Both the position numbers and the translations under genes were made by a program. Of a stretch of 35,292 bases of DNA, positions 1 through 35,292 are shown piece by piece (positions within the stretch are counted from its first letter, which is position 1; each line of letters starts with the position of its first letter). The stretch is from Halodesulfurarchaeum sp. GTDB taxonomy: Archaea; Halobacteriota; Halobacteria; Halobacteriales; Halobacteriaceae. The notes below the pieces were generated by a model. That model did not search any database and was not told where the DNA came from. It worked only from the letters and a program-made list of their open reading frames with translations. The stretch lies in the NCBI GenBank assembly GCA_042216015.1, contig JBDGUI010000004.1, positions 1 to 35,292 on the forward strand. The letters are read 5' to 3'.

Positions 1-174
1 TTCGAGCCAAGAAAGACAAATCCAGAGAGCGGGAGAGTGCCTGCTGTCGATGCTGAATACGCGCTTTCTATTCAGCAACGTGGGAATGTTCAAATTCAGA
101 TATTGTCAATACGTGGCTGCTGCATTCAGCCCATCTCTCGCCCAAATTGTGTATCGAGAAGATGGCCCAGAACA

Positions 175-436
175 TCAGGGCGGAAGGTGACGGTCGTAGA
201 TATTCCGCCGATGGCCGACTGCTTCGACGACCAGAACATCATCCTCTCGGTCCCACGTGATGATTGCACGGTAGTCGCCGGCCCGAAGCTTGTAATACGG
301 ATACCCGATGAACTTTTCGAGGCGATGAGCGGTCCAGGCTTTCACCTCGTCGAGCTTTTTCCCCAGTCGCTCTAGCGCAGTTGATTCGAGTCCGTCAAGC
401 AAATCGAGGGCTTCCGGGGTCCACTCGATTAGTCAT
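175..436 (-). pseudogene. relE: RelE/ParE-family toxin, apparently frameshifted just after its start codon
   Basis: RelE-like motifs YYKLRAGDYRAII and VEAVGHRRNIY. The ATG at 436 overlaps the antitoxin end but is 1 nt out of frame with IEWTPEALDLLDG. The longest intact ORF (175..402) starts at an internal TTG. Confidence 0.75.
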
Positions 437-707
437 CGATACCGAGGCGGTCCTTCACTTCGTCTTGCGACACCGTCTCGCCCTGCTCGGGCTGTTTGCG
501 GCTTTCGGCCAGGTGCTCCAGTGCTTCCGCGGAAAGTTGCGTCGGGGGATTGACGGCGTCCCGAAGGGCGTCACGGATGAACTCGGACTTGTTCGCGTAA
601 CCGCGTTCCTCCCAGACCTCGTCGATTTGCGTCAGCAGCGACTGTGGCACCCTGACGTTGATTTTCTCCATCTCTCCGTCACCGCCGGAATCGCTTTCGC
701 TGCTCAT
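429..707 (-). CDS. Ribbon-helix-helix (CopG/MetJ-like) antitoxin
   Basis: EKINVRVPQSLLTQIDE...YANKSEFIRDALR is an RHH pattern; acidic C-terminal tail; directly upstream of and overlapping the RelE-like gene. Confidence 0.85.
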   Translation of the reverse strand: MSSESDSGGDGEMEKINVRVPQSLLTQIDEVWEERGYANKSEFIRDALRDAVNPPTQLSAEALEHLAESRKQPEQGETVSQDEVKDRLGIDD

Positions 708-712
708 ATAGT

Positions 713-730
713 GTAATACGCTTGTATCAC
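713..730. promoter_or_regulatory. Candidate autoregulatory operator of the toxin-antitoxin pair
   Basis: GTAATAC-N4-GTATCAC imperfect inverted repeat immediately 5' of the antitoxin ATG. Confidence 0.5.
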
Positions 731-1163
731 GTAAGTAGTTTCGGATAAACTCTAAAGCCAGTGGCTTTCGTCACTTTTCCAGTGTAGTAACCGCGCACCC
801 GCCGTGATCCAACGAGGGGAATGCACGGAAATACCGGTGCCGAGAACAATGTAACCTCCGTCGACACCCGGCGTGTGTAAACGAAATCAACACAACTCGC
901 CGGACATGCGATAGATGCTCCAGGAGTAGCGGACGAAACACCGTCTTAGGGTATGAGCGTCTAAAACGACCATTTCATCTCGCCACTGTTCCGCTGAGCT
1001 CGTGAAGACGAAGTCCAATTTCCAGACAGTCCCTCGGAGTGCTGATCAGTTCGCGCCAGATGGAGTGACCGGGTCAGAGGACACCGATGGGGACTCCAGA
1101 GCACGGGTGACCCGTGATACCTGTCTTCTCACCTTTATCGTTTCAATCGACCAGTCGACATCT

Positions 1164-1604
1164 ATGACAAACGTCGGTGGCCCCGGATTCTTCTTCCTGG
1201 TCTCTGGCCTCGTGATGCTGGCCGGAGCGCCGGTCCTCGTGGCCACCTGGTTGGGGATGGTCCGCTATCTCCATCTGGGCGTGGTTCGGACCCTTGGGTT
1301 CGTCACTGGTGGGATGTTCGTGTTGGGGCTCGTGATGGTCACGCTCTGGTCGATGCCCCTGCTCCTCGAGGAGTTCACGCCGGACGCCCTGACGTACCTC
1401 TGTATCTACGTGGGTACGGCAATCGGCGTCATCGGCGACACCGTTGACAGATGCCGAATTCGACATCGCCGTCTTCGATACCGTGGGGTTCGAATCCTCA
1501 CTGGACACCGCTCTTGCCAGAAAGCGAGCAGCCGAACCGGAACTGGTGCCGTATCTCCTGTTGCTCCCCGAGTCCTCGGACGAGTCGCTTGCCTTCGACA
1601 CTGA
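1164..1604 (+). pseudogene. Small membrane protein, probably 3'-truncated and running out of frame into the kinase gene
   Basis: TTTATC at ~1134 lies 25-30 nt before ATG 1164. About three hydrophobic segments run to ~1435, then an Arg-rich tail that is the off-frame reading of the kinase. Confidence 0.45.
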
Positions 1605-3507
1605 CGTCGAGCGACCACAGGAGATCTCGGCCTCGATCGACGCGGTCCTCTCGATGCCGACGACGAAGACCGGATTCGCCTGGCAGTTGAACAATCTGGC
1701 CCGGCTGCGACGGCAATCCCAGCAACTCGCCACGCGAGAACGACAGATTCGTTCGAAATATCGGAATTTGGTCAATACTGCTCCCGATGCCGTGCTCGTC
1801 GCCGACGCGGAAACGGGTGAGATAATCGAGACGAACCCGGCCGCAGAAGAACTGGTGGGATACGCACGAGACGAGCTCCAGGGGCGAGATATTTTGACCC
1901 TGCATCCTTCAGCGGAGCGGGAACGGTACGAGCACCTCTTCAGGGCACACCTCTCCGAAATGGACGGTGACTCTGCCACCCGCAGCCGTTTCTCGGATGG
2001 GGGTCGTATCTACGTGACGACAAAAGATGGGTCCAGGATACCGGTCGAAATCAACGCCTCTGTCTACGAATTCCAGGACCAAACACTGGTCACGGGCATC
2101 TTTCGGGATATCAGTGATCGAGTCGACCGCATCGAAACGTTGCAGTCGTTCAAGGAGGCCGCTGAGACCACCGACGTGGCGATCTTCTGGACTGACCCCG
2201 ACGGCGTCATCCAGTACGTCAATCCCGCCTTCGAGAACCAGACGGGGTACGCAGCCGAGGAATCCGTCGGACAAACGCCCAGCATCCTCAATTCCGGTTA
2301 TCACCCGGATACATTCTTCGAGGACCTGTGGGAGACGATCCTGAACGGTGAGACGTGGGAAAGCGAGATGGTGAATGAACGAAAGAACGGGGAGCGCTAT
2401 GCCGTCCAGGAGACGATTGCGCCCGTTGTGGGTGAAGACGACCACATCGAACGGTTTGTCGCCGTCGCTGTGGACGTGACCGATCGAAAGCGGCGCGAAG
2501 ACAAGCTCAGACGGCGATCACGAGCGCTTGAGGCTGCCCCGGTCGGGATCCTCATTACCGATCCCGAACAGGACGACAATCCCATGATCTACGTGAACGA
2601 CGCCGTCGAAGACCTCACGGGATACAAACGCGAGGAGTTGGTCGGCAAGAACCCCCGAATTCTCCAGGGCGAAAACACCGACCCGGATAAGGTAGCCGAA
2701 TTCCGGACGGCCCTCGAGAACGAGGAACCGGTAACCCTCGAACTCCGCAACTACCGAAAGGACGGAACGGAGTTCTGGAATCGAATGGCCATCGCTCCGG
2801 TGCGTGATGACGAGGGGACCGTGGTGAACTGGGTCGGTTTCCAGCAGGACGTTACCGAGCGAAAACAGCGGATGACCCAGCTCAACGTGATGAATCGAGT
2901 GCTGCGACACAACATGCGAAACGATCTGAACGTCATCCGGGGCAGAGCTGAACTCCTCGCTGGGAACGTTTCGGGGGCGGACATCGATAGCGTCGAGGCG
3001 ATCAAAGAGAACAGTTCGAGATTGATCGATCTGGCCGAGAAGGGCAGAGAGCTCACGACGCTCCTGCGAGACCGTCCCACGCGGGAAGAGATCGATATCG
3101 AGACGCGGGTTCGCACGGTGGTGGCTGCAATTCGGGAAGACCATCCCCACGTGGACATCACAGTCACCACAGCGGGGAACACGGTTGCAACCCCCTCGAC
3201 CGAGATCGATCGGGCCATCCGGGAACTGATCGAAAACGCCATCAGACACACCGATCGAGAGGACCCATCTGTGACGGTCGAAATCACCGGTCAGGACCAA
3301 TTCGTCGAGGTCGAAGTCCGGGATACGGGACCGAGGATTGACGATGCGGATCGGGGCCTTCTCCTGGGTGAGGACCCCTCGCAACTCCAGCACGGGAGCG
3401 GTCTGGGGCTGTGGTTGGTCAACACCATCGCGACGAGGTCCGGCGGATCGGTATCGTACGAAGAAAATTCACCCCGCGGAAATCGTATTCGGTTGCGACT
3501 CCCGTGA
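1444..3507 (+). CDS. PAS-PAS-LOV-like sensor histidine kinase with a partial N-terminal receiver-like domain (likely 5'-truncated)
   Basis: Three PAS domains; the third is LOV-like (DNPMIYVN...GKNPRILQG...NYRKDGTEFWN...GFQQDVT). H-box RHNMRNDL, N-box ELIENAIRH, G2 GSGLGLWLV. Begins at a TTG in mid-domain. Confidence 0.85.
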   Translation: MTDAEFDIAVFDTVGFESSLDTALARKRAAEPELVPYLLLLPESSDESLAFDTDVERPQEISASIDAVLSMPTTKTGFAWQLNNLARLRRQSQQLATRERQIRSKYRNLVNTAPDAVLVADAETGEIIETNPAAEELVGYARDELQGRDILTLHPSAERERYEHLFRAHLSEMDGDSATRSRFSDGGRIYVTTKDGSRIPVEINASVYEFQDQTLVTGIFRDISDRVDRIETLQSFKEAAETTDVAIFWTDPDGVIQYVNPAFENQTGYAAEESVGQTPSILNSGYHPDTFFEDLWETILNGETWESEMVNERKNGERYAVQETIAPVVGEDDHIERFVAVAVDVTDRKRREDKLRRRSRALEAAPVGILITDPEQDDNPMIYVNDAVEDLTGYKREELVGKNPRILQGENTDPDKVAEFRTALENEEPVTLELRNYRKDGTEFWNRMAIAPVRDDEGTVVNWVGFQQDVTERKQRMTQLNVMNRVLRHNMRNDLNVIRGRAELLAGNVSGADIDSVEAIKENSSRLIDLAEKGRELTTLLRDRPTREEIDIETRVRTVVAAIREDHPHVDITVTTAGNTVATPSTEIDRAIRELIENAIRHTDREDPSVTVEITGQDQFVEVEVRDTGPRIDDADRGLLLGEDPSQLQHGSGLGLWLVNTIATRSGGSVSYEENSPRGNRIRLRLP

Positions 3508-3750
3508 GTACAGCCAGTCCGGGTTTTTCTCTTGGTGGACTGGGTGGCTTCTCTCTCGTGTGACAATCCTCGATACGCTCGCCCATTTCAGTATCGAGGG
3601 CCGTGGACGACCTCATTCATCCCATTCGTGTCCGAATTGTGTGAAACGTTCGGAGTACTGCATCGAGTTCAAGCTGCATTGGTATCGGCATCCCCCCAAC
3701 GGCGGATCGGGTTGGCAGATCGCAGACCGGCCCACAAAAACCAATAGACC

Positions 3751-3758
3751 TTTTATTT
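3751..3758 (+). promoter_or_regulatory. TATA box of permease 1
   Basis: TTTTATTT lies 23-30 nt upstream of the GTG at 3781, consistent with a leaderless transcript. Confidence 0.5.
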
Positions 3759-3780
3759 CCGCTCTTATTGGCTGTAATCC

Positions 3781-6177
3781 GTGTCTAAAGAACGAACCAG
3801 CGTCGAGACCGAACTGGATCGGGACATCGGCATCGTCGGGGCGGTGGCGCTGGGAACCGGTACGATGATCGCCGCCGGCATTTTCGTTCTTTCAGGACTT
3901 GCAGTGAGCAATGTCGGTGCGATGGCCATTCTTGCGTTCGTCCTCGCGGCCCTCGTCGCCTCCTTTACCGCCTTTGCCTACGCCGAATTTGCCTCGATCT
4001 ATCCCGAGTCGGGCGGTGGCTACGCGTACGTGGCCAATACGTTCGACTCCGATGTAACCTACATCGTCGGGTGGTCGATGATCCTCGGCTATCCTGCAAG
4101 TGCGGCCTTCTATCTCGCCTCGTTCTCACACTGGTTCGACCAGTTCATCGTCCCGCTGTTTTCCAAAGGACTCCAGGCGACCGTCCCATTCTGGGTCTCG
4201 GGACTCATCATTCTCGCCCTCCTCATCGGCCTCAACCTCAAGGGGACCGAGGAGTCCAGTCAGTTCCAGATCATCGTCACAGCGCTCAAAATCGGGCTCA
4301 TCCTCGTCTTCCTCTACGGCGGTCTCCAGGCATTCGATGCCGCAACGATTCAGGGATCCGTCATGGAGCACTTGACGAAATTTCGGGAGATCGGGTTGAC
4401 CAGCGCACTGGTCTTCATCACGTTCTTCGGGTTTGAGGCGATTGCGACGAACGCCGAGGAGATCGAAGACCCCGGTCGGAACGTTCCCCGGGCTATCTTC
4501 ATCTCGATGGGGTTCGTGACGATCGTCTACTCGCTGGTCGTGCTCGTGGTAACACTCGCCATCAACAACCCCGAGTACCTTCAGCTCCTCGTCAGGGTGG
4601 TCGGCGATGTTGCTGATGCAACAGGTGCCCAGGGATTCATCGAAACGAACGGCGAACTCGCGATGGCATACGCCGCCTCGTTCTATCTCGGCGATCTGGG
4701 CTTTTACGTCATTATCGTCGGGGCACTGTTTTCGATGCTTTCGGCGGCGAACGCGACGATTCTCGCCGGATCCCGAGTGAAATTGGCGATGAGTCGCCGC
4801 GATCACCTCCCAAACCGGTTCGAGGCGTTGCACGAGTCGTTCAATACACCCTACTGGTCGGTCACGCTGACCGGGGCCCTTATTCTCTTCTTCATACTCT
4901 TTTTCACGGTATTGCCGGGAGCGCTTTTGGGAACGACGACGATTCAGACCGGCATCGTCACGTTTCACATGGGCATCAGTGCGATTGCCCACTTCGCGGA
5001 TTTCATGCTGTTGACCGGCTTGATCGTCGTGAACTTCGCCGTCGTCCGATCCCGGCAGAAGTATCCCGACATCGATCGGGGGTTCGAGGTACCCGCGGTT
5101 CCCTACGTCCCGATTATCGCCGTCCTCGCGAACCTGGTTCTCGTCGTCAACGTCGAGCCCGGGTCGTTGATAATCGGGCTACTGGCGGAGGCAATCGGGG
5201 TCCTCGCCTGGGTGACCGTCATTGGGACCCCAAGCGAGGCCGACATCGAACGGGACACGCCGACGGTCGTCGAACAGTCCGCATCCGAAGAGCGGGACTA
5301 TCAACTTCTCGTCCCGATCGCAAATTTCGACCACACTGCACAGCTCATGCGCACCGCCCGGGACATCGCCGCCGACAAGGACGGCGAGATCCTGGTACTC
5401 TCGGTCGTCGAACTCCCCGAGCAGACGCCACTCTCGGCGGGGCAGGCAAAAGCCGACGACCGGCAAGAGATATTGGAGGAAGCGATGGCTGTCGAGGCGG
5501 GGGGCGGGGATTCCGAGATACCCGTCCATGGCATCGTTCGCATCGGCCATCACGTCGATCAGGCCATCCTGCATACGATAACCCAACACGACTCAGACAC
5601 GGTCCTGATGGGGTGGCACGGGGAACCGGCCCGACGGCGAGACGTCGTTCTCGGGACGGTCACCGATACGGTGGTCCAAGAAGCCACCTGTGACGTCCTC
5701 GTCGAACGGTTGGGGAGCAGGGAGCCACCGGAGTCGATTCTCGTCCCGACTGCGGGGGGTCCGCACGCGAGCTACGCCGCCGAAGTCGCCCGGGCGATCG
5801 CACACAGTACCGGAGCAACGGTCACTGCAATGCGAGTCATTCCCCCAGATAGCGACGAACGTGACCGGACGTTCGCAACGAACCTCCTCGAAGAGACGTC
5901 GAGCATCCTCGGAGATGTTTCGTCTGAAACACGACTAGTGGAGGGAGAAGACGCCGCCGAAACGATCGTGACCGAATCGTCGGACTACGATCTGACCGTA
6001 ATCGGTGCGACTCGTGAGGGGCTGCTTCAGAAACTCGTGTTCGGATCGATTCCAGAACAGGTCGGACGGGACGTAGCGGGCCCCATCATCATGGCAAAGC
6101 GAAACCTTGGAATTACTTCAAAAATTCGAAGGGTTTTCTCGCGGAACGAATCGCGAGAAACCTACGACCAACAGTAA
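3781..6177 (+). CDS. APC-superfamily (amino acid permease/CCC-like) transporter with two C-terminal USP domains
   Basis: TM1 GTMIAAGIFVL, YAEFASIYPESGGGY, FFGFEAIATNAEE; about 12 TM segments; USP-like LLVPIAN and ILVPTAGGPHA...GATREGLLQKLVFGSIPE. Confidence 0.9.
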   Translation: MSKERTSVETELDRDIGIVGAVALGTGTMIAAGIFVLSGLAVSNVGAMAILAFVLAALVASFTAFAYAEFASIYPESGGGYAYVANTFDSDVTYIVGWSMILGYPASAAFYLASFSHWFDQFIVPLFSKGLQATVPFWVSGLIILALLIGLNLKGTEESSQFQIIVTALKIGLILVFLYGGLQAFDAATIQGSVMEHLTKFREIGLTSALVFITFFGFEAIATNAEEIEDPGRNVPRAIFISMGFVTIVYSLVVLVVTLAINNPEYLQLLVRVVGDVADATGAQGFIETNGELAMAYAASFYLGDLGFYVIIVGALFSMLSAANATILAGSRVKLAMSRRDHLPNRFEALHESFNTPYWSVTLTGALILFFILFFTVLPGALLGTTTIQTGIVTFHMGISAIAHFADFMLLTGLIVVNFAVVRSRQKYPDIDRGFEVPAVPYVPIIAVLANLVLVVNVEPGSLIIGLLAEAIGVLAWVTVIGTPSEADIERDTPTVVEQSASEERDYQLLVPIANFDHTAQLMRTARDIAADKDGEILVLSVVELPEQTPLSAGQAKADDRQEILEEAMAVEAGGGDSEIPVHGIVRIGHHVDQAILHTITQHDSDTVLMGWHGEPARRRDVVLGTVTDTVVQEATCDVLVERLGSREPPESILVPTAGGPHASYAAEVARAIAHSTGATVTAMRVIPPDSDERDRTFATNLLEETSSILGDVSSETRLVEGEDAAETIVTESSDYDLTVIGATREGLLQKLVFGSIPEQVGRDVAGPIIMAKRNLGITSKIRRVFSRNESRETYDQQ

Positions 6178-6267
6178 CCGTTCAACTCCCCTCCATCTGC
6201 TGAGGTGTCATTCGATTCGTTCATCGCTCCCCCGGGAACGAGTCGGCCAGACTGCTACTGGCCCCCG

Positions 6268-7011
6268 TTACTTCCCTGTGAGTGCGTGCAACGTCTCCGC
6301 TGAGACCCCATTTCGAGTCAAAAGCGTCAACCGATCACCTGGTTTGAGGTCCGTATTCCCCTGTGGTGTGATCGTTTCTTCATCTCGTTCGATCGTTATC
6401 ACGAGAATCCCCTCTTCGAGTAGACCGGCTTCACCCGCCTCGGCCAGTGACTTTCCAGCGATGGGTGCCCCTCCCTCGATGACTATCTCGACGACGTTGG
6501 CACTTCCTGAAAGGGACGTGACATTCGTGATGGGGGAGGTCGATTGCTCATCCGCGGTACCGAACGGAGCATAGGGTCGGTAATGTTCCCGGTGGACGAG
6601 GTCCTGGTCCTCGATTTTCACGCCCATCGCTTCGATGTCCTCTCCGATTCGCGTAATTTCATCCGTATCCGTTCCAATAGCCGTCACCAGAATATCCTCC
6701 CTTCCCGCCATTACTTCACGGACGTGGATGACACCCCGAACGTTCATAATTCGCTGGGCGAATCGACTTCTATCGGTGTCGGTGGTGCTACACGTGAATT
6801 GCGTCGTGAGCCGACCCTCGACCCGCTCGTAATTGATGTGGGCGTGATACCCCTCGATCACGCCGTTTTCTTCCAGTTTGGTGATCCGGTTCCTGATGGT
6901 CGGAGCCGAAACGTCGAGTTCGGCCGCGATGTCTGGTGCTGAGGTATGCCGGGCCTCTTCGGCAAGGCGATAGAGTATTCGTCTATCGATTTCATCGATT
7001 CCAATGCCCAT
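6268..7011 (-). CDS. Lrp/AsnC-family transcription regulator with C-terminal TrkA_C (RCK_C) domain
   Basis: IDEIDRRILYRL...IAAELDVSAPTIRNRITKLEENGVIEGY is an AsnC HTH; C-terminal APIAGKSLAE...VITIERDEETITPQGNTDLKPGDRL is RCK_C. Start taken at ATG 7011. Confidence 0.9.
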   Translation of the reverse strand: MGIGIDEIDRRILYRLAEEARHTSAPDIAAELDVSAPTIRNRITKLEENGVIEGYHAHINYERVEGRLTTQFTCSTTDTDRSRFAQRIMNVRGVIHVREVMAGREDILVTAIGTDTDEITRIGEDIEAMGVKIEDQDLVHREHYRPYAPFGTADEQSTSPITNVTSLSGSANVVEIVIEGGAPIAGKSLAEAGEAGLLEEGILVITIERDEETITPQGNTDLKPGDRLTLLTRNGVSAETLHALTGK

Positions 7012-7161
7012 ATATGCAGATCTACAACGGTTTTGTATTATTACTTTAGTAGTTTTATCGAAACGCAATAATTTGACGCTCTCCGCTGGCAGGTGATCTT
7101 CCCCCCACGGGTGAAAGCACGATAAAGGGCGGCGCGGCCGGCACTCCACACCTTTAACGAA

Positions 7162-7190
7162 TGAAAAATTTTCCAGGAAAAATATTTTCC
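7162..7190. promoter_or_regulatory. Two adjacent Lrp/FFRP-like boxes upstream of a TATA box
   Basis: TGAAA-AAT-TTTCC (7162-7174) and the perfect GGAAAA-ATA-TTTTCC (7176-7190); ATATTAAT at 7210-7217. Confidence 0.5.
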
Positions 7191-7243
7191 CTCCCAAAAT
7201 GCCTTCCGAATATTAATGAACTCTCGATGAAAACGTGCTCACA

Positions 7244-7501
7244 ATGATGATACGCCGAGACGGGGACACACGTCTCCGGAGGCGGTCGAAACCCTCGAAC
7301 TGGCCAGGTCCCGTGCCAGTATCATGGAACGATCCTCGAGTTCACCAAACCACGATATCGCCGGTCTGGGGACGGTTCGCGACGTCCCTCTCGAACAATT
7401 CCGCTGCGGAGTTAACCGCTGAGGACGGGCTCGAACGGCGGTCACGGGCCGTTCCACCACACGAGGACGTTGGATTTGCGTGGCTCGACCGAAGGAGATG
7501 A
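7244..7501 (+). CDS. Hypothetical 85-aa upstream ORF
   Basis: ATG about 27 nt after the TATA-like ATATTAAT; its TGA overlaps the next ATG (ATGA 7498-7501). No recognisable family. Confidence 0.3.
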   Translation: MMIRRDGDTRLRRRSKPSNWPGPVPVSWNDPRVHQTTISPVWGRFATSLSNNSAAELTAEDGLERRSRAVPPHEDVGFAWLDRRR

Positions 7502-7578
7502 TCCCGAAGGCGACGTTCGGACGGGATATCGACGCAGTATCGGGTCGGCAGGCAGCTCTCGTGTTCATCCACACATGA
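7498..7578 (+). CDS. 26-aa bridging micro-ORF (MIPKATFGRDIDAVSGRQAALVFIHT)
   Basis: ATGA overlap at both ends (7498-7501 and 7575-7578). Confidence 0.3.
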   Translation: MIPKATFGRDIDAVSGRQAALVFIHT

Positions 7579-9986
7579 CTGATTCAACGACGTCCGCCGA
7601 GAATCCAGCGTCGGGGGAATCAGTTCCAACTGAACTCTCGCGGGACATGAGTCTCTTCGACATCACGTTCATCGGTGTCGGGGCAATGATTGGTGCGGGT
7701 GTATTTGCACTCACTGGATTCGCCGCGGGTATTGCGGGGCCGGCGCTCATTCTCGCGTTCGCCCTCAACGGCTTCGTGGCCCTCTTCACAGCCGTTTCCT
7801 ACGCGGAACTCGGGGCGGCGTTCCCCGAGGCCGGTGGCGGATATCTGTGGGTCAAGGAGGCGCTCGCCGATCCGAACGGGTTCTATGCCGGGTGGATGAG
7901 TTGGTTCGCTCACGCCGTTGCCTGTTCGCTTTATGCGGTCACGTTCGGTGCGTTCCTTTTGGAGTTCATCATTTACGGGACGGCCCTGGGCCACGACTTT
8001 CTCCTTTTCGGCTTTCTCACCCCTGGAATGGTCGATAAGGCCTTTGCCGTACTGATGATCGCCCTCTTTGCGTACATCAACTATCGGGGTGCAGAGGAGA
8101 CCGGGAAAGCTGGTGTGGTCGTCACGGGAATCAAAGTATTGATTCTGGGAATTTTCGTGATCTTTGGCATCAAGGCCACCCTCTCCACCCCGACGTGGCC
8201 TCAGAAGTTCCTCTCGAATCCGGAATTCATGCCCAACGGAATAGTCGGCATCGTCGGGGCGATGGGCTTCACCTATATCGCCTTCGAGGGCTATGAAATC
8301 ATCGTCCAGTCCGGCGAAGAGGTGGTCAACCCAGGCAAGAATATTCCCAAGGCCGTCTTTTACTCGCTGGGAATCGTCGTCCCGATATACATCCTCGTGG
8401 CTTTCTCCGCAATCGGGGGTATCGACGTCACCGAGCGGGCGATCGAACTCGCCCGTCCGCTCGTGGGAGTGACGCCGGAATACACCTGGCAGTTGCTCGG
8501 GGAGATGGGCGAACTCGGAATCATCCGGGCGGCGGGACAGTTCGTCCCCTACGGAGTTCCTCTGCTCCTCGTTGCCGGCCTCGCCGCGACGATGAGTGCC
8601 CTTAACGCGACCATCTACTCGTCTTCACGGGTCTCCTTCGCCATGGGACGGGATCGAGCATTGCCCGCGATATTCGACAGCGTTCACCCGGAAAAGCGCA
8701 CGCCACACTGGGCAATATTGCTCTCGGCCATCTTGATTGCCGGAATGGCCATCTTGCTTCCGATCGAAGCGGTTGCTGCCTCGGCGGATATCATGTTCAT
8801 TTTGCTCTTCGTTCAGGTGAACTGGACGCTCATTCGGATGCGCCAGACCCATCCAGACCTGCCCAGAACTTACGAAGTCCCATACATGCCGTGGCCGCCC
8901 CTTATCGGCATCGGGCTCCAGTTACTCCTGACACCGTTTCTCATCAGGGCTCTCGGACTCGAGGCGATCGGCATCGGAACGAGCAACCACGGGTTGATTG
9001 CGCTTTTCACCACCATCGTCTGGATGGGAATCGGACTGCTGATCTACGCCGGGTACTCAAAACAGAAAGAGGAGGAGAAGCTGGAGACGGAGGCTCCAAC
9101 TGTCATCACCGAAGAGGCCCCGATCGACACGGATTACCAGATCCTGGTTCCGGTCGCCAATCCACAGACGGTAGACCAATTGATGCGGACCGCCTGTGAT
9201 ATCGCTCGAGGTGAGGGGGGCGAAGTGCTGGTGATGAGTGTCGTCACGGTTCCCCAACAGACACCGCTTTCGGAGGGGCGCACGTTCGCCGAGTCGAGGC
9301 GCGAAGTAATCGACCGAGCGACTGAAATCGGCAACGAGGCGGGTGTCCCCGTGAGTGGGGTCATCCGAATCGGACACGACGTCTCGAAAGCGATCTTGAA
9401 CACCGCCGAACAGCGGGAGAGTAACGCTTTGTTACTGGGTTGGCGGGGACGAACGCGGCGGGGTGACTTCGTCTTCGGGAGCAACGTCGACGAGGTTATT
9501 ACGCGGGCGAAGTGCGACGTGCTGGTCGAACGGATCGGGGAAGAAGTCGGTTCCGACGTCGACCGGTTGTTGTTGCCGACTGCAGGGGGTCCCCACTCGG
9601 AGTATGCAGCCCAGGTCGCCTCGGCCATAGCCAGAACGCACGACGCCGAAATCCACGTCACTCATACCATTCCGCCGACAGCGACCGACGCCGACCGCCG
9701 AGACGCGACTGAGAAAATTGAACGAACCAGAGAGGCGATTGGACCGGAGGTCGGCGTCACCGACGAAATAATCGAGGCGGAATCCGTCGTCGATTCGATC
9801 GTCCGGGAATCCGCGGATTTCGATATCACACTCCTCGGCGCGACCCGTGAGGGGCTCTTTCAGCAGCTCCTCTTTGGCGCGATTCCCGAGGAGGTCGGCA
9901 AACGGGCCGAGGGAATCGTCGTCATGGCCAAACGCAATCGTGGACTTGCCTCTCGACTCACCCGGTGGTTCCGCGGGCAGCACTAA
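7575..9986 (+). CDS. Second APC-superfamily transporter with two C-terminal USP domains
   Basis: GAMIGAGVFAL, YAELGAAFPEAGGGY, AFEGYEIIVQSGEE; USP-like ILVPVANP and LLLPTAGGPHS...GATREGLFQQLLFGAIPE. Start taken at ATG 7575. Confidence 0.9.
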   Translation: MTDSTTSAENPASGESVPTELSRDMSLFDITFIGVGAMIGAGVFALTGFAAGIAGPALILAFALNGFVALFTAVSYAELGAAFPEAGGGYLWVKEALADPNGFYAGWMSWFAHAVACSLYAVTFGAFLLEFIIYGTALGHDFLLFGFLTPGMVDKAFAVLMIALFAYINYRGAEETGKAGVVVTGIKVLILGIFVIFGIKATLSTPTWPQKFLSNPEFMPNGIVGIVGAMGFTYIAFEGYEIIVQSGEEVVNPGKNIPKAVFYSLGIVVPIYILVAFSAIGGIDVTERAIELARPLVGVTPEYTWQLLGEMGELGIIRAAGQFVPYGVPLLLVAGLAATMSALNATIYSSSRVSFAMGRDRALPAIFDSVHPEKRTPHWAILLSAILIAGMAILLPIEAVAASADIMFILLFVQVNWTLIRMRQTHPDLPRTYEVPYMPWPPLIGIGLQLLLTPFLIRALGLEAIGIGTSNHGLIALFTTIVWMGIGLLIYAGYSKQKEEEKLETEAPTVITEEAPIDTDYQILVPVANPQTVDQLMRTACDIARGEGGEVLVMSVVTVPQQTPLSEGRTFAESRREVIDRATEIGNEAGVPVSGVIRIGHDVSKAILNTAEQRESNALLLGWRGRTRRGDFVFGSNVDEVITRAKCDVLVERIGEEVGSDVDRLLLPTAGGPHSEYAAQVASAIARTHDAEIHVTHTIPPTATDADRRDATEKIERTREAIGPEVGVTDEIIEAESVVDSIVRESADFDITLLGATREGLFQQLLFGAIPEEVGKRAEGIVVMAKRNRGLASRLTRWFRGQH

Positions 9987-10073
9987 CTTGAAAACCTGAT
10001 ACCAGTTGGCGGCGATTTGTGCCGAACATTGTCACTCCGTGAGTCGAATGGCCAAGAGGGGCCGATCAGTCGG

Positions 10074-10083
10074 TTTTTTTTTT
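10074..10083 (+). terminator. Oligo-T tract, candidate archaeal terminator
   Basis: Run of 10 T about 90 nt after the permease stop. Confidence 0.4.
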
Positions 10084-10226
10084 GGCAGCGAAACCGCGTT
10101 ATTAGGACGATAATGGTACCACCCGTCGGGCCCTGAGTACCAGCTGCGCTCGTTTTTTCGGGTGTATTGGCGGTTTCACAGGCTTGTACATCACCCGAAC
10201 CGGCGACGATTGGATCCGGGACCGGG

Positions 10227-10445
10227 TCAGGGCAGCGTCTCGAACCCGAGCATCGAACGGATGAGACCGGTCTCGGTACCCCGCCACGGCGAGGACGGCC
10301 CCGATCACGATGGCGACGATGCCGAACCCGTTGGTGAGCGATCCAGTTGCGGACAGGCCCGCCACGCCCAGCACGCCCACCACGAGGGGGCCGACCCTCA
10401 GTCCCAGTCGAATACGCGATCGAGGTGTCCGATGTGCTGCCCCAT
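10227..10445 (-). pseudogene. DUF2892/YgaP-like small membrane protein with two frameshifts
   Basis: Stitching frames gives MGQHIGHLDRVF/RLGLRVGPLVVGVLG...IVAIVIGAVLAVAG/TETGLIRSMLGFETLP*, matching the DUF2892 pattern (NVGxxDRxxR...TG...CxxYxxLGxxT). Confidence 0.6.
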
Positions 10446-10521
10446 GCCGTACTATGCCAGTCCGATTCATTCATACGCTCGCCTCTGCCGAATCGAGCGA
10501 ATCGACTGTCTCGATGGCAGG

Positions 10522-13056
10522 TCACCCCTCTCGCGGCAACTCCACGACGAACACCGACCCCCTCGGTTCGTTGTCCTCGACTCGAAGACTGCCACCGTAT
10601 CGCTCGACGAGCGTGTTGACGAGGTACAACCCCAGTCCGGTCCCGTCGCTCTCAAGGCCCTGCTCACCCTTCTCGAAGATCGCGTCCTTTCGATCGTCGG
10701 GAACGCCGGGGCCGTCGTCCGCGAACCGGGCCGTAATCAAGTTCTCGCCACCCGTCACCGAGACTGTGACCGTCGGGTCGGGCTCGTCGTTGTGGACGAT
10801 CGCGTTCTGCAGCAGGTTGCGGAACACCGACTCGAGCATCCCGTCGGCGAGGACGACGGCGTCGGGAATCTCCCCCGCGGTCTCGACGGTGGCCTGGTCG
10901 TAGTTCCCGTCGACACTCTCGATTTCCCCCTCGAGGACCGACCGAAGCGACCGCGCCTCGAGTTCCGTCTCCGAACTCAGCACCACGTCGGCCACGTCCC
11001 GGGCGGTCTCGGTGATTTCGATGGCGTTTCTGGCGGCTTCGAGGACCGTTCGGGCGAATTTCATCCCCTCCTCGTCGGTGTGCTCTTTCAACAGCTCCGC
11101 GTAGGACACGACGAGCTGGAGGTCGTTCCGGATGTCGTGCCGGACGATCTGGTTGAGGATCTCGAGGGTGTCCCGCTGGACCGCGATCTGTTTTTCGTAC
11201 TCCTTGCGTTCGGTGATATTCCGGGCGTACCCGAGGACGCCGTCGGGGTCGGAGCCGACGGATTCGTAGGGGATGAGGATCGTTTGCAGGGTGAGCAGGT
11301 CGCCGTCGGCGGTCCGGGCCTGTCGCTCCGGGATTACGAGCGATTCCCCCGTCTCGATGACCTCCAGATCCTCCTCGCGGTAGCGTTCGAGGGCCTCCTC
11401 GGACACCCCAAGATCCCGATTGGTCTTTCCGACCAATTCGGCCGGCTCTCGGTCGAAAAGCTCGGCGACGGCCTCGTTCGCCAGGAGGTATTCCCCGTCC
11501 CGATTCTTGACGAAGATCGGGTCCGGCACGAGATCGATGATCTGACGAAGTCGCTTTCTCGATTCCTTTTGCTTCCGTTCGGCTCGCTTTTGCTCGTCGA
11601 TGTCCTGATGGATACCCACCGATCGGACGGGATCGCCGTTTTCGTCCCACTCCATCACCTTCCCGATGTTTCTGATCCACTTCCACTCGCCGTCGGCGGT
11701 CCTGAGGCGATAGTCGACGGTGTAGAGGTCCTTTTCGCCCTCGATGTGCGCCTCGAGTGCTCGATCGTGGGGCTCCCGATCGTCCGGGTGGAGCAACCCC
11801 TCCCATCCGCGTATCGACCCCGCTATCTCCCCCCACTCGTATCCAAGCATCTCGGCCCATTGACCGCTCCGGGTCACCGTATCCGACTTTATGTCCCAGT
11901 CCCAGATCCCCAGATTGGCCCCCTCGATGGCCAGATCCAGTCGCTCGGACTTCTCCTCGAGTTCCCGCTCCCGCCGTTTCCGCCGGGTGATGTCCCGTAT
12001 CGCGGTGACGTCCCCCACGATGTTCCCGCCCTCGTCCCGGAGCGGGTAGAACCTGATATCCAGGGTCCGTTCCTCGCCCGCAGCGTTCTGTCGGGCCGTC
12101 TCGAAGGAGACGCGTTCTCCATCATAGACCCGATCGAGGAAGGATTTGATCTCATCGAAGTCTCCCCCACCGATGACCGACCGGTTTTCCACACCCGAGA
12201 GGTCCGTCTCCGGTGGAATGTCGTAGAACTCCCGGTAGCGCTCGTTGGCGAACAGGTACTCGTGGGTGCGGTTCGAGGCCGCGAGCATGTCGGTGGAACT
12301 CTCGACGGCCTGTCGGTATCGCTCCAACTCTCGCTCCTGGGCCTTCCGATCGGTGATCTCGCGATCGATCGCGAAGAATCCGATGACGGTTCCCGACTCG
12401 TCGTGGCGTGGAATCTTGTTCACCGAGTACCAGTGTTCGGTTCCATCGGCGTGGGTCAACTTTCGTTCCCGGTCGAGTACCGGCTCGCCCCGAAGGGCCC
12501 TTCGCTCGGATTCGAGCACCTCGGCGGCCCGCTCCTCGGGCCAGAGCTCATCGGTTCGCTTGCCGATCAGGTCGGCTGGCTCCGAATCGAGCACCTCGGC
12601 GAAGGAGCGCCCACAGCGAACGAGCCGGTGGTCGGTGTCTTTGAAGTAAAGGAGGTCTGCGGAGGCCTCGGTGAGCAATTCGAAGAGCTCCCGGTCTTTC
12701 GTCTGGTCCCGGGTGGTGAGCAGGTGGTCGTCGAATTCGGTGTGTTCCCGGCTTTGACCGACGGTCTCGACCCACTTCCATCGCCCGTCGGCTGCTCGGA
12801 CGCGGTGGCTGATCGGGTCTCGTGAGACCCGCTCCTCGGCAACGAGGTCAGCGAACCGCGAGGCGACCCGTTCGCGATCCTCGGGATGGACGATCGAGAG
12901 AATCGACTCACCGTGGAGTGTCGACCGGTCGTACCCGATCACGGATTCGACGGCCGGACTCACGTACGAAATCGTTCCCTCGTCGCCCACCAGGGTGAGT
13001 ACGTCCGTCACGTCTCCCAACAGATCATCGAGGATCGATTTGTGATCGCCTGCCAT
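10522..13056 (-). CDS. Soluble multi-PAS (five PAS) sensor histidine kinase
   Basis: Five PAS/PAC repeats; H-box RHDIRNDLQ, N-box NLLQNAIVH, DDGPGVP, GTGLGLYLV; no TM segment. Start taken at ATG 13056 (in-frame ATGs further upstream are possible). Confidence 0.9.
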   Translation of the reverse strand: MAGDHKSILDDLLGDVTDVLTLVGDEGTISYVSPAVESVIGYDRSTLHGESILSIVHPEDRERVASRFADLVAEERVSRDPISHRVRAADGRWKWVETVGQSREHTEFDDHLLTTRDQTKDRELFELLTEASADLLYFKDTDHRLVRCGRSFAEVLDSEPADLIGKRTDELWPEERAAEVLESERRALRGEPVLDRERKLTHADGTEHWYSVNKIPRHDESGTVIGFFAIDREITDRKAQERELERYRQAVESSTDMLAASNRTHEYLFANERYREFYDIPPETDLSGVENRSVIGGGDFDEIKSFLDRVYDGERVSFETARQNAAGEERTLDIRFYPLRDEGGNIVGDVTAIRDITRRKRRERELEEKSERLDLAIEGANLGIWDWDIKSDTVTRSGQWAEMLGYEWGEIAGSIRGWEGLLHPDDREPHDRALEAHIEGEKDLYTVDYRLRTADGEWKWIRNIGKVMEWDENGDPVRSVGIHQDIDEQKRAERKQKESRKRLRQIIDLVPDPIFVKNRDGEYLLANEAVAELFDREPAELVGKTNRDLGVSEEALERYREEDLEVIETGESLVIPERQARTADGDLLTLQTILIPYESVGSDPDGVLGYARNITERKEYEKQIAVQRDTLEILNQIVRHDIRNDLQLVVSYAELLKEHTDEEGMKFARTVLEAARNAIEITETARDVADVVLSSETELEARSLRSVLEGEIESVDGNYDQATVETAGEIPDAVVLADGMLESVFRNLLQNAIVHNDEPDPTVTVSVTGGENLITARFADDGPGVPDDRKDAIFEKGEQGLESDGTGLGLYLVNTLVERYGGSLRVEDNEPRGSVFVVELPREG

Positions 13057-13148
13057 GTGATACCTTGACTTGGGCCCCCGCACCATACTGCTTGTGGTCC
13101 TCCCAGTCGATTTGTCGGCATGCGCCGGCTCCATCCCCGAACGCCGGG

Positions 13149-13173
13149 TAATTACGTTTAATTAAAATTTATG
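13149..13173 (+). promoter_or_regulatory. AT-rich promoter with TAATTA-N4-TAATTA palindrome and TATA box
   Basis: TAATTACGTTTAATTA followed by TTTATG (13168-13173), 26-31 nt before ATG 13199. Confidence 0.5.
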
Positions 13174-13198
13174 AGTTCCCGGTCCGTGGAACCCATCG

Positions 13199-13399
13199 AT
13201 GAGCGAGTACACGACGATCTCCCTCAAGCGCGAGTTCGTGGAGGACGTCGAGGCGTACATCGAAGACGAGCCATTTAGCTCCGTCAAAGAGTTCGTCAAA
13301 CACCTCCTCCTGCGGGAGATGGAGACCGAGGAGGGCATTTCGGAGGCGGAGGCAAAGGCGCTGGGACGGAAACTCCGCGATCTCGGCTACGTGGAATAA
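13199..13399 (+). CDS. CopG/RHH-like small DNA-binding protein
   Basis: YTTISLKREFVEDVE...FSSVKEFVKHLL...KLRDLGYVE; acidic; TATA box upstream. Confidence 0.75.
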   Translation: MSEYTTISLKREFVEDVEAYIEDEPFSSVKEFVKHLLLREMETEEGISEAEAKALGRKLRDLGYVE

Positions 13400-13615
13400 A
13401 TGACCGGAAGCGGACAGCCGGGGACCGGCGCGATCCCCTCCCGATACGACGCGACGCTATTCGCGATCCCGGCGCTCTTCTTTCTGACGGGCCTTGTAGC
13501 GATGGTCTTCGACGTCAATCATCTGCTCGCCTTCGGCATCGCTTCGCTCGCAAGCGTTCTCCTGGTCGCCGACTCGCTCTTCGTCAATCCCCCGGTCGGA
13601 ACGGGCTTTCGCTGA
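13400..13615 (+). CDS. Small two-TM membrane protein
   Basis: Abuts the previous stop; RYDATLFAIP...two hydrophobic helices...DSLFVNPP. Confidence 0.7.
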   Translation: MTGSGQPGTGAIPSRYDATLFAIPALFFLTGLVAMVFDVNHLLAFGIASLASVLLVADSLFVNPPVGTGFR

Positions 13616-13668
13616 CCGCGACCATCGCGACCGAAAGGGAGAGGAGGGTGCCGGCCCAGGCTCTCGGC

Positions 13669-13947
13669 ATGGCTCCAACCGTCGACGACCGTCGAGACGA
13701 GATCCGCGAGGCCGTGGGTCGCCAGGCTCGAATCGAGTCCACGGCGTTCACGAAAGAGGCACTTGCGACCGTCTGCGAGGCAGTCGGAGAGCCAGTCGAG
13801 TCCGGCCGACTGCCGCCGAAAAAAGCGATGCGGGCCCGGATCCTGCGGGCCATCGACCGGGACGAGGACCCGATCCCTGACGCCCTCGATCGCCCGTTCC
13901 GCAAGGCCGAACTGGACTCGATCGCGGCTGCTCTCGGGGCCGATTGA
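13669..13947 (+). CDS. Hypothetical protein (92 aa)
   Basis: Acidic halophile-like composition; GGAGG upstream; internal repeat FTKEAL/FRKAEL. Confidence 0.65.
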   Translation: MAPTVDDRRDEIREAVGRQARIESTAFTKEALATVCEAVGEPVESGRLPPKKAMRARILRAIDRDEDPIPDALDRPFRKAELDSIAAALGAD

Positions 13948-14002
13948 GCCGTCGAGGAGCACATCGACTGCATATATCAATCTCCTTCCCATCGGTTCAC
14001 GT

Positions 14003-14515
14003 ATGGACCCCTCCACCGCAGTACTTCGCCGGTTTCCCCGCGACCGACCGATCGTCTCCCTTCTCCTGATCGTGGTGGCCGTCGAAATAGCGGGGGCTTC
14101 GGGGGCGATTTTCACCGTGCAGGGGCTGGGAGAGTGGTACGGCTCTCTCACCCAGCCCGCCATCGCACCGCCGAACTGGGTCTTCGGTCCGGTCTGGACC
14201 ACGCTGTTCGTCCTGATGGGAATCGCCGTCTGGCTCGTCTGGCGCGGCGCGCCGGACTCGCCTGAGCGTGTCCGCCTCGCGATGGTCGTCTTCGGGATTC
14301 ACTTCGCGTTCAACCTGGCGTGGTCGGCGGCCTTTTTCGCGCTGCAGGCGATCGCCCTCGGACTCGCTGCGATCCTGGTTCTCTGGGTCCTCATCCTCGC
14401 CACCATCTGGGCTTTCGACCGTGTCGATCGGCGCGCCGCGGTCCTTCTCGTTCCATACCTCCTCTGGGTGTCCTTCGCCACCGTCCTCAACTACCGGTTC
14501 TGGATCCTGAATTGA
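14003..14515 (+). CDS. tspO: TspO/MBR tryptophan-rich sensory protein
   Basis: WYGSLTQPAIAPPNWVFGPVWTTLF, FNLAWSAAFF, LVPYLLWVSFATVLNY. Confidence 0.95.
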   Translation: MDPSTAVLRRFPRDRPIVSLLLIVVAVEIAGASGAIFTVQGLGEWYGSLTQPAIAPPNWVFGPVWTTLFVLMGIAVWLVWRGAPDSPERVRLAMVVFGIHFAFNLAWSAAFFALQAIALGLAAILVLWVLILATIWAFDRVDRRAAVLLVPYLLWVSFATVLNYRFWILN

Positions 14516-14608
14516 GTGGGGGCTGGGACGTCTTCCATCACTTCGGACGGGCTGGTTCCCGGCTACCCCGGGATGGACTTTTCATGATGGGCATCGAAGC
14601 GAGCGAGC

Positions 14609-14686
14609 ATGGACGGTGACCGACAGGTTGCAGGGTTCCGGTTGGCGGTGTCGGGCCGCCACGGCCGGGTGATCTGGCTCCCATGA
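14609..14686 (+). CDS. 25-aa upstream micro-ORF coupled to the MFS start
   Basis: ACTTTTCAT (14577-14585) lies ~25-30 nt before ATG 14609; its TGA overlaps ATG 14683. Confidence 0.3.
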   Translation: MDGDRQVAGFRLAVSGRHGRVIWLP

Positions 14687-15988
14687 CGGCCCGATGGATG
14701 GTCTCCCTGGGGGCTCGGCGCCGTCGCCTTCGGCGGTGCCTCGCTATTGGTCCCACTCTACCTCGTCCAGTTGGGCGCCTCGCCTTTCGATCTGGGGATC
14801 ATGGCCGCTGCGGCCGCGATCATCGGCGCACCGGGTGCCATGCTGTTCGGCCGGCTGGCGAGCGGGGCAAGTCACCGCCGATCCCTCGTTCTCTTCACCC
14901 TGGCGACGGCGGCAGTGACCCTCTCGGTGTTTCCGTTTCTCCATACCATCGCTGCCGTGATCGCGGTGAACACGGCGCTCTGGTTCGTCGTCGCGTCGGT
15001 TGGGCCGGTGGTGACCATGCTGGTCGTCGAGGACGCCGCCGAATCCGAGTGGAGCACCCAGATCGGCGTCATGAATTCCTACTACGGCTATGGCTGGGCC
15101 GGCGGACTCGTGATCGGGATGGTCTGGCCGATCGTCGGATCCTGGTTCGTCCCCGCTGGCCTGGCCGACCTGGGGCTCTTCTGGGTGCTTGCCGTCGTCG
15201 CGGGGCTCAGCACAATGAGTGCAGCCTGGACGCTGCCGAGCCCTGACGGGAAAGCGTCCGTCACGAGCGCCCGGACGGCCCGTCGAATCGCCAGGCTGCT
15301 CGCCCGCTCGGGAACGAACGTGCGGGGAGCGACGTTCGTCTTCCCCGCGAACCGACTCTTCTGGGCGACGCGGGGATTTCGGTTGACCAAGTTGACGGCC
15401 ATCCTCGACTCGACGCTCTCGGTCTTTCTTCTCGCGTCGGGCCTGTTCTTCGCCGGGTTTGCCGTGTTCTGGGCCCCGTTACCCCACCTGCTCGCAGGTA
15501 TCGGGCTCGAACCCGGACCGATCTTCGGGCTGTATCTGCTCTCGAGTCTCTCGGGGGCGGTATGCTTCGAACCGGTCGGCCGACTCGCAAGGCGCGTCGA
15601 TTCGTGGTGGCTGGTGGGGGGCGCCCTCGCCCTCAGAGGACTCCTGTTTCCCCTCGTCGCGATCGGTGCCGGGCTCGGCTTCACGGCACTCGGAAGCGTC
15701 GTTCTCGGGGGGCTTCTCCTTGCCGTGGGAATGACGTGGGCCGTGATCGCCGTGGTCGGGACGACGATCGTCACCCAGCTCGCCCCGCCAGGGGTTCGCG
15801 GGGAAGCACTGGGGAGTTACGTGGCGATCGGCGCCGTCGCCGGTGGACTCGGGAGTCTCTTGGGGGGTTGGCTTGCGACCTTCGGCTTTCTGCTGGCGTT
15901 TTCGGTCGCCGGTGGGCTGGTGGTGCTCGGTTCCGCACTCGTCATCTCGTTGCGAGACCGGTCGGCCGGCGGAGCCGGCGACCAATAG
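14683..15988 (+). pseudogene. MFS transporter with a 1-nt frameshift after codon 8
   Basis: MTARWMVS + extra C (CCC 14705-14707) + WGLGAVAFGGASLLVPLY; about 12 TM; motif A-like FGRLASGASHRR and VGRLARRVD. Confidence 0.7.
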
Positions 15989-15993
15989 CGAGT

Positions 15994-16413
15994 TCAACGG
16001 ATCACGTTCTTCGCGTAGGCCCCGGCGAGCATCGCGGCGATCGCGACGAGAATCGGGTAGTTCCCGATCCCCACGCTCGCGTAGGCGGCCCCCGGACAGA
16101 TGCCCGAGAGCCCCCACCCGACCCCGAAAAGTACCCCACCGAGGAGGACGTCGTTGTCCATGGACCTGAGCCGCCTCGTGTACGTCGCCCCGGTGAGCGG
16201 TGCCGTTCGGTCGAGTCGGGTGCCGACGCCGATGGTCAGGCCGGTCACGATCGCGCCGCCGCCCATCACGAACAGCAGTCCGAAGTCCTCGAGCTGAAGG
16301 AAGGAGAGGACGACCTCCGGTCGGGCCATCTGGCTTGCGGCCAGTCCGACCCCGAAGAGCAGCCCGCCGAGATAGATCACGAGGTAAAACACGAGTCCCC
16401 GGTCACCGCTCAT
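15994..16413 (-). CDS. YeeE/YedE-family sulfur-compound transporter subunit (DUF6691/PmpB-like)
   Basis: GLLFGVGLAASQMARPEVVLSFL and GGVLFGVGWGLSGICPG. Confidence 0.88.
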   Translation of the reverse strand: MSGDRGLVFYLVIYLGGLLFGVGLAASQMARPEVVLSFLQLEDFGLLFVMGGGAIVTGLTIGVGTRLDRTAPLTGATYTRRLRSMDNDVLLGGVLFGVGWGLSGICPGAAYASVGIGNYPILVAIAAMLAGAYAKNVIR

Positions 16414-16454
16414 GGTGATACCCCACGGGTCGAATCTGTCCCACCGTCGTTCAT
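16410..16454 (-). CDS. 14-aa bridging micro-ORF MNDGGTDSTRGVSP
   Basis: ATGA overlap with the upstream stop (16451-16454) and with the downstream start (16410-16413). Confidence 0.4.
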   Translation of the reverse strand: MNDGGTDSTRGVSP

Positions 16455-16942
16455 GGACTCACCCCGAGGGCCCCGACGAGGAGTGCAGTCCCGATCGCGA
16501 CGAGGAGAAAGACCGCGACGTTCGCGATCGAAGTCTCCGAGAGCGAGCCGACGCCACAGATTCCATGACCGGAGGTACAGCCCTTCCCGAGTCGGGTTCC
16601 CAGCCCGACGAGGAAGCCGCCGACGGCCAGCCGCCAGAGCTGAACCTCGGTCGTCCAGATACCGCCACCCCTGACGAGCGTGAAGAGCGCTGCGCCAGAG
16701 ACGATGCCCGCGGTGAAGACGAGCCGCCAGCCCCGGGAGCTCCTGAGCGGGAGGCGATTGAGCGACTCCCGCCGGGAGACGTAACTCAGTGATGATTCGA
16801 GGACCGTGCTCGCGCCCGGCGTGAGCCCCGTCAAGGCGTAAATGAACGAGACGCCGAGGCCGATGAGCACCCCGCCGACCGCGTAGTGGAGCACGCCGTT
16901 TGGAAACAGCGCCGTGAGGAGCTCCGGTGGGGGCGGCGCCAT
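16451..16942 (-). CDS. YeeE/YedE-family sulfur-compound transporter subunit (PmpA-like)
   Basis: GGVLIGLG and GGFLVGLGTRLGKGCTSGHGICG signature. Confidence 0.9.
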   Translation of the reverse strand: MAPPPPELLTALFPNGVLHYAVGGVLIGLGVSFIYALTGLTPGASTVLESSLSYVSRRESLNRLPLRSSRGWRLVFTAGIVSGAALFTLVRGGGIWTTEVQLWRLAVGGFLVGLGTRLGKGCTSGHGICGVGSLSETSIANVAVFLLVAIGTALLVGALGVSP

Positions 16943-16945
16943 GGA

Positions 16946-18139
16946 TCAGCCCATGGTGGCGTCCTGGCTGGCCGCGCAGTTGTTCGGCCCGAGTTCGATG
17001 CGGAAGGCCTCCTCGGCGTCGATCTCCCGGTGGCCCAGGTTGGCGTCGATGATCGTCTCGTAGTTGGCCGGTCGCGGGGGCATGTTCGAGAGGACGTACT
17101 CCACGAATTCGGTTCGGTCCATCGCGAGTTCGGATAGCCGCTCGCTCAGCGTGCCAAGGGTTGCCGTGTAGGTGCCGTCGGCGCCTGGATTCTCGTTTTC
17201 GGCCCGGTGACCGCCGGCCACAATCACCTCCGAATCGAGCGTGAGGATCTTCTCCTGGAGGCTGTCGTAGAGCGTTCGGGCGGCCTCGGGCGCCCCCTCG
17301 TCTCCGGCCTCCAGATCCGGTCGGGCGACGCTGCCGACGAAGAGGCTGTCGCCGGTCAGGAGCACCGACCCGTCGACGAAGTAGGTCGTCATGCCGGTGG
17401 TGTGCCCCGGCGTGTGGCGGGCCTCGATGGTCAGGTCGCCGACTTCGATCGTCTCGCCGTCCTCGACCCGGAGGAGGTCCGCCTCGATCTCCATCCCTCG
17501 ATCGACGGTCGCCTGCGGGATGACTCCCACCACTCCCGCCTTCGAGAGGCTCCCCACGCCACTCACGTGGTCGGCATGGCAGTGCGTGTCAATGGCGTAC
17601 TCGAGGTCGGCCCCCCGGGCGGCTGCGTGTTCGAGATATCGATCGGTAAACGCCCGGAGTGGGTCGATTACGGCGGCCTCGCCTCCGGACTCGACGAGGT
17701 ACCCGAGACACCCGGTCGAGGGACGGTGGTACTGAACGATCGTCCCCGGACCCACGTAGGCAGTGATTTCGGTTGCGTCGTAGAGACGCGCCCAGGCGTC
17801 CATCCCGCCCCGGAGATTGACGGCCTCCCGGTCGGCGGCTTCGAGCAGACTGGCCACGTACTCGCTCGCGTCGCCCTCCGCACACACCACGACGATCGGA
17901 TCGCCCCCGGGAACCCGCTCGATGGCCGCCTGTTCGTCCTCGAGGAAGGCGTAGTACGGGACGTTTTCCACCTCGACCCCCTCGCCGTCGATGTGCCACG
18001 TTTCGAAGTCGGCCGTGACCCGGACGTCCAGAATCGTTACTTCCTCCCCACCCTCGATTTGACTCCGCAGCTCGGCCGCCTCGATCGATCCAGCCGTCGT
18101 CTCGGGAACCGGCGTGGCTGTCGGGTCGGATTCGTTCAT
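16946..18139 (-). CDS. Rhodanese / metallo-beta-lactamase-fold fusion (persulfide dioxygenase-like)
   Basis: Rhodanese ILDVR...VVCAEGDAS...NLRGGMDAW; MBL DTHCHADH, HTPGHT, LTGDSLF, ARPDL; C-terminal ELGPNNCA. Confidence 0.9.
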   Translation of the reverse strand: MNESDPTATPVPETTAGSIEAAELRSQIEGGEEVTILDVRVTADFETWHIDGEGVEVENVPYYAFLEDEQAAIERVPGGDPIVVVCAEGDASEYVASLLEAADREAVNLRGGMDAWARLYDATEITAYVGPGTIVQYHRPSTGCLGYLVESGGEAAVIDPLRAFTDRYLEHAAARGADLEYAIDTHCHADHVSGVGSLSKAGVVGVIPQATVDRGMEIEADLLRVEDGETIEVGDLTIEARHTPGHTTGMTTYFVDGSVLLTGDSLFVGSVARPDLEAGDEGAPEAARTLYDSLQEKILTLDSEVIVAGGHRAENENPGADGTYTATLGTLSERLSELAMDRTEFVEYVLSNMPPRPANYETIIDANLGHREIDAEEAFRIELGPNNCAASQDATMG

Positions 18140-18219
18140 CACTGGCTCTTCCCATCTTGGCCCTGCATCAGTAAAAGTGTGAGCCAACCCGCAACCATCG
18201 GTCCGTCTCGGCGCCCGCC

Positions 18220-19008
18220 CTACACGTCACGTCGCCGGAACCACTCCGCGCTGGCGATGAGGAGGGCCATCGCGGCCGCCAGCAGGATCAGGGCCCCCGC
18301 GAGGTCGTATTTCCCATCGACGATGATCGCCGCCGGGTCGTAGTATCGGGTCGGACTCAGCGCTCCGACCCACTCGATGTCGGTGTCGTAAGTCACCGTT
18401 TCCAGGGTGAACAGCCCGAAGAGGATCCCGAGCCCGGCCCGCTGTGGAACGTCTGCGCGATCGAAGAATACCGAGAGAAAGAGCCCGATGGCCGCGGCCA
18501 CGAGCAGGTACGGAATCGAGAGCAGGTGCAACGCGACGACGTCGAGAACGGGGAGTGACTCGCCGATCGAGCGGACGGCGAGGAGCACCACGATCGGCAT
18601 GAGGAGATTGATCGCCAGTATCGGGACGAACAGCGAGAGGTACTTCTCGACGACGATTCGAACCCGCGAGACCGGCGTCGCGAGCAGGATATCGATCCGG
18701 CCCGACTCGATGTCCGAGGCGATTAGCCCCCCACCGAGATAGGCCACGTAGAGTCCCAGCATGAGAATCCAGATGAACTGGTAGATCTCGGCGGCCAGAA
18801 AGCCGCCGATCGTGGTGATCGATTCGATGGAGAAGGCCGCCTGCAGGGATTCGGGCATCGACTGGGCGTAGGCCTTGAACGCCTCGCCACTCGCCTCGAT
18901 CGAGGGAAACATCCACACGAGGAGAAAGAGGTACAAACTCACGACTACCAGCAGTGCGGCCGTCCCTCTGGCCCGCTGGCGAGCCTCGTACTTCATGATC
19001 TCTAACAT
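18220..19008 (-). CDS. ABC-2 type exporter permease
   Basis: Six TM segments; IASDIESGRIDILLATPVSRVRIVVEK; GGAGG upstream. Confidence 0.88.
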   Translation of the reverse strand: MLEIMKYEARQRARGTAALLVVVSLYLFLLVWMFPSIEASGEAFKAYAQSMPESLQAAFSIESITTIGGFLAAEIYQFIWILMLGLYVAYLGGGLIASDIESGRIDILLATPVSRVRIVVEKYLSLFVPILAINLLMPIVVLLAVRSIGESLPVLDVVALHLLSIPYLLVAAAIGLFLSVFFDRADVPQRAGLGILFGLFTLETVTYDTDIEWVGALSPTRYYDPAAIIVDGKYDLAGALILLAAAMALLIASAEWFRRRDV

Positions 19009-19097
19009 GGATCCGTCCCTCCGGACCTCCCGTGAAGCCGTGTCTCTCCCTCCGGCGGTCGGGGAATTCTGGGGGCCGCGGTGCCACCTTCAGACAT
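19002..19097 (-). CDS. 31-aa bridging micro-ORF MSEGGTAAPRIPRPPEGETRLHGRSGGTDPC
   Basis: ATG overlaps the ATPase stop (ATGTCTGA) and follows GGAGGAG; its TAG overlaps the permease start (ATGTTAG). Confidence 0.3.
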   Translation of the reverse strand: MSEGGTAAPRIPRPPEGETRLHGRSGGTDPC

Positions 19098-19974
19098 GCT
19101 CCTCCCCGTAGTAGTGCATGAATATCTCCTCCAGCGGCGGTTCCTCGATCTCCATGTCGATGAGCGAATATTCGGAGAGCGTCGAGAGCAGTTCGTTGTA
19201 GTCGCCGGTGAACGTGAACCGGGTGACGGTGCCCACCTGCTCGAACTCGACGACCCCCTCCAGGTCGAAATCATCGGCCGACAGCGGATCCCCGGTGTGG
19301 ATGCGCACGCGCTTGCCGCCCTTCGACAGGAGCGAATCGATGTCCTCGAGGGCGACGAGTTTCCCCTCCCGGATGATCCCGACCCGGTCACAGGCCCGCC
19401 TGACCTCGCCGAGAACGTGCGAGGAGAAAAAGACCGTCGTTCCCGACTCCCGCTCCTCCCTGAGGAAGCGGTTGAGTTGCTCCTGTTTGAGCGGGTCCAG
19501 TCCGCTGGTCGGCTCGTCCATGATGACCAGGTCGGGATCGTGCATGAACGTCTGGATGAGCCCGAGCATCTGTCGGTTGCCGCTCGAATAGGTTCTGATC
19601 TTCCGATCGAGTGGCGGATCGAACAGGTCGGTCATCTCCTCGAGGCGGTCGCCCCCCTTCAGGTTCGCCTGGTGCTCGAGGAAGGATCGTCCGGTGACCG
19701 ACTCGGTGAAGCTCAACTCTCCCGGGAGGTAGCCCACGTTTCGCCGCGCCTCCCGCAGCGCCTCGGCGTCGGAAATGTCAGCCCCCAGCACCTCGGCCGT
19801 CCCGCCGGTCGGCGAGATGAACCCCAGCAACTGCCGGATCGTCGTGGTCTTTCCGGCCCCGTTGGGGCCGAGGTAGCCGAAGATCTCTCCCTCCCTGACG
19901 GCGAACGTGAGGTCGTCGTTCGCGAGGGTGTCCCCGTAGTCCTTGCGCAGCCCGGTGACGTCGATGACGGCCAT
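19090..19974 (-). CDS. ABC transporter ATP-binding protein
   Basis: Walker A GPNGAGKTT, signature YSSGN, Walker B LVIMDEPT, H-loop SSH. Confidence 0.95.
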   Translation of the reverse strand: MAVIDVTGLRKDYGDTLANDDLTFAVREGEIFGYLGPNGAGKTTTIRQLLGFISPTGGTAEVLGADISDAEALREARRNVGYLPGELSFTESVTGRSFLEHQANLKGGDRLEEMTDLFDPPLDRKIRTYSSGNRQMLGLIQTFMHDPDLVIMDEPTSGLDPLKQEQLNRFLREERESGTTVFFSSHVLGEVRRACDRVGIIREGKLVALEDIDSLLSKGGKRVRIHTGDPLSADDFDLEGVVEFEQVGTVTRFTFTGDYNELLSTLSEYSLIDMEIEEPPLEEIFMHYYGEEHV

Positions 19975-19979
19975 GTCGG

Positions 19980-21881
19980 TCACCGGTTGAGCCACCACCA
20001 GCCCGCACCCAGGAGGACGATCACGACGATCGCGAGGCCGGCGATCAGTATCGAGCTTCCCGTGGCCTCACCCCCGCCACCGACGGTTATCGCCACGAGA
20101 TGGGCCCCATCACGGACCGTCAGCTCGGTGCCCACCCTGGCCGAGAGGTTGATGGCGAGCGCGTCGGTCGTCTCGACCCCGTCCTCGGGGGTGGTGACCT
20201 CGAAGGAGACCACCGCCGATTCGCCAGGATCGAGACTCGCCACGTAGGCAGTCGGGGAATTGCTCTTGTAGGGCGGCCGGACGGCCAACCGGGCCCGGAC
20301 ATCCTCGAGGGTCGAGACCCCCTCGTTCGTGATGCGGACCCGGAGCACGTTCGTGCTGTCGACTTCGAAGGTGTTGTTCACCGGTTCGACGGCGAAGAGG
20401 TCCCCGGCGGTGGCCAGGTCGGCCCAGATCGTCGTCGCCTCGCTCCGGATGGCCTCCCCGTCCTCGCCCCGGTACCTGACCTGGGCCTCGAACTCGTGGG
20501 GGACCCGGTCGCCACCGACGCGGACCTCGGCACTCACGGTTGCCGAATCACCCGGCTCGAGCCTCCCGACGGCGGTCGACCCGTCGATGACCCGCGCGTC
20601 CGGCGTCTTCGAGGCGAGTGTGACGACGGCGCCCCTCACCGGCTCGTCACCGGCATTGTGCACCGTCGCCGAGACCACGGCCACCGGCCCCGGGTGGGTC
20701 ACGGAAACGTCGCCGTACTCGAAGGTATCCAGGGCGGCGACGGGAATGCCGACGTCCACGGGCCCGCTCGTGATCTGGATGCCGCTCGGATGTTCGAAGG
20801 AGAGTGCCGCCCGAATCGGCAGCGTCTCCGCGGAGACGGATTCGGCCGCGCCGATCTCCACCTCGACGGTCTTCGTCTCGCCGGCCCCCCACTCGCCGAC
20901 GAACCGGGTGGTCGCCTGACCACCGGCGAGGGTCAGACCCGACCCGGCGGATTCGAGGCGGAGCACGGCGTCCGTGAGCCTCGCCTCCCCCCGATTCTCG
21001 AACGTCAACTCGACGCTCCGGGTCTCACCCGGGGACACGGCCCCCCCGATTTCGACGATCCCGAATCGGGCCCGCTCGGCCGGTGCGACGCCGATCGTCC
21101 GGGTCGGAGCCCGGACCGAGATCCCGTTCTCGTTTCGATAGCTCGGGATCACGGTGAGGTCGTATTCCGTCTGAAGTGCAGCCTGCGAGGCCGTGACGGC
21201 GATGGTCGCCTCGGTCGTTTCGCCCGGCTCGACGGTCCCGACGTACGTCGAGGTCCGTGAACCGCCACCGACGGCCAACGCCGAGTGGGGCGATGAAAGC
21301 GCCACGCTCGCGTTTCTGGCCGGTCGTGAGCCATCGTTGGCCATCGTGAGTGTCACCACGCCGGTCTCTCCGGGGTGGAGATCCACGTCGACGGCCTCGA
21401 TCGCGAAGATGGGTCGCTTCGGGATCACGACGTCTGCCGTCACGGTCTCGGTCTCGCGTTCGTCCCCGTCGAACTCGTAGGTCACGTCGAGCGGGAGGTG
21501 ATAGGTGCCCCCCGGGGCGGTCGCGGGAACCTCGATCCGGAGGTCGACGGCTGCGGATTCGCCGTCGGCGAGGCGCCCGAGCCGGCGCTCGCCGGAGACG
21601 ACCTCGATCGGCGTCGAGCCGCCCCTGGCGGTGACCTTCACGTTCGTCGCCGTCTTGACACGATCGTCCACGTCTTCGGCGTCGTTCGTGAGGGTCACCG
21701 TGAGTGTCTGTGTCTCCCCGGGCCTGAGTTCCGGTTCGGGCACGCTGGTCTCGAATCGGGGATCTTCGGCGGCCGAGGCCGGCGCCACGAACGCGCTCCC
21801 GACCAGCACGAGGACCAGGAACAGGGTGAAGACACGGTGCACCCGGGTGGATGCGGCGGGCGAAACGGGATATCGCGACAT
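19980..21881 (-). CDS. COG1361 S-layer-domain/CARDB-repeat secreted protein with C-terminal membrane anchor
   Basis: Signal peptide ending APASA; repeated Ig-like units (LTNDAE/NDGSRPA/NRGEA/NAGDEP...GxLxPGE); C-terminal TM. Start uncertain. Confidence 0.8.
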   Translation of the reverse strand: MSRYPVSPAASTRVHRVFTLFLVLVLVGSAFVAPASAAEDPRFETSVPEPELRPGETQTLTVTLTNDAEDVDDRVKTATNVKVTARGGSTPIEVVSGERRLGRLADGESAAVDLRIEVPATAPGGTYHLPLDVTYEFDGDERETETVTADVVIPKRPIFAIEAVDVDLHPGETGVVTLTMANDGSRPARNASVALSSPHSALAVGGGSRTSTYVGTVEPGETTEATIAVTASQAALQTEYDLTVIPSYRNENGISVRAPTRTIGVAPAERARFGIVEIGGAVSPGETRSVELTFENRGEARLTDAVLRLESAGSGLTLAGGQATTRFVGEWGAGETKTVEVEIGAAESVSAETLPIRAALSFEHPSGIQITSGPVDVGIPVAALDTFEYGDVSVTHPGPVAVVSATVHNAGDEPVRGAVVTLASKTPDARVIDGSTAVGRLEPGDSATVSAEVRVGGDRVPHEFEAQVRYRGEDGEAIRSEATTIWADLATAGDLFAVEPVNNTFEVDSTNVLRVRITNEGVSTLEDVRARLAVRPPYKSNSPTAYVASLDPGESAVVSFEVTTPEDGVETTDALAINLSARVGTELTVRDGAHLVAITVGGGGEATGSSILIAGLAIVVIVLLGAGWWWLNR

Positions 21882-22052
21882 ACCGTCACTCTCGGGTGGT
21901 GACCTCATAAGCATGGATGACCGTTCGTTCAGCCTCCCGTGGGATGCGCGGGGACACAGGGGGGTGAAATCGGTGAAGCGTTCACCCGGTAAATATTCCA
22001 CTCCGAGTTCGGGTCGCCACCCTTATACCCCTATCCCGTGCTACGGAGGTGC

Positions 22053-22928
22053 ATGCTGACGGTCACGGCTCCGGCGACGAGTGCGAATCTCGGGAGCGGC
22101 TTCGACGTCTTCGGCGTGGCGTTCGACCGCCCCCTCGACGTGGTCCGCGTCGAGCGGGCCGAGGAGACGACCCTCGAGGTCGAGGGCGTCGGGAGCCAGT
22201 ACATTCCGACGGACCCCGAGCGCAACACGGCGGGGGTCGTCGCCGCCGAACTCGGCACGCCGGCCCACATCGTCATCGACAAGGGGGTCAGGCCCGCGTC
22301 GGGGCTGGGCTCCTCCGCGGCCAGCGCCGCCGCTGCGGCTGTCGGCCTCTCGGAACTCTACGGGACGGGCCACACCCGCGAGGAACTCGTCCGGATCGCC
22401 GCCGAGGGCGAGGCGGCCGTCTCCGGGTCCGCCCACGCGGACAACGTCGCCCCGGCGATCCTCGGCGGGTTCACCGTCGTCCGAGAACACGGCGTCGAGT
22501 CCGTCGACGCGTCGGTTCCGCTGGTCGCCTGCCTGCCCGAAACCGTCGTCTCGACCCGGGACGCCCGGCAGGTCCTCCCGGAGCGGGTCGACCTCTCGGA
22601 CGTGACCGAAACGGTCGGGAACGCCGCGACCCTCACGATCGGGATGCACCGCAACGACCCCGACCTGATCGGGGACGGGATGGCCGAGTCGGTGGTCACA
22701 CCGGCCCGTGCAGCCCTGATCGACGGTTACGACGAGGCCGTCGCGGCCGCCGAGGCCGCCGGTGCGACCGGCGTGACGGTGAGCGGGGCCGGCCCCGCAC
22801 TTCTCGCGGTCACCCGCTCGAAAGACCAGCGAGCGGTCGCCGCCGCCATGGTCGACGCCTTCGAGGAGCAGGGAATCGACGCCAGGACGTTCTCGACGAT
22901 GATCGGGGACGGCGCACAGATTCACTGA
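22053..22928 (+). CDS. thrB: Homoserine kinase
   Basis: APATSANLGSGFDVFG, GLGSSAAS, HADNVAPAILGG, SGAGP; SD GGAGGT. Confidence 0.96.
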   Translation: MLTVTAPATSANLGSGFDVFGVAFDRPLDVVRVERAEETTLEVEGVGSQYIPTDPERNTAGVVAAELGTPAHIVIDKGVRPASGLGSSAASAAAAAVGLSELYGTGHTREELVRIAAEGEAAVSGSAHADNVAPAILGGFTVVREHGVESVDASVPLVACLPETVVSTRDARQVLPERVDLSDVTETVGNAATLTIGMHRNDPDLIGDGMAESVVTPARAALIDGYDEAVAAAEAAGATGVTVSGAGPALLAVTRSKDQRAVAAAMVDAFEEQGIDARTFSTMIGDGAQIH

Positions 22929-23377
22929 TCGCGGTCGAGCCCGTGACCGCTTTCCTTCCGGGCGCGGTCCGCCTCGACCACGGAGAGTTTCACCTGATGA
23001 ACCCCCCGCAACGGCCGAAGGCGGGAGAGTAACTCCTCGATCCGTTCCCCCGGCCCGTCGACGGCGATCGACTCGAGACAGAGGTGACTGCTGAGGTGGA
23101 CGTGGTGGACGGCGATGATCGTCTCGGTGAAGTCGTGCTGGAGTTCGGTCATTTCGTCGGTCACGTCGCCGTGTTCGTGCTCGAAGAGGACGACCACCGT
23201 GCCACTGAGCGTCCCGGCGAGTCCCGTCTGGCGATTGAACTCCGTAAGGAACGCCCGAAGAGCGTCCCGCGTCGCTTCCGAGCGGCTGTCGTATTCTCCG
23301 GTCTCGACCACCGAATCGAGTTCGGCAAGCAGACTCGGCGGGAGGGTCACGCTCATCCGGTCGACGTCCTGGCTCAT
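22922..23377 (-). CDS. nikR: Nickel-responsive regulator NikR
   Basis: RHH RMSVTLP...YDSRSEATRDALR; metal site LQH...HVHL...CLE; divergent from an ECF metal transporter. Confidence 0.92.
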   Translation of the reverse strand: MSQDVDRMSVTLPPSLLAELDSVVETGEYDSRSEATRDALRAFLTEFNRQTGLAGTLSGTVVVLFEHEHGDVTDEMTELQHDFTETIIAVHHVHLSSHLCLESIAVDGPGERIEELLSRLRPLRGVHQVKLSVVEADRARKESGHGLDRDQ

Positions 23378-23442
23378 GGGTCTCCCTTCTTGGACGGGCG
23401 AGTTAACCTTTGGTTGCGGATCGGCCCCGGTTCGGATTCCAG

Positions 23443-23468
23443 TAATACGATTATTGGGAAAAGTATTA
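23443..23468. promoter_or_regulatory. Candidate NikR operator
   Basis: Perfect TAATAC-N14-GTATTA inverted repeat between nikR and the M subunit, overlapping the likely TATA box. Confidence 0.75.
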
Positions 23469-23498
23469 TCACTGTGTCGAGCGTCGGTCATGACACTC

Positions 23499-24155
23499 AT
23501 GCACATCCCAGACGGTTTTCTCGACCCGTGGGTCGCGGGCCTCTTCTGGATCGGGTCGGGGATCGCGGTCGGGTTGGCGGTTAGGCGTGCCAGAGGGGAG
23601 CTGGGCGACCACCGGACGCCGCTCCTTGGGGTCGTCGCGGCGGGGATCTTCGCAGCCCAGCTGTTGAACTGGCCGATCCCGGGCGGGACGAGCGCGCACT
23701 TCGTGGGCGGGGCCTTCGCCGGCATCCTGCTCGGTCCCTCGCTGGGAATCCTCGCCATGACCGCCGTCGTGACCATCCAGGCCCTCGTGTTCGGTGACGG
23801 CGGGATCATCGCCCTCGGCGCGAACATCTTCTCGATGGCGGTGGTCGACGTGCTCGTGGGATACGCGCTCTTCCGCGGGCTACGGGGCTTCAACGAAGCG
23901 GGAGCGGCCTTCCTCGCGGGCTGGGGGGCGATTACGGCCTCCGCGTTCGTGGTCGGTGTGGGTGTGGGGCTCTCCTCGGCCTTCGCCTACGAATTAGAGG
24001 TCACGGTCCCGATCATGGTCGGGGGGCACGCGCTGCTCGGGATCGTCGAGGGCGGGATCACGGCCGCAGTGTACGGATACGTCGCGAGTGCCCGGCCGGA
24101 TCTCGTCGTCGGCCGGCTGGAGGAGGACTCGCCCACTCCGGAGGTGAGCGCATGA
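23499..24155 (+). CDS. cbiM: ECF Ni/Co transporter substrate-binding component (CbiM/NikM)
   Basis: MHIPDGFL N-terminus, GGTSAHFVGG, QALVFGDGG, GANIFSM. Confidence 0.93.
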   Translation: MHIPDGFLDPWVAGLFWIGSGIAVGLAVRRARGELGDHRTPLLGVVAAGIFAAQLLNWPIPGGTSAHFVGGAFAGILLGPSLGILAMTAVVTIQALVFGDGGIIALGANIFSMAVVDVLVGYALFRGLRGFNEAGAAFLAGWGAITASAFVVGVGVGLSSAFAYELEVTVPIMVGGHALLGIVEGGITAAVYGYVASARPDLVVGRLEEDSPTPEVSA

Positions 24156-24451
24156 ACGCCGTCTCGACTGACCCCTGGTTTCGACGGGCGGTGGTCGGCG
24201 TGCTCGTGCTGGTCATTCTCACCCCCGTCTTCGGCTGGGCCGCCGGGGTCGTCGGGTACGCCGAACCCCTCGATCACGCCGCCGAGGCGACCGGGGCCAC
24301 CGACGCGGCCACGCAACTCGTGACCGGTCCCCTCCCGGGATACACCGTTCCCGGGCTCGGGTCCCCCGCGGGGACGCTCCTCGCGGCGGTGATCGGAACG
24401 GCCCTCACCTTCGCGGCCGCCGGTGGAATCGGGCGGCTGCTCCAGCGGTGA
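24152..24451 (+). CDS. ECF auxiliary subunit (NikN/PDGLE-like)
   Basis: Two TM segments flanking YAEPLD...PLPGYTVPG; overlaps the M and Q genes. Confidence 0.8.
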   Translation: MNAVSTDPWFRRAVVGVLVLVILTPVFGWAAGVVGYAEPLDHAAEATGATDAATQLVTGPLPGYTVPGLGSPAGTLLAAVIGTALTFAAAGGIGRLLQR

Positions 24452-25260
24452 CTGGCGTCCTGGGACGGTCGGTCGAGTCCATCGCGGGGGTGTTGCGGGA
24501 CGTCTTCGCGGCCGAACGGGTCGCCTCGAGGGACGGCTTTCTCCAGAACCGTGATCCGCGCGTGACCCTCGTCTCGATCACCGGGCTCGCGCTGGCGGTG
24601 ATGTTCACCCGCTCGCTCGCGGTGACGACCCTCTTCGCGGTCCTGACGGTCCTGCTCGCTCACCTCTCGGCGGTGTCACTTTTTCGACTGGGACGGCGAG
24701 CGGCGGTCGTCCCTCTCGCGTCCGCGGTCGTCGTGCTCCCCCAGGCCGTCCTGATTCCGGGAGAGCCGGTCCTGAGTGGCTTCGGCGTGGTCGTGACCGA
24801 CGCCGGGCTCGTATACGTGCTCAGGTTCGGGCTCCGGGTGGGGACGGGGGTCGCGCTATTGTCGCTGCTCGTGCTGACGACGCCGTTTTCTGCCGTCGTT
24901 GCCGCGATGCGGGACCTTCGAGTCCCCGTCACCGTCGTGTGGGTCATCGCCGTCGCCTACCGGTTTCTCTTCCTCTTTTTCGACGAGTTACAGCGACTGG
25001 TCATCGCCCGCAACAGTCGAACGACGGGCCGATCGAGCGTCCGGGGCGGGTGGCGGGACGCAAAGCGCCTCGCCGGCACGTTTCTGTTACGGGCCATCGA
25101 CCGGGGCCAGCGCGTCGGCCAGGGAATGCGGGCCCGGGGTGGCGCCCGGCCCCCGTCGCCGTACAGCAGATCTCGCCACCTCGACCGGGCCGATTACGCG
25201 CTTCTCTCCCTCGCTCTCGTCGCCGTCGTTGGCTCGGGGGTGCTCCAATGGAGTCCGTGA
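24448..25260 (+). CDS. cbiQ: ECF transmembrane T component (CbiQ/NikQ)
   Basis: LQNRDPRV, LTTPF, YRFLFLFFDE, ARNSR, MRARG. Confidence 0.9.
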   Translation: MTGVLGRSVESIAGVLRDVFAAERVASRDGFLQNRDPRVTLVSITGLALAVMFTRSLAVTTLFAVLTVLLAHLSAVSLFRLGRRAAVVPLASAVVVLPQAVLIPGEPVLSGFGVVVTDAGLVYVLRFGLRVGTGVALLSLLVLTTPFSAVVAAMRDLRVPVTVVWVIAVAYRFLFLFFDELQRLVIARNSRTTGRSSVRGGWRDAKRLAGTFLLRAIDRGQRVGQGMRARGGARPPSPYSRSRHLDRADYALLSLALVAVVGSGVLQWSP

Positions 25261-26048
25261 TCGAGGCGACCGGGCTGACTCACGAGTACCCCGACGGAAC
25301 GACATCGATCCGCGACGTCGATCTGACCATCGAGCGGGGCGAACGCGTGGCCGTGGTCGGGGCGAACGGCTCCGGCAAGACGACCCTCCAGTTGACCCTT
25401 GGCGGGCTGCTCGCACCCACCGCGGGCCGGGTGCGATACTTCGAGGAGACCACCGACGCCGAAGCGGTCAGGGAGCGACTCGGGGTGCTCCTCCAGAACC
25501 CCGAGGATTACCTGTTCAACACGACCGTCCGCGAGGACATCGAGTACGGCCCGGCCCAGCTCGGCCAGCCCCGGAAGCCGGCCCGCCGCCGCGTGGAGAC
25601 GCTCGCGGCCGACCTCGGGCTGACTGACCTCCTCGATCGGCCCCCGTTCCGACTCTCCGGCGGCGAGAAACAGCGCGCCGCGATCGCGAGCGTTTTCGCC
25701 TTCGACCCGGACGTGTTGCTCCTCGACGAACCGTTCGGGAGCGTGGACCCCACCTATCGGGGGCACATCCTCTCCTTGATCGGCGATCACGACGGCCCGA
25801 CGGTCGTGTTCACCCCCTCGCTCGAGGCCGTCCCCGCCGTCGCCGACCGGGTCGTTCTCCTCGGTCGGGACGGAACGGTCGAGGCGGACGCCCCGGTGCG
25901 GGAGTTGCTCACGGATCGGGATCGGCTCGTCGAACACGGGCTCAGACCCCCCGCATCCGTCCGGATGTTCGAGGGGCTTCTCGAGGATTCCGAGATCCCG
26001 CTGACGGTCGAGGAAGCGAGGCGGCACCTCCAGGACGAGTGGCTGTGA
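25248..26048 (+). CDS. cbiO: ECF ATPase (CbiO/NikO)
   Basis: GANGSGKTT, LQNPED, LSGGEKQR, LLLDEP. Confidence 0.93.
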   Translation: MESVIEATGLTHEYPDGTTSIRDVDLTIERGERVAVVGANGSGKTTLQLTLGGLLAPTAGRVRYFEETTDAEAVRERLGVLLQNPEDYLFNTTVREDIEYGPAQLGQPRKPARRRVETLAADLGLTDLLDRPPFRLSGGEKQRAAIASVFAFDPDVLLLDEPFGSVDPTYRGHILSLIGDHDGPTVVFTPSLEAVPAVADRVVLLGRDGTVEADAPVRELLTDRDRLVEHGLRPPASVRMFEGLLEDSEIPLTVEEARRHLQDEWL

Positions 26049-26090
26049 TCCGGTCTCCTACCACGAAGAAACACGGCGATGTCGAACGGC

Positions 26091-27071
26091 CTACAACCGG
26101 TCGAGAATCGCGTTCGTGACCGATTCGGTCGTTCCCTCTCCGTCCAGATCGGGGGTCCGCGGACCCGATTCGAGGGTCTCCTCGACGGCCGAGCGAACCC
26201 GACTCGCGGCCTCGGATTCGCCGAGATAGTCGAGCAACATCGCCGCGCTCAGTACCATCGCGCTCGGGTTCGCGATCCCCTCGCCCGCGATGTCCGGGGC
26301 CGACCCGTGGACCGGTTCGAACAGCGCCCGGTCGGGGCCGACGTTCGCGCTCGGGAGCAGGCCCAGTCCGCCGACCAGACCCGCCGCGAGGTCCGAGAGC
26401 ACGTCCCCGGCCAGATTCGGGGTCACGATCACGTCGTACTCCTCTGGGCGGAGGACGAGGTGCATCGCGAGTGCGTCCATGAGCGCCCCCTCGGTCTCGA
26501 TCCCGCGGTGCGCGGCGACCCGGGAGACGGCGTCGCGGAACCGGCCGTCGGTCTCGCGCATCACGTTTGCCTTGTGGGCGATCGTGAACGAGTCGAGGCC
26601 GCGGTCGGTCACGTACTCGCAGGCGTACTCGGCCAGCCGCTCTGAGGCCTCGTCGGTGACGACCCGGGTGAGCGTGCTGAGGTCCGCTGAGAGTCGGTCC
26701 TCGTGGCCCGAGTACACGCCCTCCGTGTTCTCCCGGAGGAAGACGAGGTCGGTATCGGGTTTGACCGCGTCCACGCCGGGATAGGTCCGGGCCGGCCGGA
26801 CGTTGACGAACGAGTCCACGGCCGACCGGAGCGGGAGGATGACGTCCGCGGCGGTCTGGCCAGCCGCGCCGAAGAGCGTCGCGTCGGCGCTTGCCGCCAG
26901 TTCCCTCGTCCCCTCGGGCAGCGGGTCCCGCCCTTCGGCCGCCACGTGGTCGCCAGCTTCGGCTTCCGTGAACGAGAAGTCCACGTCGACGCGTTCGAGC
27001 ACCGACACCGCGGCAGGCATGACCTCGGTCCCGATCCCGTCGCCCGGAATCACGACGACCTCGACGGTCAT
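26091..27071 (-). CDS. leuB: 3-isopropylmalate dehydrogenase
   Basis: [45 protein letters not shown]; last gene of the leu operon. Confidence 0.95.
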
Positions 27072-27691
27072 CGTGCCTCCGGGATCTCCCCGGGCTCGAT
27101 GTAGGGCAACTCGGCGGCCCGCTCGCGGACCGTCTCGAAGTTCGCCCGCATGACGGCGGTCGTGTCCCAGGTCCCCTCGGTGAGGGCACGCTGCTGGGAC
27201 TCGTCGATATCCACCTCGACGGTGGTCTCACCGTAGGTGACCCTCGCCTCGGTCACGTCGATCTCGATCTCGCCGTCGGGATTCGCCTCGATCCAGTCCT
27301 GGATCTCGGTCACCGTCTCGCCGTCCGCCGTGACCGTCGGCAGGCCGAGCGAAAGGCAGTTTCCGCGGAAAATCTCGGCGAAGGACTCCCCGATCAGCCC
27401 CTCGACGCCCCAGCGCATCAGCGCCTGTGGGGCGTGTTCGCGGGAGGATCCGGAGCCGAAGTTCTGGTTGACGGCCATGATCGAGGCCGTTCGGAACCGG
27501 TCGTCCTCGAGGGGGTGCGTGTCCGCCTCGACCCGCTGGTCGTAGAAGGCGTACTGACCAAGCCCCTCGAAGGTGACGACCTTCATGAAGCGGGCCGGCA
27601 GGATCTGGTCGGTGTCGATGTCGTTGCCGCGGATCGGGATCCCGGTGCCGCTGACGGCGGTCACGCGGGGGGCGGGTGGGTCCTCGCTCAT
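27068..27691 (-). CDS. leuD: 3-isopropylmalate dehydratase small subunit
   Basis: [33 protein letters not shown]. Confidence 0.97.
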
Positions 27692-29100
27692 TCTGCCACC
27701 TCCAGGTCCCGAACGTCAGCAACTTCCCCCGCGATCGCCGCGGCGACGGTCATTACCGGGCTCATGAGGATCGTCCGCCCCTCCTTGCTGCCCTGTCGCC
27801 CGATGAAGTTCCGGTTGGTCGAGGAGGCCGAGACCTCGCCGTCACCGAGTCGATCGCCGTTCATGCCCAGACACATCGAACAGCCCGCCTCGCGCCACTC
27901 GAAGCCGGCCTCGCGGAAGACCTCGTCGAGGCCCTCCGCCTCTGCGGCGGCCTTTACCCGCTGGCTGCCGGGGACGGCGAGTGCCTTGACGTCCGGGTCG
28001 ACCTCGTGTCCCTCGAGCACCTCGGCGGCGGCCCGGAGGTCGGGGAGCCGGCCGTTGGTGCAGGAGCCGAGGAAGGCGACGTCGATTCCGTACCCCTCCA
28101 TGGTCTCTCCCGGTGAAACGTCCATGTGATCGTAGGCTCGCTCGGCCGCGTCTCGCTGGCCCTCGGGCAGGTCCTCTGGCGCGGGGATCGGCTCTGACAC
28201 GCCGACGACCTGCCCGGGGGTGATCCCCCAGGTGACCGACGGCTCGATGGTCGAGGCGTCGATCTCGACCACGTCGTCGTAGACGGCGTCGGGGTTCGAG
28301 CGGATCGACTCCCAGTAGACCTTGCGCTCCTCGAAGGCCTCGCCCTCGGGGACCGCGTCCCGGCCGCTCAGGTACTCGTAGGTGGTCTCGTCGGGGTTGA
28401 TGTAGCCCGCCGTCGCCCCGCCCTCGATCGACATGTTGGCGAGGGTCATGCGCTCCTCCATCGACATGTTCTCGACGACCGAGCCACCGTACTCGTAGAC
28501 GTAGCCGACGCCGCCGTCGGTACCGAGTTCGCGGATCAGGCCGAGGACGAGGTCCTTGACCGTGGCGTCCTCGCTCAATTCCCCCGTGATCTCGATCCGG
28601 CGGACGTCGTGTTTCTCCGCGGCGACCGAGCCGGTCGCGAGCACGTCCCGGATCTGGCTCGTCCCGATCCCGAAGGCCAGCGCGCCGAAGGCCCCGTGGG
28701 TGGCCGTGTGGCTGTCACCACAGACGATCGTCATGCCCGGCTGGGTGAGCCCCTGTTCCGGACCGACGACGTGGGCGATCCCCTGGTCGCCGGTCTCGGG
28801 GCCGGAGAAGGTGATTCCTGCCTGTGCGGTGTTCTCCTCGATGGCCGAGAGCATCTCCTCGGCGGCGTCGTCAGCGAGCGGTCGGGAGCGGTCCTCCGTC
28901 GGAATCACATGATCGACGGTCGCGTGGGTGCGCTCGGGGAAGGCGACCTTGAGGTCGCGCTCGCGGAGCATCCCGAAGGCCTGCGGGCTCGTGACCTCGT
29001 GGATCAGGTGCAGGCCCACGAACAGTTGGTCCTGACCCGTCGGGAGCGTCTCGACGAGGTGCTCGTTCCAGACGTGGTCGTACAGGGTCCCCTCACTCAT
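27688..29100 (-). CDS. leuC: 3-isopropylmalate dehydratase large subunit
   Basis: [41 protein letters not shown]. Confidence 0.98.
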
Positions 29101-30103
29101 CGTCGGCCCACGCGAACATCGATCGCAGTCGTTCGCCGACGTCCTCGATCTCGTGGTTTCCCTCGGCGGCCCGCTGCTGGGTGTAGGCCGGTCGACCGGC
29201 CTGGTTCTCCGCGATCCACTCGCGGGCGAACTCGCCGTTCTGGATCTCCTCGAGGATCGCCTCCATGTTCGCCTTCACGTCCTCGTCGACGACCACGTCG
29301 CCGCGGGTGAGTCCGCCGTACTCGGCGGTGTCCGAGACGGAGTTCCACATCTCGCCGAGCCCACCCTCGTACATCAGATCGACGATGAGCTTGAGTTCGT
29401 TGAGGACCTCGAAGTAGGCCATCTCGGGGCTGTAGCCGTTCTCGGTGAGCGTCTCGTAGCCGGTCTTGACGAGGCTCGTGACCCCGCCACAGAGCACGGC
29501 CTGCTCGCCGAAGAGGTCCGATTCGGTCTCCTCCTGGAAGGAGGTCTCGATGACGCCGGCCCGGGCACAGCCGATGCCCTGTGCGTAGGCCAGTGCCTCC
29601 TCGAGCGCTTCGCCCGTGGCGTCCCGATGGATCGCGACCAGGGCCGGGGTTCCCTCGCCGGCCTCGTAGTTGCGCCGGACGAGGTGGCCGGGACTCTTCG
29701 GCGCGACCATCGTCACGTCGACGTCCTCCGGTGGCTCGATCTGGTTGTAATGGATGTTGAACCCGTGGGCAAACTGGAGGGTGTCCCCGGGCTCGAGTTC
29801 GGGCTCGATCTGCTCGTAGACCGCCGGCTGGACCGTATCGGGGACCAGCATCGAGACGACGTCGGCTTCGGCGGCCGCCTCGGTCGGCGTCACGACCCTG
29901 AGGCCGTCTTCTTCGGCTGCGGCCCGGGAGGACGAATCCTCCCGGAGGCCGACGACCACGTCGACCCCGCTGTCGGCGAGGTTCTGTGCGTGGGCGTGCC
30001 CCTGGCTCCCGTAGCCGAGGACGGCGACGGTCTTCGTTTCGATCTGGGAGCTGTCCGCGTCGTCGTCGTAGTATACCGGTCTGGTGAATTCGTCGTCTGT
30101 CAT
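29093..30103 (-). CDS. ilvC: Ketol-acid reductoisomerase
   Basis: [41 protein letters not shown]. Confidence 0.98.
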
Positions 30104-30690
30104 GTTGTCGATTGCGTGCCGCTGGCGAGTGCGGCGGTGCCCGTGCGGGCGACCTCGTGTACGCCGAACTGTTCGAACGCCTCGATCGCAGCGTCGATCT
30201 CTGCCTCCGTGCCCGTCAACTGCACCGTGAGGATACCGTCATCGCCCTGGATCGCCTCTCCGTCGTACATCTCCGCGAGTGCGGAGACCCCGGCGGGATC
30301 GTCGCCGTGGACCTTGATGAGCGCGAGTTCGCGCTCGATTGCGCCCCTGACCTCCCGGACCGACCAGGCGTGAACCTCCTTTCTGAGCTGCCGTTTGGCC
30401 TGTTCGATGCCCGGCTCGTCCTCCTCGACCACGATGGTCATGCGGGCCTTGGACTCGTCGATGGTCGGGCCGACGGTCAAACTCTCGATGTTGAGCTGCC
30501 GCCGGGCGAAGAGCCCGGAGACGTTGGCCAGGACGCCGGGTTCGTGATCGACGAGTGCCGAGATCACGGCCCGACGCTCCTCGAGTTCGGCCTCCGTCTC
30601 CGGGTCGATGCGAATGCCCTGGGAATTCCGGCGGCCGGTGGGCATCTCCCGCTCCTCCGGAGCCGCCCCCTCCATTCGTTCCCCGGTCAT
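30100..30690 (-). CDS. ilvN: Acetolactate synthase small subunit
   Basis: ACT domain [46 protein letters not shown] 30690 overlaps the ilvB stop. Confidence 0.95.
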
Positions 30691-32465
30691 AGGTGATCGG
30701 CCCCCAGGGCGAACTGCGCGTTGTTCCCACCGCTTGGCACCATCGGGTAGACGTCCGCCACGGGATCGACGTGGAAGTCGATCACCGAGGGGCCATCGTA
30801 CGCCAGGGCCTCGTCGATCGCGTCCGGCACCTCGTCGTAGCCCATCGCCCGCAGGCCCTGGGCCCCGTAGGCCTCCGCCAGGGTGGCGAAGTCGGGCCCC
30901 CAGTCCCACTTGCTCTCGTAGCGCCGCTCGTCGTAGAAGGCGTCCTGCCACTGCCGGATCATCCCGACGTAGCTGTTGTTCAGAATGGCGACGGTGATGT
31001 CCAGTTCCTCTCGCACCGCCGGTGCGATGGCCTGACTGGTCATCAGGAAGGAGCCATCGCCCTCGAAGGCGATGACCTGCTTCTCGGGGGCGGCCAGCTT
31101 GGCGCCCACTGCGGCCGGGGCGCCATAGCCCATGGTCCCCAGTCCGTTCGAGGAGACCCACGTTCGCGGCTCGGTGTAGGTCCAGTACTGGGCGGCCCAC
31201 ATCTGGTGCTGACCGACGCCGGTGGTGACGATCGCGTCGTCGGCCGCGGCCTCGTTCATCGCCTCGACCACGAACTGCGGCTTGAGGGGCTGGTCCTGTG
31301 GCGTCTCATAGCCCATCGGGTACTCGCTCTTCCACTCCTGGGTGCGGTCGTGCCAGGCCGCCGCCGGCGGTTTGCCCGGCATGGCCTCGTGCAACTGCGT
31401 CAGGACGGCCCCGGCGTCCCCGACGAGCGGATAATCGGCGTGGATGTTCTTCGAGATCTCGGCGGGATCGATGTCGACGTGGATGACCTCGGCCTCGGGC
31501 GCGAAGGTCTCGATACCCCCGGTCAAGCGGTCGTCGAAGCGGGTTCCCACCCCCAGAAGCACGTCACAGTGGCTCAAGGCCATGTTGGCATAGCCCGTGC
31601 CGTGCATGCCACCCATCTCCATTGCGAGTTCGTGGTCCTCGGGGAACGATCCCAGCCCGGGCATGGTCGTGACGACCGGGATGTCGTACTCCATCGCGAA
31701 CGCCCGGAGTTCCTCGCTCGCCTCGCCCTTGATCACGCCCCCGCCGGAGAGGATCAGTGGCCGGTTGGCGTTCGCGAGTGCCGCTGCGGCCTCGGCCACT
31801 GTCTCGGGATCGGCTTCCGGATCCGGCACCTGATAGGACGCGGGCGTCGTCGGTTCGGACGGCTCGACGTCGGTTTCCCCCTGTGTCACGTTCTTGGGCA
31901 GGTCGACGAGTGTCGGGCCCTGTCGCCCCTCCCTGGCCAGCGCCATGGCGGTCCCGACGTCGTCGCCGACCGAGTCCGGGTCGGTCGCGAAGATGTTGGC
32001 CTTGGTGATGGGGGCGGTGATCCCCATCGTGTTCGTCTCCTGAAAGGCGTCGTTGCCGACCATGTCCTGGGCGACCTGCCCGGTGAGGGAGACGACCGGG
32101 TCCGAATCCAGGTTGGCGTCGGCGATGCCCGTGACGAGGTTCGTCGCGCCCGGGCCGGAGGTGGTGATCGTGACGCCGGGGTCGCCGGAGACGATACCGA
32201 AGGCGTCGGCCGCGTGGGAGGCGCCCTGTTCGTGGGCCATCGAGACGTGGTGGATGTCCGAGTCGGCGAGGGCGTCGTAGACGGGCATGATCGCCCCGCC
32301 CTGAACGCCGAAGGTGATCTCGACGTCGGCCTTCTCGAGAGCAGCGACGACCGAGCGCGCTCCCGTGGTCTGTTCGTCCGATTCTTCGGTCTCCTCGTTC
32401 GAGGTCAGGTCCTGGGACGCTGTCGGCGGGTCCGTCTCTTCGGGTGTTGGCTGGGGTTTGCTCAT
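30687..32465 (-). CDS. ilvB: Acetolactate synthase large subunit
   Basis: HEQGASHAAD, TSGPGATN, DAFQE, GMHG, RFDDR, GVGQHQMW, ThDP motif GDGSF...LNN. Confidence 0.98.
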   Translation of the reverse strand: MSKPQPTPEETDPPTASQDLTSNEETEESDEQTTGARSVVAALEKADVEITFGVQGGAIMPVYDALADSDIHHVSMAHEQGASHAADAFGIVSGDPGVTITTSGPGATNLVTGIADANLDSDPVVSLTGQVAQDMVGNDAFQETNTMGITAPITKANIFATDPDSVGDDVGTAMALAREGRQGPTLVDLPKNVTQGETDVEPSEPTTPASYQVPDPEADPETVAEAAAALANANRPLILSGGGVIKGEASEELRAFAMEYDIPVVTTMPGLGSFPEDHELAMEMGGMHGTGYANMALSHCDVLLGVGTRFDDRLTGGIETFAPEAEVIHVDIDPAEISKNIHADYPLVGDAGAVLTQLHEAMPGKPPAAAWHDRTQEWKSEYPMGYETPQDQPLKPQFVVEAMNEAAADDAIVTTGVGQHQMWAAQYWTYTEPRTWVSSNGLGTMGYGAPAAVGAKLAAPEKQVIAFEGDGSFLMTSQAIAPAVREELDITVAILNNSYVGMIRQWQDAFYDERRYESKWDWGPDFATLAEAYGAQGLRAMGYDEVPDAIDEALAYDGPSVIDFHVDPVADVYPMVPSGGNNAQFALGADHL

Positions 32466-32833
32466 TGATTTCCGTGGGCGTGGTCGGTCAGTTTCGAATC
32501 GATGCCGTCCGTCCCGTTCGGCTGGCGTCCGTGAGTGACGGTTCCGGTCCGCCGAAGGAGACGATCGAGAGAAGGTGTTACTGGGGGCCCGGGGCCCCTA
32601 CGATCGCACCGCTGGCCACACACGCCCGCGGACTGAATCGCCTGCACACGTGGGCCATTGTATCCCCATAGTGGGATACGATCCGATTTATGCGTTCCGG
32701 TCGTTGCGGACCTGGGTCCCGCGTTTGTCGCCGGGATCGTCGGCCCGTCCCGACGGTGGCTCATGTCACGACCCCCATCGAGCTGGAGTCCAGTCATGCA
32801 TCGACCTCCCGTCGAAACGAAGACCTGACTCAT
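32462..32833 (-). CDS. 123-aa ORF bridging leuA and ilvB
   Basis: ATGA overlaps at both ends; low-complexity, non-acidic; no recognisable family. Confidence 0.35.
   Translation of the reverse strand: MSQVFVSTGGRCMTGLQLDGGRDMSHRRDGPTIPATNAGPRSATTGTHKSDRIPLWGYNGPRVQAIQSAGVCGQRCDRRGPGPPVTPSLDRLLRRTGTVTHGRQPNGTDGIDSKLTDHAHGNQ
32578..32658 (-). CDS. Candidate 26-aa ilvB leader peptide MAHVCRRFSPRACVASGAIVGAPGPQ
   Basis: ATG 28-34 nt after CATAAAT; ends in Ile-Val codons followed by a GGGGCC-CCG-GGCCCC hairpin and TAA. Confidence 0.45.
   Translation of the reverse strand: MAHVCRRFSPRACVASGAIVGAPGPQ
32660..32692 (-). promoter_or_regulatory. Internal promoter with 7-6-7 palindromic operator upstream of ilvB
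   Basis: TATA-like CATAAAT (32692-32686); GTATCCC-N6-GGGATAC (32660-32679). Confidence 0.55.
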
Positions 32834-34050
32834 GCCCTGGCCTCCGTGGATTGGGAGGCTCGGTCGACCCCAACGGCCGCCGCAAATCGGTGGAGATCCT
32901 CGACCGTGATGGTGTGCTTCTCCGCAGCCCGGTTTTTGACCCGCTCGGTGATCTCTCGTACCTCCTCGTCGGTCGGGGCGTAGCCCGCCTCCTCGAGGTG
33001 CTCGCGAACCGCGTTCTTCCCGGTGTGCTTGCCGAGGACGATCGCCCGCTGGGCGCCGACCATCTCGGGGGTCATGATTCCCGGTTCGAAGGTGTCGGCG
33101 TTCTCGATCACACCGGCGGCGTGGATGCCACTCTCGTGGGAGAAGGCGTTCTCCCCGACCACCGGCTTGTTCGGCGGGATCGGCACGCCCGATTTCTCCT
33201 CGATGATCGCCGCGATCTCGGAGATGCGGGTCGTGTCGATGCCGGTGTCGGCGCCGTAGATCGACTCCGCGGCCATCACGACCTCCTCGTAGGCGGCGTT
33301 GCCGGCCCGCTCGCCGATGCCGTTGACCGAGACCTGTGCCTGATCGGCCCCGGCCTCGATGCCGGCGATGGCGTTCGCGGTCGCCATCCCGAAGTCGTCA
33401 TGCGTGTGTACGTCGATCCGGGCATCGGTGTGCTGGCCGACAAAGCCGATCAGGTCCGCGAAGCGGGAGGGACTGGCGACCCCGGTCGTATCGGGGATGT
33501 TCACCCAGTCCACGTCGACCTCGTCGACGGCCTCGAGGACCTCGGCCAGGTAGTCCCGGTCGGTTCGCGTGGCGTCCATCGGCGAGAACATGACCTCCGC
33601 CCCGCCGGATTTGGCCTGTTCGACGGCCGCGACCGAGCGCGCCTTCACCTCCTCGCGGTTGGAGTGCATGGAGTCCTCGATCTGGACGTCACTGGTGCTC
33701 GCGAAGACGTGGATCATGTCCACCCCCGAGTCGATGGCGGCCTGGACGTCGGATTCGACCACCCGGGCGAGCCCCGCGACGGTCGTCTCCGTGTTTCGGG
33801 TGATCTCCCGAATGGCGTCGAATTCGGCGTCGCTGTTCGCCGGGAACCCCGCCTCGATGACGTGGGTTCCCATCTCGTCCAGCACCGTGGCTATCTCTCG
33901 CTTGTCCGCCCTCGAAAAGGAGGTACGCGGGGTCTGTTCGCCGTCACGTAGGGTCGTATCGAAGATCCGGACCGACTCGAACTCGCTACGTGTAGCTAAC
34001 GTGCCCTGGAAGAACTCGATCGCTCGAGCTTGCGCCGAGCGACTCCTCAC
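32830..34050 (-). CDS. leuA: LeuA-family 2-isopropylmalate (or citramalate) synthase, short form lacking the C-terminal regulatory domain; true start unresolved
   Basis: IFDTTLRDGEQ, IEAGFP, PDTTG, HTHDDFGMATAN, GIGERAGNA, HESGIH, LGKHTG; heads the ilv/leu operon; no in-frame ATG before the catalytic motif. Confidence 0.9.
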   Translation of the reverse strand: MRSRSAQARAIEFFQGTLATRSEFESVRIFDTTLRDGEQTPRTSFSRADKREIATVLDEMGTHVIEAGFPANSDAEFDAIREITRNTETTVAGLARVVESDVQAAIDSGVDMIHVFASTSDVQIEDSMHSNREEVKARSVAAVEQAKSGGAEVMFSPMDATRTDRDYLAEVLEAVDEVDVDWVNIPDTTGVASPSRFADLIGFVGQHTDARIDVHTHDDFGMATANAIAGIEAGADQAQVSVNGIGERAGNAAYEEVVMAAESIYGADTGIDTTRISEIAAIIEEKSGVPIPPNKPVVGENAFSHESGIHAAGVIENADTFEPGIMTPEMVGAQRAIVLGKHTGKNAVREHLEEAGYAPTDEEVREITERVKNRAAEKHTITVEDLHRFAAAVGVDRASQSTEARA

Positions 34051-34060
34051 TTCGTGTCAT
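33986..34060 (-). CDS. 24-aa uORF overlapping the leuA 5' end (MTRSEESLGASSSDRVLPGHVSYT)
   Basis: ATG lies 25-31 nt after CTTATCA (34091-34085), which has a purine-rich BRE-like stretch upstream; leuA is in the +1 frame relative to it. Confidence 0.6.
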   Translation of the reverse strand: MTRSEESLGASSSDRVLPGHVSYT

Positions 34061-34180
34061 CAAGTACCTCGAACGCCTTGCCGTTGATAAGTCTTCCTTT
34101 CGCCCTCGCCCCACCGTTCAGGTACCGACTCCAGGGGGGCTTCGATAGGTTCTTTCTCGGAGCGGCCACCTGTTTGGCGT

Positions 34181-34690
34181 ATGACCTGGATCGATCTGTT
34201 GATCGGGAGCAGTCTCGGCCAGCGACTGGTCATCGTCGGGACGGTGGTGGTCTATGGGTGGTTAGCCCTCCGGCGGCCAACGATAGCGCGGGACAGTGTG
34301 ACGGCTGGGATCCAGCAATTCGCGCGCCTCTTCACTCTCATCCTCGCAGCGCTCTTCCTGGCGCAAGCCATTGGCGTCCTGCTCCCACGGGAGGCAATCG
34401 CCGCTGCAATCGGAACGACCGCAGGGACACGGGGCATCATCTTTGCGGGGATACTCGGAGGATTCATTCCCGGTGGTCCCTATGCCGTCTATCCCATCGT
34501 CCGAAGTCTCAGCAGCCAGGGGGCTCCACTCGCCGCCCTCATCACGATGCTCGTCGGCTATGGGGCCATCGGTCTCTCTCGAATTCCCTATGGACTGGTG
34601 TTTTTCGACGAGCGCACGGTCGGACTCCGTCTTCTCATCGGCGTCGGGGGGACAGTTCTCACCGCGCTCGTCGCGGTGGTGGTGTTCTGA
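34181..34690 (+). CDS. Permease half-module (DUF318/COG0701 ArsP-like)
   Basis: Hydrophobic; LLPREAIAAAIG...AGILGGFIPGGPYAVYPIV..L...GA. Confidence 0.75.
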   Translation: MTWIDLLIGSSLGQRLVIVGTVVVYGWLALRRPTIARDSVTAGIQQFARLFTLILAALFLAQAIGVLLPREAIAAAIGTTAGTRGIIFAGILGGFIPGGPYAVYPIVRSLSSQGAPLAALITMLVGYGAIGLSRIPYGLVFFDERTVGLRLLIGVGGTVLTALVAVVVF

Positions 34691-34693
34691 CGG

Positions 34694-35236
34694 ATGGCCC
34701 GGTACGAGTATCTCATCGGCGGGTCGTTGGGCGAGCGACTGATCATCGGGCTCACAGTCGGCGTGTATGCATACCTGTTGCTCACCGATCCCGGCAAAGC
34801 CATGAGGAGCTTGCGGGGAGGGATCGAGATGTTCATCCGGCTGTTTACGCTGATTCTCGCCGCGCTGCTCCTGGCCAGTGCGCTCGGTGCCTTGCTTCCC
34901 GAGGAACTCGTCGTCCGTCATCTGGGGGAAGAGAGCGGTCCGGGTCGGGTCGTTGCGGCAGGCCTGTTGGGCGGGATGCTCCTCGGTGGGCCGTTCGCAA
35001 CGTATCCGATCATGGAACGCGTCTACGAACAGGGAGCAGGCTATCCCTCGCTGTTGGCGATGTACGTGGGGTACGGGCTGATCAGTGTCGGTCGGGTCCC
35101 GTACGGTCTCGTCATCTTCTCCCCCTCCATCGTCGGGTTGCGACTGGCGTTCGCCGTCAGCGTGACGGTTCTCGCCTCCCTCGGCATCTATCTCGTCTCG
35201 GCGGTCCGCTCATCGAGTGACGGTGTTTCTTCGTAG
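34694..35236 (+). CDS. Paralogous permease half-module (DUF318/COG0701 ArsP-like)
   Basis: LLPEELVVRHLGEESG...AGLLGGMLLGGPFATYPIM....GAG; clearly similar to the preceding gene. Confidence 0.75.
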   Translation: MARYEYLIGGSLGERLIIGLTVGVYAYLLLTDPGKAMRSLRGGIEMFIRLFTLILAALLLASALGALLPEELVVRHLGEESGPGRVVAAGLLGGMLLGGPFATYPIMERVYEQGAGYPSLLAMYVGYGLISVGRVPYGLVIFSPSIVGLRLAFAVSVTVLASLGIYLVSAVRSSSDGVSS

Positions 35237-35292
35237 TTCTCACTCCTTTCCTCACCGATCGCATTCACCATCCGGTGTTTGATGACACACGA

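Follow-up and report, generated by a model that had tools for sequence, protein, structure and literature searches.

A putative programmed +1 frameshift site at the 5′ end of leuA in Halobacteria

Results

Anatomy of the leuA locus

The window, that is, the whole analysed stretch of 35,292 nucleotides from a draft assembly of Halodesulfurarchaeum sp. (51 contigs, 86.6% complete), carries on its minus strand a gene of the 2-isopropylmalate synthase (IPMS) type whose reading frame overlaps a short upstream open reading frame (Table 1). The predicted LeuA protein matches the Pfam families HMGL-like (269.6 bits, 3.5e-80) and HCS_D2 (87.1 bits, 1e-24) and contains the DTTLRDGEQ motif, and it thus has the HMGL-like barrel and the post-barrel subdomain expected of LeuA. 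The best NCBIfam matches lie under their curated cut-offs (PRK00915.1-2, 458 versus 517; LEU1_arch, 414 versus 485). The probable assignment as IPMS rests on orthology to HVO_1510 as annotated in the available text of PMC8305020, and the activity may also be that of a citramalate or homocitrate synthase. The frame is intact over 406 codons, with 66–94% identity to 29 orthologs, and the gene is found in 399 of 401 sampled genomes of the class; the orthologs of two families (f11 and f12) are about 100 residues longer. The C-terminal leucine-binding regulatory domain of long-form LeuA is absent among the Pfam hits of the 406-residue protein.

Table 1. Features at the 5′ end of leuA and in its surroundings (positions in the window)
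Feature	Position	Strand	Remarks
Promoter: BRE-like purine stretch GAAAGGAAGA and TATA-like CTTATCA	34085..34101	-	Read from the sequence; CTTATCA at 34091-34085
TGA TGA, two LeuA-frame stops overlapping the ATG	34057..34062	-	TGA 34062-34060 and TGA 34059-34057
ATG, putative leaderless 0-frame start codon	34058..34060	-	Open 0-frame ATG in 102/102 unique orthologs
Short 0-frame ORF, 24 codons and TAG	33986..34060	-	Predicted product when no shift happens
GTG, rival start, sole canonical in-frame candidate before DTTLRDGEQ	34048..34050	-	10 nt past the A of the ATG
Hairpin	34019..34043	-	5′ arm 34043-34034, loop 34033-30, 3′ arm 34029-34019; ends 4 nt before GTT
Arg codon CGA, 0 frame	34016..34018	-	Last codon with 0-frame reading supported; synonymous CGA/CGG/CGT in orthologs
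Putative shift heptamer GTT CTT C	34009..34015	-	Val-Leu in the 0 frame, G-TTC-TTC in that of LeuA; unchanged in 98 unique loci of the same type
Third-frame TAG	33996..33998	-	Built from TTA (33999-33997), a rare Leu codon, and the G behind it
LeuA reading frame after the predicted shift	32830..34014	-	2-isopropylmalate synthase type; HVO_1510/leuA2 ortholog set
TPP enzyme, acetolactate-synthase type (ilvB-like)	30687..32465	-	Pfam TPP_enzyme_N, TPP_enzyme_M, TPP_enzyme_C

The short ORF translates as MTRSEESLGASSSDRVLPGHVSYT and ends at the TAG at 33988-33986. Near its end it reads GAT CGA GTT CTT CCA GGG CAC, with the CTT at 34012-34010, and the LeuA frame, which is the +1 frame of the short ORF, reads the same bases as ATC GAG TTC TTC CAG GGC. 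The start of the TATA-like element lies about 31 nt upstream of ATG 34060. As the LeuA frame is shut by the tandem TGA at this ATG, no start of LeuA is possible further upstream in this genome. The description given in the initial annotation, namely a BRE/TATA-like element pointing to ATG 34060, a 24-residue ORF opened by this codon with leuA in its +1 frame, and a leuA that lacks its own ATG and has GTG 34050 as its only canonical in-frame start before DTTLRDGEQ, was confirmed in its coordinates and in both readings, and the promoter spacing is kept in orthologs.

An out-of-frame ATG is conserved across the class

We compared about 110 orthologous loci across Halobacteria, 102 of which are unique and have enough upstream sequence. 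An open 0-frame ATG is found 39–60 nt before the heptamer in every one of these 102 orthologs, and the ATGs located 20–80 nt upstream of the heptamer are strongly biased in frame, with 142 in the frame of the short ORF versus 15 and 12 in the two others. In almost all loci an AT-rich TATA element (TTTATATA-like) begins 36–30 nt upstream of the out-of-frame ATG; judged by the promoter geometry of haloarchaea, this spacing fits a leaderless transcript that would begin at or next to the ATG. The second codon of the 0 frame is Ser in 76 of the unique orthologs (TCC 28, TCT 22, TCA 14, TCG 12), Thr in 18 and Pro in 5, the four Ser codons thus representing synonymous variation in the ATG frame.

In the LeuA frame, by contrast with this, 69 of the 102 orthologs have no ATG, GTG or TTG on the transcript, and some canonical start is present in the remaining 33. 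Stops in the LeuA frame come as close to the heptamer as 20 nt (L109), 23 nt (L060, L064) and 29 nt (L015). The codon at the position of GTG 34050 is variable even within the genus, being GTG in four (L001, L002, L005, L008) and CTG in three (L004, L006, L007) of the seven full-length loci compared, a variability that had gone unnoticed in the earlier reading, and its conservation is absent outside the genus. With 102 of 102 unique orthologs showing it, the arrangement goes far past what chance would give, and comparison of the sequences indicates that the out-of-frame ATG with its putative shift site is a class-wide design and no error. The alignment of ortholog 5′ regions proposed in the initial annotation came out on the side of the structural part of its idea: the out-of-frame ATG is conserved, the heptamer is conserved at the nucleotide level, and the situation named there as refuting, orthologs with a conserved in-frame start and without the short ORF, is not what is found. 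The uORF switch that it offered as an alternative fared worse, as there is no conserved LeuA-frame start available to switch to.

The frame appears to change within an invariant heptamer

GTTCTTC is invariant in the 98 unique loci of this type, and an 18-nt pattern, CGRGTTCTTCNNNGGNWC, is present in 145 of 151 sampled genomes of the class, counted per genome and not locus by locus; since orthologs share ancestry, such counts overstate the number of independent events. Two variants of the heptamer occur: GTTCTCC in four genomes of one genus (g44), and TTTTTTG, within the site CGT-TTT-TTG-G, in five genomes of families f11 and f12. The change from CTT to CTC in g44 is silent in the 0 frame and replaces Phe by Ser in the LeuA frame. 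In all three types of motif the ATG frame retains a Leu codon (CUU, CUC or UUG) after an xUU-Y codon, a conservation that is partly forced by the F-[F/W] of the LeuA frame.

Synonymous changes on either side of the heptamer reveal the frame on which selection acts. Ahead of GTT stands an Arg codon in the 0 frame (CGA, CGG or CGT), the LeuA frame having there Glu, Gly or Val; from 10 nt after the start of the heptamer, it is the LeuA frame that shows synonymous variation, with Gly written as GGC, GGT, GGG or GGA and Thr as ACG, ACA, ACC or ACT. These changes locate the frame switch within GTT-CTT-C-NNN. The two Phe codons of the LeuA frame at the site, TTC-TTC, are never TTT in the 98 unique loci, TTT accounting for 13% of the Phe codons in the crude gene set of this genome; four listed loci (L022, L062, L063, L087) use TTT for the Phe of the IFDTT motif. 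Together with the invariant heptamer, the synonymous changes on both sides support the structural part of the earlier proposal of a shift at GTT-CTT-C. Two features expected of a programmed +1 frameshift site are therefore found here, two overlapping ORFs in different frames with the protein continuing in +1, and conserved shift-prone nucleotides that include synonymous positions.

Codon usage was estimated from a crude set of 798 long ORFs of this genome. In this set CTT makes up 6.7% of the Leu codons and GTT 8.4% of the Val codons, in agreement with the previous remark that codons ending in T are uncommon, and CUC is the commonest Leu codon (62%). As the g44 variant uses this commonest codon, rarity of the codon cannot be essential, and only starvation could slow the decoding of CUC. 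The tRNA genes detected in the genome include Leu-GAG, Val-GAC and Phe-GAA; under wobble rules, tRNA Leu-GAG decodes both CUU and CUC.

Stops close both wrong frames

Both frames other than that of LeuA run into a stop no more than about 40 nt past the site. A 0-frame stop lies 18–39 nt after the heptamer in all 98 unique orthologs, and a stop that close follows 10.2% of 2484 comparable start points in other parts of these genes. The third frame is shut as well, with a stop at +17 in 76 of the 98 orthologs and, within 24 nt, in 80% versus a background of 16%. At the position of the third-frame stop, TTA is present in 61 of 98 orthologs, a codon that represents 0.5% of the Leu codons of this genome. 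This closure of both wrong frames had been missed before.

A conserved hairpin precedes the heptamer

A few nt upstream of the heptamer there is a hairpin, also overlooked in the earlier reading, with a predicted folding energy of -16.3 kcal/mol in the window. All 82 distinct orthologous 34-nt segments fold, with energies from -10 to -22.6 kcal/mol, and the mean minimum free energy (MFE) of the 30 nt upstream of the site is -14.6, versus -7.5 for coding windows and -8.2 for shuffles. The distance from the end of the hairpin to GTT varies between 1 and 9 nt across orthologs, the core lying about 6–7 nt away. RNAalifold on an ungapped alignment of 89 sequences gave a weak four-pair consensus (-0.07 kcal/mol), because the registers of the hairpin differ by 1–6 nt; base pairs were therefore counted by script within register classes, the largest comprising 42 sequences. 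Within this class all 42 sequences form six core pairs, and two further pairs occur in 41 and 40 of them, with compensatory swaps of the types CG/GC, TA/CG/GC and AT/GC/CG. A candidate cis stimulator, a hairpin with compensatory changes, hence stands beside the site, as expected for programmed +1 frameshifting. Refolding hairpins upstream of a shift site have been described as stimulating +1 and attenuating -1 frameshifting (PMC6321510 and PMC3639245, in their available text), and by analogy we infer a stimulatory role for the one found here.

RNA libraries and search for other elements

A search of sequencing runs matched 17 runs, none with half of the sampled words, and four were examined. 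Contigs of relatives assembled from these four cover parts of 33851-34102 and hold no information on transcription start site (TSS), strand or expression; that they do not reach beyond 34102 carries no meaning. In two RNA libraries (X4, X9) and two probable ones the contigs are collinear through 33954/33999-34102, without gap or joint, with the reservation that such contigs may stem from contaminating DNA and that Logan contigs drop rare variants.

Rfam returned no match at E up to 1 for 33700-34400 and ten orthologous loci; the term 'leuA-Halobacteria' motif was not found in the literature searched. A scan for sigma-70 promoters and intrinsic terminators, ill-suited to archaea, gave nothing, with 0 terminator-like sites in 33800-34400. 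Several other arrangements were considered and discarded. A leader-peptide transcription attenuator does not agree with one Leu codon, one hairpin and the lack of terminator-like sites in that same interval, and a bulge-helix-bulge intron (two 3-nt bulges with a 4-bp helix between them) does not agree with the MFE folds of the 82 segments, which are plain stems. Termination and reinitiation after the 0-frame stop would find no start codon between this stop and the catalytic motif, and a start at a downstream Met would remove DTTLRDGEQ. An SD-like G run as universal stimulator is absent in the genus of the window, and no matched take-off and landing codons for translational bypass were seen.

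Discussion

The anatomy of the locus, its conservation, the frame under selection on each side of the heptamer and the absence of any other start in most orthologs are the observations from which we propose that a programmed ribosomal frameshift, net +1 and following a leaderless start, probably gives rise to LeuA in this archaeon and in Halobacteria at large. Transcription would begin at or beside ATG 34060 and give a leaderless mRNA, on which ribosomes would initiate at this ATG and translate 15 codons of the 0 frame, passing the hairpin-forming stretch. At CGA-GUU-CUU-C a fraction of them would move +1 into the LeuA frame; the unshifted ribosomes would read a few more codons, stop at the TAG and release the 24-residue peptide. 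The most economical mechanism common to the natural variants would have a peptidyl-tRNA on an xUU codon before a pyrimidine (GUU-C here, UUU-U in the variant), with the Leu codon (CUU, CUC or UUG) in the A site while the P-site tRNA re-pairs on UUY, in +1. The hairpin, refolding 4–7 nt behind the site on leaving the ribosome, would push in the same direction.

The ribosomal nature of the event and the identity of the slipping tRNA, either that of Val or that of Leu in the P site, or else tRNA-Leu moving by -2 to the first UUC, are what we infer beyond these observations, and each candidate among the P-site tRNAs meets a difficulty: re-pairing of tRNA-Val(GAC) on UUC involves a first-position mismatch, which counts against its slip, and P-site tRNA-Leu would re-pair poorly in the CTC and TTG variants. 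Two findings in Haloferax also bear on the proposal. According to the available text of PMC8305020, the TSS was mapped 2–4 nt downstream of the ATG, a position whose uncertainty the authors stress and which, if exact, would leave the ATG missing from the mRNA and thus count against a start there; and the tryptic peptide 43-61 of HVO_1510, spanning the site, was never detected despite high coverage, an indirect hint in favour of the shift.

A scarcity of charged tRNA-Leu would slow the filling of the A site and thereby lead to more shifting and more LeuA, a leucine feedback acting at translation. Given that the frameshift occurs, we regard its dependence on leucine as evenly balanced. In its full extent the idea describes a class-wide and ancient recoding switch, in which a leaderless out-of-frame AUG, a stall at a single Leu codon and a hairpin pushing +1 would let charged tRNA-Leu directly set the level of LeuA, with no protein or riboswitch as regulator; this complete form we put forward tentatively, as a possibility that is rather doubtful as a whole.

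LeuA might instead be initiated in the ordinary way at an in-frame non-ATG codon with a very short leader (GTG 34050 here; CTG, GTG or near-cognates elsewhere), the ATG ORF then being a regulatory uORF that competes with or gates LeuA. Locally such ordinary initiation has its merits, as GTG 34050 is in frame and opens the longest canonical ORF, its position is GTG or CTG in seven of seven full-length loci of the genus, and a canonical in-frame start exists in 33 of 102 orthologs, frequently a GTG at -20, within the hairpin; in family f11 the loop of the hairpin contains GTG-ATG in frame, and an in-frame CTG is conserved within Haloferax (Pfeiffer and Dyall-Smith, PMC8305020, available text). 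However, the candidate positions vary between genera, 69 of 102 orthologs offer no canonical in-frame start, and L016, L029, L030 and L109 are among those without any NTG from the last LeuA-frame stop to the heptamer, a stop that stands only 20–29 nt before it in L109, L060, L064 and L015. Moreover, the Arg codon preceding the heptamer varies synonymously in the 0 frame and not in that of LeuA, the change from CTT to CTC in g44 breaks a LeuA-frame Phe, and the invariant wobble bases of TTC-TTC would be left unexplained. As an account of the class, direct initiation is therefore unlikely.

The frame could also be corrected in the RNA, by a small archaeal intron at the hairpin, base editing or polymerase slippage that puts the ATG in frame. 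A conserved hairpin does lie between the ATG and the LeuA-frame region, and in f11 and f12 the motif consists of six consecutive T, prone to polymerase slippage; but the hairpin folds as a simple stem, bulged by 1 nt at most, and lacks bulge-helix-bulge geometry, GTTCTTC is no homopolymer, and the 0-frame Arg codon after the hairpin indicates that the frame is still 0 at that point. The collinear contigs of X4, X9 and the two probable RNA libraries point the same way, weakly, given the dropping of rare forms and the possible DNA contamination, and we consider a correction of this kind very improbable. As for a pseudogene, or an assembly error in a metagenome-type genome, the incomplete draft state of the assembly and the annotation of some orthologs as disrupted (PMC8305020, available text) might suggest it, but the same out-of-frame layout recurs in all orthologs examined, among them those of cultured species with complete genomes, and the LeuA frame is intact, similar to its orthologs and almost universal in the class. 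The comparative data effectively refute this explanation, to which we give a negligible probability.

Slow decoding in the A site promotes +1 shifting at hungry codons and at eukaryotic +1 sites such as those of Ty1 (CUU-AGG-C), Ty3 and antizyme, the last illustrating that a +1 frameshift can serve as a metabolite sensor. Unlike these sites, that of leuA has no strictly conserved A-site codon for a rare tRNA, as the CUC variant exists. We know of no organism in which amino-acid sensing by a programmed, conserved frameshift site is established. The leuL-type attenuation of bacterial leu and ilv genes offers another parallel, with a short leader peptide that contains Val and Leu codons before branched-chain genes and, as proposed here, a ribosome speed at those codons that sets expression. 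In contrast, leuA has a single Leu codon and no run of them, no terminator/antiterminator pair, and a leader that overlaps the structural gene out of frame, so that the output would be a change of frame and not transcription read-through.

A further resemblance is with prfB, which encodes bacterial release factor 2 and is autoregulated by a +1 shift at CUU-UGA-C (PMC6321510, available text). In both genes a short 5′ ORF comes first and the main protein lies in its +1 frame; the slip codon is rich in U, ends in UU and has pyrimidine-rich sequence behind it, and a few nt upstream there is a stimulator, which is an SD-like duplex in prfB and would be an mRNA hairpin in leuA. In both, if our proposal holds, a slow A-site event acts as the sensor, with the product or the end-product of the pathway feeding back. 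The two systems differ in that the A site of leuA would hold a sense Leu codon and not a stop, that the genus of the window is without an SD-like G run, and that leuA would have a leaderless mRNA in an archaeal host, with an amino acid rather than a release factor as the proposed signal.

Among cellular archaeal genes, the -1 frameshift of Sulfolobus solfataricus fucA1 was the only one considered unequivocally determined in a 2021 review, and no +1 event is reported in the available text of the reviews (PMC8037382, PMC8211752). Like fucA1, leuA would be a cellular archaeal gene expressed through programmed frameshifting, but fucA1 shifts -1 on a site of the A-AAA-AAT type in one crenarchaeal lineage, whereas the leuA event would be a net +1 at the extreme 5′ end and class-wide. 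The start-codon problem of HVO_1510/leuA2 and a ribosomal slippage, perhaps regulated by leucine, were raised for Haloferax by Pfeiffer and Dyall-Smith 2021 (PMC8305020, available text); the initial annotation was thus right in recalling that start problems of haloarchaeal leuA had been remarked on. The open issue described there is this very puzzle, in the ortholog set studied here; DNA was aligned within Haloferax only, and the choice between an in-frame CTG and the out-of-frame ATG was left open. A description of the shift site, the hairpin, the off-frame stops or the motif variants was not found in the available text of that report or in the other literature searched, which also yielded no experimental follow-up, be it on HVO_1510, on a leuA frameshift in Halobacterium or on haloarchaeal frameshifting and recoding. 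The available main text of Antonov et al. 2013 (PMC3711429) contains neither 'isopropylmalate' nor 'leuA'; its supplements could list such a cluster.

Should the proposal be correct, leuA would be the first cellular gene of an archaeon with a programmed +1 frameshift and, with leucine as signal, would carry the first natural frameshift site devoted to amino-acid sensing in any domain. It would also settle a long-standing annotation problem, many orthologs being now called pseudogenes, truncated or arbitrarily started, and, in Haloferax and Halobacterium, offer a compact and genetically tractable system for studying how archaeal ribosomes shift +1. The regulation of amino-acid biosynthesis in archaea is poorly understood, and the leuA frameshift might reveal a translational feedback by leucine. 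The exact site, the hairpin, the escape stops and the three natural motif variants turn a published speculation into specific and cheap experiments. The gene itself stands in a branched-chain amino-acid context, with the ilvB-like gene downstream of leuA on the same strand.

Organization and conservation of the leuA start region

Re-reading of the window agreed throughout with what the initial annotation had stated of its sequence, namely an ATG-initiated ORF, a LeuA frame lying +1 of it, a GTG and a TATA-like element (see the table). In what follows, the frame of the ATG is called the 0 frame and distances are counted from the heptamer GTT CTT C, the proposed shift site. The GTG, 10 nt past the A of the ATG, is the sole canonical start ahead of the catalytic DTTLRDGEQ. 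The protein shows an HMGL-like barrel and an HCS_D2 subdomain (Pfam), and its top-scoring models are archaeal isopropylmalate/citramalate/homocitrate synthases, all under the curated cut-offs.

Features of the leuA locus and its surroundings in the window
Feature	Position	Strand	Remarks
TATA-like CTTATCA	34091-34085	minus	read from the sequence
TGA-TGA	34062-34057	minus	shuts the LeuA frame upstream; overlaps the ATG
0-frame ORF	ATG 34060-34058, stop TAG 33988-33986	minus	24 codons; reads ...GAT CGA GTT CTT CCA GGG CAC...
leuA-type gene	32830-34050	minus	+1 frame of the 24-codon ORF
In-frame GTG	34048-34050	minus	
Extended hairpin stem	34043-34019	minus	ends 4 nt before GTT
Heptamer GTT CTT C	34009-34015	minus	proposed shift site
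Leu codon of Q-G-T-L	33997-33999	minus	
leuA to ilvB-like gap	32466-32829	minus	364 nt
ORF in the gap	32462-32833		123 aa
Membrane protein 1	34181-34690	plus	169 aa
Membrane protein 2	34694-35236	plus	180 aa

The initial annotation had proposed an out-of-frame leaderless uORF, serving as a leucine-sensing +1 frameshift or uORF switch. Its layout is borne out by comparison of the 5' regions of leuA orthologs from two sets: 29 loci from relatives of the window's genome (37 of 41 genomes matched), and the best 80 of 528 confirmed relatives, out of 600 candidate stretches from named haloarchaeal genomes. All 102 unique orthologs have an open 0-frame ATG (97 of 97 before later additions, counting sequences with enough upstream DNA after removal of duplicates; three others were too short), the heptamer block is conserved, and in 69 of the 102 the transcript offers no canonical start in the LeuA frame. 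Eight full-length orthologs from the first 30 loci (L004, L006, L007, L010, L015, L016, L029 and L030) are devoid of LeuA-frame ATG, GTG and TTG codons after the last stop in that frame. ATGs located 20-80 nt before the heptamer number 142 in the 0 frame, against 15 and 12 in the other two. The loci all share an AT-rich TATA element, an ATG about 33 nt further on and one base before the LeuA frame, a variable stretch of 39-60 nt closing with a hairpin, and the block CGR GTT CTT C NNN GGN ACN. Of the genomes sampled in the class, 399 of 401 carry a leuA-type gene and 145 of 151 the 18-nt pattern CGRGTTCTTCNNNGGNWC, compared with 5 for the reversed control pattern, these matches being counted genome-wide and possibly including non-leuA sites.

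Contigs of four public runs closely match 33954/33999-34102 and then all diverge into one shared unrelated upstream sequence, so that close relatives keep the promoter-to-heptamer block and differ in the upstream neighbour.

Evidence for translation of the ATG frame and for the position of the frame change

Codon 2 of the 0 frame encodes Ser in 76 of 102 orthologs, spread over all four TCN codons (28, 22, 14 and 12), Thr in 18 and Pro in five; read in the LeuA frame, these bases would give TGT-C, TGA or TGC. Such variation is expected where the amino acid is under selection and third positions are free to change, and it indicates that the 0 frame is translated. In nearly all loci, the TATA element begins 36-30 nt ahead of the ATG. 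In haloarchaeal promoters such a spacing sets the start of transcription at or next to the ATG, and the mRNA is therefore expected to be leaderless. For the Haloferax ortholog HVO_1510 (leuA2), the available text of PMC8305020 gives a start mapped 2-4 nt after the ATG, with a positional uncertainty stated by the authors.

Downstream of the heptamer, both wrong frames are soon closed. The 0 frame stops within 18-39 nt in 98 of 98 orthologs, whereas a stop that near follows only 10.2% of 2484 start points taken in the equivalent frame elsewhere in these genes (median 450 nt). The third frame stops at +17 in 76 of 98, and within 24 nt in 80% versus a background of 16%, mostly through the Leu codon TTA and the G that follows. 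In 61 of 98 orthologs, TTA encodes the Leu of the conserved Q-G-T-L and forms with the next G a third-frame TAG; this codon accounts for 0.5% of Leu codons in the crude gene set of the window's genome. Ribosomes failing to enter the LeuA frame would thus be discarded fast, an arrangement that, as read from these stops, makes sense only if ribosomes reach the site in the 0 frame.

Stops delimit the possible shift window, with the nearest LeuA-frame ones lying 20 nt (L109), 23 nt (L060, L064) and 29 nt (L015) before the heptamer and the 0-frame ones after it. The codon preceding GTT is Arg in the 0 frame, mostly CGA, CGG in several lineages (e.g., L012, L013, L020, L036-L038, L109) and CGT in divergent families, while the LeuA frame reads Glu, Gly or Val there. 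From 10 nt past the heptamer start, it is the LeuA frame that varies synonymously (Gly as GGC/GGT/GGG/GGA, Thr as ACG/ACA/ACC/ACT), and the 0-frame amino acid changes. The switch is therefore placed inside GTT CTT C NNN. The two LeuA-frame TTC codons are TTT in none of 98 unique loci, even though TTT makes up 13% of Phe codons in the crude gene set of the window's genome and encodes the Phe of the IFDTT motif in four listed loci, which points to a constraint at the nucleotide level.

A conserved hairpin upstream of the heptamer

In every ortholog, a stem-loop occupies the 30-34 nt ahead of the heptamer. All 82 distinct segments fold, at -10 to -22.6 kcal/mol (-16.3 in the window), with a mean of -14.6 kcal/mol against -7.5 for coding windows of the same genes and -8.2 for shuffles; about 2% of either control set reaches that mean. 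The core stem stops some 6-7 nt before GTT, and its sequence varies widely among genera (CCCGG/CCGGG, CTCTGAC/GTCAGGG, CGTCGG/CCGGCG, CGCTCG/CGAGCG). The most populated register class holds 42 of the 89 sequences. All 42 form six core pairs, 41 and 40 of them form two further pairs, and double changes occur, such as CG 30/GC 12, CG 34/GC 8, TA 24/CG 16/GC 2 and AT 28/GC 11/CG 2. As neither of the two reading frames is conserved through the stem, the constraint acts on RNA pairing. RNAalifold gave a weak consensus on the ungapped alignment because hairpin registers differ, and no Rfam family matched this region of the window or 10 orthologous loci.

Variants of the proposed shift motif

All six genomes without the 18-nt pattern, among the 151, were examined. 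G080 retains GTTCTTC, all its differences lying further downstream. Genus g44 accounts for three, and its four sampled genomes (the fourth being G137) have CGA GTT CTC CCA at leuA; the change from CTT to CTC is synonymous (Leu) in the 0 frame and turns Phe into Ser in the LeuA frame. The remaining two, of family f12, form with three f11 genomes a divergent clade (about 60% identity, long-form enzyme) with the site TCG TTT TTT GGG, read as Arg-Phe-Leu-Gly in the 0 frame and Val-Phe-Trp in the LeuA frame. This clade also has a leaderless ATG-TCC or ATG-AGT start with a TATA box upstream, and a hairpin ending 13-20 nt ahead of the site, followed by an AGGGG-type purine run. In the 0 frame, all three motif types share an Arg codon, then a codon with UU as its last two bases and a pyrimidine after it, and then Leu, encoded by CUU, CUC or UUG. 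Judging by the codons, this Leu is partly a by-product of LeuA-frame Phe-Phe or Phe-Trp, and it is the g44 substitution that tips the Leu/Phe symmetry towards the 0 frame.

Between the catalytic Asp and the stop, the f11 and f12 enzymes (L113-L117) count 502-506 codons, compared with 376 in the window, and their putative shift motif is a run of six T. The hairpin loop of f11 contains an in-frame GTG-ATG, so a conventional LeuA start could also be possible in those three genomes.

Discussion

We consider the leuA finding to be real, and its best-supported explanation is that LeuA is probably made by a programmed net +1 ribosomal frameshift. Taken for the window's genome alone, ordinary initiation at GTG 34050 would be a possible explanation; this position is, however, CTG in three of the seven full-length loci of the genus, in-frame start candidates are missing or elsewhere in most other genera, and none of the frame-specific substitution patterns is accounted for. 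GTG and CTG are both near-cognate starts, and a minor route of LeuA-frame initiation is possible in the genus; the alternation of the two (window and L002-L008) reads as AGT/ACT, Ser/Thr, in the ATG frame. Frame correction at the RNA level is unlikely, considering that the stem does not have a bulge-helix-bulge shape, that the 0-frame Arg codon comes after the hairpin and that GTT CTT C, the main heptamer, is not a homopolymer. Collinear contigs from two RNA libraries and two probable ones also cross the site with neither gaps nor joints; this evidence is weak, because rare forms are lost from contigs and contaminating DNA is possible. Class-wide conservation excludes a pseudogene or assembly error.

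For the frameshift itself, the favoured model is a slip on xUU-Y, in which the peptidyl-tRNA (tRNA-Val(GAC) at GUU in the window, tRNA-Phe at UUU in the variant) would re-pair on UUY one base downstream while a Leu codon waits in the A site. Only this scheme keeps re-pairing comparable in all three types of motif. Were tRNA-Leu to slip in the P site, it would re-pair well for CUU to UUC and poorly for CUC to UCC and UUG to UGG; tRNA-Leu might also slip by -2 onto the first UUC. The tRNA genes needed (Leu-GAG, Val-GAC, Phe-GAA) are present in the genome. Hairpins refolding just upstream of a shift site are described, in the available parts of PMC6321510 and PMC3639245, as stimulating +1 and attenuating -1 frameshifting, including at CUUUGA of prfB, studied in a bacterial system, and the conserved leuA hairpin would fit the role of such a stimulator. 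Filling of the A site by Leu-tRNA may compete with slippage, in which case a shortage of leucine would raise LeuA synthesis; we hold this sensing step tentatively, as about half as likely as the frameshift. Codon rarity is not essential, since g44 uses CUC, the commonest Leu codon in the crude gene set of the window's genome.

The start-codon problem that the initial annotation had mentioned is in print: in the available text of Pfeiffer and Dyall-Smith 2021 (PMC8305020), the start of HVO_1510 is listed as an open issue, its orthologs have no consistent start, and tryptic peptide 43-61 was never detected at high coverage. This peptide spans Glu45-Phe46 and would thus hold the trans-frame junction, missing from a standard database. 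The in-frame CTG noted there is not general, because two stops lie directly upstream of the candidate start position in the window's genus. The frameshift idea for leuA is already published there as speculation; the shift site, hairpin, escape stops, class-wide extent and motif variants were not found described in that available text or in literature searches, which returned no later paper on HVO_1510 and nothing else relevant. The available part of a 2021 review of archaeal recoding (PMC8211752) names no cellular archaeal gene with a +1 frameshift. The leuA case would bring programmed +1 frameshifting, combining a stimulator ahead of the site with an A site that resembles a sensor, to a domain with none established for a cellular gene, and would control the entry enzyme of leucine synthesis.

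Neighbouring genes

An acetolactate-synthase-type TPP enzyme gene comes next on the same strand as leuA. The gap between the leuA stop and this ilvB-like ATG is long for an operon junction and might accommodate another promoter, a leader or an RNA element; its sole ORF has no Pfam match. Divergent from leuA lie two adjoining, similar, half-size membrane proteins, both matching the ArsP_1 'predicted permease' model over its first half, slightly under the cut-off (28.3 and 31.3 bits, cut-off 32.3), which may form a split or heterodimeric permease.
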